From an uncultured Bacteroidota bacterium (lineage in GTDB: Bacteria; Bacteroidota; Bacteroidia; Bacteroidales; P3), in assembly GCA_900545215.1 (NCBI GenBank), contig UQXW01000001.1:61794-125793 (forward strand): a stretch of DNA of 64,000 nucleotides, given 5' to 3'. This document shows positions 1 through 64,000 of the stretch, piece after piece. The position numbers were made by a program, and so were the translations under genes. How positions within the stretch are numbered: position 1 is the first letter of the stretch; each line of letters begins with the position of its first letter. The notes beneath the pieces were generated by a model. The model saw only the letters and a program-made list of their open reading frames with translations. It was not told the origin of the DNA and searched no databases.

Positions 1-1765
1 GGATTCTGTAAGCAGAGGCGAGAGTTCGGATACCTATCATTGGACGCTGAACAGGGAAATCCCAACTTATTTGGCAAGCATGGCTGTTGCGGATTTCGCC
101 GTTATGGAGCGTAATCTGCAATCCTTAAACGGTAATGTGCCATTGCAGGTGTTTTATTTCCCTTCCGACAGTGCGGCTGTGTATCGTAATTTCGAGAAGT
201 TCGATTCCGCTTTTGCGAATATGGAAAGGCTTTTCGGAGCTTTCCCTTTCGAGCGGGTGGGTTACTGCACCACTCCGCAGGGGAGCATGGAGCATGTAGA
301 TAATATTGCTTTCGTTCGTTCTCTTGCTTCTTCCTTCTCGCTTTCTTCGCAATCCGTGATGGTGCATGAGTTCGCTCATTCATGGTTCGGCAATCTGATT
401 ACTTGCGAAAGTGCGGGCGATATGTGGATAAACGAGGGTTGGACGACTTTCACGGAGAGATTGAGTCTTGAAGCCATGCACGGCAGCGAATATGCAAAGG
501 AACATTTTCGCCAAAAGGCGGAAGAGGTGATTGCGAAGTTGCCTTACCGAGAGGGTGTCTTCGCTTTGTCCGGTGTGGACAGCAGCAGAACGTATTCTTC
601 CACCGTTTACGACAAAGGAGCCTTGGTGGCGATGAGTTTGAAAGCCTATATGGGAGACAGCCTTTTCTATTCGAGTGTGAGAAAACTGTTGAACGATTTT
701 GCTTATTCCAATATAAATTCCCACACCTTGCGGGACAGTCTCTCTTCTTACTCCGGCATCGATTTGACGGACTTTTTCGATTATTACGTTTTTGATACCA
801 TCACTCATCATTTCGCAATATCGGAAGCCGTTTTCGGCAATAATTCCGCAGAGATAAGAATTCGCTCTCGCAGTGCAGTCGATGAGAATGCCGTTTGCGG
901 CAATGCACGTCTTCCGATTACTTTCATGTCTTCCGATTACAGGCTTTGCAAGCGTACCATCGAAGACGACGGTACGCAGAAGCGGCATACGTTTTCGCTT
1001 CCTTTCACTCCCGTTGCGGCATTCTTGGATATGGAGGAAGAGTTCTTCGATTTGACGACGGATTCCTACAAGAAAATCGGCGAAAGAGGTCTTTACGAGT
1101 TCAAGAACTCTTATAGTCGTGTTTTCGTTCACTCTTGCACCGATAGTTTGCTTGTAAGGAGTACTCTGCATTGGGTGGGAGAGAGTGCAAATGTCGGAAA
1201 GCATGGCGTGGACAGGTTCTCCGACAAGCATTATTGGACGATTGAGGGTGTGAATACGGAGAATGCGGAAGCGGAAGCAAGGTTCTATTATGAGGTGGCG
1301 GGTTCCGATATTCCCTTCGATGCCTCCCTGTTGACCTCGTATGCTTCCTTGGATTCCCTTATGTTGTTTTATCGTCCGGATATGGGCAGTGAATGGGAGT
1401 ATGTTGAGACAGCCGAACCTTCTTCCGGCAGGGGATATATCTCCACGCCTCTTCACAGGGGTGATTACATAATGGCGATTGGCGATAAGGCTGTCGTGGG
1501 GCTTGCTGAACCTGATTCAGGGGAGCAAAGCGGCATAAAGGTTTATCCTCAGCCCGCAACTGGTTGTTTGAATGTGGAGTTTCCGAAGGCGGAGCAGGAT
1601 TTCGTCATTTCTGTTTTCGATACTTTGGGAAGGAAACTCTTTTCCGAAAAAGGAAAGAAGGGTATGGACTGCATGAGGTTTAATTTCAGCCTTCCGAGTG
1701 GCGGTTATGTGCTTGATTTGAGGCTTGGCGAAAGGTCGATACGTCAAAATTTCGTGGTGAAATAG
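1..1765 (+). CDS. M1-family zinc metallopeptidase (aminopeptidase N-like) with T9SS C-terminal sorting domain; 5'-truncated at window edge
   Basis: The frame stays open from position 2 into the ATG at 71, so the gene starts upstream of the window. GSMEH (GAMEN-like) and HEFAHSWFGN followed by E match the M1 HExxH+E zinc site. The last ~80 aa (KVYPQPATGCLNVEF...YVLDLRLGE) look like a Por/T9SS type-A CTD. Confidence 0.8.
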   Translation, partial: DSVSRGESSDTYHWTLNREIPTYLASMAVADFAVMERNLQSLNGNVPLQVFYFPSDSAAVYRNFEKFDSAFANMERLFGAFPFERVGYCTTPQGSMEHVDNIAFVRSLASSFSLSSQSVMVHEFAHSWFGNLITCESAGDMWINEGWTTFTERLSLEAMHGSEYAKEHFRQKAEEVIAKLPYREGVFALSGVDSSRTYSSTVYDKGALVAMSLKAYMGDSLFYSSVRKLLNDFAYSNINSHTLRDSLSSYSGIDLTDFFDYYVFDTITHHFAISEAVFGNNSAEIRIRSRSAVDENAVCGNARLPITFMSSDYRLCKRTIEDDGTQKRHTFSLPFTPVAAFLDMEEEFFDLTTDSYKKIGERGLYEFKNSYSRVFVHSCTDSLLVRSTLHWVGESANVGKHGVDRFSDKHYWTIEGVNTENAEAEARFYYEVAGSDIPFDASLLTSYASLDSLMLFYRPDMGSEWEYVETAEPSSGRGYISTPLHRGDYIMAIGDKAVVGLAEPDSGEQSGIKVYPQPATGCLNVEFPKAEQDFVISVFDTLGRKLFSEKGKKGMDCMRFNFSLPSGGYVLDLRLGERSIRQNFVVK

Positions 1766-1805
1766 AAAAAAGTTTCTCCGGATTGTTTACTTTTTCCATT
1801 TTTCG

Positions 1806-2384
1806 TTGTCTTTCGAGCGAAAGTATATGGAAGAAAAGAAGGAAATCGTCGAATTGGTGGAACTCTGTCGCAGAAACGACAGGGTGGCTCAGCGTAAGAT
1901 TTTCGAGAGGTACAAAGGCGTTATGTTCTCGATTTGCAAACGCTACATGCGAAGTTCCGCCGATGCGGAAGATGCCTTGATTTCGGGCTTTACCAATGCG
2001 TTTCTGAAAATGGATTCGTACAACGGCAGCGGGACTTTCGGCAGTTGGCTGAAAGCCATAATTGTAAACAACTGCATAAACCTCTATAAGCAAGAGCTGA
2101 GACGCAATCAGGTGGAACGAGGGGAAGAAAGAGAGGAGTTCGTCGAAGAGCTTGAGATGGAGGACAGGTTTTCGACAGATGAGTTGTATGATGCGATAAA
2201 TTCCTTGGACGAAAGGTACAGAACGGTGTTCAACATGGTTGTCGTAGATGGTTACAAATATGCGGAGGTTGCCGAATGTTTGAATTCAAAGGTCGAAATC
2301 GTTAAGACGATTCTTTATAGAGCGAAGCAGAAATTGAAGATGTATTTAACTGAAACGGAGAAGAGAAAGGAGAGTAAGTCATGA
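1806..2384 (+). CDS. RNA polymerase sigma-70 factor, ECF subfamily
   Basis: Has a region 2-like stretch (RYMRSSADAEDALISGF) and a region 4 helix-turn-helix (YRTVFNMVVVDGYKYAEVAECLNSKVEIVKTILYRAKQKL). Length is 192 aa. Confidence 0.85.
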   Translation: MSFERKYMEEKKEIVELVELCRRNDRVAQRKIFERYKGVMFSICKRYMRSSADAEDALISGFTNAFLKMDSYNGSGTFGSWLKAIIVNNCINLYKQELRRNQVERGEEREEFVEELEMEDRFSTDELYDAINSLDERYRTVFNMVVVDGYKYAEVAECLNSKVEIVKTILYRAKQKLKMYLTETEKRKESKS

Positions 2385-3262
2385 AGTTGGACGAATTGTT
2401 CAGAAGCAGGTTGCATGATGCCGAAGCAGAGGTGCCGAATGGCGTTTGGGATAAGTTGGAAGCGGGATTGAACGAGGCAATGCCGCAATCGGCTGATGCT
2501 GCTCACTCTTCCGGAACATCGCTTGCCTCTTCGGCAAAGTTTTCGGCAGTGGTCGGAAAAACCATTGCGGGCATTGCATTGGCGGCTTTTGCCGGCGGAG
2601 GTGTTTATCTGTTGAACAGGAGCGAAGTAAAGGAGAAAAAGCCGATTGCAAAGCCGGAAACAAGGATTGTGGAAACCGTGCAGAACACGCCGGAAGCCGA
2701 GACGGAAAAAACGATTGAAGTTCCGAAAAAACGAAACGCCGTTTCAATTTCGCCGAACGCCGATTTATTTTTCTCAAACGCCGTTTCTGAAATCGGAAAC
2801 GAAGAGATGGTGAAAGGGGAGGAGAAAGAGGTTGACCATGTTGCCGAAACGGTGCTGTCTCCCGCAGCAACTGCGGTGCAGAGCGAAAGCATATCGCCGG
2901 CAAAGCCCGTGAAACAGCAACGGCATGAGCAGAGCGTGCCGCAAAAAGAGGTTTGTGAAGCGAAACCGCAGGAAAGACAACGGGCGGAGGCGGCTTTCGA
3001 GCCTGCAATCGGCATACCGAACCTTGTGTCTCCGAATAATGACGGCATAAACGACCGTTTCGAGATACGCAACATCGAGAAATATCCCGATAACGAACTT
3101 GTCATTTTCGACAGAAGGGGAAAGGTGGTTTTCCGAGCGGTTTCATACCCCAACGATTGGGCTGCGGAAGGGCTTGCGGACGGTGTATATTTCTATCGTT
3201 TTGCTGTGAGAGAAGGCTCGAAACAGAAAATATTCACGGGAAATATCAACGTGATGAGATAA
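2381..3262 (+). CDS. anti-sigma-like single-pass membrane protein with T9SS type-B (gliding-motility-associated) C-terminal domain
   Basis: Overlaps the sigma gene by 4 nt (ATGA). It has a conserved N-terminal segment (LFRSRLHDAEAEVPNGVWDKL), one TM helix (IAGIALAAFAGGGVYLL), a low-complexity linker, and a C-terminal IPNLVSPNNDGINDRFEI...YFYRF motif typical of T9SS type-B CTDs. Confidence 0.6.
   Translation: MKLDELFRSRLHDAEAEVPNGVWDKLEAGLNEAMPQSADAAHSSGTSLASSAKFSAVVGKTIAGIALAAFAGGGVYLLNRSEVKEKKPIAKPETRIVETVQNTPEAETEKTIEVPKKRNAVSISPNADLFFSNAVSEIGNEEMVKGEEKEVDHVAETVLSPAATAVQSESISPAKPVKQQRHEQSVPQKEVCEAKPQERQRAEAAFEPAIGIPNLVSPNNDGINDRFEIRNIEKYPDNELVIFDRRGKVVFRAVSYPNDWAAEGLADGVYFYRFAVREGSKQKIFTGNINVMR
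2735..2787. repeat. short dispersed repeat (AAACGCCGTTTC-module family), copy 1, lying in frame inside the CDS
   Basis: acgccgtttcaatttcgccgaacgccgatttatttttctcaaacgccgtttc. The 3' half is near-identical to the copies at 33902-33972 and 8762-8833. Confidence 0.45.
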
Positions 3263-3375
3263 AATCCGATTTTTATTTCGCTGGCAACCAAAAGGCTACG
3301 CCAAACGGGCGAAAAAAAGTGTATGAAACCCTCTTTCATTAGGTTCAATATCCGTAATATTGCAAAAAAATTGGA

Positions 3376-3771
3376 GTGGATATAATGAAAGCACAGACAA
3401 AGAAACATTTGATTAAGAGCTACCAGAATTTACCGCAGGAGGCAAGAGATATGTTCGATGCCCAATATGGCGAAGGTTACGCCGATGCTGCCCAAAAGAT
3501 AACCAAACCCGACGGTTCTTCTCTTTATGTCGTGCCTTTGGAAACAGAAGACGCGGTTTACATGGTTAAAGTCGATGTCGTTGTGGATTCCAAGTTCACG
3601 GAAGAGGAATTCGATAAGGAAATCCTCGGTTCATCGAAGAATGATGAGGAGATAGCAGGAGAAAGCGAGGAAGAGGAGGAAGAAACTCAGGGAAAAGAAA
3701 AATTCGTTCTCAATCACGGAGATTATTCCGAGGTTGAAGAAGCGGAAGAACCCAAGGAAGAATTGGAGTAG
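3376..3771 (+). CDS. hypothetical acidic protein
   Basis: 131-aa ORF with a Glu-rich C-terminus (ESEEEEEETQ) and no recognisable motif. A terminator hairpin follows it. Confidence 0.4.
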   Translation: MDIMKAQTKKHLIKSYQNLPQEARDMFDAQYGEGYADAAQKITKPDGSSLYVVPLETEDAVYMVKVDVVVDSKFTEEEFDKEILGSSKNDEEIAGESEEEEEETQGKEKFVLNHGDYSEVEEAEEPKEELE

Positions 3772-3797
3772 AGGAAAGATAGCCGACCATAATGAGG

Positions 3798-3836
3798 AAG
3801 AGGGAATCAGACTTGTTCGATTCCCTCTTTTTTCTT
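3798..3836. terminator. bidirectional rho-independent terminator shared by convergent genes
   Basis: An 11-bp stem (aagagggaatc / gattccctctt) with a 10-nt loop, followed by TTTTTTCTT. It overlaps the last codons of the minus-strand gene. Confidence 0.5.
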
Positions 3837-5021
3837 GTCCTTATGCGTGATTGCATATAACCAACAGAAAGCGAAGCTGCAGAAATGCACTCCTGCCTGA
3901 CGCTCCAAAGAAGATTCGGTCATCATCAGCAAGCCTATTATGGCAAGCCCTGCCAATAGAGCGAAATACTTTCTTTCCCATAGCCGCAAAGCGAAGCAGA
4001 CAAACACTGCAACCAAGCACGCCAAGCCCAAGACACCGATGGCAACCGTTGTTTGAAGAAACTGATTGTGAGCATTGAGGTAACGCTTAAAGCCTATTTG
4101 TTCATCTGAATGCATTTTCGTTAAAACATCTTTGGTATCTCCGGTACCATATCCCCAAACAGGAGAATTCATTATCGATTTGTTGAGGACATAATAGTAT
4201 ATCGTTAATCTTGATTCGGAGGAACTACTTGCGGATTTGGGTATCGACCGCTCGAAAGGCAGGCGGGACATTGCTCCCACAAAAGCCACGTTTCCGATAA
4301 CGTATGCTATGAACAGTAATGCGAGCAAAATGTTTCTCTTGCGGAACAAATGGAAAAGTATAATCAAGTCTGCAACTGCAATTCCTATTGAACCCACTCT
4401 GCTGTCCAAGAGTATAAGAAGTGTATTGAAGAAACATATCAGACAACTCTTTATGATGATTACGCCTTTGTCGCTTATGCGGAGAAAATGCAGAGGATTG
4501 AAAAAGGTAAGAATAGCTGCAATGCAGGTTTCTGTCGCCAAATAGTTCGGAGCATATTTTGCTGACAGATAAATGTACATAATGCGTCTGAAATTGAATG
4601 TTTCAGCATGCATGTTTCGCAGTATGGCTGAAATAAGAAGGCAAGAAAGCACTATCGTAATGCCGGTGATGAATGCCGAAGCGTAAATCCATAAGCGTTT
4701 TTTTGTCAGGTATTCCCGTGGAATGAAGCAGAAAAGGAAAGGTATCAGTATCAGAGGCAATTTGATTTGCAAATCCATCATACCGTATGCCGTATTGCTG
4801 CTCCAAAGCATGCCTATGCAATAGAGAATGTAAAGCGTAGCCAACCAAAACAGCGGATTGCGTAAATCGAATATTTGTTTGGCGGTATATTTGCAGCGGA
4901 ATAATTCACCGCTTGCCAACAAAATCAAAGCCAAAAGCATTATGGAAATGCTCTTGAAGAAAGGTGGCAAAGCGATGCAAAAACCGCAAAATACCAATGC
5001 GAGAAAAATAAGTCTGTGCAA
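3807..5021 (-). CDS. O-antigen ligase (Wzy_C/WaaL-like) family polytopic membrane protein
   Basis: About 10 hydrophobic segments and a large loop with the NAHNQFLQ motif characteristic of O-antigen ligase family loops. Confidence 0.55.
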   Translation of the reverse strand: MHRLIFLALVFCGFCIALPPFFKSISIMLLALILLASGELFRCKYTAKQIFDLRNPLFWLATLYILYCIGMLWSSNTAYGMMDLQIKLPLILIPFLFCFIPREYLTKKRLWIYASAFITGITIVLSCLLISAILRNMHAETFNFRRIMYIYLSAKYAPNYLATETCIAAILTFFNPLHFLRISDKGVIIIKSCLICFFNTLLILLDSRVGSIGIAVADLIILFHLFRKRNILLALLFIAYVIGNVAFVGAMSRLPFERSIPKSASSSSESRLTIYYYVLNKSIMNSPVWGYGTGDTKDVLTKMHSDEQIGFKRYLNAHNQFLQTTVAIGVLGLACLVAVFVCFALRLWERKYFALLAGLAIIGLLMMTESSLERQAGVHFCSFAFCWLYAITHKDKKKEGIEQV

Positions 5022-5144
5022 AAGTCGTCAATGTCTTCATATCGGATTGATGTATAATACTGGCGTTTTCTGAAAATATTGTTTCTATCTCTTCTTTCAT
5101 CACGAACTTCCATTCGTGTGAACGGAAGAAAGTATATGATTAAA

Positions 5145-5186
5145 ACAAAAAAAGATAGAGAAGAAACGTATTCTCTCTATCTTTTT
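5145..5186 (-). terminator. rho-independent terminator downstream of the OmpA-family gene (hairpin flanked by A-run and T-run, so usable on both strands)
   Basis: gatagagaa..ttctctatc stem spanning 5154-5181, with an A9 run on one side and TTTTT on the other. Confidence 0.5.
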
Positions 5187-5210
5187 GCCGAATTGCTTCG
5201 TTATCGTTGC

Positions 5211-6383
5211 TTACTTCTTGATGATGGCTGCACGGTTCATGTAAGCTTTACCGCTGAACGGTTGTTCTTTGCAGCCTTTGTAATCTATTTTCAAGCGATT
5301 CTTGTCAACGCCCAAGTTAACCAAGTAGTTGTAAACAGATTCCGCTCTTTCTTTACTCAAAGCGTCGTTACGCTCAGCACTACCTGTTTCCTTATCTGCG
5401 TATCCGGTGATGGTGAAAACGTCTTTTCCTTTATCTGCCTTGATGGCTTCAGCCAAGAACTTCAAGTTCTCTTGGTTCTTATCGGAGATTTTGCTCTCGC
5501 CCAAGCGGAAGAAGATTGACAAAGACTGATTTGTGGTAGGTGCATACGCTGCTTTCGCCTTGCGTTCTGCCTCCATGGCAGCCTCTTTCGCTTTTTTCTC
5601 CTTATCTACGGCTGCTTTCAATCTGTTGATTTCTGCTTCGTCTTCAGCTATTGTCTTGTTACCGTTTTCAACGTCTTTTTCCAATGCAGCAATCTTGTTC
5701 TTGTATTGGTCGTGGTCGATATAACCGAACGTTCTCTTCGTAGGGATTTTGTAAGTCGCTCCAATGCTTGCGTCCCATAGCAATCCGAACCTGCTATACT
5801 TTGGCAAATTATCGAAATCTTGGGTAACCAATGTTGTCTTTATCTCCAAATTCGCGTCCCATGCTTCGCATAGTCTGAATCTGTTTTGCAAACCGCCCGT
5901 GAAAGCGTATTCTCCGTTCCAGCCATCCTTGGCATCGGTCGTTGAACTTGCGTATCCGAAACCTCCAAACAAGACTGCGTTATAAAATCTGTCGCTTTTG
6001 TATCCGCAAATCCAGTTCGTGAGATTTGCCATAACGTCTGCATGAACGTAAAGATAGTTCCAATCGTTTTGAACTTCCGCATCGTCGAACGTTGTCATGG
6101 AATAACCTTGGAATTGTACTCTTCCTCCGAAGATAGGGGTAATCCATTTGCCCACAGCCACGTTAAAGCCGATGTTCATACGGTCTCCGAAACTTCCTTT
6201 GTTCAATTCCTTGTCCGTTCTTGTCAATTTCTGGAACAACTGTCCGCTTACGCCTGCGGAAATCTCCCAATTATCGATGAAACGGTTCGTTTCAAAACCT
6301 GCGTGTCTCAACACAGTCTTTTCTTGTGCATTTGCCGACAAAAACAGCATGAATGCCGAAATGCAAAATATTACTTTCTTCAT
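5211..6383 (-). CDS. OmpA-family outer-membrane protein with coiled-coil linker
   Basis: Signal peptide MKKVIFCISAFMLFLSANAQ; a Lys/Glu/Ala-rich coiled segment; a C-terminal OmpA_C-like domain (TITGYADKETGSAERNDALSKERAESVYNYL). Confidence 0.85.
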   Translation of the reverse strand: MKKVIFCISAFMLFLSANAQEKTVLRHAGFETNRFIDNWEISAGVSGQLFQKLTRTDKELNKGSFGDRMNIGFNVAVGKWITPIFGGRVQFQGYSMTTFDDAEVQNDWNYLYVHADVMANLTNWICGYKSDRFYNAVLFGGFGYASSTTDAKDGWNGEYAFTGGLQNRFRLCEAWDANLEIKTTLVTQDFDNLPKYSRFGLLWDASIGATYKIPTKRTFGYIDHDQYKNKIAALEKDVENGNKTIAEDEAEINRLKAAVDKEKKAKEAAMEAERKAKAAYAPTTNQSLSIFFRLGESKISDKNQENLKFLAEAIKADKGKDVFTITGYADKETGSAERNDALSKERAESVYNYLVNLGVDKNRLKIDYKGCKEQPFSGKAYMNRAAIIKK

Positions 6384-6470
6384 AACAATTTGATATATTT
6401 TCTCATTTTGTACTCATTTCCTTATTTCCTTATTCCTGATTACTCTAACGTCTCAACTCGAATAATGTTG

Positions 6471-6478
6471 CAAAGATA
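6471..6478 (-). promoter_or_regulatory. Bacteroidota -7 box (TAtcTTTG on the minus strand) upstream of the OmpA-family gene
   Basis: Plus-strand caaagata is TATCTTTG on the minus strand, ~80 nt upstream of the ATG. No clear -33 TTTG. Confidence 0.3.
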
Positions 6479-6565
6479 CAATCTTTTTTCAATCTACACA
6501 TATTTTTCATGTAATTTTTTCGCTCGGCGTACGTTCCCAAGTAAATCACATAAAAGTCAAGTACA

Positions 6566-8659
6566 ATGAGAAAATTCACATTTTTAGTTTACGTATGCTG
6601 TTTGGGTCTTGCGTTTGCAGGCTTCGGACAGACGGGTTTGCTGCAAAAACAGCAAAAGGCAGCCGAAATGAAAGGCAAGATGTCGCCCGAGGAGTTGAAT
6701 ACATATTATAGAGGTATTCATTCGAGAGTTCCTATGAAGAGAAGTCTTCCGCAAAACATCTTCAAAGCAAAATCGAACGATAACGGAGTGAAAACGCCTC
6801 TCGAAGTTCCAGAGGATATGATATTCCCTATCGAAAGTGATGAGGTGCAGGCTATTCTCATGACATGGATATACGATACCTACACGGTCTCCGGCAACGA
6901 ACCTGCGGAGGAATTGTTCGAGGGTCAGGGTATGTCGTATTATTCCGATTCATACGAGTTGGTGCCGGTCGTTTCAACGCCCGATGTTTCTGCCACAAGC
7001 AGCTATGCGAAGTTGTTTGCCAAGTTGGCTGACGGCATTCAGCGGCATGCTCAGGTTTGGATAAACATACGTTCCGCCGAAGACAGTATCGCAATCAAGG
7101 ATTTCATGACGCAAAGAGGCACTCCGTTGACCAATTATCGTTTCTTCATCAACCCGGGCAACTCTTTCTGGTACAGAGACTGCGGTCCTGTTGCTTTCTA
7201 CTACGGAGAGCAGGACAGCATAGGCTTCATGGATTTCGAATACTATGGTGGCAGACCGCTGGACGACCAAATCGCCAAACGCATAGGAGAACAAGCCGGC
7301 TTCCGTGTCTTTACCAATACCATAGAATATGAGGGCGGAAACATACTTCTCGATGGTGTGGGAAGTTTGTTCACTTCCGATGCGGTTTATGAGTTGAACC
7401 AAGACACCTACGGGCTTTACTATTTGGATTCTTCAAGCCCTTACGGTTACAATGTGCAGAGCAAGCCATCGTTAAGCAACAGTCAGGTGCGGGATTCCCT
7501 TATGCACTTGTTGAATCTTTCACGCTGCGTTGTCCTTCCGGCTTTGAAGTATGACGGAGGCACAGGGCATATAGACCTTTACTGCGACATGTGGGACGAA
7601 ACAAGTTTCGTATCGACCAAACACCCTTCCTCCATGGCGAACCTCTCGGATCCGAGAAGGGTGGAAAGCAACATGGACTTGCTTTGCAATTTGGAAACCA
7701 TTTTCGGTTCGAAGTACCACAACACGAGGATACCTCTTCCTGCCAAAAACAACGGTTCGTGGTACTCTTCGCAGAGCGAATACAACAGGAACTACACTCG
7801 TTCTTACTCGAACCACACTTTCGTCAACGATGCAATCATGCAGCCGGTCTTCTATGACGAATCCCTCAGCGGTTCGAGAAGAGGCGATGTCGATGGCAAC
7901 AAAGCGGCAATCGAGATAATGAAACAACGTTACCCGGGCTATGAATTCGAAGAAATAGACGTCAGGGAATTTGACGGCTTCGGCGGAGCAATCCACTGCA
8001 TCACCAAACAAATACCTGCGGAAAACCCTGTCAGAATATACCATGACCCTGTCAGATGGTGGAATACCGCAAGCAATGCGTCGGCTCCCACATACAGGGT
8101 TATAGCACAAAACCGCAGCGGCATAGCTTCCGCATCCGTTTTCTATCGCACGAGCGGCGAGACAGCATGGCAGGAAGCCGTACTCACGGCTGACGAAGGC
8201 AATATGTTCACTGCCCAAATCAATCTTCCGGAAACGACGAGAGATACCCTCGAATACTACATTTCCGCGACTTCAAACAACGGAAAAACCATCACCAAGC
8301 CCATGACCGCACCTAAAGGCTTCTATACGACAGTCTATGGCAGTGATGTGAACGGTATAAGCGAAGAAAGCGTTTATGCATCTTTGAACACACTTCCCGC
8401 AAGCGAATTGGAAGGTATAGGACAGGTTTATCCCAACCCTGCGAACGACATGGCACAAATCGCTTTCTCCGAAGAACTATCCGCAGATGTGAACATAAAA
8501 TTGGTGAACGCCAAAGGACAGGTTCTTTTGTTCGACAAGGTGAAGAGAGGAGACACAAATCTCAGAATAGACGTGTCGAAATTGAAATCCGGCATCTATT
8601 GGCTCATCTTTAATTCCGACAACGGCTCGGCAGCACGAAAAGTCGTGGTGAACAGATAG
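6566..8659 (+). CDS. secreted agmatine-deiminase/PPAD-family (Porphyromonas-type peptidylarginine deiminase-like) enzyme with Ig-like domain and T9SS C-terminal sorting domain
   Basis: Signal peptide; FWYRDCGPVAFYY; C-terminal catalytic-cysteine motif GFGGAIHCITKQIP; then a ~100-aa beta-rich segment; then a Por-secretion CTD (VYPNPANDMAQIAF...IYWLIFNSDNG). Confidence 0.75.
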   Translation: MRKFTFLVYVCCLGLAFAGFGQTGLLQKQQKAAEMKGKMSPEELNTYYRGIHSRVPMKRSLPQNIFKAKSNDNGVKTPLEVPEDMIFPIESDEVQAILMTWIYDTYTVSGNEPAEELFEGQGMSYYSDSYELVPVVSTPDVSATSSYAKLFAKLADGIQRHAQVWINIRSAEDSIAIKDFMTQRGTPLTNYRFFINPGNSFWYRDCGPVAFYYGEQDSIGFMDFEYYGGRPLDDQIAKRIGEQAGFRVFTNTIEYEGGNILLDGVGSLFTSDAVYELNQDTYGLYYLDSSSPYGYNVQSKPSLSNSQVRDSLMHLLNLSRCVVLPALKYDGGTGHIDLYCDMWDETSFVSTKHPSSMANLSDPRRVESNMDLLCNLETIFGSKYHNTRIPLPAKNNGSWYSSQSEYNRNYTRSYSNHTFVNDAIMQPVFYDESLSGSRRGDVDGNKAAIEIMKQRYPGYEFEEIDVREFDGFGGAIHCITKQIPAENPVRIYHDPVRWWNTASNASAPTYRVIAQNRSGIASASVFYRTSGETAWQEAVLTADEGNMFTAQINLPETTRDTLEYYISATSNNGKTITKPMTAPKGFYTTVYGSDVNGISEESVYASLNTLPASELEGIGQVYPNPANDMAQIAFSEELSADVNIKLVNAKGQVLLFDKVKRGDTNLRIDVSKLKSGIYWLIFNSDNGSAARKVVVNR

Positions 8660-8672
8660 CCTTACTCTCGAT

Positions 8673-8712
8673 GTAACGAAGTCCGCAGTTCTCGAACTGC
8701 GGGCTTCGTTAC
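8673..8712 (+). terminator. long perfect hairpin terminator
   Basis: gtaacgaagtccgcagttc-tcg-gaactgcgggcttcgttac, an 18-bp stem, followed by TTAT. Confidence 0.5.
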
Positions 8713-8761
8713 TTATATCGCCCAAGCCGCCGAAAATCTTTTTCCTATTTTGAAAAGCAAA

Positions 8762-8833
8762 CACCGTTTCATGAAATTGAAATGGCGGAAGAATTTTTTC
8801 TTTCGGCGATTTATTTTTGCGGAACGGCGTTTT
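8762..8833. repeat. short dispersed repeat (AAACGCCGTTTC-module family), copy 2, intergenic
   Basis: caccgtttcatgaaattgaaatggcggaagaattttttctttcggcgatttatttttgcggaacggcgtttt. About 75% identical to the copy at 33902-33972. Confidence 0.5.
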
Positions 8834-8898
8834 GGTCGAGGGGTGTTTTTATCGGTTGGCGGAATATGGTTTTGCGGCTTTTAAAATGGGTGCTTGAA

Positions 8899-8930
8899 TT
8901 TGGCTTGTTCGATAAAAAGTGCTATCTTTG
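8899..8930 (+). promoter_or_regulatory. Bacteroidota sigma-A-type promoter (TTTG-N20-TAtcTTTG)
   Basis: TTTG at 8899-8902 and TATCTTTG at 8923-8930, ~180 nt upstream of the aminotransferase ATG. Confidence 0.45.
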
Positions 8931-9109
8931 CAGCGTTGAAGCGTGTTGCTTCGACTTGCGGGGTGGGTTTATGTGCGTTCCGATGTGTTTGTGCGATTAA
9001 ATGTGGCGGTGGACGGAGGTCGGGCAGGGTTGCATTGATGTATATGTGCGTCGGAAGGGAAGAAAGAAAAGGCAAAACAGTATTTCAGTATTAACAAAAC
9101 AGTAATTTT

Positions 9110-10429
9110 ATGCAGAATATACCATTTGACAAGGCTTTGGTCGATGAAATCGTAGCCAAGAACAAAATCAAGAGCGTGGGAGCAGGCTCTATACGTGAGG
9201 TGAAAAAGGTGATAGATGATGTGGAAGCGGCAACGGGTGAGAAATTTGTGAGAATGGAGATGGGTATTCCCGGATTGCCTGCAGTGCAGATAGGTGTCGA
9301 GGCAGAAATCGAGGCTTTGAAGGGCGGTTGTGCGGCAATCTATCCGGATATTTACGGAACGAAGGAGTTGAAACACGAGACGGCAAGATTCGTGAAGAAC
9401 TTCCTTGATGTCGAAGTGCCGGAGGATTCATGCGTTCCCACTGTCGGAAGCATGCAGGCGAGCTTTGCGGCTTTCATGACGGTGGCTCGTTTGGACGCAA
9501 AGAAGAACAAGATTTTGTTCATCGACCCGGGTTTCCCCGTTCAAAAGCAACAGTGCAATATATTAGGTATAGAGACTTTGCATTTCGACGTTTACGATTA
9601 TCGTGGCGATAAGTTGAGAGCGAAATTGGAGGAATACCTTTCAACGGGAGAGGTGATTGCGATGATTTATTCCTCGCCTAACAATCCGGCTTGGTTCTCT
9701 TTCAACGAGAAAGAGTTGCAAATAATAGCCGAAGAGGCGAACAAGCACGATGTGATAGTGATTGAGGACTTGGCTTACTTCGGAATGGACTTCCGTAAGG
9801 ATTATTCCAAACCGGGAGTGCCTCCTTTCCAACCTACGGTTGCGAAATGGGCAGAGAAATACATATTGATGATTTCCGGCAGCAAGGCTTTCTCATACGC
9901 AGGTCAACGTATTGCAGTGATGATAATAAGCCCTGCTTTGTTCGAGCTTAAAACCGAGTACATGAAGAAGTTCTTCACTCAGGAGAGTTTCGGTCGTGCC
10001 ATAATATTCGGCTCACTCTATGCCTTGACTTCGGGAACGGCATTCTCGCCGCAGTATGCCTTGACAGCCATATTCAAGGCTTGCAACGATGGGACGTACA
10101 ACTTCGCCGAGCCTTTGAAGGATTACGGCAGGAAAGCCCATCAGATGAAAAAGGCATTGGTCGAAAACGGTTTCAAGATTGTTTATGACAAGGATTTGGA
10201 CATGGATGTGGCAGACGGATTTTACTTTACGTTCTCTTATCCGGGCTATAGCGGAGAGGAATTGTTGAGCGAGTTGGCGTATTACGGTATCAGTGCAATC
10301 TCTTTGAAGATTTGCAGAAGCACAAGAACCGAAGGCGTGAGAGCATGCGTGTCTTTGGTGCCTCATGAAATGATTCCTGTATTCGAAGAAAGGGTTAAAC
10401 AATTCCATAAAGACCACCCTGTGAAGTAA
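9110..10429 (+). CDS. PLP-dependent aminotransferase, class I/II fold
   Basis: SGSKAFSYAGQRIAV matches the fold-type-I SxSK...GxR PLP-lysine region. Length is 439 aa. Confidence 0.7.
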   Translation: MQNIPFDKALVDEIVAKNKIKSVGAGSIREVKKVIDDVEAATGEKFVRMEMGIPGLPAVQIGVEAEIEALKGGCAAIYPDIYGTKELKHETARFVKNFLDVEVPEDSCVPTVGSMQASFAAFMTVARLDAKKNKILFIDPGFPVQKQQCNILGIETLHFDVYDYRGDKLRAKLEEYLSTGEVIAMIYSSPNNPAWFSFNEKELQIIAEEANKHDVIVIEDLAYFGMDFRKDYSKPGVPPFQPTVAKWAEKYILMISGSKAFSYAGQRIAVMIISPALFELKTEYMKKFFTQESFGRAIIFGSLYALTSGTAFSPQYALTAIFKACNDGTYNFAEPLKDYGRKAHQMKKALVENGFKIVYDKDLDMDVADGFYFTFSYPGYSGEELLSELAYYGISAISLKICRSTRTEGVRACVSLVPHEMIPVFEERVKQFHKDHPVK

Positions 10430-10491
10430 ACCGTCGCAAAAAAGTGACGGGGAACTGTAATATTTTACGGCTTTAATTTAAGTATACACTC

Positions 10492-10550
10492 GGGACTGTT
10501 TTCCGCAAACTGCAAACAACGCAGGCGGGGAGCAGTCCCTCTTTTTTTTT
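10492..10550 (+). terminator. rho-independent terminator
   Basis: gggactg...cagtccc stem enclosing a GC-rich inner hairpin, followed by a T10 run. Confidence 0.7.
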
Positions 10551-10589
10551 GATACGATTAACCGATTTGGAAATAACGAAAGGAAGAAG

Positions 10590-11372
10590 ATGGATACGGA
10601 ATACATGGATTTGAATGCGGAAAGCATAGATGAGGAGCATATTTGCTGTGCTTTCTCAGATAAAAAGTGTGCAGAGGGTTATAAGGCGAAGAAAGAATGG
10701 TTGAAAAAGGAGTTCGGCGAGGGTTATGTGTTCAGAAGACTGAACGAAAGAGCCAAGGTGTTTATCGAATACGTACCTGCGGAAAAGGCATGGACTGCCG
10801 TGGAGGCTCCGAACTATATAATGATAAATTGTTTTTGGGTTTCGGGGCAATATAAAGGTAAAGGGCATGGCTATGCCTTGCTTCAATCCGTCATGGAGGA
10901 CGCAAAACGTCAGAGAAAAAGCGGCTTGGTATCCGTGGTAGGCACGAAGAAGCTGCCTTTCATGAGCGATACGAAATGGTTGTTGGCTCATGGTTTCACT
11001 ATCGTGGAAAAGTTGCCTTACGGTTTTGCTTTGATTGCCATGAAGTTCGATGTCGCCGCTCCGAATCCGTACTTTCTGCCGTGCGTTGCGGAAGGTGCTT
11101 GCGGCGAAAAGAAGGGTTTGACGGCTTATTACTCTTCCCGCTGTCCGTTTACGGAATATTATGTCGGCGGACAACTGAAAGAACTTGCCGAAAAGCATGG
11201 CGTGCCTTTGGAAATAATCAAACTGGAAACCCGTGAGCAGGCACGCAAAGCACCAAGCCCCGATACGATATTTTCATTATTCATGGACGGTAAATTCGTC
11301 GGCACAGATTTGAGCCTTTGCACCGAAAAGAAATTCGAGAAACTCATTTCCGAAAAGGTTAATGGCGAATAA
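10590..11372 (+). CDS. YoaP-like GNAT-family N-acetyltransferase
   Basis: The N-terminal half has a GNAT-like core (WVSGQYKGKGHGYALLQSVMEDA). The C-terminal Cys-containing domain is typical of YoaP-like proteins. Confidence 0.55.
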   Translation: MDTEYMDLNAESIDEEHICCAFSDKKCAEGYKAKKEWLKKEFGEGYVFRRLNERAKVFIEYVPAEKAWTAVEAPNYIMINCFWVSGQYKGKGHGYALLQSVMEDAKRQRKSGLVSVVGTKKLPFMSDTKWLLAHGFTIVEKLPYGFALIAMKFDVAAPNPYFLPCVAEGACGEKKGLTAYYSSRCPFTEYYVGGQLKELAEKHGVPLEIIKLETREQARKAPSPDTIFSLFMDGKFVGTDLSLCTEKKFEKLISEKVNGE

Positions 11373-11465
11373 GTAGTGGTGTTTCAGAGAAAATACAATG
11401 CACAAAGCCCTTAAAGTCAAATGTTTCGCAAGTTTGATAAATGTTTTTTTCTTAATACTTGTTTA

Positions 11466-11489
11466 TTTGAAGTGAAATGTGTATCTTTG
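11466..11489 (+). promoter_or_regulatory. candidate -33/-7 promoter (TTTG...TAtcTTTG) for the OMP gene
   Basis: TATCTTTG at 11482-11489, 38 nt upstream of the ATG. The spacing to TTTG is shorter than consensus. Confidence 0.3.
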
Positions 11490-11526
11490 TGGCATTAAAT
11501 GATTTTCAAATTAAGAGACAAAAACG

Positions 11527-12315
11527 ATGAAAAAGGTAATTATTACTTTGTTTGCGGTTTTGACCGCATTGGGTGGGCTTGATGCTCAAACGAAATCGGA
11601 AAAATCCGGTGGCTTAAAGAAACATAATTTCGGCTTTGGAGCAGCGACCGATATTTTCTCCACATGCAATTTGGTGAATAGCTTTGGCGGAGACCTGACT
11701 TTTGACCACAGGGTGTTTGATGTCGGAAGTAATTCATTCAAGAAGTTCCGCAGTGCGGCGAATGTTACGGCTATGTCTCGTTTTTCCTTGCATTTTGCAT
11801 ACGAATACAGGTTCAATAAGAATTTCTCCCTTTCGGCAGGCTTGAAGTATGCGTATATGAATATGGAAGTAAAGCTTGTGGTTGCCGATGATACAAGATT
11901 TTTGTCGGATTATCCCGATTTTTTTGCGGAGGATCGTTACAATGCGGTCTTTCACTCCGTGGAAGTGCCGATAATGGTGAATTACAGCACGCGAATTTGC
12001 GATAAAACGTTTTGGAATGTGTCTCTCGGCGGTGGTTTGAGGGAGATGATAACTGCGGATTTGTCTTCATTCAGGGGAACAAAGGGCGAGATGACTTACG
12101 GTGTGGAATCCATGGATGATTTTCAGCCTTTCCTTTCTTTCGGAACAGGATTGGAGTTCTCTATGTGCGGACATCGTTTGAAGACTTTTGTGAATTACAG
12201 TATTTATGATGTGGATTATGTTATTTCGTCGAGAGTAGATAACGGATTATCCACTTCCTCGAAGAAGAAGTTCGGAAGAAATCATTTGGAAGCAGGCTTT
12301 ACGCTGTTCTTTTAG
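11527..12315 (+). CDS. outer-membrane beta-barrel (porin-family) protein
   Basis: Signal peptide MKKVIITLFAVLTALGGLDAQ; alternating amphipathic strands; a C-terminal aromatic residue (…GFTLFF). Confidence 0.5.
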   Translation: MKKVIITLFAVLTALGGLDAQTKSEKSGGLKKHNFGFGAATDIFSTCNLVNSFGGDLTFDHRVFDVGSNSFKKFRSAANVTAMSRFSLHFAYEYRFNKNFSLSAGLKYAYMNMEVKLVVADDTRFLSDYPDFFAEDRYNAVFHSVEVPIMVNYSTRICDKTFWNVSLGGGLREMITADLSSFRGTKGEMTYGVESMDDFQPFLSFGTGLEFSMCGHRLKTFVNYSIYDVDYVISSRVDNGLSTSSKKKFGRNHLEAGFTLFF

Positions 12316-12440
12316 GTAAGGACGGTTCTACGGAACAGGCGATGAGGTTCGTGTCTGTCGGTTGACGGGGCGGATTTCATCGCTTTTGTTTTGAGCGGGA
12401 GCTGTTTGTATGATGCTTTTGCGGAATGCGGGCAGTGAAT

Positions 12441-12462
12441 TTTGATTTTTTTTGTACCTTTG
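12441..12462 (+). promoter_or_regulatory. candidate TAccTTTG -7 box upstream of alaS
   Basis: TACCTTTG at 12455-12462, with TTTG at 12441-12444 (short spacing). Confidence 0.3.
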
Positions 12463-12540
12463 CAGACTTGACGGAGTGGGGTGCGTGGTTTGCGGAACCG
12501 TTTCGCCTGTATGTGATTAAAGAAATAAAGGAACTCTGAT

Positions 12541-15159
12541 ATGATTGGTTCAAAGGAAGTAAGAAAGAAGTTTTTGGATTTTTTCGCCTCGAAAGGGCAT
12601 ACCGTGGTACCTTCTTCGGCGATAGTGGTGAAGAATGACCCTACGCTCTTGTTCACCAATGCCGGAATGAATCAGTTCAAGGATATTTTCCTCGGCAATT
12701 CGACCAAGCCTTATCTCAGGGCTGCCGATTCGCAGAAGTGTTTGAGGGTAAGCGGAAAGCATAACGATTTGGAGGAAGTGGGAAGGGATACGTACCATCA
12801 TACCATGTTTGAAATGTTAGGCAATTGGTCTTTCGGGGATTACTTCAAGAAGGAAGCGATTGCATACGCTTGGGAACTGTTGACGGAGGTCTATGGAATA
12901 GATAAGGATATTATATATGTAACAGTGTTCGGCGGCGATGAGAAAGAGGGCTTGAATGCGGATATGGAGGCGTTCGAATATTGGAAACAGTGGATTGCGG
13001 AGGACAGGATAATATTCGGAAGCAAGAAAGATAACTTCTGGGAAATGGGAGAGACGGGGCCTTGCGGCGGATGTTCGGAAATTCATGTCGATTTGCGAAA
13101 CAAGGAGGATAAAGCAAAGATTTGCGGCAGGGATTTGGTGAATAAGGATAATCCGTTGGTGATCGAGATTTGGAACTTGGTGTTCATGGAGTTCAATCGC
13201 TTGGCAGACGGAAGTCTTACGGCTTTGAAGGAGAAGAATATCGACACAGGAATGGGTTTCGAGAGACTTTGCATGGTTTTGCAGGACAAACAATCGAACT
13301 ACGATACCGATATATTCCAACCGATGATTAAACACCTTGCGGCGAAAGCCGGTGCGGAATACGGCAAGGGCGATGAGGAGAAGGATATTGCCATGAGGGT
13401 ATGTGCAGACCATATAAGAGCGGTTTGCTTCGCCATTGCGGACGGACAGTTGCCTTCAAACGCCAAGGCAGGTTACGTTATCCGAAGGATATTGCGAAGA
13501 GCTGTTCGCTACGGTTACACGTTCCTCGGCTTCAACGAGCCGTTCCTCTATGACATGGTGGGCATTCTTGTGGAGCAAATGGGTGAACAATATCCGGAAA
13601 TCAAGGAACAACGTCCGTTGATTGAAAAGATAATACGCGAGGAGGAACTTTCATTCCTCCGAACTCTCGCAAACGGTATTTTGAAGTTCGAGAAGTACAT
13701 CTCGCAAAGCAATGACAAAACGATAGACGGCGATTTCGCTTTCGAGTTGTTCGATACCTACGGTTTCCCTGTGGACTTGACGGAACTGATGGCACAGGAG
13801 AAAGGTTACAAAGTGGATATGAAGGGCTTCGAAAGCAACCTTGCCGCTCAGAAAGAGCGTTCCCGTAATGCCGCGAAGAGCCTTACGGACGATTGGGTGG
13901 AGGTTGTGCCTTTCGAAGGCTTGGGAGAATTTATCGGATACGACGTTTTGCAGACGGAGGCTCGGCTTTTGCGTTATCGGAAAGTAACGATGAAGAATTC
14001 GGTTTGCTATCAACTTGTTTTCGATCGCACACCTTTTTATGCCGAAATGGGCGGTCAGACGGGAGATAAGGGCGTTATGGAAAACTCCGGCGGCAGAACA
14101 AGGATAACGGATACTAAAAAGGAGAACAAACTCACCCTTCACATCGTGAAAGAACTGCCGAAGAATTTGGAGGAACCGTTCATGCTTACCGTCGATGCTG
14201 AATTGCGTAAATCGACAGAGGCGAATCATACGGCGACTCACCTTTTGCATTATGCTTTACGCAAGGTTCTCGGAAACCATGTGGAGCAGAAAGGTTCGTA
14301 TGTCGATGATATGCGTTTGCGATTCGACTTTTCGCACCCGTCGAAACTCACGGATGAGGAGATTAAAAAGGCGGAACAAATCGTCAATGCAATGATTCGG
14401 GAGGACTATTCGGCGGAAGATTTCCGCGATATACCGATAGACCAAGCGAAAGAAATGGGTGCGATGGCTTTATTCGGCGAAAAATACGGCGATAAGGTGC
14501 GTTGCATAAAATTCGGCGACAGTATAGAACTTTGCGGCGGTACTCACGTCAAATCGACAGGTCGAATCGGAATGGTGAAAATAGTGAATGAGACGGCTGT
14601 TGCGGCGGGTGTGAGGAGAATTGAGGCGGTAAGCGGAAAGGGATTCGAGAAATTTCTTTACGAAAGTCTCGATACGTTGAAAGAAATACATTCTTTGTTC
14701 GTTGCAAGCCCTAATGTCGTGCAATCTGTCAAGAAGTTAATCGAGGACGATGCGGCATTGAAAGCCGGTCTCGACAAGTTACAGAAAGAGAAAACGGCAC
14801 AACTGTTCGATGTTCTTCGCAAAGAAATCAAGCAAACGGGCGATGCGGACTTGTTGGAGTGGGATTGCAGCAAACTGAATGCCGATGTGGTGAAAGATTT
14901 GGCTTTCAGGTTCAAATCGGAAAGCAACAATATATGTTTCATTGCCTACGGAGAAAATGATGGAAAGGTGTCCTTGTCGCTTATGTTGGGCGAAGAGTTT
15001 GTCGCAAACGGCAAAGACGCTTCCAAAATCATACGTTCGGCAGCCAAACACATCAAAGGCGGCGGCGGCGGTCAGAAATACTTCGCCTCTGCCGGTGGAA
15101 AAGATGCTTCGGGCATAGAAAAGGCGGTGGAAGAGATAAAGAAAGAACTTTTCGGATAG
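12541..15159 (+). CDS. alaS: alanine--tRNA ligase
   Basis: 872 aa. N-terminus MIGSKEVRKKFLDFFASKGHTVVPSSAIVVKNDPTLLFTNAGMNQFKD; editing-domain HxxxH/CGGTH motifs (HTATHLLH...CGGTHV); C-terminal DHHA1-like GGGGG tail. Confidence 0.97.
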   Translation: MIGSKEVRKKFLDFFASKGHTVVPSSAIVVKNDPTLLFTNAGMNQFKDIFLGNSTKPYLRAADSQKCLRVSGKHNDLEEVGRDTYHHTMFEMLGNWSFGDYFKKEAIAYAWELLTEVYGIDKDIIYVTVFGGDEKEGLNADMEAFEYWKQWIAEDRIIFGSKKDNFWEMGETGPCGGCSEIHVDLRNKEDKAKICGRDLVNKDNPLVIEIWNLVFMEFNRLADGSLTALKEKNIDTGMGFERLCMVLQDKQSNYDTDIFQPMIKHLAAKAGAEYGKGDEEKDIAMRVCADHIRAVCFAIADGQLPSNAKAGYVIRRILRRAVRYGYTFLGFNEPFLYDMVGILVEQMGEQYPEIKEQRPLIEKIIREEELSFLRTLANGILKFEKYISQSNDKTIDGDFAFELFDTYGFPVDLTELMAQEKGYKVDMKGFESNLAAQKERSRNAAKSLTDDWVEVVPFEGLGEFIGYDVLQTEARLLRYRKVTMKNSVCYQLVFDRTPFYAEMGGQTGDKGVMENSGGRTRITDTKKENKLTLHIVKELPKNLEEPFMLTVDAELRKSTEANHTATHLLHYALRKVLGNHVEQKGSYVDDMRLRFDFSHPSKLTDEEIKKAEQIVNAMIREDYSAEDFRDIPIDQAKEMGAMALFGEKYGDKVRCIKFGDSIELCGGTHVKSTGRIGMVKIVNETAVAAGVRRIEAVSGKGFEKFLYESLDTLKEIHSLFVASPNVVQSVKKLIEDDAALKAGLDKLQKEKTAQLFDVLRKEIKQTGDADLLEWDCSKLNADVVKDLAFRFKSESNNICFIAYGENDGKVSLSLMLGEEFVANGKDASKIIRSAAKHIKGGGGGQKYFASAGGKDASGIEKAVEEIKKELFG

Positions 15160-15196
15160 GAACTTGATTTCCTGCGATAAAGGATTGTTTTGCCGA

Positions 15197-15267
15197 AACG
15201 CCGTTTCGGTGAAACGAAGAAAGAGAAGAATGGAACGGGGTTTCATTTTCGCGAAACGCCGTTCCAT
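15197..15267. repeat. short dispersed repeat (AAACGCCGTTTC-module family), copy 3, intergenic alaS-typA
   Basis: gaaacgccgtttcggtgaaacgaagaaagagaagaatggaacggggtttcattttcgcgaaacgccgttcc. Its ends are inverted-repeat-like. Confidence 0.45.
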
Positions 15268-15305
15268 CGAAATATAAACAGTCTTAATAATATTCGAAAC
15301 ACAGA

Positions 15306-17120
15306 ATGCAGAACATCAGAAACGTAGCCATAATAGCTCACGTAGATCACGGTAAAACGACCCTCGTGGACAGAATGCTGTATCAGGCAAAGCTTTTCCG
15401 CGACAATCAAGAGACGAAGGAACTTATACTGGATAACAACGATTTGGAGCGTGAACGCGGTATCACGATACTGTCCAAGAACGTTTCAATCAGATACAAG
15501 GGTTACAAAATAAACATTATCGATACTCCCGGCCACAGTGATTTCGGCGGAGAGGTGGAAAGAGTGTTGAATATGGCGGATGGCGTTCTGCTCGTGGTAG
15601 ATGCTTTTGAGGGTCCGATGCCGCAGACCCGTTTTGTGCTGCAAAAGGCAATCGAATTGAACCTCAAACCCATTGTGGTTATAAATAAGGTTGATAAACC
15701 TAATTGCAATCCTGTGGAAACGCAGGAAAAGGTTTTCGACCTTATGTTCTCTCTCGGTGCAACGGAGGAACAGTTGGATTTTCCGACCGTTTATGGCTCA
15801 TCGAAGCAGGGCTGGATGGGTGAAGATTGGGAACACCCTACGGAAGACGTTTCTTATCTTCTGGATATGATAATAAAGCATATTCCTGCTTACAATGTAA
15901 CGGATGGAAATACACAGTTGATGATTTCTTCCTTGGATTACTCCTCGTATGTCGGCAGAATAGCTGTGGGACGTCTTCACAGAGGAACGTTGGTTGCAGG
16001 ACAAGATGTAACGCTTGCAAAAACCAATGGAGAGATGGTGCGTTCCAAAATCAAGGAGCTCTATGTCTTTGAAGGCTTGGCAAAGGAAAAAATCAAGACA
16101 CCGGTGGAAGCGGGGGAGATTTGTGCCATTTTGGGATTGGAAGACTTTGAAATAGGGGACACTGTCTGCGATTTGGAAAATCCTGAACCGTTGAAGCCGA
16201 TAAAGGTCGATGATCCGACGATGAGCATGCTCTTTACGATAAATAATTCGCCTTTTTACGGCAAGGACGGCAAGTATGTGACCTCACGACATCTTCGTGA
16301 GAGATTGTTCGCAGAGTTGGAGAAGAATCTGGCTCTTCGTGTCGAGGAAACCGATTCGCCGGATTCTCTCATCGTTTACGGACGAGGCATTCTTCATCTT
16401 TCGATTCTGATAGAGACCATGCGTCGAGAGGGCTATGAATTGCAGGTCGGACAACCTAAAGTAATCATCAAGGAAATAGATGGTAAGAAATGCGAGCCTG
16501 TGGAGCAGTTGACCATAGTTGTTCCGGAGCAATTCGCCGGTAAGGTGATAGAATTGGTGACTATGAGGAAGGGAGAGATAGACAGCATAGAGGCTCAGGG
16601 GGACAGAAGCCACATCGAGTTCACCATTCCTTCGAGAGGTATCATAGGATTGAGAAACAACATACTTACAGTATCGGAAGGAGAGGCCATAATGGCGAGT
16701 CGTTTGAAAGGATACGAACCTTGGAAGGGCGAAATCACAGGAAGAAGAATGGGAGCTTTGATTGCAAAGGAGACAGGTACCGCAATAGAGTACTCGATAA
16801 ACAAATTGCAGGACAGAGGCACTTTCTTCGTCTCTCCGGGCGACGAGGTATATACCGGAATGGTCGTGGGAGAGGGATTGAGACCCGATGATATTGTGGT
16901 AAACCTGACAATCACCAAGAAATTATCAAACATGCGTTCGGCAGGTGCCGATGAAAAAGTCAATATAGCACCGGCAAAGAAGTTCTCTTTGGAAGAAGCA
17001 ATGGAATATATAGCCGAAGACGAATATCTTGAAATCACTCCGAACCATCTGAGAATACGAAAAATACTTCTTGACGAGGTCGCACGTAAGCGTGCTGCCA
17101 ATTCGACACCTAAGGAGTAA
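15306..17120 (+). CDS. typA: translational GTPase TypA/BipA
   Basis: [25 protein letters not shown]…[14 protein letters not shown]…NKVDK, an EF-G-like domain order. Confidence 0.95.
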
Positions 17121-17127
17121 GAAACAT

Positions 17128-17496
17128 AACGGTGCGACATCGTTCTATCGCTGCGAATTTCCATTCGGAGAGGAAAGTCCGGGCAACGCAGAGCATCATA
17201 CTACCTAACGGGTAGGCGGATTTGCAAAAGTCCGACAGAAAGTGCCGCAGAAAACAACCGCCTTTTCCAAGGTAAGGGTGAAAACGCGAGGTAAGAGCTC
17301 ACGCTACGGCTTAGTGATAAGTCGCAGGGGTAAACCTTATGAGTTGAAAGACCAAATATATCGGAGCATGGGGCTGCTCGTCCTTTTCCGAGGGGTAGGT
17401 CGTTAGAGGCTTGTCGCAAGGCAGGCAGTAGATTAATGATAGAACGGTTTGCAAATGCAAACCCGACAGAACCCGGCTTACAGATGTCGCACCGTT
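17128..17496 (+). ncRNA. rnpB: RNase P RNA, bacterial type A
   Basis: The P1 helix pairs cggtgcgacatc (17130-17141) with gatgtcgcaccg (17483-17494). It has the conserved P4 GAGGAAAGTCCGGGC, an AGGGTGAAA...GGTAAGAGC core and the 3' ACAGAACCCGGCTTA. Confidence 0.85.
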
Positions 17497-17557
17497 TCTT
17501 TTGAAGATTTCGTTGTTTTGCGGAAACAAATCGAGTGAAACGAGTGTCATAGCAGCG

Positions 17558-18112
17558 ATGAACCTTTCGGACGAAGAAATAATAAGAAGGTGTCTCAAAA
17601 AAGACGCAAAGGCTCAACGGGCTCTTTATGACAGGTATTCCCCTCTCATGCTCGGCTTGTGCATTCGCTATGCACGTTGCCGTCAGGACGCAGAGGATAT
17701 TTTCCAAGAGGCTTTCATTAAGGCATTTTCACAGCTTGACAAGTATTCTTTCAAGGGAGCGTTCGGCGGTTGGCTGAGACGTCTTTTCGTCAACTGTGCT
17801 TTGAATTACTATCGTTACGATAAATCGCATTTTTTTTGCGATGTACAGGATTGCCCCTCCCTTGTGGAAAAGCCTGTGCAACTCGACAATTTTTCGACCG
17901 CCGAGATACTCGATATGGTTGCGTCTTTGCCGGAGAATTGCAGGACGGTATTCAATCTTATCGAAATAGAGGGCTATTCTTACAAGGAATTATCGGAAAT
18001 GTTGCAGTTGAGCGAGAGTACGTTGAGAGGATTGAATTTCAAGGCAAAGCAATTACTGAGAGAAAAAATAAACAAGAAAAACATTCAAACCGAAATCCGA
18101 AACGCAGATTAA
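17558..18112 (+). CDS. RNA polymerase sigma-70 factor, ECF subfamily
   Basis: Region 2 (RYARCRQDAEDIFQEAFIKAF) and region 4 (CRTVFNLIEIEGYSYKELSEMLQLSESTLRGLNFKAKQLL). The ORF-track start at 17501 abuts the rnpB 3' end, so the internal Met (MNLSDEE) is preferred. Confidence 0.8.
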   Translation: MNLSDEEIIRRCLKKDAKAQRALYDRYSPLMLGLCIRYARCRQDAEDIFQEAFIKAFSQLDKYSFKGAFGGWLRRLFVNCALNYYRYDKSHFFCDVQDCPSLVEKPVQLDNFSTAEILDMVASLPENCRTVFNLIEIEGYSYKELSEMLQLSESTLRGLNFKAKQLLREKINKKNIQTEIRNAD

Positions 18113-18146
18113 AGGTTCGGGTGAAAACATAAAAAGGAGGAAGATT

Positions 18147-18986
18147 ATGGATAAGAATTACGAACAGTTCAGAGAGCGATTACATGATTACGAACAGCAA
18201 CCCGATGAACGCTTATGGAAAAACCTGTCCAAGGAATTGAACAAGCCGAAACACACCTACCTTACCGTCTCCGTCATCGTGGCAACGGTTTTGCTGGCAG
18301 GCTTCGTCGGCATGTTGGCATTGGCTCCGGAAAAAGCGGAAAAGGAGATTGCAAAGACAGAGACCTATCCTGAACCGACCGTTCAAAGACAGCTTGCAGA
18401 CGAAACGGCAATCGAGCAAAATGATACGCCGAAAAAAATTACCGGAACGATGATTCGCAAAAATGAAACGGCGAAAGAAAATACAGTTATTGCAGAGGTT
18501 GACAATCAGGTTGTTGAAACAATAAATCCTACGACCGTAACCAATCATCACGAGACAGCCGTCATGCCTCGCAATCAAGTCGCCGGAATACCGAAAGTCG
18601 TTTCGACAACTCTTCCCGCACAAAAGTCGGCGGCAAAGCCTGCAAACACCGAAATCATTGAGCCTGAGGCAGGCACGAAGACCTTTTCCGATATTCGTCC
18701 GGAGGACATCGTACGCACGCAACTCTTTATTCCTAATGCTTTCACGCCCGGAGAAAGCACCAACAACATATTCAAACCCGCATACGCCGAACTCTCCGCA
18801 TACAGAATGGACATTTACAACAGTCGCGGCGTACTTATATTCACCGCCAACGACATAAACCATGGTTGGGACGGCACATTCAACGGCGGAGATGCCATGC
18901 AGGGAGGATACTATTACATAGTGAAATTCACAGACACCAAAGGGAACACACATACTCAAAAGGGCAGCCTTATGCTTATACGATAA
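18147..18986 (+). CDS. anti-sigma-like single-pass membrane protein with T9SS type-B C-terminal domain (paralog of 2381-3262)
   Basis: The N-terminal motif (FRERLHDYEQQPDERLWKNL) is shared with the paralog; one TM helix (VSVIVATVLLAGFVGMLAL); a Thr/Pro-rich linker; a C-terminal IPNAFTPGESTNNIF...YYYIVKF domain. Confidence 0.6.
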   Translation: MDKNYEQFRERLHDYEQQPDERLWKNLSKELNKPKHTYLTVSVIVATVLLAGFVGMLALAPEKAEKEIAKTETYPEPTVQRQLADETAIEQNDTPKKITGTMIRKNETAKENTVIAEVDNQVVETINPTTVTNHHETAVMPRNQVAGIPKVVSTTLPAQKSAAKPANTEIIEPEAGTKTFSDIRPEDIVRTQLFIPNAFTPGESTNNIFKPAYAELSAYRMDIYNSRGVLIFTANDINHGWDGTFNGGDAMQGGYYYIVKFTDTKGNTHTQKGSLMLIR

Positions 18987-19014
18987 GACTTGCCCAGCCG
19001 CCATTCCGGTTCAT

Positions 19015-19045
19015 TTTGCCATTAGAAGAAAAAGTGCTACCTTTG
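19015..19045 (+). promoter_or_regulatory. Bacteroidota sigma-A-type promoter (TTTG-N19-TAccTTTG)
   Basis: TTTG at 19015-19018 and TACCTTTG at 19038-19045, 24 nt upstream of the transketolase ATG. Confidence 0.5.
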
Positions 19046-19068
19046 CAAACGAAAAATCAAAAGCAGTA

Positions 19069-19914
19069 ATGGCAGAAGTAAAACAGTTGCAGGACATTGC
19101 GACACAGGTAAGACGCGATATAATTCGCATGGTTAACTCGTGTCAAAGCGGACACCCGGGCGGCAGTTTGGGGTGTGCGGACTTTATGACAGCCTTGTAT
19201 TTCGAGGTTATGCACTTGGACGTTAACTCTTTCACCCGTCAGGGCAGGGGAGAGGATATGTTCTTTCTTTCCAACGGTCATATATCACCTGTTTTGTACA
19301 GCGTCTTGGCACGAAGGGGTTATTTCCCTGTCAAAGAATTGGCAACATTCCGTCGTTTGGGTACACGCTTGCAGGGACACCCGAGCATACACGACCGTTT
19401 GCCCGGCGTAAGACAAGCCTCAGGCTCTTTGGGACAGGGGTTGTCCGTTGCGATAGGAGCAGCCTTGGCAAAGAAAATGTACAACGATGACAAGACAGTC
19501 TATACCTTGCATGGCGACGGCGAGTTGCAAGAGGGACAAATCTGGGAGGCGGTAATGTTTGCCGGAGCCAACAAAGTGGATAATCTTATAGCGACGATAG
19601 ACGTGAACGGATTGCAAATCGATGGAACCACAACGGCGGTTTGTTCACTCGGCAACCTCAAAGCCAAGTTCGAAGCCTTTATGTGGAAGGTGGTGGAAGC
19701 CGAAGGCAATGACATGAATGCCGTTTGCGAGGGCTTGAAACGGGCAAAAGCCGAAACGGGACACGGACAACCCGTTGTAATGCTTATGCACACGCAGATG
19801 GGTTACGGTGTGGACTTCATGCAAAACGACAACAAATGGCATGGAACACCGCCGAACGATGAGCAGGCGGCGAAGGCACTTTCTCAGTTGAAGGAAACAC
19901 TCGGCGATTTTTAG
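19069..19914 (+). CDS. transketolase, N-terminal (TPP-binding) subunit
   Basis: SGHPGGSLGCADFMTALYF…GDGELQEG…N-terminal TPP motifs. Length (281 aa) fits a split transketolase. Confidence 0.9.
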   Translation: MAEVKQLQDIATQVRRDIIRMVNSCQSGHPGGSLGCADFMTALYFEVMHLDVNSFTRQGRGEDMFFLSNGHISPVLYSVLARRGYFPVKELATFRRLGTRLQGHPSIHDRLPGVRQASGSLGQGLSVAIGAALAKKMYNDDKTVYTLHGDGELQEGQIWEAVMFAGANKVDNLIATIDVNGLQIDGTTTAVCSLGNLKAKFEAFMWKVVEAEGNDMNAVCEGLKRAKAETGHGQPVVMLMHTQMGYGVDFMQNDNKWHGTPPNDEQAAKALSQLKETLGDF

Positions 19915-19933
19915 CAAAAGAATTGCAACGGCC

Positions 19934-21349
19934 ATGAGAAGAACGGGAATATTGAGAACCATAGCGATACTTGCGACTTTCATCGGACTGGGACTGGCAT
20001 CGACAGCCCAGCCCAAAGGAGTGAGAGTAACGAAAAAGGACGCTTTTCAAACCACCCGCATACTCTTCATTCTCGATTGCTCGAACAGCATGTACGGAAT
20101 GTGGCAGAGCAACACCAAAATAAAGATTGCACAAAATCTTGTCTCCAACATAGTCGATACACTCGGCGATTGCAAAGGCGTGGAAATAGCTTTGCGAGCC
20201 TACGGACACACAAAGGATTATCCGCCTCAGGATTGCGACGACACCAAATTGGAGGTCGGTTTCTCGGCGAACAACGGCGAGCAGATAAAAGCCAAGTTGA
20301 AAGCATTGGTTCCCAAAGGCACAACTCCCATAGCGGCGACATTGGAGAAATGTGTCGGCGATTTTCCGGATTGCGATAACTGTCGGAACATAATAGTTTT
20401 GATAACAGACGGAACGGATGAGTGTTCGGGCGATGTGTGTGCGGCATCGAAGGCACTGCAAAAGAAAGGAGCTTTCTTGAAACCCTTCATCATAGGCATA
20501 GGAAGGGGAATGAGAGAATACTTCGAGTGTGCCGGAACGTATTATGAGGCATCGAACGAAATCGAATTCTCGAAAGCATTGAATGATGTGGTCAATCAGG
20601 CGTTGAACAATACCACATCTCAGGTCAATCTCTTGGATAGTTACATGGAAGCGAGCGAAACGAATGTTCCCATGACCTTTTACGATTCGCAAAGCAAGAA
20701 ACTACGCTACACATTCATGCACACATTCAATTCCAAGGGCATGCCGGACACCTTGATACTCGATCCGCTGATAAATTACGACATTGTGGTTCACACCATT
20801 CCCCCTGTCAAGGTGGAGAAAGTGCAGTTGAATCCCGGAAGGCACACCATCATTCCCATCAAGACGCCGCAAGGCAGCATGATTATCACGCTTGCCGAGG
20901 ATAAGGGTAAGCATACCTCGAAGAATATGGCGGTCATAGTTCGTGAATCGGGCAAATCGGAAGCCGTGAACATACAGGAATTGAACAAAAGCGAGAAGTA
21001 TATCGTCGGAAAGTACGATTTGGAAATCCTGACCAAGCCTCGTTTGAAGATAGAGAACGTTGAAGTGGGTCAAAGTGCCACGACAACGATTGAAATTCCC
21101 CAAAGCGGCACGCTCCTCTTGAACAAGGGCAAAGGAAACATGCTTTGCAGCATATTCGTCAAGGACAGCGAAGAGACAAAATGGGTTTGTAATCTCGATG
21201 ATGGCAGACAAAACGAATCGATAGACCTTTTACCCGGGCAGTATATGGTGGTCGTAAGAGCCAAAACGGCAGACAAAACCACCAAGACGCAGGTGAAGGA
21301 CTTCAAGATTGAATCAAAGAAAACAACAACGATAAATTTAGCGAAATAA
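19934..21349 (+). CDS. von Willebrand factor A (VWA) domain-containing secreted protein/lipoprotein
   Basis: Signal peptide; DCSNSM...(T/S) MIDAS-like motif (ILFILDCSNSMYG…KGTTPIAATLEK…LITDGTDE); a C-terminal beta-rich region. Confidence 0.7.
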   Translation: MRRTGILRTIAILATFIGLGLASTAQPKGVRVTKKDAFQTTRILFILDCSNSMYGMWQSNTKIKIAQNLVSNIVDTLGDCKGVEIALRAYGHTKDYPPQDCDDTKLEVGFSANNGEQIKAKLKALVPKGTTPIAATLEKCVGDFPDCDNCRNIIVLITDGTDECSGDVCAASKALQKKGAFLKPFIIGIGRGMREYFECAGTYYEASNEIEFSKALNDVVNQALNNTTSQVNLLDSYMEASETNVPMTFYDSQSKKLRYTFMHTFNSKGMPDTLILDPLINYDIVVHTIPPVKVEKVQLNPGRHTIIPIKTPQGSMIITLAEDKGKHTSKNMAVIVRESGKSEAVNIQELNKSEKYIVGKYDLEILTKPRLKIENVEVGQSATTTIEIPQSGTLLLNKGKGNMLCSIFVKDSEETKWVCNLDDGRQNESIDLLPGQYMVVVRAKTADKTTKTQVKDFKIESKKTTTINLAK

Positions 21350-21354
21350 AACAA

Positions 21355-22314
21355 ATGAAAGAATATCCTATATTGGGCAACAAGGATACGCGTTCCGGAT
21401 TCGGAGCGGGATTGCTTGAAGCCGGCAAAAGAAACAGCGAAGTCGTGGCATTGTGTGCCGATTTGACTTCATCGGTAAAGATGGATGAATTTGCCAAAGC
21501 TTTTCCCGACAGAATGATACAGTGCGGTATAGCGGAGGCTGACATGATCGGTATAGCAGCAGGCTTGGCTCTTAGCGGAAAAACGGCTTTCGTAGGCAGT
21601 TTTGCAGCCTTTGCGACAGGCAGAGTTTATGACCAGATACGTCAATCGGTGGCTTATTCGGAAACGAACGTCAAGATAGCCGGTTCTCATGCCGGAATAA
21701 CTCTCGGAGAGGACGGAGCGACACACCAGATATTGGAAGACATAGGATTGATGAAGATGTTGCCGAACATGGTTGTGCTTAATCCTTGCGACTACAACCA
21801 AACCAAAGCGGCAACGATAGCGGCTGCGGAATACAAAGGCGGTGTCTATCTCCGTTTCGGCAGACCGAAGGTTCCTGTGTTCATTCCCGAGGACATGCCT
21901 TTCGAGATTGGCAAGGCTGTTGTGTTGAGCGAGGGCAGCGATGTGAGCATTTTCGCAACCGGACATTTGGTTTGGGAGGCTTTGGAGGCTGCAAAACTCT
22001 TGGAGAAGGAAGGAATAAGTGCGGAAATAGTGGATATACACACCATAAAACCATTGGACGAAGAAGCCATATTGCGTTCCGTCGCAAAGACGGGCTGTGC
22101 GGTGGGTTGCGAAGAGCATCAATACAGCGGCGGAATGAACGAAAGCATTGCCCAAGTTCTTGTTCGTAATAATCCTAAGCCTATGGAGTTCATAGGTGTG
22201 AACGATAAATTCGGCGAAAGCGGAAAGCCGGAGGAACTTATGGTGAAATACGGCTTGAAAGCGGCGAATATAGCAGAGGCTGCCAAGAAAGCCGTGGCAC
22301 GAAAGGCAAGATAA
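21355..22314 (+). CDS. transketolase, C-terminal (pyrimidine-binding) subunit
   Basis: FPDRMIQCGIAEADMIGIAAGLALSG…EDGATHQ… and a C-terminal domain. Length is 319 aa. Confidence 0.9.
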   Translation: MKEYPILGNKDTRSGFGAGLLEAGKRNSEVVALCADLTSSVKMDEFAKAFPDRMIQCGIAEADMIGIAAGLALSGKTAFVGSFAAFATGRVYDQIRQSVAYSETNVKIAGSHAGITLGEDGATHQILEDIGLMKMLPNMVVLNPCDYNQTKAATIAAAEYKGGVYLRFGRPKVPVFIPEDMPFEIGKAVVLSEGSDVSIFATGHLVWEALEAAKLLEKEGISAEIVDIHTIKPLDEEAILRSVAKTGCAVGCEEHQYSGGMNESIAQVLVRNNPKPMEFIGVNDKFGESGKPEELMVKYGLKAANIAEAAKKAVARKAR

Positions 22315-22424
22315 TAAGACGTCGCGGCAAAGAAGGAAGGTTTGCTTTCGGCTTTGTCGCCTTTCAATCAAATCTTATATATTTTCAGGCAGGTTCTGTT
22401 TCGACGGAATTTGCCTTTTTTGAT

Positions 22425-24602
22425 GTGAAGCGAATGGAAACCAATGTACAACTCGATTTGGCTCGCAGGTATGTGGAGCAGACCGACAGGAATATCTTTC
22501 TTACGGGAAAGGCAGGCACGGGTAAAACCACCTTTCTTAAAGGTCTGAAAGCAAGTCTGCATAAGCGTTTTGTCATTCTTGCTCCCACGGGCATAGCTGC
22601 CCTGAATGCCGAAGGGCAGACGATACATTCCTTCTTTCAACTCTCCTTTGCACCATACGTTCCGGGTTGCAGGACGGAGCAGAAACGTTTTCGCAAGGAG
22701 AAAATCAACATCATACGCAGTTTGGATTTGCTTGTGATAGACGAAATCTCCATGGTGAGGGCGGATGTTCTGGATCAGATGGACTTCGTTTTGCGAAAAA
22801 TACGTTACAGGCACAGAAACAAGGCTTTCGGTGGTGTACAGCTGTTGTTGATCGGGGATTTGAGTCAGTTGCCTCCCGTTGCGGTGGAGGAGGAATGGGA
22901 TTTGCTTTCGCAATACTATGCAACGCCTTATTTCTTTTCCTCTCACGCATGGCAGGCTTCCGAGTTTTATACCATAGAACTCCAACACATCTACCGCCAA
23001 TCGGACAAAACCTTCATCGATATATTGAACCGTATCAGGGACAACCGCATTTCGCATGACATCATAGAGAAACTCAACAGCCGATACGTTCCCGATATAT
23101 TGGATAAGAAGAACGAAGGCAGCGTGATACTCTGTACGCACAACCGAAAGACCAAGGCGATAAACGATAAAAGGCTTTCCGAAATAGAGAGCAGGAGTTA
23201 TTTCTACCAATGTGAAGTGGAGGGGGATTTCGACCCGAAAACATATCCAAATTCCGAAATTCTCGAACTCAAAGAAGGCTCGCAGGTCATGTTCATAAAG
23301 AACGATTACCAACACAAGGCAAATGAAAGGGACTATTACAACGGTTCCATAGGTAAGGTGGTGGAATTGGAGGATAAGAAAGTGGTTGTACGCTTGCAGG
23401 AAAACGGTAAGGAGGTAAGCGTCGAGCCTTACACATGGGAGAGATACCGTTACAGCATGGATAAGAGGACGATGGAAATAGTTCAAGAGGTCATCGGCTC
23501 TTTCAAACAGTACCCTTTGAAATTGGCATGGGCGATAACCATACACAAAAGTCAGGGCTTGACTTTCGAGAAAGCCGTGGTGGATGCGGATCGGTCCTTT
23601 ACGCACGGACAGTATTACGTTGCGTTGAGCCGTTGCAAGACTTTGGAAGGCTTGACTCTCGCTTCGCCATTTGTGCCGGAGGCAGTCATAACGGATGAAA
23701 AGGTGAATGATTTCAACCATTCGCAGAAGGATAATCGTGCAGACGAGGACACCTTCGAGCAAGACCGCTTTGAATATTATTTCCACAGTCTCGAAGAAAT
23801 CTTCGACTTTTCCGCCTTGCAGGCAGCCCTCGACGAACTCGACAAATTCAACATCGGACAAGTTGCACGAAAGGAAGCCGAAATCTCATCGGCATTTGCG
23901 AGTGTATCCGAGGCGGTAAAGGAAAACATAAGCGGGGTTTCCGAACGTTTTTCCGTGCAACTGCGTAGGATTTGCAGAGATAGCGAAATGTTGAAGGAGA
24001 GATGCGGTAAGGCAGGTGTTTATTTCTTGGAGCAAATGTCGCTTTGTCTGACTTTGTTGCAGGCATTGGACGGTTTGAATTGGGACGAATACGGCAACAG
24101 CGAGGAAACGGAAGAGCTCATCAAACGTTTCGGAAACGAGGTGGAACTCAAATACAGATTGCTTCGTTACTTTCGAGAAAACGACTTCGACATTGCAGCA
24201 TATACCGAGCTGAAAAACAAGACTATTGCGGAGGGAGACAGAATGCAGTGGACGGCTTACAAAGATTTCATCGGAAAAGGCAAAACCGAATCGGCTATTC
24301 GGGAAAATGAAACGCCGCAAGAAAATAATGAAACGTCGCAAAAATTTGCCGGAACGGCGAAAGAGAAAAACGAGGAGTTGGAGATGGACGATTTGTTCGC
24401 TGCATTGAAGCGATGGAGACGCAGTCGAGCCGAAGAGGAGGGCTTGCCTGCGTATTGCATCTTGTCCCAAAAAGCCATAGAGGGCATAGCGAAATCACGT
24501 CCTCGAACACAGGAGGAATTACTCGCCATAAAAGGCATAGGAAAGAAAACATTGGAGAAGTACGGAGATACTCTTCTCGAATTGATAGCCGAAAAAGGCT
24601 GA
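22425..24602 (+). CDS. PIF1/RecD-like ATP-dependent DNA helicase with C-terminal HRDC domain
   Basis: Walker A FLTGKAGTGKTT and Walker B LLVIDEISMV; a PIF1-like core (WAITIHKSQGLTF, YVALSRC); a C-terminal ~70-aa HRDC-like segment (LFAALKRWRRSRAEEEGLPAYCILSQKAIEGIAK…IKGIGKKTLEKYG). Confidence 0.8.
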   Translation: MKRMETNVQLDLARRYVEQTDRNIFLTGKAGTGKTTFLKGLKASLHKRFVILAPTGIAALNAEGQTIHSFFQLSFAPYVPGCRTEQKRFRKEKINIIRSLDLLVIDEISMVRADVLDQMDFVLRKIRYRHRNKAFGGVQLLLIGDLSQLPPVAVEEEWDLLSQYYATPYFFSSHAWQASEFYTIELQHIYRQSDKTFIDILNRIRDNRISHDIIEKLNSRYVPDILDKKNEGSVILCTHNRKTKAINDKRLSEIESRSYFYQCEVEGDFDPKTYPNSEILELKEGSQVMFIKNDYQHKANERDYYNGSIGKVVELEDKKVVVRLQENGKEVSVEPYTWERYRYSMDKRTMEIVQEVIGSFKQYPLKLAWAITIHKSQGLTFEKAVVDADRSFTHGQYYVALSRCKTLEGLTLASPFVPEAVITDEKVNDFNHSQKDNRADEDTFEQDRFEYYFHSLEEIFDFSALQAALDELDKFNIGQVARKEAEISSAFASVSEAVKENISGVSERFSVQLRRICRDSEMLKERCGKAGVYFLEQMSLCLTLLQALDGLNWDEYGNSEETEELIKRFGNEVELKYRLLRYFRENDFDIAAYTELKNKTIAEGDRMQWTAYKDFIGKGKTESAIRENETPQENNETSQKFAGTAKEKNEELEMDDLFAALKRWRRSRAEEEGLPAYCILSQKAIEGIAKSRPRTQEELLAIKGIGKKTLEKYGDTLLELIAEKG

Positions 24603-24657
24603 ACGAGATGCCGGATTTACAAATCCGATGAGTAGAGCGAAAAAATCATTAGATGGT

Positions 24658-25059
24658 TTATTCTCCCTTTTTGTATAGAACGACACCGCATCGTGAGACA
24701 TTCTCTTTCAGGTTTTCGTTTTTCAACGTGTCGAATACGAAGATGTCGAACATATACGGTATGGGCGATTTGTCCAATGCGGCGTGCAGACGGTCGATGT
24801 CAAGCCGGGTCAATCCTGCACCAACTATGGTTATATCGACATCGGAGAAAGGTTTGTACGTTCCTTTGGCACGCGAGCCGTAAAGAATGACCTGTTCGAT
24901 TTTTTCGTTTTCTGCAAACAGGTCATGCAATATCTGCATTTCGTTATCGGTCAATCCGTATGGCATGATTGGAAATGGTTTGGTTAAGTCGGGATTATAC
25001 TTTGTTATAAAGAACTTCCATCGAATGGTTTCTGCGACCGGCTTATTTCTCTTGGTCAT
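24658..25059 (-). CDS. MNT-type (Pol-beta superfamily) nucleotidyltransferase domain protein
   Basis: LYGSRAKGTYKPFSDVDITIV matches the GS-x9-13-DxD minimal nucleotidyltransferase motif. The true start may be the internal Met at 24966. No HEPN partner is adjacent. Confidence 0.65.
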   Translation of the reverse strand: MTKRNKPVAETIRWKFFITKYNPDLTKPFPIMPYGLTDNEMQILHDLFAENEKIEQVILYGSRAKGTYKPFSDVDITIVGAGLTRLDIDRLHAALDKSPIPYMFDIFVFDTLKNENLKENVSRCGVVLYKKGE

Positions 25060-26089
25060 AGAGAAATTTGTAATACTTCAAGCCCGTTTCCGGATCTTCT
25101 CCATGCTCCACTCTGTTGCGGGCTCCGTGGATGTAAACAGTGAAATTCTTATCCAGTTTGAGAATTGTCCGCAGGTAACGCTGCTCCCTTCGCAATGCCT
25201 CATCGCTTAGAGTGAAGTTATCGGCAAAGTCCATGTCGTAATCCTTCTCGTATTGTTCCCGATAGTTGCGAAAGGACTGCTTCATCTCGTCATCGCCGAA
25301 TACTTCGTCGCCGAAGCGTTCCAAATCGAACTGTTTGCAGTCTTTGAGATAGTCTGCCGTTTTGGAAAGCAAGGCAGCTTGGTCGGCTTTGTTTATTTCG
25401 TACTCTTCAGGCAGCTGTTCAGATACGAAGCCTTTGCAAAGGTTGATGGTATGTTGGGTATTGAAGTAAGCGTCCTGCCTTTGTCTGATATTGAGGAAGC
25501 TGTCCGTCCAAAAGGCTGCGGCTTCTCCGCTGCGGTTTGAAACATCTACCACCTGCACTACAAAACCCTCTTCAGCCTCTTTGTTGTATATGATGCAACC
25601 TTTGTCCAATTTGTTGATGTTTATGCCGCTGTCGCTCTCTATATCGAAGCCTTCGCCTTGCGGAAAGACCTTCAGATATGTCTCTTTGTTCTCCGACTTG
25701 AATATTCCGAGAGCTTCGACCGTCTCTCCCTCGACAAAACAACGACTGAGCAGTGCAATGTAAAGCTCGCCCGACTTAATGTTGGGGTGTTCCGAGACAT
25801 TGTAAAGAAATTCCGCTATTTCCACGCTCTGAGAGTAGAGTTCCATCGGGTCGTCGAAGACAGCTTTGGCACATCTCCATATTTTATTGTTTTCAGCCGA
25901 AACTTCACCTGACAATCTGTATGAAAGGGGAGATTTGAAACCGGTTGTGAAATACTTCATCAGCAGATTGCCTATTTCGCCGTGCAACATGAATTCGGAG
26001 GGAGAAAGTTTCAATGGTTCGTTGTTCACTTTGTTGCCGACCTTATGAACAACCATTTTCTCTATTATGGCATCATCGCAAGTAATCAT
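25043..26089 (-). CDS. nucleoid-associated protein, NdpA/YejK (NA37) family
   Basis: The N-terminal IEKMVVHKV resembles the YejK IALHQLI motif. Length, the internal FWTDSFL segment and the acidic C-terminal region fit NA37. The start is placed at the internal Met (MITCDD) because an rpsA terminator occupies 26138-26174. Confidence 0.65.
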   Translation of the reverse strand: MITCDDAIIEKMVVHKVGNKVNNEPLKLSPSEFMLHGEIGNLLMKYFTTGFKSPLSYRLSGEVSAENNKIWRCAKAVFDDPMELYSQSVEIAEFLYNVSEHPNIKSGELYIALLSRCFVEGETVEALGIFKSENKETYLKVFPQGEGFDIESDSGININKLDKGCIIYNKEAEEGFVVQVVDVSNRSGEAAAFWTDSFLNIRQRQDAYFNTQHTINLCKGFVSEQLPEEYEINKADQAALLSKTADYLKDCKQFDLERFGDEVFGDDEMKQSFRNYREQYEKDYDMDFADNFTLSDEALRREQRYLRTILKLDKNFTVYIHGARNRVEHGEDPETGLKYYKFLYDQEK

Positions 26090-26137
26090 CTGTTTGAATT
26101 TAGTGATTGCAAAGTTACGATAAATTTTTATGAGGAC

Positions 26138-26174
26138 ACAAAAAAACGAAGAGTGTACCGCTTTCGGCACACTC
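26138..26174 (-). terminator. rho-independent terminator of rpsA (minus strand)
   Basis: Minus-strand hairpin gagtgtgccgaaagcggtacactc followed by a T7 run (plus-strand A7 at 26140-26147). Confidence 0.6.
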
Positions 26175-26206
26175 CCCGCCAACATTAAATAACCATGAAA
26201 GAAATT

Positions 26207-27988
26207 CTATTTCTTCTCGTTCTTGTCCATTTCTTCTTTCAAAGAAGCCAAGATGTCGATGTCTCCGAGTGTTGTTTTCTCCAATCCCTCGTTGATTTTC
26301 TTCACAGCAGCAGCCTCATTGTTGGACTTTTTGTCGTCTTTTCTTGGTTCTTCTGCCTGCCATGTGCGAGTGTGGGAAACAACAATCTTTTTGTTTTCCT
26401 TGGAGAACTCTATAACCTTGAAAGGAAGCTTTTCGTCAACTTTGGCAGTCGTTTTGTCTTCTTTCAAAAGGTGAGACTTTGGAGCGAAACCTTCAACTCC
26501 GTAAGGCAATGCCACAACGGCTCCACCCTTGTCGCTGATGCTCAAAATAGTTCCTTCGTGAACGGAGTTGACAGTGAATATGCTTTCAAACACATCCCAA
26601 GGGTTTTCTTCAAGTTGCTTGTGTCCCAAACTCAAACGACGGTTCTCTGCATCGACTTCCAAAACAACCACATCCATCTTTTCACCGATTTTTGTAAATT
26701 CGGCAGGGTGTTTGATTTTCTTGCTCCAAGAAAGGTCGGAGATGTGTATCAATCCGTCGATTCCTTCTTCCAATTCAACGAATATTCCGAAGTTCGTGAA
26801 GTTTCTAACGATGGCTGTATGCTTGCTGCCGACAGGATATTTCTCTGCAATGTTTGTCCAAGGATCAGGGATAAGCTGTTTGATGCCCAAGGACATCTTT
26901 CTCTCTTCTCTGTCCAAAGTCAAAATCACAGCCTCGACTTCGTCGCCTATTTTCAAGAAGTCGTGAGCTGTTCTCAGGTGTTGGCTCCATGACATCTCGG
27001 TTACGTGAATCAAACCTTCGACACCGGGGATTATTTCAACGAAAGCACCGTAGTCTGCCAAGACAACGACTTTTCCTTTAACCTTATCGCCGACTTTCAA
27101 GTTAGGATCGAGGCTGTCCCATGGGTGAGGAGTAAGTTGTTTCAATCCCAAAGCAATTCTCTTCTTGCCTTCGTCGAAGTCAAGTATCACAACCTTTATC
27201 TTTTCGTCCAATTTGACGATTTCTTCAGGGTGTTGGATTCTGCCCCATGAAAGGTCGGTGATGTGAATCAAACCATCGACGCCTCCCAAGTCCACAAACA
27301 CACCGTAAGACGTGATGTTCTTAACCGTTCCTTCCAATACCTGACCTTTTTCCAGTTTGGCGATGATTTCAGCCTTTTGAGCCTCGATTTCATCCTCAAT
27401 CAAAGCCTTGTGAGATACGACAACGTTCTTGTATTCGTTGTTTATCTTAACGACTTTGAACTCCATAACCTTGTCAACGAACACATCATAGTCGCGGATA
27501 GGCTTTACGTCTATCTGACTGCCCGGAAGGAATGCTTCGATGCCGAAGACATCCACGATAAGTCCGCCCTTGGTTCTGCTCTTTACGTATCCGTTGATGA
27601 TTTCGTGAGACTCGTAAGCCTGATTAACTCTTTCCCAAGATTTCAATATACGAGCGTCCTTGTGAGAAAGTCTCAACTGACCGCCGGCATCCTCTTTCTG
27701 CACCACGAACACCTCAACCTTGTCGCCGACTTTCAAATCCGGATTGTAGCGGAACTCATTCAAAGGAATGATACCGTCGGATTTGAATCCTATATTAACT
27801 ATAACTTCGCGGTTGTCTTTTGCCACAACCACACCTTCAACCACTTGTTGATCGCCTATTTGGTTGAATGTTTTGTCATACGCTTCGGACATTTTTTCTT
27901 TTTCATCCGCTGCATACTTTGCATGTTCTTCTTCTGCCGCATTCCAATCAAAATCAGCCAAAGGTTGAACGTTTTTCAAATCTCTCAT
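26207..27988 (-). CDS. rpsA: 30S ribosomal protein S1
   Basis: 593 aa with six S1 repeats (…GYVKSRTKGGLIVDVFGIEAFLPGSQID…, GKVVVLADYGAFVEI…). Confidence 0.95.
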   Translation of the reverse strand: MRDLKNVQPLADFDWNAAEEEHAKYAADEKEKMSEAYDKTFNQIGDQQVVEGVVVAKDNREVIVNIGFKSDGIIPLNEFRYNPDLKVGDKVEVFVVQKEDAGGQLRLSHKDARILKSWERVNQAYESHEIINGYVKSRTKGGLIVDVFGIEAFLPGSQIDVKPIRDYDVFVDKVMEFKVVKINNEYKNVVVSHKALIEDEIEAQKAEIIAKLEKGQVLEGTVKNITSYGVFVDLGGVDGLIHITDLSWGRIQHPEEIVKLDEKIKVVILDFDEGKKRIALGLKQLTPHPWDSLDPNLKVGDKVKGKVVVLADYGAFVEIIPGVEGLIHVTEMSWSQHLRTAHDFLKIGDEVEAVILTLDREERKMSLGIKQLIPDPWTNIAEKYPVGSKHTAIVRNFTNFGIFVELEEGIDGLIHISDLSWSKKIKHPAEFTKIGEKMDVVVLEVDAENRRLSLGHKQLEENPWDVFESIFTVNSVHEGTILSISDKGGAVVALPYGVEGFAPKSHLLKEDKTTAKVDEKLPFKVIEFSKENKKIVVSHTRTWQAEEPRKDDKKSNNEAAAVKKINEGLEKTTLGDIDILASLKEEMDKNEKK

Positions 27989-28175
27989 TTGTAGAAAAAT
28001 GACTTTTTGATTTGTCCCTTACCGGACGGTTAAACATAAAATTAAACTTAAAACACAATGCTTTTCATCTGCTTTTCCCATCTGGTAAGCGATGTAAAGA
28101 GACGATAAGCGTTTGCAAAGATACGCTTTTTTCTCGATTTCGCTGCACAAACACCTGTAAAACGCCGAAAAGATG

Positions 28176-28183
28176 TAATTTTG
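28176..28183 (+). promoter_or_regulatory. candidate -7 box TAatTTTG upstream of the antiporter gene
   Basis: TAATTTTG lies 22 nt upstream of the ATG at 28205. No clear -33. Confidence 0.3.
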
Positions 28184-28204
28184 CGAACCTAAAACAGCGA
28201 AAAG

Positions 28205-30514
28205 ATGAACACTCTTCCCACCATCATAAGCGATTTGGCTTTGATATTGGTTCTCGGCTCGGCATTCGGGCTTTTGTGCAAGTTTTTGAAGCAGCCCGTT
28301 GTGCTGGGCTATATCGTCGCAGGCTTTTTGGCAGGACCTCATTTTGCATTTACGCCGACCGTTCAGCCGGAAAATATATCCACATGGGCAGACATAGGCG
28401 TCATCTTCCTTTTATTCGGAATGGGCTTGGAGTTCAGTTTCAAGAAAATGATTTCTGTCGGCAATGTCGGGGGAAAGGCTATGTTGTTCGAGGCAGTCTG
28501 TTTGTCGATTTTCGGTTTCTTCATAGGCAGGCTTATGGGCTGGAACGTCTTCGACAGTGTTCTTCTCGGCGGAATGCTTTGCATGAGTTCCACAGCCATT
28601 ATCGTCAAAGCCTTTAACGACATGGGCTTGCAGAAAGAGCATTTCGCAGGCATCGTTTTCGGCATATTGGTTTTTGAAGACCTGTTTGCCATTCTGCTCA
28701 TGGTGCTTTTATCCGGCTTTGCAGTCAGCCGCAGCTTTGAAGGCAGCGAGTTGGTATTCATGATTGCCCGTCTCGGTTTCTTCCTCGTCGTATGGTTCGT
28801 TGCAGGTATATATTTGATACCGACTTTGCTCAAAAAGATAAAGAAACACCTCAACTCCGAAATACTGCTTCTCGTTTCCATGGGACTTTGTTTCCTTATG
28901 GTGGTTTTGGCAACCCGTGCAGGCTTTTCTTCCGCCTTGGGAGCGTTCATAATGGGGTCGATACTTGCAGAAACCATGGAATTGGAAAACATAGAAAAGG
29001 TAATCTCGCCCATAAAGGACTTTTTTGGAGCGATATTCTTCGTATCCGTCGGAATGATGGTCGATCCTGCCATCTTGGTCGATAATTTCGGAACGGTGCT
29101 TGTCATAGCCGCTGCCTCTATAAGCGGTAAGATGATATTCACCACCATGGGTGTCAGGTTCGCCGGTCAAAGCATGCGAACCGCCGTTCAATCCGGTTTC
29201 TCACTTGCCCAAATGGGAGAGTTCTCCTTCATCATCGCTTCCGTCGGAATGACCCTCGGATTAACCTCACCGAGCATTTATCCGATTGTCATAGCGGTTT
29301 CGGTCATCACCACCTTTACCACGCCGTACACCATCAAACTTGCCTTACCTTTTTACCACGTTCTCGAATCCGTTCTGCCGGACTCGCTGACCAACCGTTT
29401 GAATAAAACCGAGGATAAAAAAGCCGGAGAGAAAGAATCCGAGTGGAAACAGTTGCTTGTGTCCTTTTTCGGAAATCTCTTGGTCTTTTCAGTCATCTGC
29501 CTTGCCATATATTTTCTTTCTGCCGCTTTTCTCAAACCTCTTTCCCTGCGTTTCGACAATCCGACATTCGGACTTGTCCTTTTCTCATGTCTCAGTATAG
29601 CAGTGATGTCCCCTTTTATAATAGGTATAATAAAGAACCGCGGCAAACAATCCTTTCTTGTACTTTCCCTTTGGGCAACCAACCATAACAATCGCTACTT
29701 TCTGACAGCCATGATAGCGATAAGGTACATGCTTGCACTCATCTTTCTATTCCTTATAATAAAACTCTACTGGAACATACCCGCTTTTGTCATTGCAATC
29801 CTCGCTTTGGTTGTTTTCGGCTTCATTTTCCAAAACAAAAGCCTCCAAAAACACTACTGGAAATTGGAAACACGTTTCGTGAAGAACTTCAACCAGCGAC
29901 AAATCGAGAGTCGCCAACAGAGCGGCGGCACTTCCGATGAACACTTGCAGGAATTGGATAATCTTCATTGGATTGACAAACATCTTTACGTAACAAGTTA
30001 TCTCGTGCAGAGCGGAGGCGTCGTGGCGAACAAGCCACTCAAAGAATTGAACTTGCGAAAGGTTTACGACATAATAGTGATTGCGGTCATGCGAGACGGC
30101 AAACGAACCGATTTTCCCGATGGAAACTTCAAACCGGAGGTAAACGACATGCTTATTGCCGTAGGACAAATACAAAATCTCAAAGATGCACAAATAGCAT
30201 ATAAAGGAATAGACCTCGATTACGACAAAGTGATGAACCTGCATGAGTTTTCCATTTCGCAGCAAAAGGATAAGAACAGCACAATCAAGTGCAGAACTTT
30301 CGTGATAGAGGAAAACTCTCCATGGATAGGCCACAGCCTGAACGAAGCACGCTTGAATAACAAAACCAACTGCATTGTTGTCGGAATGGAACGAGACGAC
30401 ATGCCGACAGCCAACCCTTCCTCCGATGTGAAATTCAAGAAAGACGATATGGTGTGGGTGTTGGGAGACGATAAATCGCTAAACGAACTGCTCAAAACAG
30501 ACTTTTTCGCATAA
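28205..30514 (+). CDS. CPA2-family cation:proton antiporter (Kef-like) with C-terminal tandem TrkA-C/RCK_C domains
   Basis: An N-terminal ~13-TM Na+/H+ exchanger domain (GYIVAGFLAGPH…) and two C-terminal RCK_C-like soluble domains. Confidence 0.85.
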   Translation: MNTLPTIISDLALILVLGSAFGLLCKFLKQPVVLGYIVAGFLAGPHFAFTPTVQPENISTWADIGVIFLLFGMGLEFSFKKMISVGNVGGKAMLFEAVCLSIFGFFIGRLMGWNVFDSVLLGGMLCMSSTAIIVKAFNDMGLQKEHFAGIVFGILVFEDLFAILLMVLLSGFAVSRSFEGSELVFMIARLGFFLVVWFVAGIYLIPTLLKKIKKHLNSEILLLVSMGLCFLMVVLATRAGFSSALGAFIMGSILAETMELENIEKVISPIKDFFGAIFFVSVGMMVDPAILVDNFGTVLVIAAASISGKMIFTTMGVRFAGQSMRTAVQSGFSLAQMGEFSFIIASVGMTLGLTSPSIYPIVIAVSVITTFTTPYTIKLALPFYHVLESVLPDSLTNRLNKTEDKKAGEKESEWKQLLVSFFGNLLVFSVICLAIYFLSAAFLKPLSLRFDNPTFGLVLFSCLSIAVMSPFIIGIIKNRGKQSFLVLSLWATNHNNRYFLTAMIAIRYMLALIFLFLIIKLYWNIPAFVIAILALVVFGFIFQNKSLQKHYWKLETRFVKNFNQRQIESRQQSGGTSDEHLQELDNLHWIDKHLYVTSYLVQSGGVVANKPLKELNLRKVYDIIVIAVMRDGKRTDFPDGNFKPEVNDMLIAVGQIQNLKDAQIAYKGIDLDYDKVMNLHEFSISQQKDKNSTIKCRTFVIEENSPWIGHSLNEARLNNKTNCIVVGMERDDMPTANPSSDVKFKKDDMVWVLGDDKSLNELLKTDFFA

Positions 30515-30515
30515 G

Positions 30516-31892
30516 ATGGCAGAAAACGACAAAACCGTTGAAGCAGTATTCCAAGCCCAAAGGCAATCCGTGCGACAGGAGCTTTCTTTACCGTATTCCA
30601 TACGGCGTGAGAATCTCGTCAAACTGCGACGACTGATAAAGCAAAGGGAGCGGGATATAAACCAAGCACTATTCGATGACCTGCATAAAAGCCCTGCGGA
30701 GTGTTATCTGACAGAAACAGGCATTGTTCTTTCGGAAATAAGTTTCGCATTGAAACATCTGCGGAAGTGGACACGCAAGAAGAGAGTGCCTACACCTCTC
30801 TGTCTTATGCCTTCCGCCTCTTACATACTGCCGCAGGCATTGGGAACGATACTTATAATCTCTCCATGGAATTATCCCTTTCAGTTGGCACTCTCGCCCT
30901 TGGTGGGAGCGGTTGCCGCAGGCAACAGAGTACTCCTGAATCCCTCTCCGCAAAGTCCTCATACCACCTCGCTTTTGCAAAGCCTGATAAACGACAACTT
31001 CCCCGAAGATGAGATGTATTGTTTCGGCGGAGATATTTCTATAACGGAAACTTTGCTGGATTTGAAGCCCGATTATCTCTTTTTCACCGGCTCTCCGGCC
31101 ACGGCGCGCAGGATAATGTCGCAGGCATCGTCCGAACTGATACCTGCAACTCTCGAACTCGGAGGCAAATCTCCCGTCATAGTGGATAAGGACGCCGATT
31201 GCGAGACTGCCGCCAAGCGTATAGCCTTCGGAAAGTTCATGAACTGCGGGCAAACCTGTGTGGCACCGGATTATCTCTTCATACACCGTTCGTTGAAAGA
31301 GACTTTCGTTGAACATTTCCGCCGGTTTGTCGAAACGGAATACGGAAAGAACCCTGTCTTATCGCCATTCTACGGCAAAATGATAAACGAATATCATTTC
31401 CGGAGAGTAGAAAAACTTTTGGAGGGTCAAAACATAATCTTCGGAGGTGAGATGAAAGCGGATGAAAACTACATTGCTCCGACTCTTGTGGAGTTACACA
31501 GCCTCGACAACAGCCTTATGCAGGAAGAAATCTTCGCTCCCGTTCTGCCGATGATTGTTTTCGACGACATAAGCGAGACTGTCGATTACATCCTTTTGCA
31601 GGAGAGGCCGCTTGCTCTCTATTACTTCGGAACGGAAAACCGCAACATCATTGACAGGCTACCATTCGGCGGAGGTTGTATCAACGATACTCTCATGCAC
31701 ATAGTCTCTCCGTATATGCCTTTCGGAGGCGTGGGGAACAGCGGCATGGGAGCATATCACGGAAAGGCTTCTTTCGATACCTTCACACATTATAAGTCCG
31801 TTCTTCAATCGCCTCGCCGTTTCGATTTTGCCTTCAAATACCCGCCTTATACCGATACCGTTCTCCGTATCTTCAAACGCCTGCTTCGATAA
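30516..31892 (+). CDS. aldehyde dehydrogenase family protein (ALDH3-like)
   Basis: ELGGKSP catalytic Glu motif and FMNCGQTCVAPDY catalytic Cys motif. Confidence 0.9.
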   Translation: MAENDKTVEAVFQAQRQSVRQELSLPYSIRRENLVKLRRLIKQRERDINQALFDDLHKSPAECYLTETGIVLSEISFALKHLRKWTRKKRVPTPLCLMPSASYILPQALGTILIISPWNYPFQLALSPLVGAVAAGNRVLLNPSPQSPHTTSLLQSLINDNFPEDEMYCFGGDISITETLLDLKPDYLFFTGSPATARRIMSQASSELIPATLELGGKSPVIVDKDADCETAAKRIAFGKFMNCGQTCVAPDYLFIHRSLKETFVEHFRRFVETEYGKNPVLSPFYGKMINEYHFRRVEKLLEGQNIIFGGEMKADENYIAPTLVELHSLDNSLMQEEIFAPVLPMIVFDDISETVDYILLQERPLALYYFGTENRNIIDRLPFGGGCINDTLMHIVSPYMPFGGVGNSGMGAYHGKASFDTFTHYKSVLQSPRRFDFAFKYPPYTDTVLRIFKRLLR

Positions 31893-32245
31893 AGCATTTT
31901 AAATTGCAACGTTTCTTATTACACAGAGCAGCCTCTGATGTCGGAGATGCCAAAAGAAAAAGGGGTCGCAAACCCAAGGAATTCGACCCCGAAAAGTACC
32001 GCAACATAAAGCAGTACGAACAATACAATATGCAGTAAATCTCTTTTCATTAACTCTTTCTTTTGTTTCGTTTTCCGTTTTGCAAAGTTCGGTTAAAACA
32101 AAGGTCTGCACAATACCCGAAAATGGGTATTTTACGGAATGCGTTCGACAATCCTCTTTTATATATGTATCGATACACGGTATGAAATAAAACTTGCGGG
32201 GAAACGTTCCATACAATGCCAAGAGCGTGAAAAAGAGAGAAACAG

Positions 32246-33472
32246 ATGGAAGAGCAGTTGCAGACCAAGAAACGGGTGATGGTGCTGACGCAACCCTTGT
32301 GGAACAATTACGGTTGCCTTTTGCAGGCGTATGCTTTGCAGAAAGTGATTGAGCGTTCGGGCTTTGAGGTGTGTACAGACCGTCATGAGAGGCATTTCGC
32401 TTCGTTTGCCGAGAATGCAAAGGACGATTTGAAACGCTTTGCGGCTCGTTTTGTTTTGCAAAGAAAGAGCGTGAAGGTATTCCCATATCGTTTCGATGCG
32501 GAGACTTGGCGGAAGGTGTCGGCGAATACGCAGAAGTTCGTCGATGAAAGGCTGTCAACCGTTGATTTTTTCGATGAAAAAGGAAAACCGAAAGAGGACA
32601 CGGGCAGGTGGGATTGCTTTGTGTTTGGTTCCGACCAGATTTGGCGGGATTCTTATGGCAGAGTGGAGACTTATTTCGGCGATTTCTTGGAGGGAAAAGG
32701 GGTGAAGAAGATTGCGTACGCTGCTTCTTTCGGTTTGGAAAGCTGGCAATTCACGCCCGAAAGGACGAAACGTTTGTTCGATTTGGCTCGTTCCTTCTCC
32801 GGAATAGGGGTTCGTGAGGAGGATATGGCGGATTTGATGCACAAGAACTTCTCTTCCGTTGCGGGCAAAGAGGCAGATAAGTTGGAAATCACTCATGTGG
32901 CAGACCCTACTTTGCTTTTGACAGCCGAGGATTACCGTTTGTTGGCAGAGGATTGGAGGAAAGAGTGCGATCAGGCAGCGGAAACGCTTTTTCAAAAGAA
33001 AGGAAAGGGTATTTTGGCTGTGTATGTGCTGGATTGGACGAATGAAAAGAGGCGTATGATGGAAAGGATTTGCGGTTACATGAACCTGCAAGCCGTATTT
33101 CTCAATCCCGAAAGGCGTTTGGGCGTGGAAACAAGGCATTTCGAGGGAGAAAAATCTGTGTTCCGAAGCGTGGAAAGTTGGCTTTCGTTAATGCAAAGTG
33201 CTGATTTCGTCCTGACTGACTCCTATCACGGAACGATATTTTCCCTTCTTTTCGATAGGAAGTTCGCTTTGGTAATGAACAACGGGCGGGGAATTTCCCG
33301 TTTTCGCACGTTGGACGAATTGTTCGACCTGTCTCCTTATACCGTTTCGCAGGAAGAGGATTTGGAAAAGGTATTTTCATTCACAGGAAGAGACGAAGCG
33401 GCTTTTCAAAACTCACTTGCAAGGATACGCAACCGTTCTTTCGACTTTTTGAAACAACATCTCGGCAAATGA
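32246..33472 (+). CDS. polysaccharide pyruvyl transferase family protein
   Basis: The N-terminal NYGCLLQAYALQ motif and the C-terminal DSYHGTIFSL motif are typical of the WcaK/CsaB-type pyruvyl transferase family. Confidence 0.75.
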   Translation: MEEQLQTKKRVMVLTQPLWNNYGCLLQAYALQKVIERSGFEVCTDRHERHFASFAENAKDDLKRFAARFVLQRKSVKVFPYRFDAETWRKVSANTQKFVDERLSTVDFFDEKGKPKEDTGRWDCFVFGSDQIWRDSYGRVETYFGDFLEGKGVKKIAYAASFGLESWQFTPERTKRLFDLARSFSGIGVREEDMADLMHKNFSSVAGKEADKLEITHVADPTLLLTAEDYRLLAEDWRKECDQAAETLFQKKGKGILAVYVLDWTNEKRRMMERICGYMNLQAVFLNPERRLGVETRHFEGEKSVFRSVESWLSLMQSADFVLTDSYHGTIFSLLFDRKFALVMNNGRGISRFRTLDELFDLSPYTVSQEEDLEKVFSFTGRDEAAFQNSLARIRNRSFDFLKQHLGK

Positions 33473-34452
33473 AAAAGAGTATGGATAAGACTGAAACCAT
33501 GGATATATCCGTTGTCATACCGTTGTATAACAAGGAAAGCAGCATTCGGACGGCTGTGGAGTGTGCTTTGAGGCAGACTTGTTCCGTCAGGGAGGTGATA
33601 ATAATCGATGACGGTTCGACGGACGAGAGTGCAAAGGTGGTGAAAGGGCTTATCAAAGAATGCTTTTGGCGTGGCGACGGAAGAATAAGGCTGGTTTCGC
33701 AGGCAAATTCGGGCGTTTCTGCAGCCAGAAACACCGGAATACGGGAGGCAAAGGGAGAATGGATAGCATTCTTGGACGCAGATGATATTTGGAAAAGCAA
33801 TCATATCGAACAAATCACCCGTTTGCATGAGGCTTTTCCGCAGGCTGCGGTTCTCTCTACGAACTATGAAATCGTTACTTCGGCGGAAGTGCAAAATCCG
33901 AACACCGTTTCGGAAAAACGGAACGGCGATTCGATTTTTTCTTTCGACGATTTATTTTCCTCAAACGCCGTTGCGTCGCAAGAGGGTTGCGAGGGCTTCA
34001 TCGTGAATGACTTTTACGGCAGATTGTTGTTCGGAAAGCATGTCGTCTGGTCATCGACCGCCGTGGTGAAAAGGTCGGCTCTCTCGGAGATAGGGGGCTT
34101 CGATACACGCATGACCAAGGGAGAGGATTTGGATTGTTGGGAACGATTGTACGAAAAGGAAATCTTTGCCCAAAGCAATGCCATGACTGCATTCTATATA
34201 TCCGATCCGCTTGATGGAAATGCCACAAGGAAAGCCGGCAATGTGCAGACATACGCCGTATATCTCAATAAGGCGGCTTTCAGATGGCGAAGTGATAAGG
34301 ATTTGTATCGTTTCAAAGTGGTATATGGCTATTTGAAAATGTTCATTTTGCAGCACCAATTCCGCAACTTGGCATTATTGCTCTTGAAACACAACGTTCT
34401 GTTTTTGAAAATCCCGATGTACATATTCAAAAAGCGGAAAAGAGGTTTTTGA
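33469..34452 (+). CDS. family-2 glycosyltransferase
   Basis: ISVVIPLYNKESSI…IIIDDGSTDES…AFLDADD (DxD) GT-A signature. Overlaps the upstream gene by 4 nt. Confidence 0.85.
   Translation: MKKSMDKTETMDISVVIPLYNKESSIRTAVECALRQTCSVREVIIIDDGSTDESAKVVKGLIKECFWRGDGRIRLVSQANSGVSAARNTGIREAKGEWIAFLDADDIWKSNHIEQITRLHEAFPQAAVLSTNYEIVTSAEVQNPNTVSEKRNGDSIFSFDDLFSSNAVASQEGCEGFIVNDFYGRLLFGKHVVWSSTAVVKRSALSEIGGFDTRMTKGEDLDCWERLYEKEIFAQSNAMTAFYISDPLDGNATRKAGNVQTYAVYLNKAAFRWRSDKDLYRFKVVYGYLKMFILQHQFRNLALLLLKHNVLFLKIPMYIFKKRKRGF
33902..33972. repeat. short dispersed repeat (AAACGCCGTTTC-module family), copy 4, lying in frame inside the GT2 CDS
   Basis: acaccgtttcggaaaaacggaacggcgattcgattttttctttcgacgatttattttcctcaaacgccgttgc. 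It encodes …SEKRNGDSIFSFDDLFSSNAVAS…. Confidence 0.5.
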
Positions 34453-34532
34453 TACGACCTTTGCAGACCGTGAATTTTATTCTTTGCAAATCAAAACGAT
34501 AAGAAAGCAAAAGTAAAATAGGCACTTGAAAG

Positions 34533-34564
34533 TTTGTTCATATCGGAAAAGTGTGTTACCTTTG
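34533..34564 (+). promoter_or_regulatory. Bacteroidota sigma-A-type promoter (TTTG-N20-TAccTTTG)
   Basis: TTTG at 34533-34536 and TACCTTTG at 34557-34564, ~55 nt upstream of the dehydrogenase start. Confidence 0.5.
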
Positions 34565-34619
34565 CACAATGTAAAAACTCCGTCGGTGTTGTATATTTTA
34601 CAATGTAACTGACGGGGCT

Positions 34620-35933
34620 TTGCCGTACCCGAAAGAGTGTAAGAAGGTAATGAAAGAGATGGAAAATCACAAGATTGCGGTGATAGGATTGGGATATGTG
34701 GGCTTGCCGTTGGCGAGATTGTTCTCCACGAAATATGAAACAATCGGCTATGATTTGAACAAGGACAGAGTTGCAGCCTTGATGAAAGGACATGATGCCA
34801 CTTTGGAGGTGAGCGACGAACTCTTGCAGGAAGCGATAAGCAGATACGGATTCAGGTGTACGGCGGAATTGAACGAGATAAAGGACTGCAATATTTATAT
34901 AGTGGCGGTTCCGACGCCTGTCGATTGCAACAATCGTCCGGATTTGCGACCCTTGATAGGTGCAAGCAAGACAGTCGGCAAGGTAATCTCGAAAGGCGAC
35001 ATCGTTATTTACGAATCGACGGTCTATCCCGGCGTGACGGAGGAGGAATGCGTCCCTGTCGTGGAGCGTGTAAGCGGCATGAGGCTCAACAAGGACTTCT
35101 TTGCAGGTTATTCGCCAGAAAGAATAAATCCGGGAGACAAGGAACACACGGTGGAGAAGATAAAGAAAGTAACATCCGGCTCGACGCCAGAAGTGGCAGA
35201 GGCGGTGGATAAACTCTACGGCTCCGTTCTTATCAATGGAACGCATAAGGCTCCATCGATTAAGGTGGCGGAAGCCTCGAAGATAATAGAAAATTCACAG
35301 AGAGACGTCAACATAGCATTCATGAACGAGTTGGCTAAAATATTCAATGCTATGGGAATAGATACTCACGATGTCATTGAAGCCGCTGCGTCGAAATGGA
35401 ATTTCATCAAGTTATCCCCCGGATTGGTTGGAGGACACTGCATAAGCGTTGACCCTTATTACCTTATTCAAAAAGCACAGGTCTATGGCGTATTACCGAG
35501 AGTGATGTTCGCAGCAAGGCGGTTGAACGACGGAATGGGCAATTACGTGGCGGAGCAGACCATAAAGTGCATGAACAAGAAAGGCATACTCGTGAAGAAT
35601 GCCGAAATACTCATCTTGGGAGTTACATTCAAGGAGAATTGTCCCGATATAAGGAACACCAAAGTGGTGGATATTTACCACACATTGGCGGAATACACCG
35701 GTAACATAACCATATACGACCCGTACGCCGACGAAAAGGAAGTGATGAAAGAGTATGCGATACATTCGACACGCGATAAAGCCGTGCTGAACAAGCAATA
35801 CGATGCAATCATACTCGCCGTTTCGCATGCCGAATTCCTGAAACTCGACATCGAAAAGATGTTGAAAACCAACGGCGTGGTCTATGACGTCAAAAGTATC
35901 CTCCCAAGAGAAATCATCGACGGCAGGTTATAG
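34620..35933 (+). CDS. nucleotide-sugar dehydrogenase, UDP-N-acetyl-D-hexosamine 6-dehydrogenase type (TviB/WbpA/WecC family)
   Basis: Rossmann KIAVIGLGYVGLPLA and catalytic-Cys region GGHCISVDPYYL; ~430 aa. The start may be the internal MKEMENH. Confidence 0.85.
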   Translation: MPYPKECKKVMKEMENHKIAVIGLGYVGLPLARLFSTKYETIGYDLNKDRVAALMKGHDATLEVSDELLQEAISRYGFRCTAELNEIKDCNIYIVAVPTPVDCNNRPDLRPLIGASKTVGKVISKGDIVIYESTVYPGVTEEECVPVVERVSGMRLNKDFFAGYSPERINPGDKEHTVEKIKKVTSGSTPEVAEAVDKLYGSVLINGTHKAPSIKVAEASKIIENSQRDVNIAFMNELAKIFNAMGIDTHDVIEAAASKWNFIKLSPGLVGGHCISVDPYYLIQKAQVYGVLPRVMFAARRLNDGMGNYVAEQTIKCMNKKGILVKNAEILILGVTFKENCPDIRNTKVVDIYHTLAEYTGNITIYDPYADEKEVMKEYAIHSTRDKAVLNKQYDAIILAVSHAEFLKLDIEKMLKTNGVVYDVKSILPREIIDGRL

Positions 35934-35992
35934 AGTTGGAAGCAGTGAGGTTATTTGTTGGGATACGAACACCAATAGATTAAACAAGCATA

Positions 35993-37303
35993 ATGAATAT
36001 TGCAATCGTCGGTACAGGTTATGTAGGCTTGGTTTCGGGGGCTTGTTTCGCCGAAATGGGTATAAATGTTACGTGTATAGACACGAATAAGAGCAAAATA
36101 GATTCTTTACGCGATGGTGTCGTGCCTATTTATGAGCCGGGCTTGGAAGAGATAGTTCGCAAGAATAGTAAAGCAGGACGCTTGCATTTTACGACACGCC
36201 TTGAAAGCGTGTTGGATACAACGGAGGTAATATTCAGTGCTGTCGGTACGCCTTCCGATGAAGACGGCAGTGCGGATTTGAGCTATGTGCTTGAAGTCGC
36301 AAGGACAGTAGGTAAGAATATGAACCGCTATCTTGTGTTTGTTACTAAAAGTACGGTGCCTGTCGGAACTTCAAAGAAGATAAAATCAGCAATAGAAGAG
36401 GAGTTGAGCAGAAGAGGATTGGACATAGAGTTTGATGTGGCAAGCAATCCTGAGTTTCTGAAAGAAGGTGCGGCGATAGAAGACTTTATGAAGCCTGAAA
36501 GGGTAGTTATAGGGGTTGAAAGTTCTCGTGCAAAGTCAATAATGACCAAACTTTATAAGCCTTTTACTCTCATTGGAGACAGACTGATATTTACAGATGT
36601 GGCTTCGGCTGAAATGATAAAGTATGCAGCCAATTCCATGCTTGCAACCCGTATAAGTTTTATGAATGATATTGCAAACTTATGTGAGTTGGTCGGTGCG
36701 GATGTCGATCAGGTCAGAAAGGGGATAGGCAGTGATAGTCGTATAGGTGCCAAGTTTCTTTATCCGGGTTGCGGATATGGCGGTTCTTGCTTCCCGAAAG
36801 ATGTCAAAGCATTGATAAAAACAGCAGAGGAGCATGATTATAATATGCAGGTCTTGAAAGCTGTTGAAGCGGTAAATGAACGACAGAAAGCAGTGCTGTT
36901 CGATAAACTGAATACTTACTTCAAAGGTGAACTTAAAGGCAAAGTGGTAAGTTTGTTGGGTTTGGCGTTCAAACCGGAAACAGATGACATGCGTGAAGCT
37001 CCATCTTTGGTTTTGATAAATAAATTATTGCAGAGCGGTTGTGAAGTTCAGGTGTATGATCCTGTTGCAATGAATGAATGCCGTCGCCGAATAGGAAACA
37101 GCGTAAGCTATCATAAGGATTTGTATCAGGCAGTAGCAAATTCAGATGCAATGTTGTTGGTAACGGAATGGAAAGAGTTTCGAGTGCCTGATTGGAATAA
37201 GATAAAGCAACTGATGAGTACACCCTTGGTTATTGACGGTAGAAATATATTTGAGGCCGAGGAGTTAAGAAATAAAGGCTTTGATTATTATAGAATAGGA
37301 TAA
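35993..37303 (+). CDS. ugd: UDP-glucose 6-dehydrogenase
   Basis: [23 protein letters not shown]… and GGSCFPKDV catalytic-Cys motif. Confidence 0.9.
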
Positions 37304-37323
37304 TAGAAAAAGATAACATTGAT

Positions 37324-38202
37324 ATGAAAGGAATAGTACTTGCAGGAGGTTCGGGAACACGTTTGTATCCTATAACGAAAGGGGTAAGCAAACAGTTGTT
37401 GCCGATTTACGATAAGCCGATGATATATTATCCGATATCGGTTCTTATGTTGGCAGGCATAAGAGACATATTGATTATTTCCACACCTCAGGATTTGCCG
37501 GGATTTCAAAGGTTACTCGGAAGCGGGGAGGATTACGGCGTAAGATTTGAATATGCCGAGCAACCATCTCCCGATGGCTTGGCTCAGGCTTTTATAATAG
37601 GTGATAGCTTTATAGGAAAAGATGCCGCTTGTTTGGTGTTGGGAGATAATATTTTCTACGGACAGGGCTTTCGTCCTATGTTGGAGCAAGCCGTAAGAGA
37701 TGCAGAGGAAAATAATAAGGCGACCGTTTTCGGTTATCATGTGGCAGATCCCGAGAGGTACGGAGTTGCCGAATTTGATAAGAGCGGTAATTGTATTTCT
37801 TTGGAAGAAAAACCTAAGAATCCGAAGAGTAATTATGCTGTTACAGGCTTGTACTTCTATCCGAATAAGGTTGTAGAAGTAGCCAAAAACATAAAGCCGT
37901 CGGCAAGAGGCGAATTGGAAATCACCACTGTCAATCAGAGATTTTTGGAAGATAAACAACTGAAAATCCAACTTCTTGGCAGGGGATTTGCTTGGTTGGA
38001 TACAGGAACGCATGACTCTTTGTCGGAAGCCTCAACCTTTGTTGAAGTGATAGAAAAAAGGCAGGGGTTAAAGGTTGCTTGTTTGGAGATGATTGCATAC
38101 AGAAGAGGTTGGATAAATAAGGAAAAGCTCAATCAGTTGGCTCAACCTATGGCAAAAAATCAGTACGGACAATATTTATTACAAGCTGTCAATCAAGAAT
38201 AA
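37324..38202 (+). CDS. rfbA: glucose-1-phosphate thymidylyltransferase
   Basis: [37 protein letters not shown]. Confidence 0.95.
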
Positions 38203-38204
38203 TC

Positions 38205-39341
38205 ATGAAGAGAAACATAATAATAACAGGAGGAGCAGGCTTTATAGGTAGCCATGTGGTTCGTTTGTTTGTAAACAAATACCCTGACTACAATATATAT
38301 AATGTAGATAAGTTGACCTATGCCGGTAACCTTGCAAACTTGAAAGATATAGAGGATAAGCCGAACTATCATTTCGTAAAGGCGGATATTTGCGACTTTG
38401 AAACGATATACGGGCTTATGCAGGAAAAACAAATAGACGGAGTAATTCATCTTGCAGCCGAAAGCCATGTAGATAGAAGCATAAAAGACCCCTTTACTTT
38501 CGCTAAGACAAATGTGATAGGTACTTTGTCCATGCTTCAAGCAGCCAAATTGTATTGGGAGAGGACAGAGGAAGGATATAAGGGAAAGATGTTCTATCAT
38601 ATCAGCACGGATGAAGTGTATGGAGCTTTGGAAATGACAAATCCTGAGGGAATAGAACCGCCATTTACGACAAAGGCGTCTTCCAATTACCGGCATTTGG
38701 CGTACGGAGATAAATTCTTTACGGAGGATTTGAAGTATCAGCCTCATAGTCCTTACTCTGCAAGCAAGGCAAGCAGCGACCATTTTGTCAGAGCATTCCA
38801 TGATACCTACGGAATGCCTGTTATAGTAACCAATTGTTCCAATAATTACGGTCCGTACCAATTTCCGGAGAAGTTGATACCTTTGTTCATCAACAATATA
38901 AGACATAAAAAGCCTTTACCTGTCTATGGCAAGGGAGAAAACGTCAGAGATTGGCTGTATGTTGAAGATCATGCGAGAGCGATAGACCTTATATTCCATA
39001 AAGGTAAGGTGGCAGAGACGTATAATATCGGAGGTTTCAACGAATGGAAGAATATAGACATAGTGAAACTCCTGATAAAAACGATAGACAGACTGCTTGG
39101 TAGAGCTGAAAATGAAGATATAAATCTTATAACATACGTAACAGACCGTGCCGGTCATGATTTGAGATATGCGATAGACAGCACCAAACTCCAAAAGGAA
39201 CTTGGCTGGGAACCAAACCTTCAATTTGAGGAGGGAATAGAAAAGACCGTAAGGTGGTATTTGGATAATCAGGACTGGATGGACAATATCACAAGCGGAG
39301 AGTACGAGAAGTATTACGAAGAGATGTATAAAGGCAGATAG
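38205..39341 (+). CDS. rfbB: dTDP-glucose 4,6-dehydratase
   Basis: IIITGGAGFIGSH… and YSASKASSDH (YxxxK) short-chain dehydrogenase motifs. Confidence 0.95.
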   Translation: MKRNIIITGGAGFIGSHVVRLFVNKYPDYNIYNVDKLTYAGNLANLKDIEDKPNYHFVKADICDFETIYGLMQEKQIDGVIHLAAESHVDRSIKDPFTFAKTNVIGTLSMLQAAKLYWERTEEGYKGKMFYHISTDEVYGALEMTNPEGIEPPFTTKASSNYRHLAYGDKFFTEDLKYQPHSPYSASKASSDHFVRAFHDTYGMPVIVTNCSNNYGPYQFPEKLIPLFINNIRHKKPLPVYGKGENVRDWLYVEDHARAIDLIFHKGKVAETYNIGGFNEWKNIDIVKLLIKTIDRLLGRAENEDINLITYVTDRAGHDLRYAIDSTKLQKELGWEPNLQFEEGIEKTVRWYLDNQDWMDNITSGEYEKYYEEMYKGR

Positions 39342-40784
39342 ATGTCTGAATCATTAAAAAATAAGACCGTTAAAGGTACTGTTTGGAGTTCCTTGGATGC
39401 CTTTTTAGGGCAGGGGATAACCTTTCTTGTCGGACTTGTACTTGCTCGTCTCTTATCTCCGGAAGAATACGGTCTTATAGCGATAATAACCATATTTATC
39501 TCCGTATTCAACAGCATTGTCGACAGTGGGTTCAGTAATGCCTTGATAAGAAAACAAGATGCAACGGAGGTAGATTATAATACGGTTTTCTATACCAATC
39601 TCGTCATAAGCGCAGTTCTATCGACAGCACTCTTCTTCGGAGCTCCGTTGATAGCGGATTTTTTTGCAAGACCGCAACTGACACCTTTGACACAGGCGAT
39701 GTCATCTATTGTGGTGATAAATGCTTTCTCGATAGTTCAGAACATACGTCTTACAAAAAACATAGACTTTAAGACAAAAACCAAAGTATCACTGATTGCG
39801 TCCGTCGCCAGTGGCATTATCGGTATAGCAATGGCGTTTAGCGGCTTTGGCGTTTGGTCTTTGGTCGCTCAACAAATATCAAGGCAATTACTTAATTCTG
39901 TTTTTCTTTGGGTCTTCAACAAGTGGCTTCCGAAGTTGATTTTTTCTTGGAAGAGTTTCAAAGAGATGTTTGACTTTGGTTGGAAACTGCTTGTATCGGG
40001 ATTGATAAACACAATTTGGACGGAAATATACCAAGTAGTAATAGGTAAATTCTATCAGCCGCAAACATTGGGACAGTATACAAGGGCTCAGCAGTTCTCT
40101 TCAATATTTTCCAGCAATCTTACATCGATTATTCAAAGGGTAAGCTACCCTGTGTTGAGTCAGTTGCAAGATGATAAAGAAAGATTGAAATCAGGCTACA
40201 AGCGAATTATAAAAATAACAATGCTGGTGAGCTTCGTACTTATGCTCGGACTTGCAGCAATAGCCAAACCGATGATATTGGTTCTTATAGGAGCCAAGTG
40301 GTTACCGGCAGTTCCTTTTCTGCAAATATTGTGCTTTAACATGATGTTATACCCTCTGCATTCCATAAACTTGAATATGTTGCAAGTGCAAGGACGTAGC
40401 GATTTGTTCCTGAAACTTGAAATAGTGAAAAAAATGATCGGCGTATTGCCTTTGTGTTTGGGAATATTCGTGAATATATATTACATGTTGATAAGTAGCG
40501 TATTTGTAGGCTTTTTCTCCTATTACCTGAATGCTCGATATTCCGGACCATTCCTTAATTACAGCATAAAGGAACAAGTCAAAGATATAATCCCGGGCTT
40601 TTCAATAGCACTGTTAATGGCATTACCGGTGTACGCAATATCATACCTTCCGCTTAATCCGTTTGTTCTTTTGCCCATACAACTATTGGCAGGTTTGTTG
40701 ATAGTTCTTGCATTGTGTGAGAAAATCGGATTGGAAGAATATAAAGAAATCAAATCGATAGTATTAGGTTTGTTAAAGAAATAG
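39342..40784 (+). CDS. wzx: Wzx-type oligosaccharide flippase (MOP superfamily)
   Basis: 480 aa with ~12-14 TM segments and an N-terminal VWSSLDAFLGQGITFLVGLVLARLL typical of polysaccharide biosynthesis (Wzx) proteins. Confidence 0.8.
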   Translation: MSESLKNKTVKGTVWSSLDAFLGQGITFLVGLVLARLLSPEEYGLIAIITIFISVFNSIVDSGFSNALIRKQDATEVDYNTVFYTNLVISAVLSTALFFGAPLIADFFARPQLTPLTQAMSSIVVINAFSIVQNIRLTKNIDFKTKTKVSLIASVASGIIGIAMAFSGFGVWSLVAQQISRQLLNSVFLWVFNKWLPKLIFSWKSFKEMFDFGWKLLVSGLINTIWTEIYQVVIGKFYQPQTLGQYTRAQQFSSIFSSNLTSIIQRVSYPVLSQLQDDKERLKSGYKRIIKITMLVSFVLMLGLAAIAKPMILVLIGAKWLPAVPFLQILCFNMMLYPLHSINLNMLQVQGRSDLFLKLEIVKKMIGVLPLCLGIFVNIYYMLISSVFVGFFSYYLNARYSGPFLNYSIKEQVKDIIPGFSIALLMALPVYAISYLPLNPFVLLPIQLLAGLLIVLALCEKIGLEEYKEIKSIVLGLLKK

Positions 40785-40826
40785 CAAGTGTTACATGTGT
40801 AAAGAATTGACAAATGTAAATAAAAT

Positions 40827-40834
40827 GGGGGGGG
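40827..40834 (+). repeat. poly-G (G8) homopolymeric tract fused to an ATG, a candidate slipped-strand phase switch for the acyltransferase gene
   Basis: ATG at 40825 followed by G8. In the current state it reads atg ggg ggg gag aaa ctc caa cct TGA. With G7 it reads MGGRNSNLELYRIVAMF…, in frame with the acyltransferase ORF. Confidence 0.85.
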
Positions 40835-40852
40835 AGAAACTCCAACCTTGAA

Positions 40853-41893
40853 TTGTATCGCATTGTTGCAATGTTTTTGATAGTGTGCCATCACTATGTC
40901 GTAAATTCAGGTTTGACCTTAGGTTGTTTGAGTTCGGATTTCTCGAATGCTAATAATGTTTTTGCACAGCTATTTGGAGCGTGGGGCAAAACAGGAATAA
41001 ACTGCTTTATGCTTATTACAGGGTATTTTATGTGCAAATCGCATATCACCTTGCAAAAATTCCTGAAGTTGATGGGGCAGATTTATTTTTGGCGATTTGT
41101 CATTTTCTTTGTATTCTGCTTGTTCGGCGTAGAACAAGTATCTTCTACCGGATTGGTAAAATTGATAATTCCCATTCCTATGGTGGAAACAAACTTTACA
41201 AGTTGCTTTATACTCTTTTGGCTGTTTATTCCTTTCTTGAATATTTTGATAGAAAACTTGAACAGGAAAATGCACTTACGTTTGTTGGCATTGTGCTTAT
41301 TCATTTATTCGTTCCTATACTTTTTACCCAAAGTGCATGTGGTCTATAACTACGTCTCATGGTTTATTGTTCTTTATTTCATAGCATCGTATTTGCGATT
41401 GTACCCCATAAGAAAAGACTCAGATGCCAAATTTTGGTTTTTCGCAACAATGGTGAGTATCATCGCATCACTTTCAATGAGTATTGGGTACATGATATTA
41501 TCAGGAAAAGGATTATTATGGAGTTTCCTTGTTGATTCCAATGCACCTATGGCTGTTGTAGTGTCGATTTGTTCGTTTATGTGGTTCAAGAACATTAAAA
41601 TCAAGCAGAGTAAATGGATTAACCTCGTTGGAGCAAGTACGTTCGGAGTCTTATTGATACATGCTAACAGCGATGCAATGCGACAATGGCTTTGGGTTGA
41701 CACACTTCAAAACGTTAAATGGTTTTCTTCCGATTATTTCTTTCTCCACATGCTTATTTCAACGGTATCCATCTTTGTTATATGTATATTGTTGGACAGA
41801 TTGAGGATAATTTTTGTTGAGAGACCTATAATGAAAAGATATTCTAAATTGATAGAGAGGTGTTCAACAAGGATTGTTACCTCAAAATATTAG
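40853..41893 (+). CDS. acyltransferase-3 (OatA/WecH-like) family membrane O-acyltransferase; N-terminus currently out of frame with the upstream ATG
   Basis: LYRIVAMFLIVCHHY matches the family's N-terminal R/H motif; ~10 TM segments. The ORF as it stands starts at TTG 40853 or ATG 40871, and the natural ATG at 40825 is one nucleotide out of frame. Confidence 0.7.
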   Translation: MYRIVAMFLIVCHHYVVNSGLTLGCLSSDFSNANNVFAQLFGAWGKTGINCFMLITGYFMCKSHITLQKFLKLMGQIYFWRFVIFFVFCLFGVEQVSSTGLVKLIIPIPMVETNFTSCFILFWLFIPFLNILIENLNRKMHLRLLALCLFIYSFLYFLPKVHVVYNYVSWFIVLYFIASYLRLYPIRKDSDAKFWFFATMVSIIASLSMSIGYMILSGKGLLWSFLVDSNAPMAVVVSICSFMWFKNIKIKQSKWINLVGASTFGVLLIHANSDAMRQWLWVDTLQNVKWFSSDYFFLHMLISTVSIFVICILLDRLRIIFVERPIMKRYSKLIERCSTRIVTSKY

Positions 41894-41920
41894 CCCTTTC
41901 AACCGAAAAGCAAAACGCTT

Positions 41921-43036
41921 ATGGAAAAGCAAAAACAAATAACAGTAACCTCACCTTTGCTTCCCGATTTATCGGAACTTCATGTAATGATGCAGGAAAT
42001 TTGGGCAAGTAAATGGGTTACCAATAACGGACATTTTCATCACGAACTCGAAAAAGCACTTGCCGAGTACTTGAAAGTCCCGTACATAAGTCTTTTTACC
42101 AATGGCACATTACCCCTGATAACCGCATTGCAAGCCTTGCGGATAACAGGCGAAGTCATAACAAGCCCGTACAGTTTTGTTGCAACGACTCATGCCTTGT
42201 GGTGGAACGGAATAAAACCCGTTTTTGTTGATATAGACCCTGCAACATGCGGTTTGGATCCTGCAAAAATTGAAGCGGCAATCACTCCCAAAACCACCGC
42301 AATCATGCCGGTGCATTGTTACGGGAAACCATGCGATACCGAAGCCATTCAGCAGATAGCCGACAAATACGGATTGAGAGTAATCTATGATGCAGCTCAC
42401 GCTTTCGGCGTAGAATGCAATGGCGAAAGCATTTTGAAAGCTGGAGACATGAGTACCCTGAGTTTTCATGCCACCAAAGTGTATAACACACTTGAAGGAG
42501 GAGCCTTGGTTGTTCATGATGAAAAAACGAAACAACGTATAGACTATTTGAAAAACTTCGGATTCGCAGGAGAAACCGAGGTTGTCGCACCCGGAATAAA
42601 CTCCAAAGTAGATGAAGTCCGAGCAGCCTACGGATTATTGAACCTTAAACAAGTAGATAAAGCCATAGAAGCAAGGCGTAAAGTCGCACAACAATACAGA
42701 GAAGCCTTACGAAATATCGAAGGTATAAGCTTTTTCGATGACATGCAGGGAGTAAAACACAATTACAGTTACTTTCCTATATTCATAGACGCAGCAAAAT
42801 ATGGTAAAACACGAGATGAACTCTATTTCGAAATGAAAGAAAAAGGAGTCCTCGGTCGTCGTTACTTCTATCCGCTTATTTCAGACTTCTCGACATACAG
42901 AGGTTTGGAGTCTGCCGCCGCTGAAAACCTTCCTGTCGCCACAAAGATAGCCAAACAAGTAATCTGCCTGCCAATGCACCACGAACTGAAAGAAGAAGAT
43001 GTGGAGAGAGTGTTGGACTGTGTGAAGAGTGATTGA
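41921..43036 (+). CDS. DegT/DnrJ/EryC1/StrS-family sugar aminotransferase
   Basis: DAAHAFG and SFHATKVYNTLEGGALV (PLP-Lys) motifs; 371 aa. Confidence 0.9.
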   Translation: MEKQKQITVTSPLLPDLSELHVMMQEIWASKWVTNNGHFHHELEKALAEYLKVPYISLFTNGTLPLITALQALRITGEVITSPYSFVATTHALWWNGIKPVFVDIDPATCGLDPAKIEAAITPKTTAIMPVHCYGKPCDTEAIQQIADKYGLRVIYDAAHAFGVECNGESILKAGDMSTLSFHATKVYNTLEGGALVVHDEKTKQRIDYLKNFGFAGETEVVAPGINSKVDEVRAAYGLLNLKQVDKAIEARRKVAQQYREALRNIEGISFFDDMQGVKHNYSYFPIFIDAAKYGKTRDELYFEMKEKGVLGRRYFYPLISDFSTYRGLESAAAENLPVATKIAKQVICLPMHHELKEEDVERVLDCVKSD

Positions 43037-43054
43037 AATTATTATTGATTATCT

Positions 43055-44134
43055 ATGAAACAATTAGAAATACATGGTTACAAATCGATTAAGGATTTGG
43101 TTCTTCCGCTGAGAGAAATCAATATTCTGATTGGCGCAAACGGAAGCGGTAAGAGCAACTTGCTGTCATTCTTTGTATTTTTGAAAACTTTCTATAATAG
43201 AAATCTTCAAGAGTCTGTGGCTTTATCAGGAGGCATGGATAAGTTTTTGTATATGGGGCGTAAGATTACCTCTGAGATAAGTATAAAATTATTATTCCCG
43301 AATAATGCCTATTCTTTTACACTTGTTGCCGGTGAAGACGCTTTTGTGATAACCAAAGAGGGACTATGGTATGAGGCTAATCCGCACATGCCTAATCCTA
43401 TTGATATAGCATCTTTTTCCAAAGAGTCGGGATTACAATATGCCACGGTACCCCGCGCAGATTATATCCGTAATTATTTAAGTGAACTAAAGAAATATCA
43501 CTTTCATGATACGAGTAAGAACTCACCCTTTACAAAGGTGTCAAATGTAAAAACAGGAGGTCATTATTTGCTTCCGCAAGGAGAAAATTTGGCTGCTTTT
43601 CTATACACTGTTAGTCGGCAGACTCCAAAGAATTACAATTTGATTGTTCAGACTATACAAACCGTTGCCCCTTATTTCAGAGATTTTTATTTGAAACCTG
43701 ATGAGAATGGGAATTTGTCATTAAAATGGCAGGATAAATACAGCGAGAACATTTATGGAGCAACCGATTTATCAGATGGAACAATTCGTTTTATTGCCTT
43801 GACAACCTTATTTATGCAACCCCAATTACCGCAGACCATCATTTTGGATGAGCCGGAATTGGGACTTCACCCTGTAGCCATTGCCAAATTGAGCGGCATG
43901 ATAAAATCGGTTGCAGCCAAGGAGTGTCAAATCATTGTAGCAACGCAATCTACCGATTTGATCAGTTACTTTGATGCAGAGGATATTATTACAGTGGATC
44001 AAATTAATGGCGAAAGTATCTATAAGCGACTTTCTTCTGACGAGTTAGAAGATTGGTTGGAAGAATACACGATAGATGAACTGTGGAAACGGAATATGCT
44101 TCATAATGGGCAGCCGAATAATCAAGAGTTATGA
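43055..44134 (+). CDS. AAA_21/ABC-type (OLD/AbiLi/RloA-like) ATPase
   Basis: Walker A GANGSGKSN; signature-like LSDGTIRFIALTTLF; Walker B IILDEPELGLHP; H-loop ATQS. Confidence 0.8.
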   Translation: MKQLEIHGYKSIKDLVLPLREINILIGANGSGKSNLLSFFVFLKTFYNRNLQESVALSGGMDKFLYMGRKITSEISIKLLFPNNAYSFTLVAGEDAFVITKEGLWYEANPHMPNPIDIASFSKESGLQYATVPRADYIRNYLSELKKYHFHDTSKNSPFTKVSNVKTGGHYLLPQGENLAAFLYTVSRQTPKNYNLIVQTIQTVAPYFRDFYLKPDENGNLSLKWQDKYSENIYGATDLSDGTIRFIALTTLFMQPQLPQTIILDEPELGLHPVAIAKLSGMIKSVAAKECQIIVATQSTDLISYFDAEDIITVDQINGESIYKRLSSDELEDWLEEYTIDELWKRNMLHNGQPNNQEL

Positions 44135-44787
44135 GCAGAGTAATTGTTATTTGCGAAGGCGAAACCGAACGAGAATTTTGCCAAACGCTCCTTTTCGGAT
44201 ATTTTGCGAGCATTGGTAAATATATAGAAGCACCATTGATAAAGCGCTCGCATGGCGGAATCGTTCGTTGGGAAATATTGAAAAAGCAAATTGAAACAAC
44301 TCTACGCAAAGAACAAGATGCAATAGTAACACTGCTTATTGATTATTATGGGTTGCATGAAAAGCACTATTTTCCGGGGTGGGACGAAGCTGAAAAAATT
44401 ATAGATAAAATAAAACGTGTATCCTATCTGGAAGATACTATGAGGCAGGATATAGATGATAGTATTCGTTATCGTTTTATTCCTTACTTGCAGTTACATG
44501 AGTTTGAAGCTCTGCTTTTTTGTGATGCGGAGATATTTAAAAATATGATTCCCGAAAAAGAATTGATAGGTCTTCAGGAATTGCAGACCGTGATTGATAG
44601 TAATCCCAATCCCGAGTTAATTAACACAAGGAAAGAAAACACGCCCTCTCATAGATTGTCGCGTATAATAAAAGGTTATAATAAAATCGTTTACGGAAAT
44701 CTGATAGCTGAACGTATTGGTTTGTCAACCATGCGTTCAAAATGTCTTCGATTTAATAATTGGTTGAATGAATTGGAAAAAGCATAA
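44131..44787 (+). CDS. DUF4276/RloB-like protein (TOPRIM-like N-terminal CEGETE motif), partner of the upstream ATPase
   Basis: The start overlaps the ATPase stop (ATGA). N-terminal RVIVICEGETEREF and a later acidic LLIDYYG motif. Length is 218 aa. Confidence 0.65.
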   Translation: MSRVIVICEGETEREFCQTLLFGYFASIGKYIEAPLIKRSHGGIVRWEILKKQIETTLRKEQDAIVTLLIDYYGLHEKHYFPGWDEAEKIIDKIKRVSYLEDTMRQDIDDSIRYRFIPYLQLHEFEALLFCDAEIFKNMIPEKELIGLQELQTVIDSNPNPELINTRKENTPSHRLSRIIKGYNKIVYGNLIAERIGLSTMRSKCLRFNNWLNELEKA

Positions 44788-44909
44788 TTAACTTCAAAAC
44801 CATATTCCATAATCATTCTCTTTCCAACTATTTTTTTGTTCTGTTTTTGAGGTGCAGTTCAACTTGAAATAGAGAGAAACATAAATGCACTGCTAACCAT
44901 TGCTACTAT

Positions 44910-45030
44910 ATACCGTTCGGTGAAACGCCGTTCTGTTGAAAATAAAACGCCGATTGGCGACAGCGAAATGGCGAAACAGAAAATTAAAACGCCGATTTGG
45001 ATAGAATTTTTTCTCATCGTTGAGTTTGAG
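44910..45030. repeat. composite copy of the AAACGCCGTT-module dispersed repeat (copy 5), intergenic
   Basis: gtgaaacgccgttc…aaaacgccgattgg…aatggcgaaacagaaaatt…aaaacgccgatttgg…gaattttttctcatcg. The modules match copies 2 and 3 but are rearranged. Confidence 0.4.
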
Positions 45031-45100
45031 GATAGTAAATACAGACATTTGATGAGTGTATATAGTGCAACTTAATATGTGAAAATATGAAGAATTCGTT

Positions 45101-45126
45101 TTTGAGAACATTATATCATACATTTG
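45101..45126 (+). promoter_or_regulatory. candidate promoter TTTG-N14-TAcaTTTG
   Basis: TACATTTG at 45119-45126, 40 nt upstream of the ATP-grasp gene. The spacing is shorter than consensus. Confidence 0.3.
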
Positions 45127-45165
45127 TAGTCAAGAAGTATAATATAAAAACTTTTAGGGGGGTGG

Positions 45166-46185
45166 ATGCTTACCTCCATTTATGTAAATGATTATAAACA
45201 GAAAAAAGCATCATATCTCGCTATTGCCAAGGCTCACTTGGCAGGGTGGAGCTACTCGGATGAACGCATTTTGGGAGTAACAAATGCAAACAGAAAGCAT
45301 AATCTCTCGACAAGAGATTATTGTTCTCTTCATCCATTTAATGGTTCGTATAGTTTCTGGATTGATGATAAGTTGACCTTAAAATATATTCTGAGTGGGA
45401 CGAAAGCAGGTAAATATATGCCTGAATACTATTTTCAAATATCTGATAATGGCAGTATAATTCCACTGATGGACTTGGATGCGTGTTATGCTATGCAAGG
45501 TCTGGATGGTATTGTCTCTTTATTGGAAAGCAAAGGTACGCTTGCATTCAAATTGATAAAGAGTAGTTTAGGTGTAGGCTTCTACCGAGTGGAATACAAT
45601 GATGGGGTTTATTACATGAATGGCGAAAAAATGAATCGAGAGCAATTCATGTCAAAGATATGTTCACTTAGAAACTATATAGTTACGGAGTTTTTATTCC
45701 CACATCCCGAAATAGCGAAATTATGTGATAAGTCGGTCGGATGTTTACGTTATATAGTCGGTCGGAATAAAAAAGGTGAAATTCAAGACATATACTCTTT
45801 CATGCGTTTTGGAACAAGTAAATCTAAGTATGTGGAGAACTACAATTCAGGAGGAGTTTTGTCAATTATCCATGATGGGAAATATATAGGCGGAAATGTC
45901 TTGGATTTTGAAACCAATACAAATTGTAAGATAGAAAGACATCCTGATAACGACGTTGTGCTGAAAAGTGAAATTCCTCATTGGGATATAATAGTTCAGG
46001 CGGCACATGAGATTGCGGACGTTATGCCACAGTTGTCATATATGGGAATTGATTTTTGTATAACGAATACAGATAAGGTAAAAGTAATAGAGATAAATTC
46101 TCTTACCAGTTTGGATTCTTTGCAGACGGATATGTCTATTTTTGATACTTCTGCCGGTGTTTTCTTTCGTGAAAGATTAAGATGA
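45166..46185 (+). CDS. sugar-transfer-associated ATP-grasp (ATPgrasp_ST-like) protein
   Basis: 339 aa. The layout and motifs (…GVGFYRVEY…, C-terminal IEINSLTSLDSLQ) resemble ATP-grasp enzymes found in polysaccharide loci. Confidence 0.6.
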   Translation: MLTSIYVNDYKQKKASYLAIAKAHLAGWSYSDERILGVTNANRKHNLSTRDYCSLHPFNGSYSFWIDDKLTLKYILSGTKAGKYMPEYYFQISDNGSIIPLMDLDACYAMQGLDGIVSLLESKGTLAFKLIKSSLGVGFYRVEYNDGVYYMNGEKMNREQFMSKICSLRNYIVTEFLFPHPEIAKLCDKSVGCLRYIVGRNKKGEIQDIYSFMRFGTSKSKYVENYNSGGVLSIIHDGKYIGGNVLDFETNTNCKIERHPDNDVVLKSEIPHWDIIVQAAHEIADVMPQLSYMGIDFCITNTDKVKVIEINSLTSLDSLQTDMSIFDTSAGVFFRERLR

Positions 46186-46191
46186 TTTTGA

Positions 46192-47415
46192 ATGAAGCAA
46201 AAAACGATTTTACTGCTTGGCGGCTCTGCACAGCAGGTTGTGGCTATACAGGCAGCTAAAGAACTTGGGTATCGCACCGTATTGTGCGATTATCTCTCGG
46301 ATAATCCGGGGCAATATACTGCCGACAAATATTACAATAAGAGTACTACCGATGTTGAGGCAGTTTATGAGATAGCAAAGAGTGAGAAGGCAGATGGTAT
46401 TCTTGCATATGCCTCCGACCCTGCTGCGTTTCCTGCTGCCATTGTGGCAGAAAGGCTTGGTTTGCCGACCAATCCGGCGAAAAGTGTGGAAATACTTGGC
46501 TTGAAATACCCTTGGCGTCGTTTTTTGCATGATAACGGCTTTGCTTGCCCCAAGGTTTATTCGTTTAATCCGACTACCTCTATTGCGGAAATCCAAGAAA
46601 ATACAAAAGACTTTACGTTTCCTTTGGTTGTTAAGCCTACGGATTCCTCCGGTAGCAAGGGAGTAACCATGCTTGAGGATTGGAGAGGCATTGAAAGGGC
46701 TGTGGCATGGGCAGATACCTATTCAAGGAATAAAGTTTTACTTGTCGAGGAGTATATACAAAGAGGATTTCCTGCAGTAATCGGTGGAGATATTTTTGTT
46801 TGGAACGGGAAAATTGTATTGTACGGCATTATGGAATGCCTCAGAGACGTGCTCAGAAGCCCGTTAATCCCTATAGGGGAAAAAAAACCCTTAGAGATTA
46901 ATAAAATACAACAGGAACGAATATATGCGGAATTACAGAGGATTGTAACTGCACTTGACATTAACTGCGGAGAGTTAAATGTTGAAATAATTCTTGATAA
47001 GGAAGACAACGTACACTTTTTGGAATTGGGACCGCGTGCGGGAGGAAACATGATACCTATTCAGCTTGGTGATGCATTCGGAATAGATTTGGTGAAAGCT
47101 AATGTACAGGCGGCAATGGGTGAAAAGCCTGATTTTATAAATAAAGAGATAAAGGCTCTTCCCGGTTGTTACATGCACTATGTATTGCATAGCTATGAAG
47201 CAGGAATGTTTAAGGGTATTGAAATAGATGATAGCATTGCTTCGAATGTGTATAGACAGGTGATTTATAAGAAATACGGTGATAAAATTGAAGTATTTGA
47301 TGGAGCAGGAAAGGCTTTGGGCATAATCTTTTTGCATTTTGATAAAGTGGAACAAATGAATGCTTTCTGCGATAAGCACGATGAATTAGTCAGAGTGTTA
47401 TTGGAGAGTAAATAA
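46192..47415 (+). CDS. ATP-grasp domain enzyme (carboxylate-amine ligase type)
   Basis: An N-terminal pre-ATP-grasp domain (ILLLGGSAQQVVAIQAAKELGY); central FPLVVKPTDSSGSKGV; C-terminal FLELGPRAGGNMIP. Confidence 0.8.
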   Translation: MKQKTILLLGGSAQQVVAIQAAKELGYRTVLCDYLSDNPGQYTADKYYNKSTTDVEAVYEIAKSEKADGILAYASDPAAFPAAIVAERLGLPTNPAKSVEILGLKYPWRRFLHDNGFACPKVYSFNPTTSIAEIQENTKDFTFPLVVKPTDSSGSKGVTMLEDWRGIERAVAWADTYSRNKVLLVEEYIQRGFPAVIGGDIFVWNGKIVLYGIMECLRDVLRSPLIPIGEKKPLEINKIQQERIYAELQRIVTALDINCGELNVEIILDKEDNVHFLELGPRAGGNMIPIQLGDAFGIDLVKANVQAAMGEKPDFINKEIKALPGCYMHYVLHSYEAGMFKGIEIDDSIASNVYRQVIYKKYGDKIEVFDGAGKALGIIFLHFDKVEQMNAFCDKHDELVRVLLESK

Positions 47416-47422
47416 AAAACTT

Positions 47423-47869
47423 ATGGAAGAAATAAAACTTGAAAATGGCAAACTCTCATATATCTCGGTGATAGAGATTTTGAGGAAGTATTCGCCATTA
47501 TTTACCCCCCCCCTATCACAATCGCTTGATTTAGAGGAGTATTCTGCAAAGTTATTCAATAAGGCAAACTTTGTAATATACCGAGACCGAGGGGAGATTA
47601 AGGGGCTTATTGCATATTATAATAATAAGCAAAAGAACCAAGTGTATATTACGTTGATTTGTGTTGATGGGATATGCCAATCACACGGTATCGGCAGTAA
47701 AATGCTTGACCATCTTGTCGGACTTATCAATAGAACGAGAGGAGAGTTCGGCACCATAGCCTTGGAAGTAAACAAAAAGAACTATAAAGCTCTGCGTTTC
47801 TATACTAAACACGGCTTTATAAGGATAGAAGATCGTGGTGAGAAAGTCTTGATGGAGAAAATGTTGTAA
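47423..47869 (+). CDS. GNAT-family N-acetyltransferase (contains an in-frame C9 tract)
   Basis: GNAT motif A region QSHGIGSKMLDHLV and motif B NKKNYKALRFYTKHGF. Confidence 0.8.
   Translation: MEEIKLENGKLSYISVIEILRKYSPLFTPPLSQSLDLEEYSAKLFNKANFVIYRDRGEIKGLIAYYNNKQKNQVYITLICVDGICQSHGIGSKMLDHLVGLINRTRGEFGTIALEVNKKNYKALRFYTKHGFIRIEDRGEKVLMEKML
47505..47513 (+). repeat. poly-C (C9) homopolymeric tract inside the GNAT CDS (codons ~28-30, T-P-P)
   Basis: tttaCCCCCCCCCtatcac. It is in frame in this sequence, and a ±1 slip would truncate the enzyme. Confidence 0.85.
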
Positions 47870-47906
47870 AGACTTGTTTCTTGCTTCGATTTTGAAAAGA
47901 AGAAAT

Positions 47907-48866
47907 ATGAAGCAAGAAATAAAGATACAACCCATAGGCGGCTATTTTGAATTGGAGTTACCAACGTTTCCGGAGTATCATTCGCAGGCAATAGCACTTA
48001 ATAGCGGACGTTTTTGTTTGGAATATATACTGAGATGTAAGCAGTATAAGAAAATATATATACCGTATTATACCTGCGATTCCGTTTTGGAACCGATAGT
48101 AAAACTCGGTTTACCGTATGAGTTCTACCATATAACAGAAGAATACAAAATATCGGAAACGATTTCTCTTTCAAAAGGTGAAGTATTGTTATACACCAAC
48201 TATTGGAGATTACAGAATGATTACTGCGAGGAATTGGCAAAGCAATACGGAAAGCAGTTGATTTTTGACTGCACACAAGCCTTTTATTCCAAACCGATAA
48301 GAGGGATAGACGCTTTCTACAGTTGTAGAAAATTTTTCGGAGTTCCTGATGGAGGTTATCTTTATACCGATGTCAAGGCGAATTTTGAGATAGAACAAGA
48401 TGAATCATATACCAGAATGGATTCATTGATAAAGCGTATCGACCTTTCACCCGAAGCCGGTTACCAAGACTTTCACAAGGCAAGTGCAATGTTCCATGAT
48501 ATGCCTGTTCGGAAGATGTCCGAATTTACCAAGCGAATGATGCAAAGCATAGACTATGAACAAGCCGCCAAGCAACGTATATCAAATTACAACGCACTGC
48601 AACAAGCCCTTGGTGGCAGAGAATTATGCAGAGGAGAAGTCCCGATGATATTCCCCTACATATCGGAACAAGGGGCAATTCTTCGTAACCATCTGATACA
48701 ACACAAAATCTTTGTAGCCAAATATTGGCAAAACGTATTGGAATGGACAAAAGAAGATGCAGTGGAAACAACAATGGTAAATAATATACTCCCCCTCCCA
48801 ATCGATCAACGATATGGTAAGGAGGATATGGAAAGAATAATAGATTTGATAAAGATATGGAAGTAG
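47907..48866 (+). CDS. divergent DegT-like (aminotransferase-fold) protein, function unknown
   Basis: Weak DegT-family landmarks in the right order: DCTQAF (matching EDaAqA), SCRKFFGVPDGGYLYTD (matching SFHxxKxxxxGEGG), and a C-terminal ILPLPID. The start was chosen at the internal Met. Confidence 0.35.
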   Translation: MKQEIKIQPIGGYFELELPTFPEYHSQAIALNSGRFCLEYILRCKQYKKIYIPYYTCDSVLEPIVKLGLPYEFYHITEEYKISETISLSKGEVLLYTNYWRLQNDYCEELAKQYGKQLIFDCTQAFYSKPIRGIDAFYSCRKFFGVPDGGYLYTDVKANFEIEQDESYTRMDSLIKRIDLSPEAGYQDFHKASAMFHDMPVRKMSEFTKRMMQSIDYEQAAKQRISNYNALQQALGGRELCRGEVPMIFPYISEQGAILRNHLIQHKIFVAKYWQNVLEWTKEDAVETTMVNNILPLPIDQRYGKEDMERIIDLIKIWK

Positions 48867-49345
48867 CAATTAGACCATTGAGAGAAGAAGATGCATATAC
48901 TTCCGTCAAGTGGAGAAATGATCCGGAAGTGTTCAAATTTACGGGCAACACCTACAAAAATGAAATCAAGATTGAGAATGAGTTGGAATGGATTCATAAA
49001 GTGGTTGCCAATTCAAATGATTACCGTTGTGCAATTCTTGCTGATGGCGTTTATGTGGGAAATATTTATTTGACAGACATTGATGGTAAAGCAGCTAATT
49101 ATCATATCTTCATCGGCAACAAAGAATATTGGGGTAAGGGCGTTGCAAAGAAGGCATCGCTTTTGATACTTGATTACGCTTTCAACACCTTGAAACTCGA
49201 AACAGTCAAACTCAAAGTCCGCAAGGAAAACACATCAGCTTTTATGCTCTACAAGAAATTAGGCTTTGAAGTAGAGAACGAAGAAAACGTTTGGATATCG
49301 ATGGAGATAAAAGCATATAAACGGCAGCCTACGTGTATAAGTTGA
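48857..49345 (+). CDS. GNAT-family N-acetyltransferase
   Basis: IFIGNKEYWGKGVAKKASLLILDYAF and YKKLGF motifs. Confidence 0.85.
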   Translation: MEVAIRPLREEDAYTSVKWRNDPEVFKFTGNTYKNEIKIENELEWIHKVVANSNDYRCAILADGVYVGNIYLTDIDGKAANYHIFIGNKEYWGKGVAKKASLLILDYAFNTLKLETVKLKVRKENTSAFMLYKKLGFEVENEENVWISMEIKAYKRQPTCIS

Positions 49346-49526
49346 TATTCAACATCAAGGCAATAGGTGAAACATTGCAAGCAATGCAACAAAACGAGTA
49401 AACCGCCGTTTAATTGAATAGTCAGCATAGATTGAAATCATGGATTTATTACAAGTTATGCATATTTTGAGAGTTCTGTGTTTTAGAGAATTGTTTGCTT
49501 GTGAGTAAAGTAAATTGTAAAGAGCC

Positions 49527-49940
49527 ATGGTAAGCAAGTTGAAGAATAAATCAGAGATATTGTATGATACGGCGAAACTATTGCACGATAAAAGTTTGTA
49601 TGTAGGTGTTGCACATGCTGCTTATTATAGTTGTTATCAGCTGTTGAAACATATTTGGCTTCATTCCATGCTTAAGTCTGAGGAAGAACTCACTAAAAAT
49701 ATCAGCACAGGGAAAATAGGTTCTCATGAATATTTGCTGAATGAAATTGTGAGTTATATAGAAAAATATCCATCTAAAACCGGTGGGAAAGGCGACTATA
49801 GAATAGTGAGGGATAATATGTTACAGTTAAAACGCCTTCGAGTGAAGGCTGACTATAAAGATGATGATTTTTGCTGTAAGGATAGCAACAGTTCTATTAC
49901 ATTGTCGGATAAAATATTGCCGATACTAAGACGTTATTGA
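49527..49940 (+). CDS. HEPN-fold protein (classic PF05168-like helical pattern), putative RNase/toxin
   Basis: An N-terminal helix (LYDTAKLLHDKSLYVGVAHAAYYSCYQLLKHIWL) resembling the HEPN hydrophobic core, and a C-terminal KRLRVKADYKDDD resembling the HEPN R…(R/A)(D/Y) motif. Confidence 0.45.
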   Translation: MVSKLKNKSEILYDTAKLLHDKSLYVGVAHAAYYSCYQLLKHIWLHSMLKSEEELTKNISTGKIGSHEYLLNEIVSYIEKYPSKTGGKGDYRIVRDNMLQLKRLRVKADYKDDDFCCKDSNSSITLSDKILPILRRY

Positions 49941-49943
49941 TGT

Positions 49944-50408
49944 ATGAGAGCAAAAGAGTTTGTTATTGAAGCTTTGAAAGAACTTCTTGGAAAAGTTACT
50001 ACAGTGAAAGTGCGATATGAATTTGATGCAAATGCACTTGTTCATGTTGTGGAAGTTCTGCCCGAAGAGGTGTATTCTTCAAATAAAGAATACCTTGGAT
50101 GGGAAGAACAACTATATCACGACTTTGTGAAACAATTTCCAAGAGAGAATATATGTTTCATTACCGATGATGCACTTGTCGGAATTAAGAATGCCGAGTT
50201 TGAGCAACAAGGAGAGAATTATAGCATTATATGTATTCCTACATATAAATACTGCGAGAATGGCAGACCATGCTCTTTACTTTCGATAGACAGTAGTATT
50301 AGTAATTTTCAGCCGTTGAATTATTGCAATATGGAGAAGAATGGGCAACATGCTTCATTTGACGCAGTGGTATTGCCAACGTGTTCGGATTTATTACAAG
50401 CAGCATAA
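49944..50408 (+). CDS. hypothetical protein (no recognisable domain) between the HEPN and SecB-like genes
   Basis: 154-aa ORF, 4 nt after the HEPN stop and 7 nt before the SecB-like start. Confidence 0.4.
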   Translation: MRAKEFVIEALKELLGKVTTVKVRYEFDANALVHVVEVLPEEVYSSNKEYLGWEEQLYHDFVKQFPRENICFITDDALVGIKNAEFEQQGENYSIICIPTYKYCENGRPCSLLSIDSSISNFQPLNYCNMEKNGQHASFDAVVLPTCSDLLQAA

Positions 50409-50414
50409 AGTATT

Positions 50415-50825
50415 ATGGAAGACAAAACAAAATCGGGATTTGCAATAACAGGATTGATATTGTTGGAAAGCAATTTCAAACGAGAGAATAATGTGCAGTT
50501 CGTTGAAACTGTGCAAAACAATATGCATATAGAGACAGAGGTTCAGACGAAAGATGCTTCCATCATGGTGCTTGAAACAGTAACAATAAGCCAGAAATAT
50601 GAAAAGATGGAACAAGTATCTATCATGGTAAAGATGGCAGGGGTTTTTGAACGTGTCGGAGAAAGCAAATTGGAAGACTTGGAACAGTTCGGAAAGATAA
50701 ATGGAGCTGCCATTATTTTTCCCTATATTAGGGAACATATCACTAATTTATCTCTCAAAGCAGGAATTCCACCCATAATACTTCCACCTGTTAACTTTAC
50801 CAAGATGCAGGGAAATAACCGTTGA
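50415..50825 (+). CDS. SecB-like chaperone
   Basis: Aligns along its length with E. coli SecB, especially GAAIIFPYIREHITNLSLKAGIPPIILPPVNF against [29 protein letters not shown]. Confidence 0.8.
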   Translation: MEDKTKSGFAITGLILLESNFKRENNVQFVETVQNNMHIETEVQTKDASIMVLETVTISQKYEKMEQVSIMVKMAGVFERVGESKLEDLEQFGKINGAAIIFPYIREHITNLSLKAGIPPIILPPVNFTKMQGNNR

Positions 50826-50841
50826 CTACAAAAAATACTGA

Positions 50842-51153
50842 ATGAATATGGGAGCAAGTTATAATAACATTATTGAAAGAATAGATGAACACCTAAAAAA
50901 TAGTGGACGAAGATACTATTCGGATTTTTACATCGGGATAACAAACGACCCTGAGCGTAGGCTTTTCGATGAACATAACGTTAAGAAAGATTATATGTGG
51001 TGGATTTATTCCAAAGCTGATAATATTGAAATCGCAAGAAAGGTTGAGAAACACTATTTGGATAAAGGAATGCGAGGTGGAGACGGAGGTGGAGATGATA
51101 CATCAGTGTATGTATATTGTTATACCGTATCTCCAACAACGATAGAGTATTGA
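50842..51153 (+). CDS. small GIY-YIG nuclease-domain protein
   Basis: RRYYSDFYIGITNDPERRLFDEHN (YIG-T-…R-…H-N) and the downstream WWIY…ARKVEKHYLDKG (catalytic Glu and Lys). Confidence 0.55.
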   Translation: MNMGASYNNIIERIDEHLKNSGRRYYSDFYIGITNDPERRLFDEHNVKKDYMWWIYSKADNIEIARKVEKHYLDKGMRGGDGGGDDTSVYVYCYTVSPTTIEY

Positions 51154-51154
51154 C

Positions 51155-51883
51155 ATGGATAAGGATAATTTGTTGACTAGAGCTTCAGAAGTAGCTCTAA
51201 CAGGTGAAAATAGTGAAATATCTCAAGATGATAATGAGACAAGAGAACGGTTTGTTGTTTTCTTGGATATTATGGGGTTTAAGGATATCGTGAGAAGTAA
51301 TCCGAAACATGATGAATTAAAAAAGCGTTTAGGAGAATTAAATGACAGTATAAACGAACTCATTAAAGAAGAAGAGGCTACCTCAATAATAGAGCTTGTT
51401 CAGTTTTCTGATAGTATCATTCTTTTCACAAAGAACAATACAAATGAACAACTTGTGAAATTAGTATCTATCGTTTGTTTGATTATGCAGGAAGCTATTG
51501 AACTTAAATTTGCAATGAAAGGAGCAATAGCAAAGGGTGTACTCACTTGTGATTCTAACAAGAAAGTTTATTTCGGACAAGCACAGATAGATGCCTATCT
51601 TCTTGAAGAAAATGTATGGTATTACGGTATAGTCGTTCACCATTCTGCACAGAATGATGTGGAAAAAATAAATAAGAATTATATTTCTACCTTAGAACTT
51701 CCCATGAAGACTGGGTGGATTAAACATTGCGAGTTATCTTGGTATGCTTATAGTAGCGATAAGGCTAATGATATAAAAGAGCGTATTTCAAATATAAGAT
51801 ACACCGTTTCCGATGCACCTCGAAGATACATAGACAATACCGAAGCTGTGATGAAAGCCTTTGAGGAAAAGAATGGTAGGTAG
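51155..51883 (+). CDS. class-III nucleotidyl-cyclase-like (CHD/GGDEF palm-fold) protein with degenerate catalytic residues
   Basis: FVVFLDIMGFKD (cf. FADIVGFT, metal Asp 1); FSDSIILF (cf. iGDaYM, Asp 2); KGAIAKGVLTCDS (cf. RiGIHtGpvvaG); YFGQAQIDAYLLE (cf. GdtVNlAsRmE, with N replaced by D and R by L). Confidence 0.5.
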   Translation: MDKDNLLTRASEVALTGENSEISQDDNETRERFVVFLDIMGFKDIVRSNPKHDELKKRLGELNDSINELIKEEEATSIIELVQFSDSIILFTKNNTNEQLVKLVSIVCLIMQEAIELKFAMKGAIAKGVLTCDSNKKVYFGQAQIDAYLLEENVWYYGIVVHHSAQNDVEKINKNYISTLELPMKTGWIKHCELSWYAYSSDKANDIKERISNIRYTVSDAPRRYIDNTEAVMKAFEEKNGR

Positions 51884-52002
51884 AGCAAAAGAAAAATAAG
51901 AATAAAAGCAAGAAACACTTGGCGTAAACAGAGTGCAGTTAATTCAAACCATTAACAAGTAGCGAGTAAAGTCTTTTCTCGTTTTCATACATAAACATTA
52001 AG

Positions 52003-53541
52003 ATGCAGAAAAAAAATGGTGATACTATAAATAAAAAGAAGATAGCTATTAATACAATTATTGTCTATGTTAGACTTTTTATAACTACAATAATAGGGCT
52101 TATATCTACACGGCTTGTTTTAAGAATATTGGGTGTTGCTGATTATGGTCTGTACAATGTTGTAGGTGGTATCATTGTTGTCTTGAATGTGTTTTGTGTG
52201 GCTATGCATACAACCACTAGACGTTTCATAAATGTTGAAATGGGCAAGTTGGACGGAAATGTCAATAAGGTATTCAATATATGCATGAAGTTACATATAC
52301 GAATTGCTGTAATCTTTTTTTTGTTGGCAGAACTGATAGGACTTTTGTATATATATAATTATCTGAATGTAGAGGAATGTAGACTTTCTGATTGCGTGTT
52401 TATATATAATATTTCTTTAATCACTTCTTGTTTAGGATTGATTAATGTTCCTTATCAAAGTACACTTGTTGCTCGTGAGCGATTTATTGATATTGCTCTT
52501 ATAGATATAATTACAAAAATAATTCTATTCGGAATGATAATCCTACTCTATATTCGTGGAGGGTATGCATTACGTCTTTATGCAATATCAATGTGTGTTT
52601 CTGTTCTCTTGTCGTTGATATTGTATACTCTTGGTTGTTATAGGAGATATTCTTCGGATGTATGCTTGAAAAGATATGTAGATAAAGATTTGACAAAAGA
52701 AATGCTAAGATTTAACGCTTACACAACAATTGGAGCATCTTCATATATGATAAGAGCACAGGGAGCGAATATTATAATCAATTTATTCTTTAATACTATT
52801 GTGAATGGAGCCTATGCAATAGCATATCAAATCGAAAGCTATTTAATTTTATTTATTAGTAATCTAACAACAGCTTCTGCTCCTCAAATTACAAAGAGTT
52901 ATGCTAATGGGGATATTGATGCGTCAATGAATTTGGTAATGCGAATGAATAGATTGTGTATACTAGTAATGATGTTTATTTGCTTTGCGGCTATTGTAGA
53001 ATTGCCTTTTTTGTTGAAATTATGGTTGGGAGTAGTTCCAGAATATGCAGTATTATTCGTCTCTTTGACGATAATTAGTGCATTTATTCGCTCTTTGGGA
53101 GAAGGTATTCCCCCATTGGTACAAGCGTCAGGAAGGATAAAGTGGTTTCAGATTTTTGGCTCTATATTTACTTTCTTAGATATACCATTTGTAATTATAT
53201 TCTTTGTTTTGGGATTTCCTCCACAAACTATGATAATCGTGTTTTGTGTTTCTTCTATTTGTGGACGTATAGTTAATATCTATTTGTTGTATCGGATATT
53301 GAAGTATGATGTATTATTGTTTTTGCGAGTATCCTATTTTCCAATTATTAAAATTCTCCCATTTTTAGTAGCGTACTATGTTTTGTATTCACGATTTGAA
53401 CTTACAACAAATTTATCTCATGTTATTGGCTTATTGAGTTCTGTTATTCTTGCTGGAATTATAATCTTTTTCTTGGGCTTTGATGAGAAAGAACGTCTTT
53501 CTATATTCAATACACTTAAAACAAAATTAAAAACAAGATAA
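52003..53541 (+). CDS. second Wzx-type oligosaccharide flippase (MOP superfamily)
   Basis: 512 aa with ~14 TM segments and an N-terminal ININTIIVYVRLFITTIIGLISTRLVLRILG typical of Wzx proteins. An A8 tract directly follows the ATG. Confidence 0.75.
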   Translation: MQKKNGDTINKKKIAINTIIVYVRLFITTIIGLISTRLVLRILGVADYGLYNVVGGIIVVLNVFCVAMHTTTRRFINVEMGKLDGNVNKVFNICMKLHIRIAVIFFLLAELIGLLYIYNYLNVEECRLSDCVFIYNISLITSCLGLINVPYQSTLVARERFIDIALIDIITKIILFGMIILLYIRGGYALRLYAISMCVSVLLSLILYTLGCYRRYSSDVCLKRYVDKDLTKEMLRFNAYTTIGASSYMIRAQGANIIINLFFNTIVNGAYAIAYQIESYLILFISNLTTASAPQITKSYANGDIDASMNLVMRMNRLCILVMMFICFAAIVELPFLLKLWLGVVPEYAVLFVSLTIISAFIRSLGEGIPPLVQASGRIKWFQIFGSIFTFLDIPFVIIFFVLGFPPQTMIIVFCVSSICGRIVNIYLLYRILKYDVLLFLRVSYFPIIKILPFLVAYYVLYSRFELTTNLSHVIGLLSSVILAGIIIFFLGFDEKERLSIFNTLKTKLKTR

Positions 53542-53544
53542 ACG

Positions 53545-54486
53545 ATGACTATATATCCCATTGTTATTCCTACGTTGTGTCGTTATGAATTGTTTGTGAA
53601 ATGTGTTGACTCTTTGTCGAAGTGTACCTTGGCAGAGCAAACAGAGTTGGTTATAGGTTTGGATTTTCCTCTGAATAAATCACATGAAGAGGGATGGAAA
53701 AAGATAAAAACATATATTGGAGCTATTACAGGTTTTAGAAAGTTGACGGTTTTTACTTCTGACGTTAATTTGGGGGCAAGTAAAAACCTGCATCGTTTGA
53801 TAGACTATGTGTATGCATCTTATGATGCTGTAATTCTAACGGAAGATGATAATTTCTTTTCCCCATGTTTTCTGGAATTTATGAACAATGGATTGAATGA
53901 ATTTCGTGATAACCCAAAGATTATTTCTGTTTGTGGTTATACAGCGATGCAATATTACGGAGTAACAGATAATTCTTTAATACTGACACATGATTTTTCG
54001 GCATGGGGAGTAGGTAGATGGAAAGAAAAGCATAAAGGTAGAGAGGTAGAGTATTATTATAATATATGTCATTCTTTGAAAAAATCATATCGTATATTTA
54101 AGGAGTATCCGTCTCTTCTGATGATGCTTATGGTAATGCTTAAAAGAAAAGAAAGGTATGGTGATACTATGCGTTCTATTGATAATATGATGAATGATAC
54201 TTATCAGTTGCGTCCCGCTTTATCTATGGTGCGTAATTTAGGTCAAGATGGCAGTGGATTGCACAGTGGGATAAATCCCGAATATTTGACTCAGCAAATA
54301 AGTATAGAAAAACATTTTAACTTCTCTTTGAATGCAATAGCTATTGCATTCAAAGAATCTCGAAAAGTGAATAAGTGTACTTTTGGTATAGGTTTATCAC
54401 GTAATTCATTCAAGGCAGTCTCTCAATTGCTTTATTACGTTGTTAAATGGTGTATATTTAGAACCTCTAAAAAGAAATTATCATGA
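53545..54486 (+). CDS. putative GT-A-fold glycosyltransferase
   Basis: IYPIVIPTLCRYE…VIGLDFP…ILTEDDNFF (DD acidic motif). No confident family call. Confidence 0.45.
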   Translation: MTIYPIVIPTLCRYELFVKCVDSLSKCTLAEQTELVIGLDFPLNKSHEEGWKKIKTYIGAITGFRKLTVFTSDVNLGASKNLHRLIDYVYASYDAVILTEDDNFFSPCFLEFMNNGLNEFRDNPKIISVCGYTAMQYYGVTDNSLILTHDFSAWGVGRWKEKHKGREVEYYYNICHSLKKSYRIFKEYPSLLMMLMVMLKRKERYGDTMRSIDNMMNDTYQLRPALSMVRNLGQDGSGLHSGINPEYLTQQISIEKHFNFSLNAIAIAFKESRKVNKCTFGIGLSRNSFKAVSQLLYYVVKWCIFRTSKKKLS

Positions 54487-55733
54487 AAGTTTTGTGGATT
54501 ACTAATATATTGTTCCCCGAAGCGGAGCAACTTCTTACTGGGACTGGTGAATTGAAATCGTCAGGTGGTTGGATGCTTGGAGCGGCAAATGCATTGCTTC
54601 AGAATTGCAAAATTGAACTCGCGGTTGCATCTGTTTCTGATAAAGTAAAAAAACTCACAAGAATAAAAGGGAAAAAGATAACATATTATATACTTCCTAA
54701 ATGTAAGGGTAATGAAAAGATTAATATGAACTATTGTCCATGTTGGCAACAAGTAAGCAAAGAACTAAAACCTGATATCGTTCATATTCATGGCACGGAA
54801 TATTCTCATGGATATGCCTATATGGTAGCCTGTGGATGCGACAATATTGTCATATCTATTCAAGGATTGACTTCTGCCTACTACTACTACTACTACGGCA
54901 TGACCAAAAAGGATATATACAGAAATATGACATTTAGAGACGTGCTTAGAGGAAGTATTTTGAAAGGTCAGAAGTTGTTTAAAGAACGTGCTGTTCATGA
55001 AGTGGCAATGCTCAAAATGGCAAAGCATGTTATAGGGCGTACATCTTGGGATAAGGCAAGGGTGTGGGCGATAAATCCAAATGCAAAATACCATTTTTGC
55101 AATGAGACTCTGCGTGCGGAATTTTATGATGGGGCTGAGTGGAAATACGATAAATGTAATAAACATTCAATATTTCTAAGTCAAGCTGGGTATCCTATAA
55201 AAGGGCTGCATCAAGTTTTGAAAGCAATGCCGTTAATACTGCAACATTATCCAGATGCCCAAATACGTGTTGCGGGAACGGATATAACAAAATCTGAGTC
55301 AATCGTTGAAAAAGTCCGACTGTCTGGGTATGGAAAATATATCAAGTCACTCATAAGTAAATATGATCTTAAAGGAAAAGTCATGTTTACAGGCAATCTT
55401 AATGCAGAACAAATGAAATCAGAGTATTTGAATGCCAACGTATTTGTTTGTCCATCGTCTATAGAGAATAGCCCCAATTCCTTGGGAGAAGCACAAATAT
55501 TAGGAACCCCTTGCATTGCAAGTTATGTAGGTGGCGTTATGGATATGATGAAAGGAAATGAAAGGAACTTATACCGCTTTGAAGAAGTAAGTATGCTTGC
55601 AGCAAAGATTTGTAGAATTTTTGCCAATGCGGATAAACAGATAGATATGAAAACTGCCGCTATTCAGAGGCATGATCCAAAGATGAATAGTATGCAGTTG
55701 CTTGAGACTTATCGAATGATATCAAAAGTGTAA
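54483..55733 (+). CDS. family-4 (group 1) glycosyltransferase
   Basis: C-terminal FVCPSSIENSPNSLGEAQILGTPCIASYVGG (the E-x7-E region). Confidence 0.85.
   Translation: MKVLWITNILFPEAEQLLTGTGELKSSGGWMLGAANALLQNCKIELAVASVSDKVKKLTRIKGKKITYYILPKCKGNEKINMNYCPCWQQVSKELKPDIVHIHGTEYSHGYAYMVACGCDNIVISIQGLTSAYYYYYYGMTKKDIYRNMTFRDVLRGSILKGQKLFKERAVHEVAMLKMAKHVIGRTSWDKARVWAINPNAKYHFCNETLRAEFYDGAEWKYDKCNKHSIFLSQAGYPIKGLHQVLKAMPLILQHYPDAQIRVAGTDITKSESIVEKVRLSGYGKYIKSLISKYDLKGKVMFTGNLNAEQMKSEYLNANVFVCPSSIENSPNSLGEAQILGTPCIASYVGGVMDMMKGNERNLYRFEEVSMLAAKICRIFANADKQIDMKTAAIQRHDPKMNSMQLLETYRMISKV
54889..54906 (+). repeat. (TAC)6 trinucleotide repeat encoding a Tyr6 run inside the GT4 gene
   Basis: gcc tac tac tac tac tac tac ggc, translating to AYYYYYYG. 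Confidence 0.9.
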
Positions 55734-56827
55734 TGTATATAGTAATTTTTTGTTCTCTTATAGCGGTATTATTGACTTACTTTGAAGTTAATGGTACTAT
55801 GAGAGGTGGGATGAAGTGGGGATTCTTTTTTGTAACTTTTCTCGGTGCTATTCATTATGACTATGGTAATGATTATATGGGATATTTTGAAATGTACGAA
55901 TATTTTACAAGAGGTAGTCTTAATGTAAAAGCTATTTTTGAAGGAGGATATAAAGAACCTGGGTGGAAGTTGCTTTGCTGGTTATTTAAGCCAATAGGAG
56001 GTTTTTTTACAATGGTTGCGGTTTTGAATATTGTTCAGAATTATATCGTGTATAATTTTATTAAGCAATATGTACATCGGCCGTGGTGGCCATTGGGGAT
56101 ATTTATTTATCTTTTTTCTACAAATTTGTATTTGTTATCATTTTCTATGATGCGTCAAGAATTTGTTATTATTGTATTTCTTGGACTTTGGCCTCTTATT
56201 AAAGAACGAAAATGGTGGTTTTCGTTGATTATAACATACTTGTGTTCTTTTATTCATACGTCTGCATTGATGCTTCTTCCATTTGTATTTTGGGGATTTG
56301 TTCCTCAAAGATACAAAATCGTGGGAATTGTATATATGGTGATAGTTTTGCTTTTATGGCTGAGTAAAGATATGCTATTTCTACTAGTTAACAATGTTAT
56401 CAGTTTAAACGAGCAAGCTAATAATTATATTCTTATTTATAAGAATGGTGATGCTATTTCTAAAGTAGGGATTGGTTTTGCTATGAATATGATCATATTT
56501 ATTTTATTTGTTCTCTATATGTTGAAGGAAGATACGCGTGTTTCTGTTTCAGATAAATGTTTGGTCTCTTTGGCTGCAATTTATTATTTAATTCAGCCGT
56601 TAGGTCAATTCCTTCAATTATTTGGGAGAGTTGGTATGTATTTTTCTGTCTATAACATTGGTGCTATGCCTCTTATTTTTGGAAGTATCAAAAATAAAGA
56701 ATGGCGAATTGGATTATTGTTTATGTATATTTTTATGACGATATATGATTATTTAATGTTTTTTCAGAGTGAAATTTTTGTGGCTAAGTACTCTGAATTC
56801 CATACTATATTTCCGTATATTTTTTGA
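55733..56827 (+). CDS. EpsG-family (Wzy-like) polysaccharide polymerase
   Basis: ~11 TM segments; aromatic/Tyr-rich loop (HYDYGNDYMGYFEMYEYF) typical of EpsG-family putative polymerases. Confidence 0.65.
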   Translation: MYIVIFCSLIAVLLTYFEVNGTMRGGMKWGFFFVTFLGAIHYDYGNDYMGYFEMYEYFTRGSLNVKAIFEGGYKEPGWKLLCWLFKPIGGFFTMVAVLNIVQNYIVYNFIKQYVHRPWWPLGIFIYLFSTNLYLLSFSMMRQEFVIIVFLGLWPLIKERKWWFSLIITYLCSFIHTSALMLLPFVFWGFVPQRYKIVGIVYMVIVLLLWLSKDMLFLLVNNVISLNEQANNYILIYKNGDAISKVGIGFAMNMIIFILFVLYMLKEDTRVSVSDKCLVSLAAIYYLIQPLGQFLQLFGRVGMYFSVYNIGAMPLIFGSIKNKEWRIGLLFMYIFMTIYDYLMFFQSEIFVAKYSEFHTIFPYIF

Positions 56828-56836
56828 TCTATAATA

Positions 56837-58027
56837 ATGGTGAGAAAGCGAATTCTTTATATCTCTGTTCTTGCTTCGGAAGCGAGGGTAAATCAGGAAC
56901 ATAAACGTACAGGAAATAATCCTGGATTTGCAGTGCAAAAATTTAGTCGTCTGTTAGTAAAAGGACTTATAGCTAATGGTGCAGATGTGTGTACACTTTC
57001 CAACCCGCCGTATGTTAATGGTAAAAGGAAATATGTTTCCTCTGTAAAAGAGGAAGAAAATGGTGTAAAATATCAATATATACCTTATTTCAATTTCCCG
57101 TTATTGAAGCATTTCTGTTTATTCTTATATGCTTTTTGTTATGTTCTCTTTTGGGGTTGTTGTAGAAGAAATGATAAAGCAATAGTCTGTGACGTGTTGC
57201 ATGTAAGTATCTGTATGGGTGCGTTGCTTGCATCAAAAATCAATCGTGTTACGAGTGTAGCTGTGGTCACGGATTGTTATGGTATGATGGTTTCTATGGG
57301 AGAACATTCTTTTGGGGAAGGAATGGGTAGAAGATTACATTCATTGTATCGCAATTCATTTAATAAATACGTTCTTCTTACTGAGCTGATGAATGAAGTG
57401 GAAAATACCAGAAATCGTCCTCATATTGTGATGGAAGCTCTTTGCGACTCCTCTATGGGAAATAACGTTGAACATGTTGAAAAGGAGTCGCCACGTACTG
57501 TTGTTTATGCAGGAGGAATTCATGAGCGATATGGTTTGAAAATGTTAGCAGAAGGTTTTTTGAAAGCCGATATTGAAGATGCAAAACTTGTTTACTATGG
57601 GAACGGACCATATGTTGAGGAATTCAAAAAACTCTCTGAACAGCATTCTAACCTTGAGTATCGTGGAGTAGTACCAAACGAAGTTATTGTAACTGAGGAA
57701 TTGAAGGCTTCACTTCTAGTGAATCCACGCTTCACTGCCGAGGAATTCACAAAGTATTCTTTTCCATCAAAGAATATGGAGTATATGGTTTCAGGAACTC
57801 CATTGCTTACTACAAAACTTCCGGGAATGCCAAAAGAATACTATAATTATGTTTTTCTTTTTGAGGAAGAAACTGTTGATGGATATGCATATGCAATTCG
57901 TTATGCGCTCTCTCATTCAGAGGAAGAGTTACGAGAATTTGGTCAAAAAGCAAAGCGGTTTGTATTGACGAACAAGAATAATATAAAGCAAGGAGAACGG
58001 ATATTGAACCTTATAGCAGAACATTGA
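56837..58027 (+). CDS. family-4 (group 1) glycosyltransferase
   Basis: C-terminal NPRFTAEEFTKYSFPSKNMEYMVSGTPLLTT (GT4 E-x7-E region). Confidence 0.8.
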   Translation: MVRKRILYISVLASEARVNQEHKRTGNNPGFAVQKFSRLLVKGLIANGADVCTLSNPPYVNGKRKYVSSVKEEENGVKYQYIPYFNFPLLKHFCLFLYAFCYVLFWGCCRRNDKAIVCDVLHVSICMGALLASKINRVTSVAVVTDCYGMMVSMGEHSFGEGMGRRLHSLYRNSFNKYVLLTELMNEVENTRNRPHIVMEALCDSSMGNNVEHVEKESPRTVVYAGGIHERYGLKMLAEGFLKADIEDAKLVYYGNGPYVEEFKKLSEQHSNLEYRGVVPNEVIVTEELKASLLVNPRFTAEEFTKYSFPSKNMEYMVSGTPLLTTKLPGMPKEYYNYVFLFEEETVDGYAYAIRYALSHSEEELREFGQKAKRFVLTNKNNIKQGERILNLIAEH

Positions 58028-58090
58028 GTATGGTTTTGATGGTGATAACACGTATGAGGTTGAAAAACAATGCGATAAATATTTATTAAT

Positions 58091-58867
58091 ATGTTGATGC
58101 AAATAATAGTTGCGCTTATTGGTGCATTGATAGGTACTTATTTTGGTGCATTCTTTTTGATTAAGACGGGTGAGAGAAAACAGAAGAAGTTGCGAAATAT
58201 TGCTATTCGAGCTTTGAAAATCGTAAAAGGGTATGCAAGAGATAACGGCACTTATGATATGGCGGATAATGAATTTAATTTAAAGTTAAATATAGTAGAA
58301 AAAAGAACTATAATAGTGGCATTACATAAGGTGGGGTTACCGATTTTGGTTCAAATGGAAACTTTGTTTGATGTAAAGCATGTTCAGTTGGGTAAGGTGC
58401 TAATTGATAAAGATTTTTTGGATGATGCAATCGTTCAGATTAAACAAGGCAAATGTGATCATTTGTTTTATGAGGATCCGGATAAGTACTTCAATGAGAA
58501 TATAAGAACTTATACCTTGCGGAGTTTGGCAAAACGTTTTGTTGATGAGGTTTTGCATAATAGCATTTATGATGCGAAAGAACTTCGGGTTTCTTACCCG
58601 GAAGATTGGAATACCAAATATTCTTGGGGTGAGAAAAAATCTATTTATGTCTTTTCATTGCAGATAATAAATGATACTTATTATAAGCAGAATGGAAAGC
58701 CTGATGATAGTAAGTTGAAGAAATTAAAATCGGAAATAGATACAGGTATATGGGATTTATATTTAAACTGGACGGTAGAGGCGTATGTGAACTTATCCAC
58801 AGGTACAAACTTAGGTGCTAAATTTTTGCAGATGGTGAATGTTGGTGGTGGTCAAAGTGTGGAATAG
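58091..58867 (+). CDS. hypothetical protein with N-terminal TM helix
   Basis: MLMQIIVALIGALIGTYFGAFFLI TM helix followed by a soluble domain with no recognised motif. The ORF is AT-rich. Confidence 0.4.
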   Translation: MLMQIIVALIGALIGTYFGAFFLIKTGERKQKKLRNIAIRALKIVKGYARDNGTYDMADNEFNLKLNIVEKRTIIVALHKVGLPILVQMETLFDVKHVQLGKVLIDKDFLDDAIVQIKQGKCDHLFYEDPDKYFNENIRTYTLRSLAKRFVDEVLHNSIYDAKELRVSYPEDWNTKYSWGEKKSIYVFSLQIINDTYYKQNGKPDDSKLKKLKSEIDTGIWDLYLNWTVEAYVNLSTGTNLGAKFLQMVNVGGGQSVE

Positions 58868-59037
58868 TGATAAAAGTACATGGGAAGAGAGTATGTAATA
58901 GTACAATGATAGTGGAAGATGAAATACGATGGGAATTACTTGCTCTATTTTTCAAGCAAGGCTTCGTTACGTATTTTCCGCAAATTGTGTAACTTTATTG
59001 TCGCTCGCCATTGGATGATGTTAAGTAGTTTGTAAAG

Positions 59038-59883
59038 TTGTTGGAAACGGTGAGTAATAGTACGAATAACAGGATGAAATTCGTGTGCAATTCAGTACAT
59101 TTGAAGAATAAATGGAGGGCGATAGATGATCATTTCCCTTTTTTTAAGGCAAAGAGATTAAACCTGACTAGGTCATATTATCGTTTTATGTCTGAGAAAG
59201 CATTTGATTTCATTATGAAGGGGCAATTTCGATTTAGAAATCCTGCTTTATGGTTTGATCCTTTCGAGAAGCTAATGGTTGAGGGTGATTATACACAATT
59301 ATCGTATGAACGGCCTGCAACTTATGCGGCGTGTTTTACTCGATTATCAAATGGTGATGCTCATTGGAAGATGTATAATGACAATGAAGATTTGTGTATC
59401 AGAGTAGAATTTGATATGAATAATTTCATCGGTGTATTAGCTTTGTCTTGTGTATTATATATAGACATTAATCTCTATATTGGAAATGTTTCATATTTAG
59501 AAGAAGGTGATATAGCAGGGATTGGTTCAAAGAGTGGAAAGTATCATGGCATCGCTGTTCCTGATAAGTTTTCTCAAGAGGATTATGTTGATTTGTTATT
59601 GCTTAAAAGGCATCCATTCAAGTGGGAAGAAGAAACCAGAGTTATTGTATTGACTGATGGAGAGCAAGGTGAATATATGAATTTGTGTTTTTCGCCAGAA
59701 ATTGCCAAAACGTTTATCAAATCAATTGAAATCAACCCTAAGGCGAGTGAAAAAGAGATGGAAAGATTGGAAAGCAAATATAGATCATGGTGGGAAGATT
59801 ATCCAAAGGACAATGTCTATGACTTCAAATGTACTAAGTCAAATTTGTACTCTCCAATGGAACGAATTGTTTTTGAGAAATAA
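59038..59883 (+). CDS. DUF2971-like protein
   Basis: FRNPALWFDPFE resembles the DUF2971 F(N/D)DPFE signature. Length is 281 aa. Confidence 0.45.
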   Translation: MLETVSNSTNNRMKFVCNSVHLKNKWRAIDDHFPFFKAKRLNLTRSYYRFMSEKAFDFIMKGQFRFRNPALWFDPFEKLMVEGDYTQLSYERPATYAACFTRLSNGDAHWKMYNDNEDLCIRVEFDMNNFIGVLALSCVLYIDINLYIGNVSYLEEGDIAGIGSKSGKYHGIAVPDKFSQEDYVDLLLLKRHPFKWEEETRVIVLTDGEQGEYMNLCFSPEIAKTFIKSIEINPKASEKEMERLESKYRSWWEDYPKDNVYDFKCTKSNLYSPMERIVFEK

Positions 59884-59987
59884 TATGTGAATTGTAGCAA
59901 GGCCTATGATAATAATATTCTGGATTGTATCATTTGTGGCTTGGGCTTATGATTGTGGAACTTGATGCTATTGTTTGTTTCCTTGAT

Positions 59988-60054
59988 GGCAGTATGGAAA
60001 AAGTGCCACTTTTAGGGGTGAAAAGTGGCACTTTTTAGGGCAATAAGTGGCACT
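59988..60054 (+). repeat. three direct repeats of a palindromic ~16-bp motif (AAAAGTGsCACTTTT) with a 22-23-bp period, upstream of the HU-like genes
   Basis: Cores at 59990-60004 (perfect palindrome AAAAGTGCCACTTTT), 60012-60027 and 60035-60050, each followed by AGGG/GAGG. Confidence 0.7.
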
Positions 60055-60107
60055 TTTTTGAGGCAAAGCCAAGGTTTTACAATCAATACATAAAGACTTT
60101 CAATGAT

Positions 60108-60491
60108 ATGATACAGCTTATTCCTACAAAACGCGTACTAAATTGTAATGGTGTCAATAAAGAGGTGTATCTTTTGAAGCTCAATCCTGTTCACCCGATG
60201 GATTTTGATGTTTTGGCAAAGCTGATTGCCGAAAGGACGACTTTGACCGAGTATGAGGTGGAGTTCGTTTTGAGCGAGTTGCAGACGGTTATGGTTGAGA
60301 ATTTGGAGTTGGGTCGCGGGGTGAAGTTCGGAAAACTCGGCACGTTTGAGCCCTCGCTTAAAGCCGAGGCGGTGGAAAATGAACAGGAACTCAATCTTTC
60401 AACCGTGAAGAAAGTGAACATCATATACAAACCGTCGCTTGAAATAAAAAAGGCTTTGAAGAAGTTGAGAATGAGAATAAACAGGAAGTAG
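60108..60491 (+). CDS. Bacteroidota HU-related DNA-binding protein (HU_rel family)
   Basis: Size and the …LAKLIAERTTLTEYEVEFVLSELQ…LGTFEPS… pattern match the histone-like HU_rel family. First of three tandem paralogs. Confidence 0.7.
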   Translation: MIQLIPTKRVLNCNGVNKEVYLLKLNPVHPMDFDVLAKLIAERTTLTEYEVEFVLSELQTVMVENLELGRGVKFGKLGTFEPSLKAEAVENEQELNLSTVKKVNIIYKPSLEIKKALKKLRMRINRK

Positions 60492-60557
60492 CTGTTGGCA
60501 AAAAGCCAATAGTCAAAAGTATAAAGAATAATAAATCAATAAAAAAAGGAGGTAAGT

Positions 60558-60962
60558 ATGGCATTTGTGTACAAAAAGAAAAAGCAACTTGTTACTTTGG
60601 GGCAAAATCCCGGTGAGAAGTATGTTGTTGCAACGGCCAATCAGGGCAGAGTTACGGATGCAGAGCTGAAGGAGTTTATACGGCGTAATTCCACTCTTTC
60701 GGAGCAGGATGTCAATCTGCTTTATCATTCATTTGCGGAGGTAATAGAGGAAAATATGAGCCTCGGAATGGGTGTGAATCTTAAAGATTTGGGTGTGTTC
60801 ACGCCCAATTTCCGAACAAAAGGGAGTGCTTCTTTGGAGGAGGTCGGTGTGGAAAACATTGAAAAGGTTGTGGTAAATTTCCGTCCGGCAACCAAGCTCA
60901 GAGAGAAAATAGACAACGCTCCTGTAAAAGAAACTCGTAAGTTTGACCTTAAACACGTGTAG
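60558..60962 (+). CDS. Bacteroidota HU-related DNA-binding protein (paralog 2)
   Basis: LGQNPGEKYVVATANQGRVTDAELKEFIRRNSTLSEQDVNLLYHSFAEVIEENMSLG…LGVFTP. Confidence 0.7.
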   Translation: MAFVYKKKKQLVTLGQNPGEKYVVATANQGRVTDAELKEFIRRNSTLSEQDVNLLYHSFAEVIEENMSLGMGVNLKDLGVFTPNFRTKGSASLEEVGVENIEKVVVNFRPATKLREKIDNAPVKETRKFDLKHV

Positions 60963-60966
60963 CCTT

Positions 60967-61368
60967 ATGATACAGTATACAGTTGAAAAGAAAAAAGTTC
61001 TGAACGGTAGAAATCCGGGTGAGGTAAAGTATTATCCGAAGATAGTGAGAGCGACTACCATGACTACCGAAAAGGTGGCTGCTTTGTTGGAAGAGAGAAC
61101 GACAATCAGCAGGGGCGAAGCATATGCGTTTTTGCAGGCTTTTTCAAAAGCTGTAACGTTTTATGTGACCGAGGCGTTTGTTGTGGAGGCGGAGGGTTTG
61201 GGAATTTTCACGCCGTATATCAATGCCGAAGCCGTGGACACTTTGGAGAAAGCGACCGAAAAAACTATTAAAAAGAAAGGTGTGCGTTACCGTCCGACCA
61301 AAGCGATGGAAGCAAAGTTGAATCAAGTGAAATTCCAGAAAGCAAATTTGGACGTAGATCATATTTGA
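60967..61368 (+). CDS. Bacteroidota HU-related DNA-binding protein (paralog 3)
   Basis: VLNGRNPGEVKYYPKIVRATTMTTEKVAALLEERTTISRGEAYAFLQAF…LGIFTP. The start was moved to the internal Met to avoid overlapping paralog 2. Confidence 0.7.
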   Translation: MIQYTVEKKKVLNGRNPGEVKYYPKIVRATTMTTEKVAALLEERTTISRGEAYAFLQAFSKAVTFYVTEAFVVEAEGLGIFTPYINAEAVDTLEKATEKTIKKKGVRYRPTKAMEAKLNQVKFQKANLDVDHI

Positions 61369-61447
61369 CGACTCAATCCTATGGCAGTGGAATATTCTGC
61401 CATAGGGGTGCTAAAAATGAGGATATAAAATTCATCAATTTGATTAT

Positions 61448-62623
61448 ATGAAAAAAATAATGATGGTTTTCGGCACACGTCCCGAAGCTATAAAGATGTG
61501 TCCGCTTGTGAAAGAATTCCAAAAGCGGGCGGAAGAGTTCAAGACCATCGTGTGTGTCACGGGGCAGCATCGTGAAATGCTCGACCAAGTGCTTGGGATA
61601 TTTGATGTTCAGCCGGATATCGACCTCAATATCATGAAGCAAGGACAGGATTTAACGGATGTAACAGTACGCATTCTTAACGGTATGCGAGATGTGTTTA
61701 AAGAATGTCGTCCTGATGTGGTGCTTGTGCATGGCGATACTACAACATCTACCGCTGCTGCTCTTGCAGCATTCTATGCCCAGATTCCTGTAGGCCATGT
61801 AGAGGCAGGACTTCGTACACATAATATTTATAGCCCATGGCCGGAAGAGATGAACCGCCAAGTAACAGGACGTATTGCAACATACAATTTTGCACCTACC
61901 GTTCTTTCCGAGAAGAACTTGATAGAAGAAAAAGCAATGGGGCAAATTTTCATAACTGGCAATACCGTTATCGATGCGTTGCATATTGTGGTTGATAAGT
62001 TGAAAAACAATGAATCTCTTGCCAAAGAGCAAGACGACATTCTTCTAAAAGCCGGCTATGATATAACTCGTTTGGCTGATAGAAAAAAGTTGGTTCTTAT
62101 CACAGGACATAGACGTGAAAATTTTGGCGATGGTTTTATTCGCATGGTAACAGCGATGAAGGACCTTTCGGAGAAATACCCGAATGTGGACTTTGTTTAC
62201 CCTATGCATTTGAATCCTAATGTGCGTAAACCTATTCACGAAGTGTTCGGTGAAGACCTTACACGTCCAAACTTCTTCTTTATCGAACCGCTCCAATATC
62301 TGGAGTTTGTACATTTGATGTCGAAAGCAACAATAGTACTTACCGACAGTGGTGGAATACAAGAAGAAGCACCAGGATTAGGCAAACCGGTACTTGTGAT
62401 GCGTGATACTACAGAACGCCCAGAGGCATTGGAAGCAGGCACTGTAAAATTAGTAGGCACAGACTACGATAAAATAGTATCTGAAGTGTCAATGCTATTA
62501 AAAAATAAAGAATATTACGATACTATGAGTAAAGCTGTTAATCCTTACGGTGATGGCTTGGCTTGCTGTCGTATTGCCGATGTGCTTGCCGGCAAAGAGA
62601 TGGATAGATACGGAGTTAGGTAA
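61448..62623 (+). CDS. wecB: UDP-N-acetylglucosamine 2-epimerase (non-hydrolysing)
   Basis: MKKIMMVFGTRPEAIKMCPLV…HVEAGLRT…TDSGGIQEEAP. Confidence 0.95.
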   Translation: MKKIMMVFGTRPEAIKMCPLVKEFQKRAEEFKTIVCVTGQHREMLDQVLGIFDVQPDIDLNIMKQGQDLTDVTVRILNGMRDVFKECRPDVVLVHGDTTTSTAAALAAFYAQIPVGHVEAGLRTHNIYSPWPEEMNRQVTGRIATYNFAPTVLSEKNLIEEKAMGQIFITGNTVIDALHIVVDKLKNNESLAKEQDDILLKAGYDITRLADRKKLVLITGHRRENFGDGFIRMVTAMKDLSEKYPNVDFVYPMHLNPNVRKPIHEVFGEDLTRPNFFFIEPLQYLEFVHLMSKATIVLTDSGGIQEEAPGLGKPVLVMRDTTERPEALEAGTVKLVGTDYDKIVSEVSMLLKNKEYYDTMSKAVNPYGDGLACCRIADVLAGKEMDRYGVR

Positions 62624-62662
62624 TATAGTACCGTGGTAATCATTAAGTAAATGGTATGATTT

Positions 62663-63730
62663 ATGGCAACTCATAAAGTAGCGTTAGTTGTTTCAAATAA
62701 TGTTTGGTTCTGTCCGTATGTATATATTTATACTGATCTTTTAAAGACGCGTCATGTAGATTACGACATCATCTCATGGAATCGCAATGGCAAGAAGGAA
62801 GATGCTATTCAGTACAATTATACTCCCACAAGCAGGAGTCCCTTGATGCTGCTATGGGCATACCGGAAGTTTGCAAGCTTTGTAAAAAAGACGATAAAAA
62901 AGGATGGGTATGATAGGTTGATTGTGTTCACTTCTCAATTGGGTATTTTCCTTTGTGATTTCCTGAAACAAGAATTCGAGGGTAGGTATATCTTTGATTT
63001 CAGGGATTTGTCACTTGAGCAAAAAGTCTACTTCAAAAGACCTTTTTTGATGGTTCTTCGGAATAGTTTCGCCAATGTAATTTCGTCACCAGGCTTCAAG
63101 AAGTACCTCCCTTCAGGCTTTAGCTATATTCTTTCGCATAATTTTAATGTGGAAACCGTTCGTAAGGCATTTGACGAACAAGAAGAGATGGAATTGAACA
63201 GAAATTCTATTGATGTGTTGACGATTGGAGGAATCCGAGATTATGAGACGAATGTACAGGTGATGGAGCATCTGTTAAATGTGGAAGGTTTTACGGTGCG
63301 TTTCGTAGGGGAAGGTCCATCGGCTGCCGATCTTCAGAAGAGAGCAGAGGAACTGAATGCATCCAATGTTTACTTTGAAGGCTATTACCCCAAAGAGAAA
63401 GAAAAGGTGTATGTGTCCGAAGCTTCTTTCTTAAATATTTTTTATCCTCGCAAACCATCGCACGATACGGCTATTTCAAATCGTTTTTACAACTCTTTGA
63501 TTTATCGCAAACCGATGATAACGACAAAGCATACCACACAAGGTGATTATGCAGAGTTGTATAAGGTAGGTTTGGCTTTAGAGAGTTGCGAGAATCTACC
63601 ATATATTCTAAAGTCGTATTTGGAGACAATGGATATGCAACAATTCTGTCAAAACAGTAATCAACTTCTTGCCGACTTTCTGAAAGATTATGAAGTTTGG
63701 GAGAAGATGGTTCTGAAGTTTATTAAATAG
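62663..63730 (+). CDS. putative glycosyltransferase (GT4-like C-terminal domain)
   Basis: C-terminal VRFVGEGPSAADLQKRAEELNASNVYFEGYYPKE resembles the GT1/GT4 linker and donor-binding half. The N-terminal half is unassigned. Confidence 0.5.
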   Translation: MATHKVALVVSNNVWFCPYVYIYTDLLKTRHVDYDIISWNRNGKKEDAIQYNYTPTSRSPLMLLWAYRKFASFVKKTIKKDGYDRLIVFTSQLGIFLCDFLKQEFEGRYIFDFRDLSLEQKVYFKRPFLMVLRNSFANVISSPGFKKYLPSGFSYILSHNFNVETVRKAFDEQEEMELNRNSIDVLTIGGIRDYETNVQVMEHLLNVEGFTVRFVGEGPSAADLQKRAEELNASNVYFEGYYPKEKEKVYVSEASFLNIFYPRKPSHDTAISNRFYNSLIYRKPMITTKHTTQGDYAELYKVGLALESCENLPYILKSYLETMDMQQFCQNSNQLLADFLKDYEVWEKMVLKFIK

Positions 63731-63747
63731 CACAATATGGATAGCTA

Positions 63748-64000
63748 GTCAATACGACTCCATTCAGAAAATAAGCAAAAGAAAATATTTTATAGAAGAC
63801 AGATAATCAACTCTACGTATGCTGACACTTTCCCTACTGTCAATCTTGAAGTTTTGGCGTGTGGTACACTGGTACTTACGTATCGTACGGGAGGTTTACC
63901 GGAAGCTATTGATGAAAATACAGGTATTGTGATAGAACAAGGAAATGTGAATGCTCTTGCGGATGCAATTCGACAGATGAGGGAGCAGCCTCTGTCCGGG
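63748..64000 (+). pseudogene. 5'-truncated remnant of a GT4 glycosyltransferase (C-terminal donor-binding segment only); runs off the window end
   Basis: The open frame encodes …YADTFPTVNLEVLACGTLVLTYRTGGLPEAIDENTGIVIEQGNVNALADAIRQM…, matching the GT4 E-x7-E/'EAmA-G-PVV' region. No start codon or N-terminal domain lies upstream, and an in-frame TAG sits at ~63745. Confidence 0.45.

What the first reader, a model, noticed from the sequence alone, without database searches (positions are those of the whole stretch)
49346..52002. Five-gene conflict-system-like island (HEPN – unknown – SecB-like – GIY-YIG – degenerate class-III cyclase) wedged into the polysaccharide locus
Five small, tightly packed same-strand ORFs sit between a GNAT acetyltransferase and a Wzx flippase; the intergenic gaps are 4, 7, 17 and 1 nt. 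None has a role in glycan synthesis. The domain set is HEPN-fold, an unknown 154-aa protein, a SecB-fold chaperone, a GIY-YIG nuclease and a nucleotidyl-cyclase palm domain with substituted catalytic residues. This combination is characteristic of toxin-antitoxin and nucleotide-signalling antiphage systems, but I do not recognise it as any described system (TAC, Pycsar, CBASS, HEPN/MNT). The ORFs are AT-rich like the surrounding horizontally acquired locus. If the genes act together, this would be a new chaperone-assisted defence or TA module.
Basis: partly seen in the sequence, partly recalled or inferred. Interest (0 to 1): 0.8.

Follow-up and report, generated by a model that had tools for sequence, protein, structure and literature searches.

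The report
Two conflict modules inside capsule locus
The five small genes are real, but they are two separate cassettes sitting side by side: a three-gene toxin–antitoxin–chaperone module of a type not yet described, and an uncharacterised nuclease plus cyclase-like pair, carried together as one conserved block inside many different Bacteroidaceae capsule loci.

Summary
Five same-strand ORFs (49527–51883) lie between a GNAT and a flippase gene, separated by 3, 6, 16 and 1 nt, and all are under purifying selection.

The reading as one five-gene system does not hold. O1–O2–O3 recurs alone, in the same order, in 8 unrelated contexts, including 7 viral contigs. It has the anatomy of a toxin–antitoxin–chaperone (TAC) module:
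- O1 is a HEPN-family protein.
- O2 has a conserved N-domain, a hypervariable disordered tail and an invariant C-terminal Ala-Ala.
- O3 is a SecB-like chaperone (Pfam 9e-13; PADLOC CmdC 4e-17).
- The O2 tail and O3 are exchanged together between alleles.

O4–O5 is a second module:
- O4 is a 100-aa GIY-YIG protein that keeps its catalytic residues.
- O4 relatives also sit directly upstream of TIR and DUF3800 defence-type proteins.
- All five genes co-occur only in Bacteroidaceae polysaccharide loci (1 of 60 species loci, 2 of 80 metagenome loci).

In those loci the genes form a discrete 2.5–2.7 kb block. I judge this a new variant of known kinds, of moderate to high interest. No function has been tested.

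The parts
49199..49526 (+). Conserved leader of the block. It comprises the last ~147 nt of the GNAT gene (a non-coding remnant in other loci) plus the 181-nt intergenic region upstream of O1.
   Evidence: In loci with different upstream genes, blastn homology starts at window 49178-49382. It is 96-100% identical in L004, L010, L029 and L030. There is no TAnnTTTG box.
49527..49940 (+). O1: a 137-aa HEPN-family protein and the putative toxin. Its motif is R103-x-R105-x3-D109-Y110, with Ala108 where canonical HEPN RNases have His.
   Evidence: Pfam HEPN scores 0.23 for this protein, but 13 of 16 family members hit PF05168, best 7.9e-6. The solved HEPN 9xbd carries the same 'R..DY' motif. dN/dS is 0.13-0.17.
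49944..50228 (+). O2 N-terminal domain (residues 1-95): a conserved alpha/beta domain, the putative toxin-neutralising part of the antitoxin.
50229..50408 (+). O2 C-terminal tail (residues 96-154): hypervariable, predicted disordered, ending in an invariant Ala-Ala. This is the putative chaperone-addiction (ChAD) element plus a degron.
   Evidence: pLDDT is below 50 for residues 96-154. Sequence and length vary but every homologue ends in AA. The tail is swapped together with O3 in L029/L030.
50415..50825 (+). O3: a 136-aa SecB-like chaperone, the putative TAC chaperone.
   Evidence: Pfam SecB 9e-13, 48.8 bits against a cut-off of 26. PADLOC PD-T4-9_C (= CmdC) 4.4e-17. It is always the third gene after O1 and O2.
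50842..51153 (+). O4: a ~100-aa minimal GIY-YIG protein (alternative start at 50848).
   Evidence: Pfam GIY-YIG 1.9e-6, 28.5 bits against a cut-off of 22.6, over residues 29-49 only. Y26, Y30, R40, H45 and E69 are >=95% conserved in 67 distinct relatives. It precedes O5 in 29 species loci and 35 metagenome loci.
51155..51883 (+). O5: a 242-aa class III nucleotidyl-cyclase-fold protein with a family-specific C-terminal two-helix extension.

Best explanation
The island is a composite of two independent selfish or defence-type modules. They have been inherited together as one 2.5-2.7 kb block inside the mosaic capsular polysaccharide loci of a Bacteroidaceae lineage.

Module A (O1-O2-O3) is a toxin-antitoxin-chaperone (TAC) system with a previously undescribed toxin/antitoxin pair:
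- O1 is a HEPN-fold protein and the toxin. Its presumed target is RNA (inferred).
- O2 neutralises O1 through its folded N-domain (inferred).
- O2's disordered, aggregation- and protease-prone C-terminal tail ends in an Ala-Ala degron. The SecB-like chaperone O3 holds and protects it (inferred from anatomy and from co-inheritance of tail and chaperone).
- If the chaperone is titrated away, for example by a phage structural protein as shown for E. coli HigC, O2 is lost and O1 arrests the cell (inferred by analogy).

Module B (O4-O5) is a translationally coupled pair. O4 is a minimal GIY-YIG nuclease with an intact catalytic constellation. O5 is a divergent class III cyclase-fold enzyme that keeps the two metal-binding Asp but not the cNMP-cyclase specificity and transition-state residues. 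The same small nuclease family pairs with TIR and DUF3800 defence proteins elsewhere. Module B is therefore most likely a two-component abortive-infection or toxin-antitoxin-like system in which a nucleotide-processing partner controls, or is controlled by, the nuclease. This is inferred and carries low mechanistic confidence.

Both modules are probably read through from the capsule-locus promoter (inferred).
For: Modularity:
- O1-O2-O3 occur alone, in the same order and with overlaps or short gaps of a few nt, in 8 further contexts. These include sites beside a type IIG restriction-modification enzyme, between HpaII/HNH and RloB+AAA_21 genes, beside a DNA methylase, and on 7 IMG/VR viral contigs.
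- O4-O5 occur alone in 29 of 60 species-level loci. Only 1 of the 60 has all five genes. Only 2 of 80 loci found with O4 have all five.
- L003 keeps O1-O4 but has HEC-02 A/B in place of O5.
- Synonymous divergence differs between the modules: dS is about 0.9-1.3 for O1-O3 against 0.27-0.35 for O4-O5, window versus L023/L031.

TAC anatomy:
- O3 hits SecB at 9e-13 and CmdC at 4e-17.
- The gene order is toxin-antitoxin-chaperone, as in all described TACs (PMC3581621).
- The O2 tail is variable in length and sequence and is predicted disordered. This is the defining trait of TAC antitoxins (PMC5105189).
- Every O2 homologue ends in Ala-Ala. Compare the Val-Ala ClpX degron within the ChAD of HigA1 (PMC8165232).
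- L029/L030 are 97-100% identical to the window across O1, the O2 N-domain, O4 and O5. Across exactly the O2 tail plus O3 they are only 45-87% identical.
- O1 belongs to a HEPN family.

Module B:
- O5 has a class III cyclase fold.
- O4's catalytic residues are conserved.
- O4 relatives lie 3-6 nt upstream of DUF1883-TIR (PDC-S66, 1e-72), DUF3800 (PDC-M04A, 2e-77) and an AAA protein, within islands carrying PDC-S06 and WYL genes.
- Septu and PARIS systems are adjacent to some O4-O5 pairs.

Block: homology boundaries are discrete at about 49180-49380 and 51870, with unrelated flanks.
Against: - No function was tested.
- O1 lacks the His of the HEPN Rx4-6H RNase motif (Ala108), so its toxicity and RNase activity are uncertain.
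- The O2 N-domain has no significant structural or sequence match, and its model is only moderately confident.
- O4's Pfam match covers only 21 residues, and no structure was predicted for it.
- O5 occurs without O4 in 31 distant species loci. It therefore does not need O4, and is probably not toxic alone in those lineages.
- Immediate neighbours of O4-O5 in species genomes are mostly ordinary genes. Clear defence systems appear next to only 2-3 of 31.
- The five genes do stay together down to 58% O2 identity inside polysaccharide loci, so functional cross-talk there cannot be excluded.
Confidence: 0.65

Rival explanations
1. All five genes form one integrated chaperone-assisted defence system. 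For example, the TAC part could sense infection while the cyclase-like and GIY-YIG part acts as a second effector arm.
For: - The five genes stay contiguous in at least 8 differently composed polysaccharide loci and in a species-level MAG, down to 58% O2 identity.
- The block has common boundaries.
- Only 16 nt separate O3 and O4.
Against: - Each half is found alone far more often than together: 1 of 60 and 2 of 80 loci carry all five.
- Eight independent O1-O3 contexts lack O4-O5.
- L003 swaps O5 for HEC-02.
- The two halves have different synonymous divergence and independent allele swaps.
Confidence: 0.1
2. The block serves the capsule locus itself. It could be an addiction module that penalises loss or switching-off of the locus, or a conserved anchor for homologous recombination that shuffles the upstream and downstream halves of polysaccharide loci. 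Phage defence would not be its primary role.
For: - The block holds the same position, between sugar-modification genes and flippase/glycosyltransferase genes, in loci whose flanks differ on either or both sides.
- A GNAT gene remnant travels with it.
- It is on the same strand as the locus, with no terminator-like site and no consensus promoter of its own.
- A few O4-O5 pairs elsewhere also sit at the ends of glycan loci.
Against: - Most occurrences of either module lie outside polysaccharide loci, including on viral contigs and beside restriction systems.
- This role is compatible with the best explanation rather than exclusive of it.
Confidence: 0.15
3. O5 is an active cyclic-nucleotide synthase and O4 is its nuclease effector, forming a Pycsar-like signalling system.
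For: - Both metal-binding Asp are invariant.
- O4 has a conserved glycine-rich loop, GMxGxxGGG, that could bind a phosphate (speculation).
Against: - There is no cyclic-nucleotide-binding domain in O4 or nearby.
- No PADLOC Pycsar model hits O5, even at E <= 1.
- The Lys, Asp, Asn and Arg positions of canonical class III cyclases are Val82, Val138, Ile145 and Leu149. This mapping comes from motif alignment to Rv1625c (plus inference).
- O5 is frequently solo.
- O4 pairs equally with non-cyclase partners.
Confidence: 0.1
4. O1-O3 is not a toxin system. O1 would be a non-catalytic HEPN-fold adaptor or nucleotide-binding protein, and O3 a dedicated folding chaperone for O2 with some other role.
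For: - The HEPN His is absent.
- The O2 N-domain resembles no known antitoxin at significant level.
- Some copies sit between housekeeping genes such as lpxA and dnaE.
Against: - Distribution is sporadic and mobile, including viral contigs and restriction/abortive-infection neighbourhoods.
- The architecture is exactly that of a TAC, with a tail ending in a degron.
- The chaperone is closest to CmdC.
Confidence: 0.12

Closest known systems
Toxin-antitoxin-chaperone (TAC) systems: M. tuberculosis HigB1-HigA1-SecB(TA), E. coli HigBAC, MqsRAC and CmdTAC (PD-T4-9)
   Same: - A three-gene operon in toxin-antitoxin-chaperone order.
- A SecB-family third gene, with its best PADLOC match to CmdC.
- An antitoxin with a variable, disordered C-terminal extension ending in small hydrophobic residues.
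- Tail and chaperone inherited as a unit.
- Mobile, sporadic distribution, including prophage-like contigs.
   Different: - The toxin is a HEPN-family protein rather than HigB, MqsR, HicA or the CmdT ADP-ribosyltransferase.
- The antitoxin has no HTH, HigA, MqsA or HicB domain and no significant match to anything.
- The hosts are Bacteroidota.
- I found no paper describing a HEPN TAC in the searchable library.
HEPN/MNT (HepT-MntA) type VII toxin-antitoxin systems
   Same: - A HEPN-fold first partner with the conserved Tyr of the R..(H).Y region.
   Different: - O1 has Ala where the catalytic His sits.
- O2 lacks the GS...DxD nucleotidyltransferase motif, so neutralisation by AMPylation is unlikely.
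- HEPN/MNT has neither a chaperone nor a ChAD tail.
Class III nucleotidyl cyclases, including Pycsar PycC pyrimidine cyclases
   Same: - O5 has the full cyclase-homology-domain topology and both metal-binding Asp.
   Different: - The substrate-specifying Lys/Asp and the transition-state Asn/Arg are replaced by aliphatic residues.
- O5 has a family-specific invariant set and a C-terminal helical extension.
- There is no cNMP-binding effector.
- O5 is not recognised by Pfam, NCBIfam or PADLOC.
PADLOC candidate systems PDC-S66 (DUF1883-TIR) and PDC-M04 (DUF3800 pair)
   Same: These genes are directly preceded by close relatives of O4, 47-59% identical to it, in the same arrangement as O4-O5.
   Different: The partner enzyme is a TIR or DUF3800 protein, unrelated to O5 (hhalign probability 0.5%). 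PADLOC lists PDC-S66 as a single-gene candidate and has no model for the small GIY-YIG gene.

Membership tests
TAC (toxin-antitoxin-chaperone) systems | A SecB-family (PF02556) chaperone gene in the same operon as the toxin-antitoxin pair | tested here: met
   O3 hits Pfam SecB at 9e-13, above the curated cut-off, and PADLOC PD-T4-9_C at 4.4e-17. It is on the same strand, 6 nt after O2.
TAC (toxin-antitoxin-chaperone) systems | Gene order toxin, antitoxin, chaperone, conserved across homologous loci | tested here: met
   The order O1-O2-O3 is seen in every locus examined: capsule loci plus 8 other contexts. The order rule is taken from PMC3581621.
TAC (toxin-antitoxin-chaperone) systems | An antitoxin carrying a C-terminal extension (ChAD) that is variable in length and sequence and is unstructured | tested here: met
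   The O2 tail (residues 96-154) is hypervariable and has pLDDT below 50. The criterion is taken from PMC5105189 and PMC9519451.
TAC (toxin-antitoxin-chaperone) systems | Specific pairing of the ChAD tail with its chaperone | tested here: met
   This is met only at the level of co-inheritance. In L029/L030 the O2 tail and O3 are replaced together while O1, the O2 N-domain, O4 and O5 stay 97-100% identical. Physical binding was not tested.
TAC (toxin-antitoxin-chaperone) systems | The toxin is toxic, and neutralisation needs both antitoxin and chaperone | not testable with these tools
   This needs expression experiments.
TAC (toxin-antitoxin-chaperone) systems | The toxin-antitoxin pair belongs to a described TAC pair (HigBA, MqsRA, HicAB, CmdTA) | tested here: not met
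   O1 and O2 show no Pfam, NCBIfam or PADLOC match to these families. This makes it a new pair. It does not exclude membership of the architectural class.
HEPN/MNT type VII toxin-antitoxin | A HEPN toxin with the Rx4-6H catalytic motif | tested here: not met
   O1 is a HEPN-family protein, but its motif is R103-L-R105-V-K-A108-D109-Y110. No His occurs in 16 relatives.
HEPN/MNT type VII toxin-antitoxin | An MNT antitoxin with the nucleotidyltransferase fold and a GS...DxD active site | tested here: not met
Pycsar | A class III-type pyrimidine cyclase | tested here: inconclusive
Pycsar | An adjacent effector with a cyclic-nucleotide-binding domain | tested here: not met
   Neither O4 nor any neighbouring gene carries such a domain.
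CBASS | A CD-NTase (Pol-beta fold) nucleotidyltransferase plus an effector | tested here: not met
   O5 has the class III palm fold, not the Pol-beta fold. None of the five proteins hits a PADLOC CBASS model.
GIY-YIG nuclease superfamily (O4) | The GIY-YIG core with catalytic Tyr, Tyr, Arg, (His) and Glu | tested here: met
   Pfam GIY-YIG scores 28.5 bits against a cut-off of 22.6, over residues 29-49 only. Y26, Y30, R40, H45 and E69 are >=95% conserved in 67 sequences. The first Tyr lies unusually close to the YIG motif. Neither fold nor activity was tested.
Class III nucleotidyl cyclases (O5) | The cyclase homology domain fold with two metal-binding Asp | tested here: met
Class III nucleotidyl cyclases (O5) | The substrate-specifying Lys/Asp (or Glu/Cys) pair and the transition-state Asn/Arg pair | tested here: not met
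   By motif alignment to Rv1625c these positions are Val/Ala82, Val/Leu138, Ile145 and Leu149, the last two invariant. The mapping of the last three positions is my inference from conserved motifs, not a printed alignment.

The most novel reading that the evidence does not exclude
Two ideas are not excluded by the evidence.

1. The O4 family is a common small GIY-YIG nuclease subunit that partners with interchangeable nucleotide-processing enzymes: the O5 cyclase-fold family, DUF1883-TIR and DUF3800. That would define a widespread, undescribed class of two-gene antiphage systems, in which O5 performs a non-cyclase nucleotide reaction.

2. Bacteroidaceae capsule loci act as phase-variable defence islands. 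A HEPN-type TAC, O4-O5 and HEC-01/HEC-02 pairs would be co-transcribed with capsule genes, so that switching capsule type also switches intracellular immunity, or punishes switching off through the toxin.
Probability: 0.25. Interest if true: 0.8.

Novelty: new variant of a known kind. Interest (0 to 1): 0.6.

Why it matters
If Module A works as proposed, it would extend chaperone-controlled toxin-antitoxin systems to a HEPN-type toxin and to Bacteroidota. These are dominant gut bacteria whose phage defences are poorly charted. Module A also offers natural allele swaps of tail plus chaperone, which make chaperone-addiction specificity directly testable.

Module B points to a large unannotated protein family, with more than 6,000 cluster representatives. 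It has a cyclase fold but non-cyclase chemistry. Module B also points to a small nuclease that recurs upstream of TIR and other defence proteins.

Such modules sit at a fixed site inside capsule operons, and a HEC-01 pair lies 5 kb upstream. This suggests a link between surface-glycan variation and intracellular immunity that can be tested by transcript mapping and phage challenge.

Tried and rejected
- **PDB sequence searches.** Single-sequence searches with O1, O2, O4 and O5 found nothing meaningful. Profile searches with small O1 and O4 alignments also found nothing. A larger O1 profile gave only a weak hit to the solved HEPN 9xbd (E 0.15).
- **Pfam scan of longer O5 relatives.** This showed only a TPR fusion and no informative domain.
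- **Viral-contig scan for O5.** No relatives were found.
- **AlphaFold-database fold search.** The library was not available.
- **Neighbours of O4-O5.** A Pfam and PADLOC scan of 103 neighbouring proteins in species genomes showed only sparse defence association: one Septu, one PARIS and some ABC-type ATPase hits. 'Defence island' context is therefore not a strong argument for O4-O5 in that set.
- **Alternative O4 partner.** The ~252-aa protein that follows O4 in other loci is not a divergent O5 (hhalign probability 0.5%). It is a DUF1883-TIR protein.
- **Promoter and terminator.** There is no Bacteroides TAnnTTTG promoter box in the conserved leader, and no terminator-like site on the + strand within the block.
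- **Literature.** Searches for a HEPN-type TAC and for a GIY-YIG plus cyclase system found nothing relevant.
- **Source names.** None of the five proteins carries a name in the source databases.


Full report
**1. What is in the sequence**

Five + strand ORFs occupy 49527-51883:
- O1: 49527-49940, 137 aa.
- O2: 49944-50408, 154 aa.
- O3: 50415-50825, 136 aa.
- O4: 50842-51153, 103 aa. Gene callers start it at 50848.
- O5: 51155-51883, 242 aa.

The gaps between them are 3, 6, 16 and 1 nt. A 181-nt non-coding leader follows the GNAT gene (48857-49345), and 119 nt precede the flippase gene at 52003. The Pfam labels for those two flanking genes come from an identical metagenome contig. The segment has 34-37% GC, against 45-49% in the first 36 kb of the window. 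Against three diverged copies of the block, every ORF has dN/dS between 0.09 and 0.48.

**2. Domain content**

- O3 is a SecB-family protein. Pfam gives 9e-13 and 48.8 bits against a cut-off of 26. Its best defence-database match is PD-T4-9_C at 4.4e-17. This is the CmdC chaperone of the E. coli CmdTAC system (PMC9519451).
- O1 alone scores only 0.23 against Pfam HEPN. In an alignment of 16 relatives that are 45-74% identical to it, 13 hit PF05168, best 7.9e-6, and 4 hit HEPN_AbiV. One relative is named 'HEPN domain-containing protein' by NCBI.
- The conserved O1 motif is R103-x-R105-x3-D109-Y110. Ala108 sits where RNase-type HEPN proteins have His. A solved HEPN protein, 9xbd, has the same 'RNRSDY' form, and 9xbc is its Tyr-to-Phe variant.
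- O4 passes the Pfam GIY-YIG cut-off, but only over residues 29-49.
- O2 and O5 match nothing in Pfam, NCBIfam or PADLOC.

**3. O5 has a class III cyclase fold**

A sequence profile of the family also reaches Rv1625c at E 0.003, aligning FLDIMGF with FADIVGF.

D38 and D86, the two metal-binding Asp, are invariant. Aligning the conserved motifs to Rv1625c puts Val/Ala82, Val/Leu138, Ile145 and Leu149 at the substrate-specifying Lys/Asp and transition-state Asn/Arg positions. This mapping is my inference for the last three positions.

The family has its own invariant polar set: K43, K122, D146, E152, H162, H163, H191, R215, S219, D220, R223 and D227. It also has a C-terminal two-helix extension. 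I read this as a divergent enzyme or nucleotide binder, not a decayed cyclase.

The family is large. It has 6327 representatives at E <= 0.001 in the 50%-identity library. It spans Bacteroidota, Akkermansia, Dehalococcoidia, Nitrospirae and others.

**4. The five genes are two modules**

Looking up distant O5 relatives (about 47% identity) shows an O4 relative (36-63% identity) directly upstream, but no O1-O3.

A scan of one genome per species found 60 loci with an O5 relative:
- 1 has all five genes (a Bacteroidaceae MAG);
- 29 have O4-O5 only;
- the more distant remainder have O5 alone.

Conversely, O2 relatives and three diverged O1 relatives (46-53% identity) each sit in a HEPN / ~150 aa / SecB trio with no O4-O5. 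The contexts are:
- beside a type IIG restriction-modification enzyme;
- between lpxA and dnaE;
- between HpaII/HNH genes and an RloB plus AAA_21 pair;
- beside a DNA methylase;
- on seven IMG/VR viral contigs.

A metagenome scan seeded with O4 returned 80 loci, of which only 2 have all five genes. One capsule locus (L003) keeps O1-O4 but carries a HEC-02 A/B pair where O5 should be. Synonymous divergence also differs between the halves.

**5. O1-O2-O3 has TAC anatomy**

Described TAC systems have the order toxin, antitoxin, SecB-like chaperone (PMC3581621). [quoted passage not shown] In HigA1 the extension also holds a ClpX degron whose last residues are Val-Ala (PMC8165232).

O2 fits this description:
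- Residues 1-95 are conserved across all homologues.
- Residues 96-154 cannot be aligned with confidence, vary in length and have pLDDT below 50.
- Every homologue, in every context, ends in Ala-Ala.

The strongest internal evidence comes from allele comparison. Loci L029 and L030 are 97-100% identical to the window over the leader, O1 and the O2 N-domain, and again over O4-O5. Between about 50150 and 50850 they are only 45-87% identical. That interval is the O2 tail plus O3. The corresponding dS values are 0.13 for O1 and the O2 N-domain, against 2.2 for the tail and 1.25 for O3. Tail and chaperone have therefore been exchanged as a unit, as expected if the chaperone recognises the tail.

I found no report of a HEPN-type TAC. 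Known TAC pairs are HigBA, MqsRA, HicAB and CmdTA. I therefore class module A as a TAC with a new toxin/antitoxin pair. By analogy with HigC, which senses the lambda tail protein (preprint 10.1101/2024.02.24.581848), the trigger may be titration of O3. That step is inferred.

**6. O4-O5**

In 67 distinct O4-family sequences, Y26, Y30-I-G, R40, H45 and E69 are at least 95% conserved. So are a GMxGxxGGG loop and a VYCY strand. A working GIY-YIG active site is therefore plausible.

Of the 80 loci found with O4:
- 35 have O5 downstream;
- 4 end too soon after O4 to tell;
- 29 instead have a DUF1883-TIR protein 3-6 nt downstream (PADLOC PDC-S66 at 1e-72, ThsB-like at 1e-46);
- 2 have a DUF3800 pair (PDC-M04A/B);
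- the remaining 10 have other or unidentified partners, among them an IetA-like AAA protein and a weak PDC-M36A match.

The DUF1883-TIR arrangement often follows AAA_13 (PDC-S06) and WYL/WCX genes. The TIR partner is unrelated to O5.

One O4-O5 pair abuts a Septu system, and another neighbourhood contains PARIS genes. Most neighbours of O4-O5 in species genomes are ordinary genes.

O4 is thus a promiscuous small upstream partner of defence-type, nucleotide-processing proteins. This makes a defence or toxin-antitoxin-like role for O4-O5 likely, but it leaves the mechanism open.

**7. The block in capsule loci**

The identical O3 protein occurs in at least 8 differently composed polysaccharide loci. 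Copies of the whole block in which O2 is only 58-70% identical occur in others.

Homology to the window starts at 49178-49382 and ends at 51870-51873, with unrelated sequence on one or both sides. In some loci the left end includes a non-coding remnant of the window's GNAT gene.

The leader contains no Bacteroides promoter box, and no terminator-like site follows O5. Read-through from the locus promoter is likely but untested.

The same locus also carries a HEC-01 A/B candidate defence pair at 43055-44787.

**8. Verdict**

- Novelty: new variant of a known kind for module A. Module B is an uncharacterised pairing built on a large unannotated family.
- Interest: 0.6.
- All functional statements are inferences from sequence, predicted structure and gene context.

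Noticed in passing
window 43055-44787 (+): An AAA_21/AAA_15 ATPase (359 aa) overlaps a DUF4276 protein (218 aa). They match the PADLOC candidate defence pair HEC-01A (4e-133) and HEC-01B (1e-75). This is a second conflict-type insert in the same polysaccharide locus, about 5 kb upstream of the finding.
   Followed up: partly
window 39342-40784 and 52003-53541 (+): Two flippase-type genes (Polysacc_synt_3 at 2e-96, and Polysacc_synt) lie in one uninterrupted run of + strand genes. The 'locus' may be two fused or mosaic polysaccharide loci.
   Followed up: no
window 60108-61368 (+): Two or three tandem HU-HIG (HU-like DNA-binding) paralogues follow the glycosyltransferase genes, and a UDP-GlcNAc 2-epimerase gene follows them. 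The same HU-HIG cluster closes the related loci L006, L008 and L009.
   Followed up: no
window 50150-50850, compared with L029:5200-5900 and L030: There is an allele swap inside the block. The O2 tail plus O3 are 45-87% identical, while everything else in the block is 97-100% identical.
   Followed up: yes
window 51150-51550, compared with L004, L006 and L010: The first ~130 codons of O5 are 39-75% identical while the rest of the block is ~92-100% identical. This is a second, independent allele swap, affecting the N-terminal half of the cyclase-fold domain.
   Followed up: partly
L003:6969-8485: In one capsule locus O5 is replaced by a HEC-02A/HEC-02B pair (5e-138 and 1e-42), while O1-O4 are retained.
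   Followed up: partly
L020:4621-7810: At the end of a glycan locus of a Parabacteroides-type contig, an O4-O5 pair is followed directly by a Septu system (PtuA 4e-226, PtuB 8e-35). O5 appears frame-shifted or shortened there (205 aa plus a 30-aa ORF).
   Followed up: partly
L143:2-4059, and similar loci L144-L149, L158-L169, L186 and L190: A recurrent four-gene array: AAA_13 ATPase (PDC-S06, 3e-190), a WYL/WCX regulator, an O4-like GIY-YIG protein, and a DUF1883-TIR protein (PDC-S66, 1e-72).
   Followed up: partly
window 49199-49345, compared with L004:4779-4925: The 3' end of the window's GNAT gene is conserved as non-coding DNA upstream of O1 in loci that have a different upstream gene. A gene remnant has therefore moved with the block.
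   Followed up: partly
P0044 / L016:5001-5870: Some O5 relatives carry a C-terminal HTH_Rpn_C (PF27070) extension. Their O4 partner is 136 aa and its stop overlaps the O5 start by 4 nt. They sit after Wza/Wzc-type export genes.
   Followed up: no

What the first reader, a model, noticed from the sequence alone, without database searches (positions are those of the whole stretch)
50842..51883. GIY-YIG mini-nuclease directly coupled (1-nt gap) to a class-III cyclase-like palm domain with degenerate active site
51155-51883 carries the linear motif order of adenylyl/guanylyl-cyclase and GGDEF palm domains: FLDIMGFKD, then FSDSIILF, then KGAIAKGVL, then YFGQAQIDAYLLE. The transition-state Asn and Arg of classical cyclases are replaced by D and L, and there is no GGDEF tetrad. 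The gene abuts a 103-aa GIY-YIG nuclease. Minimal cyclase (mCHD) genes coupled to nucleases are the logic of nucleotide-second-messenger defence systems such as Pycsar and CBASS. This pairing, and this degenerate cyclase, do not match the described families.
Basis: partly seen in the sequence, partly recalled or inferred. Interest (0 to 1): 0.7.

Follow-up and report, generated by a model that had tools for sequence, protein, structure and literature searches.

The report
Cyclase-fold enzyme with small GIY-YIG-like partner
Two tightly coupled genes inside a Bacteroidales capsule operon encode an uncharacterised enzyme with the adenylyl/guanylyl-cyclase fold and a 100-residue nuclease-like partner; the pair moves between genomes as a unit and looks like a new, untested conflict or defence cassette.

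Summary
Genes at 50842-51153 (103 aa) and 51155-51883 (242 aa) are separated by one base.

**The 242-aa protein.** It has a class III nucleotidyl-cyclase fold: the AF2 model has pLDDT 89 and all top-50 Foldseek PDB hits are adenylyl or guanylyl cyclases. It matches no Pfam, NCBIfam or PADLOC model. It belongs to a large unnamed family. Both metal-binding Asp (D38, D86) are invariant across that family. The canonical Asn/Arg and base-specifying residues are missing. The site is therefore non-canonical rather than dead.

**The 103-aa protein.** It carries only the YIG-strand-plus-helix signature of GIY-YIG. Its confident model matches no solved GIY-YIG structure.

**Co-occurrence.**
- The pair is found in more than 25 unrelated neighbourhoods in Bacteroidales and Akkermansia.
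- In other phyla the cyclase-like gene occurs alone.
- In 28 of 80 metagenome loci, the same small protein sits upstream of a DUF1883 + AbTIR-type TIR protein instead.

**Reading.** This is a mobile two-gene conflict cassette in which the enzyme slot can be a cyclase-fold or a TIR protein. It is not Pycsar, CBASS or Thoeris. A signal-plus-nuclease mechanism is plausible (about 0.3), and a toxin/regulator reading is nearly as likely. Nothing here tests function.

The parts
50842..51153 (+). Gene for the 103-aa small partner, a GIY-YIG-derived protein
   Evidence: ORF. Pfam GIY-YIG scores 28.5 bits over residues 29-49 only, and 34/38 relatives hit the same model. The AF2 model has pLDDT 91.7. 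At least 557 related 90%-identity clusters exist, all about 100 aa and unnamed.
50920..50988 (+). YIG strand plus helix motif (SDFYIGITNDPERRLFDEHNVKK, residues 27-49). It contains Y30, R40 and H45.
   Evidence: This is the only stretch that hhalign aligns to the solved UPF0213 GIY-YIG proteins 1zg2 and 1ywl (probability 56-65%). Y30, G32 and H45 are invariant and R40 is at least 90% conserved.
51067..51093 (+). Glycine-rich loop GMRGGDGGG (residues 76-84)
   Evidence: G76, M77 and G79 are invariant whatever the downstream partner. Residue 78 is mostly R next to cyclase-like genes and K/Q next to TIR genes. This difference is confounded by phylogeny.
51109..51126 (+). C-terminal strand YVYCYT (residues 90-95), with invariant Y92
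   Evidence: It is a strand in the AF2 model. Moving it in front of residue 27 extends the hhalign match onto the GIY strand (probability 83%). This is a weak hint of circular permutation.
51155..51883 (+). Gene for the 242-aa class III cyclase-fold protein. Residues 1-28 are disordered, about 29-195 form the cyclase-homology core, and 201-239 form two family-specific helices.
   Evidence: The family has 407 50%-identity clusters at E<1e-30 and 1556 at E<1e-10.
51260..51286 (+). FLDIMGFKD at the end of strand 1, carrying the first metal-binding Asp, D38 (51266-51268)
   Evidence: It aligns to the F-x-D-I-x-G-F-T motif of Ma1120/Rv1625c cyclases. D38 is invariant in 129 representatives.
51404..51427 (+). 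FSDSIILF hairpin carrying the second metal-binding Asp, D86 (51410-51412)
   Evidence: It lies at the turn between model strands 79-83 and 87-92. S85 and D86 are invariant. The D38-D86 spacing is 48 residues, against 44 in the Pycsar cyclases EaPycC and AnPycC (PMC11224242).
51518..51544 (+). KGAIAKGVL strand. K122 is at the position of the conserved Arg of the cyclase 'R-[VI]-G' strand.
   Evidence: HMM alignment to 4p2m. K122 and G123 are at least 90% conserved, and a distant relative has R at this position.
51569..51607 (+). YFGQAQIDAYLLE, strand 5 plus helix 4. This is where canonical cyclases carry the transition-state Asn and Arg.
   Evidence: It is helix 142-151 in the model. G141 is invariant and I145, D146, A147 and L150 are at least 90% conserved. 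No Asn or Arg is present. This half alone finds no cyclase by sequence, so the register is inferred.
51797..51841 (+). Family-specific C-terminal motif RYTVSDAPRRYIDNT (residues 215-229)
   Evidence: S219, R223, Y225, D227, N228 and T229 are at least 90% conserved across the whole family. The motif is absent from canonical cyclases. Its role is unknown.

Best explanation
**What it is (confidence about 0.65).** The two genes form a self-contained, horizontally mobile, two-gene conflict cassette, either anti-phage/abortive-infection or toxin-antitoxin-like. It has been inserted co-directionally into a Bacteroidales capsular-polysaccharide operon.

**Shown.**
- The 242-aa protein has the class III nucleotidyl-cyclase fold.
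- It keeps both metal-binding aspartates and the phosphate-side residues.
- It lacks the canonical Asn/Arg and base-specifying residues.
- It is the founding member, in this window, of a large unnamed family.
- The 103-aa partner keeps a GIY-YIG-type Tyr/Arg/His/Glu set.
- The same partner is found, tightly coupled, upstream of either this cyclase-fold protein or a DUF1883 + AbTIR-type TIR protein.

**Inferred mechanism (confidence about 0.3-0.35; this is the figure given in the confidence field).** The cyclase-fold protein works as a head-to-tail dimer. It uses two-metal chemistry on an NTP to make a nucleotide product that is not necessarily a 3',5'-cNMP, either on a trigger or constitutively. 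It occupies the same functional slot as a cyclic-ADP-ribose-forming TIR enzyme. The small GIY-YIG-derived protein is the nucleic-acid-cleaving output that this product, or the enzyme itself, controls.
For: **Fold and homology:**

**Catalytic core kept.**
- D38, S85, D86 and G141 are invariant, and K122, G123 and D146 are at least 90% conserved, in 129 representatives at 27-48% identity.
- dN/dS is 0.18-0.22.
- The tandem-fused relative P0203 keeps the Asp pair in copy 1. Copy 2 has lost both (FLELITF, FAKY) but keeps KGAI...FGQ..VDSY. This is the asymmetric pattern of class III pseudo-heterodimers.

**Cassette behaviour.**
- The small gene lies immediately upstream in 31 of 60 genome loci. That covers every one of these loci in which the cyclase-like gene scores E<=1e-70 against the family profile (Bacteroidales, plus Akkermansia and one unclassified MAG), and in some the cyclase-like gene is fragmented.
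- Where the start codon is unambiguous the spacing runs from a 4-nt overlap to 19 nt (window 1 nt, L015 1 nt, L026 and L028 2 nt, L007 an overlap of 4 nt, L001 19 nt).
- It is the only recurrent neighbour across loci.
- It lies in more than 25 different neighbourhoods.

**Slot equivalence.**
- Of 80 metagenome loci seeded with the small protein, 40 have the cyclase-like gene and 28 have a DUF1883+TIR gene 2-5 nt downstream.
- That TIR is AbTIR/TcpB-type (E 7e-54 to PDB 7uwg/8g83). It also hits PADLOC PDC-S66 (1e-73) and ThsB (5e-44).
- The small protein's conserved residues (Y26, Y30, R40, H45, E69, G76-M77-x-G79, Y92) are the same with either partner.

**Conflict context.**
- The window operon also carries HEC-01 (43055-44787; 4e-133 and 1e-75).
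- It also carries a SecB-like/PD-T4-9_C trio (49527-50825).
- Distant relatives lie next to Old/GajA-like, SIR2/PDC-S25 and HsdR genes. One is fused to a GmrSD_N/DUF262 domain.
Against: - No functional data exist, and neither protein hits any PADLOC model.
- The 100-aa partner has no recognisable ligand-binding domain.
- The same partner family would have to respond to chemically different products from a cyclase-fold and a TIR enzyme.
- The small gene comes first, which is more typical of antitoxin-toxin operons than of cyclase-effector operons.
- The cyclase-like gene is a solo gene in Flavobacteriia, Chitinophagia, Dehalococcoidia, Nitrospirota and others, so it does not need this partner.
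- The canonical transition-state residues are absent, so cyclase chemistry is not assured.
- Defence-neighbourhood association was not tested statistically.
Confidence: 0.33

Rival explanations
1. Toxin/effector plus neutralising or regulatory partner. The cyclase-fold protein, like the AbTIR-type NADase in sister cassettes, is itself the growth-arresting effector, acting by NTP depletion or a toxic nucleotide. The small upstream protein holds it in check or autoregulates the operon. It would be a promiscuous partner, comparable to the Panacea/PanA antitoxin domain (own knowledge).
For: - The small gene comes first, with a 1-nt gap or a 4-nt overlap.
- The cassette is mobile and lies in toxin-antitoxin-rich neighbourhoods: PIN, RelE/Gp49-like and Fic genes in L019, L023, L037 and L041.
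- One partner family is kept while the downstream enzyme is swapped.
- Solo cyclase-like genes and PDC-S66-type single-gene TIRs show that the enzymes can stand alone.
- AbTIR-type TIRs are NAD-consuming enzymes (names).
Against: - The small protein's invariant residues are a GIY-YIG-like catalytic set. They do not change with the partner. A binding-type antitoxin would be expected to co-vary with unrelated toxins.
- Solo cyclase-like genes in many phyla argue that the enzyme is not constitutively toxic.
Confidence: 0.25
2. Selfish nuclease plus cargo. The small GIY-YIG-derived protein is a minimal free-standing homing-type endonuclease. It promotes spread of whatever gene lies downstream, and the cyclase-fold and TIR genes are interchangeable cargo.
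For: - The small gene is constant while the downstream gene varies: cyclase-like, TIR, a 213-aa unknown, an AAA ATPase.
- There are many insertion contexts without any integrase or transposase.
- GIY-YIG is a classic homing-endonuclease fold (own knowledge; see also 10.1101/2024.10.26.620412).
Against: - A 100-aa protein has no DNA-recognition domain.
- No target-site repeats flank the pair, apart from one imperfect 17-nt match.
- Tight translational coupling and co-divergence of the two genes point to a joint function.
- No copies were found on viral contigs.
Confidence: 0.1
3. Pseudo-enzyme. The cyclase-fold protein no longer catalyses anything and serves as a nucleotide-binding sensor or scaffold.
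For: The canonical Asn, Arg and base-specifying Lys/Asp are missing. The C-terminal half is not recognisable as a cyclase by sequence.
Against: Both metal-binding Asp and the phosphate-side residues are invariant across phyla. They are lost together in only one copy of a tandem fusion. That pattern is hard to explain without catalysis.
Confidence: 0.08
4. Capsule-related housekeeping or regulatory genes of the polysaccharide locus.
For: About a third of the pair-bearing loci lie in polysaccharide-biosynthesis clusters (window, L007, L015, L016, L031, L039, L048, L070, L072). The genes are co-directional with the operon. No own promoter or terminator stands out above chance.
Against: The other loci have unrelated neighbours. 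The same block sits between different capsule gene sets. Relatives occur in phyla and contexts without capsule genes.
Confidence: 0.05

Closest known systems
Class III adenylyl/guanylyl cyclases (cyclase homology domain, PF00211; e.g. CyaC, Rv1625c, Ma1120, sGC)
   Same: - Same fold: all top-50 Foldseek hits are from this class.
- Same F-x-D-I-x-G-F motif and hairpin Asp, at similar spacing.
- A basic residue on strand 4.
- A tandem-fusion variant degenerates asymmetrically, as pseudo-heterodimers do.
   Different: - It falls below the Pfam threshold.
- It has no transition-state Asn/Arg and no Lys/Asp or Glu/Cys base-specifying pair.
- It has family-specific invariant residues D146, H162/H163 (majority) and the C-terminal motif VS-x-PR-x-Y-x-DNT on two extra helices.
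- It has no sensory domain.
Pycsar (PycC pyrimidine cyclase plus cNMP-activated TM or TIR effector)
   Same: It is a two-gene cassette with a class III-fold enzyme that keeps the two metal-binding Asp (PMC11224242).
   Different: - There is no PADLOC Pycsar hit.
- The partner has no cyclic-nucleotide-binding domain and is a 100-aa GIY-YIG-like protein.
- The gene order is reversed.
- The enzyme occurs alone in many phyla.
Thoeris (ThsB TIR signal generator plus ThsA effector) and AbTIR/TcpB-type TIR enzymes
   Same: Sister cassettes pair the same small protein with a TIR. That TIR hits the ThsB models and AbTIR. TIR and cyclase-fold proteins are therefore interchangeable in this cassette.
   Different: There is no ThsA (SIR2/SLOG or Macro). 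The window cassette has no TIR at all.
UPF0213/YhbQ-type stand-alone GIY-YIG proteins (PDB 1zg2, 1ywl)
   Same: - About 100 aa.
- Same Y-[IT]-G-x-T-x-D-x-[ED]-R-R-x(3)-H motif.
- A downstream helix with a conserved Glu.
   Different: - Only about 22 residues align.
- An N-terminal helix replaces the GIY strand.
- There is an extra Gly-rich loop and a C-terminal strand.
Panoptes / mCpol minimal palm-domain signalling systems (PMC12657230, title and abstract only; details from own knowledge)
   Same: A minimal stand-alone palm-type nucleotide enzyme sits in a two-gene defence cassette. Inhibitory or constitutive signalling is a possible logic.
   Different: mCpol is Cas10/GGDEF-like, whereas this protein is class III-like by fold ranking. 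The partner there is a membrane effector, not a nuclease-like protein.

Membership tests
Class III nucleotidyl cyclase (CHD, PF00211) | Cyclase-homology alpha/beta palm fold | tested here: met
   The AF2 model has pLDDT 89.4. All top-50 Foldseek PDB hits are class III adenylyl/guanylyl cyclases, with E from 8.6e-7.
Class III nucleotidyl cyclase (CHD, PF00211) | Sequence membership (Pfam gathering score) | tested here: not met
   The window protein gives no Pfam hit at E<=1. 17/77 relatives give sub-threshold hits, the best at E 0.015. The profile against PDB sequences gives E 7e-4 over the N-terminal half only.
Class III nucleotidyl cyclase (CHD, PF00211) | Two metal-binding Asp (end of strand 1 and the strand 2-3 hairpin) | tested here: met
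   D38 and D86 are invariant in 129 representatives. D38 aligns to the cyclase Asp. D86 lies at the hairpin turn of the model. The sequence alignment is off by two at D86, so its equivalence is structural inference.
Class III nucleotidyl cyclase (CHD, PF00211) | Transition-state Asn and Arg on helix 4 | tested here: not met
   Helix 142-151 reads QAQIDAYLLE and has no Asn or Arg in any register. The exact register is inferred.
Class III nucleotidyl cyclase (CHD, PF00211) | Base-specifying pair (Lys/Asp for ATP, Glu/Cys for GTP) | tested here: not met
   The position four residues before D86 is V (A in the consensus). The position before F140-G141 is hydrophobic. The register is inferred.
Class III nucleotidyl cyclase (CHD, PF00211) | Head-to-tail dimer with the active site at the interface; NTP cyclisation | not testable with these tools
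   There is only indirect support. The tandem-fused relative P0203 lost the Asp pair in one copy only.
Pycsar | PycC-type cyclase recognised by Pycsar models | tested here: not met
   There is no PADLOC hit at E<=1.
Pycsar | Effector with a cyclic-nucleotide-binding domain fused to TM or TIR | tested here: not met
   The partner is a 103-aa single-domain protein with only a GIY-YIG motif hit.
CBASS | CD-NTase (Pol-beta-type nucleotidyltransferase) enzyme | tested here: not met
   The fold is class III cyclase, not CD-NTase. There is no PADLOC hit.
GGDEF diguanylate cyclase / Cas10-mCpol palm | GG[DE]EF or GGDD hairpin and family-model match | tested here: not met
   The hairpin is F-S-D-S. No GGDEF-family Pfam hit occurs in 77 members. 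No GGDEF or Cas10 chain is among the top-50 Foldseek hits.
GIY-YIG nuclease superfamily (PF01541) | Pfam gathering score | tested here: met
   The score is 28.5 bits against a cutoff of 22.6, but the match covers profile positions 15-34 of 78 only. 34/38 relatives match.
GIY-YIG nuclease superfamily (PF01541) | Catalytic set: GIY Tyr, YIG Tyr, Arg, His/Tyr, Glu | tested here: inconclusive
   Y30, R40, H45 and E69 are conserved at GIY-YIG-like spacing. There is no N-terminal GIY strand. Candidates for that Tyr are Y26, or Y92 on the C-terminal strand. A permuted alignment raises the hhalign probability from 65% to 83%.
GIY-YIG nuclease superfamily (PF01541) | GIY-YIG alpha/beta fold | tested here: not met
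Thoeris | ThsB TIR together with a ThsA effector | tested here: not met
   The window has no TIR. Sister cassettes have a ThsB-like TIR but no ThsA in the loci read.
Type II toxin-antitoxin module | Toxicity of one product, neutralised by direct binding of the other | not testable with these tools
   Only the operon layout and mobility are compatible.

The most novel reading that the evidence does not exclude
A new class of nucleotide-second-messenger immunity. Its output is a 100-residue, possibly circularly permuted GIY-YIG nuclease, which would be the smallest signal-controlled effector known. It would be driven interchangeably by a non-canonical class III cyclase-fold enzyme or by an AbTIR-type ADP-ribosyl cyclase. 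In human-gut Bacteroidales it would be expressed phase-variably from capsule operons.
Probability: 0.18. Interest if true: 0.85.

Novelty: new variant of a known kind. Interest (0 to 1): 0.6.

Why it matters
If it is active, this family adds an unnamed and widespread branch to the class III cyclase superfamily. It has at least 400 50%-identity clusters at E<1e-30 across Bacteroidota, Chloroflexota, Verrucomicrobiota and others. It keeps the metal site but has replaced the substrate and transition-state half, so its product is likely to be something other than cAMP or cGMP.

The partner swap with AbTIR-type TIR proteins is a natural experiment. It indicates that the two enzyme types fill one functional slot, and it gives a direct handle on what the small nuclease-like protein reads or controls.

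The cassettes sit in phase-variable capsule operons of abundant human-gut Bacteroidales, next to other defence candidates. This bears on how capsule switching and phage resistance are linked.

Tried and rejected
**Family and sequence searches that found nothing useful**
- PADLOC, NCBIfam and Pfam gave nothing for the 242-aa protein.
- PHROGs gave only an unannotated family, phrog_23933 at 4e-17.
- A single-sequence search of the PDB gave only noise.
- A profile of the C-terminal half (A6) against PDB sequences found no cyclase, so the helix-4 register could not be fixed by sequence.
- The IMG/VR viral contig scan found no relatives.
- The phage GenBank collection gave one distant, unverified high-GC record.

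**Candidate partners or fusions that did not help**
- On a Methylobacter plasmid the 136-aa gene upstream of a distant relative is not related to the small protein.
- The extra regions of the fused relatives P0259, P0304 and P0328 have no Pfam domains.
- The 213-aa alternative partner has no PDB, Pfam or PADLOC match.

**Local sequence features**
- Rfam found no RNA family in 48500-52500.
- The promoter/terminator scan was not above shuffled expectation, and it does not cover Bacteroides promoters.
- The composition profile shows no island signature.
- The repeat search found no convincing flanking repeats.

**Literature**
- Searches for GIY-YIG + cyclase, DUF1883, class III cyclase + defence, and Bacteroides capsule + defence found no description of this pair or family. 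The library is incomplete.

**Considered and rejected**
- Thg1-like 3'-5' polymerase and GGDEF/Cas10 palm domains. Neither appears among the top-50 fold hits or the sequence hits.
Full report
**1. The observation.**

The window has ORF 50842-51153 (+, 103 aa) ending in TGA at 51151-51153. One base later, ATG at 51155 opens ORF 51155-51883 (+, 242 aa). Both genes run in the same direction as a long capsular-polysaccharide operon:
- Upstream lie nucleotide-sugar genes, a flippase, ATP-grasp genes and acetyltransferases.
- Downstream lie a second flippase, glycosyltransferases and a polymerase.

**2. The 242-aa protein is a class III cyclase-fold protein of an unnamed family.**

It has no hit in Pfam, NCBIfam or PADLOC. 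A word-indexed search found 330 relatives, all unnamed. A full profile search found 407 50%-identity clusters at E<1e-30 and 1556 at E<1e-10.

The evidence for the fold is as follows:
- A 77-sequence profile has class III adenylate cyclases (Ma1120, Rv1625c/Cya) as its seven best PDB sequence matches. E is 7e-4 to 7e-3. The match covers strand 1 to strand 4.
- The AF2 model is confident (pLDDT 89.4, pTM 0.84).
- All 50 best Foldseek PDB matches are class III adenylyl or guanylyl cyclases. There is no GGDEF, Cas10, Thg1 or polymerase chain among them.
- Seventeen of 77 members give sub-threshold PF00211 hits and none hits GGDEF.

The C-terminal half alone finds no cyclase by sequence. Sequence-level homology therefore rests on the metal-binding half. 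The rest is supported by fold only.

**3. The active site is non-canonical rather than dead.**

Across 129 representatives at 27-48% identity, D38, S85, D86 and G141 are invariant. R32, I39, G41, F42, K43, K122, G123, D146, A147 and L150 are at least 90% conserved. So is a C-terminal motif made of S219, R223, Y225, D227, N228 and T229.
- D38 aligns with the first metal-binding Asp of the cyclases.
- D86 sits at the strand 2-3 hairpin turn of the model, where the second one lies.
- The spacing between them is 48 residues, against 44 in the Pycsar cyclases (PMC11224242).
- K122 aligns with the conserved Arg of the 'R-V-G' strand.

Helix 4 (QAQIDAYLLE) has no Asn or Arg in any register, and the base-specifying positions are hydrophobic.

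A tandem-fused relative, P0203, keeps the Asp pair in copy 1. Copy 2 has lost both (FLELITF, FAKY) but retains KGAI...FGQ..VDSY. Pseudo-heterodimeric class III cyclases show the same asymmetric decay. This indicates a head-to-tail dimer in which the two halves of the site come from different protomers.

dN/dS is 0.18-0.22.

My reading is that this is a working two-metal NTP-utilising enzyme with an unknown product. That is inference.

**4. The 103-aa protein is GIY-YIG-derived, but the assignment is partial.**

Pfam GIY-YIG is passed (28.5 against 22.6 bits), yet only residues 29-49 match. Thirty-four of 38 relatives match in the same way.

Moving the C-terminal strand (invariant Y92) in front of residue 27 extends the alignment onto the GIY strand, raising probability to 83%. 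This is a weak hint of circular permutation, and I chose the junction myself.

The conserved residues are Y26, Y30, G32, R40, F42, H45, E69, G76-M77-x-G79, Y92, C93 and Y94. E69 is K in a few sequences.

**5. The pair is a unit, but each gene also has a life of its own.**

Sixty genome loci were seeded with the cyclase-like protein. The small gene is immediately upstream in 31 of them. These are all the loci whose cyclase-like gene scores E<=1e-70 against the family profile, from Bacteroidaceae, Prevotellaceae, Muribaculaceae, Porphyromonadaceae and Alistipes. Two Akkermansia loci and one unclassified MAG also have it. Where the start codon is unambiguous, the spacing runs from a 4-nt overlap to 19 nt.

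The small gene is the only neighbour that recurs across loci. The flanks differ in more than 25 loci. About a third are polysaccharide clusters.

In the more distant members the cyclase-like gene is solo. These come from Flavobacterium, Polaribacter, Ferruginibacter, Draconibacterium, Dehalococcoidia, Nitrospirota, Paceibacterota and a Thermoplasmata archaeon.

Eighty metagenome loci were seeded with the small protein. Their downstream genes were:

| Downstream gene | Loci |
|---|---|
| Cyclase-like gene | 40 |
| 252-259-aa DUF1883 + TIR gene, 2-5 nt downstream | 28 |
| 213-aa unknown | 3 |
| 158-aa membrane protein, 300 nt away | 3 |
| Other genes, including an AAA ATPase | 3 |
| Nothing, or too little sequence downstream | 3 |

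The TIR is AbTIR/TcpB-type (E 7e-54 to PDB 7uwg and 8g83). It hits PADLOC PDC-S66 at 1e-73 and ThsB at 5e-44.

On a neighbour-joining tree of the small proteins, those next to TIR genes form one clade nested within the diversity of those next to cyclase-like genes. The cyclase-like partner therefore looks ancestral and the TIR a replacement. The small protein's conserved residues do not change with the partner.

**6. Context.**
- The window operon also contains a PADLOC HEC-01 pair at 43055-44787 (4e-133 and 1e-75).
- Directly upstream of the pair lies a trio at 49527-50825: a weak HEPN-like gene, a 154-aa gene and a SecB-like gene. The last hits PD-T4-9_C at 4e-17.
- The trio plus the pair recur between different capsule gene sets while the SecB-like protein stays 100% identical.
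- Distant family members lie beside Old/GajA-like ATPases, a SIR2/PDC-S25 protein, HsdR, PIN and Fic genes. One on a Bacillus plasmid is fused to a GmrSD_N/DUF262 domain.
- No member was found on IMG/VR contigs.
- This association with conflict genes is suggestive but was not tested statistically.

**7. Mechanism.**

What is shown:
- a mobile two-gene cassette;
- a cyclase-fold enzyme with an intact metal site;
- a nuclease-like partner shared with a cyclic-ADP-ribose-forming type of TIR.

What is inferred is the direction of control. I rank the readings as follows:
- **Signal or enzyme-controlled nuclease, about 0.3-0.35.**
  - In its favour, both alternative enzymes belong to families whose hallmark products are cyclic nucleotides used in immunity. 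The small protein also keeps a partner-independent catalytic-type core.
  - Against it, the partner has no ligand-binding domain. Two different products would have to be read by one family. The gene order is small-gene-first. Solo enzymes exist.
- **Toxin/effector plus neutralising or regulatory partner, about 0.25.**
- **Selfish nuclease with cargo, about 0.1.**
- **Pseudo-enzyme, about 0.08.**
- **Capsule-related function, about 0.05.**

**8. Comparison with known systems, and novelty.**

The enzyme works like, and folds like, a class III cyclase. It fails the sequence threshold and two of the defining catalytic features.

The cassette is not Pycsar, because no model matches and there is no cNMP-binding effector. 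It is not CBASS, because the fold is wrong. It is not Thoeris, because there is no ThsA. The small protein is at best a remodelled GIY-YIG.

Literature searches found no description of the family or of the pairing. The library is incomplete, so prior description cannot be excluded.

I rate it a new variant of a known kind: a nucleotide-enzyme-based two-gene conflict cassette built from a new cyclase-fold family and a new small partner. Interest is 0.6. The bioinformatic case is solid and the partner swap is a useful lead, but there is no functional evidence.

Noticed in passing
window 43055-44787 (+): An AAA ATPase (359 aa) and a 218-aa protein overlap by 4 nt. They match the PADLOC candidate defence pair HEC-01A/HEC-01B (4e-133 and 1e-75). 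They are embedded in the same capsule operon.
   Followed up: partly
window 49527-50825 (+): Three tightly packed genes lie directly upstream of the pair. The first is 137 aa with a weak HEPN hit (E 0.23). The second is 154 aa with no hit. The third is a 136-aa SecB-like protein (Pfam 9e-13; PADLOC PD-T4-9_C 4e-17). The layout resembles a toxin-antitoxin-chaperone trio.
   Followed up: partly
L159-L166 (loci around the SecB-like protein P0359): The trio-plus-pair block sits between different capsule gene sets. Upstream are ATP-grasp/acetyltransferase or epimerase/hexapeptide genes. Downstream are flippase or GT2/EpsG genes. The SecB-like protein stays 100% identical throughout. The cyclase-like gene is far more diverged than its neighbour (dS 0.94 vs 0.25, window vs L011).
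   Followed up: partly
L159 4434-6485: Here the small gene is followed, after 233 nt, by an AAA_21/AAA_15 ATPase (334 aa) and a 171-aa gene instead of the cyclase-like gene.
   Followed up: no
L117, L123-L125, L127-L133, L136, L138, L139, L142, L144-L156 (e.g. L147 4001-5079): These are sister cassettes. The same small protein lies 2-5 nt upstream of a DUF1883 + TIR protein (Pfam 8e-32 and 7e-21). The TIR is close to AbTIR/TcpB (E 7e-54) and to PADLOC PDC-S66 and ThsB.
   Followed up: yes
protein P0203 (527 aa): This is a tandem duplication of the cyclase-like domain. Copy 1 keeps both metal-binding Asp and the C-terminal motif. Copy 2 has lost both Asp but keeps the KGAI and FGQ..VDSY elements.
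   Followed up: partly
L075 4515-5831 (Bacillus wiedmannii plasmid NZ_CP036072.1): This 438-aa protein is annotated as DUF262. It has a weak GmrSD_N match at residues 37-183, and its C-terminal part is a distant relative of the cyclase-like protein (tblastn E 2e-6).
   Followed up: partly
protein P0178 (125 aa): This is a small protein whose C-terminus continues into RNIRQTVSDAPRKYIDNTLTVIG. That is the C-terminal motif of the cyclase-like protein. It is apparently a deletion that removed most of the downstream gene, or an assembly artefact.
   Followed up: no
L007-L010 and L021 (P0039 and P0044, 288-289 aa): In the most divergent pair-bearing clade the cyclase-like protein has an extra C-terminal segment of about 45 aa. 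It is recorded as PF27070 HTH_Rpn_C. The small partner is 136 aa and has K in place of E69. Rpn-type genes also neighbour the pair in L023 and L072.
   Followed up: no
L051-L054, L063 (Dehalococcoidia): In these genomes the solo cyclase-like gene keeps a conserved position near radA-like and clpC-like genes. This differs from the variable contexts elsewhere.
   Followed up: no
window 50802-50818 and 52000-52016: An imperfect 17-nt direct repeat (AAGATGCAGGGAAATAA / AAGATGCAGAAAAAAAA, 82% identity) brackets the pair. It overlaps the end of the SecB-like gene and the start of the flippase gene. It is probably chance.
   Followed up: no
L001-L006 4819-5397 and 6882-7619: In a common human-gut context the pair is flanked by an unannotated 192-aa gene and a DUF6946 gene. 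An LHH polymorphic-toxin gene lies nearby.
   Followed up: no
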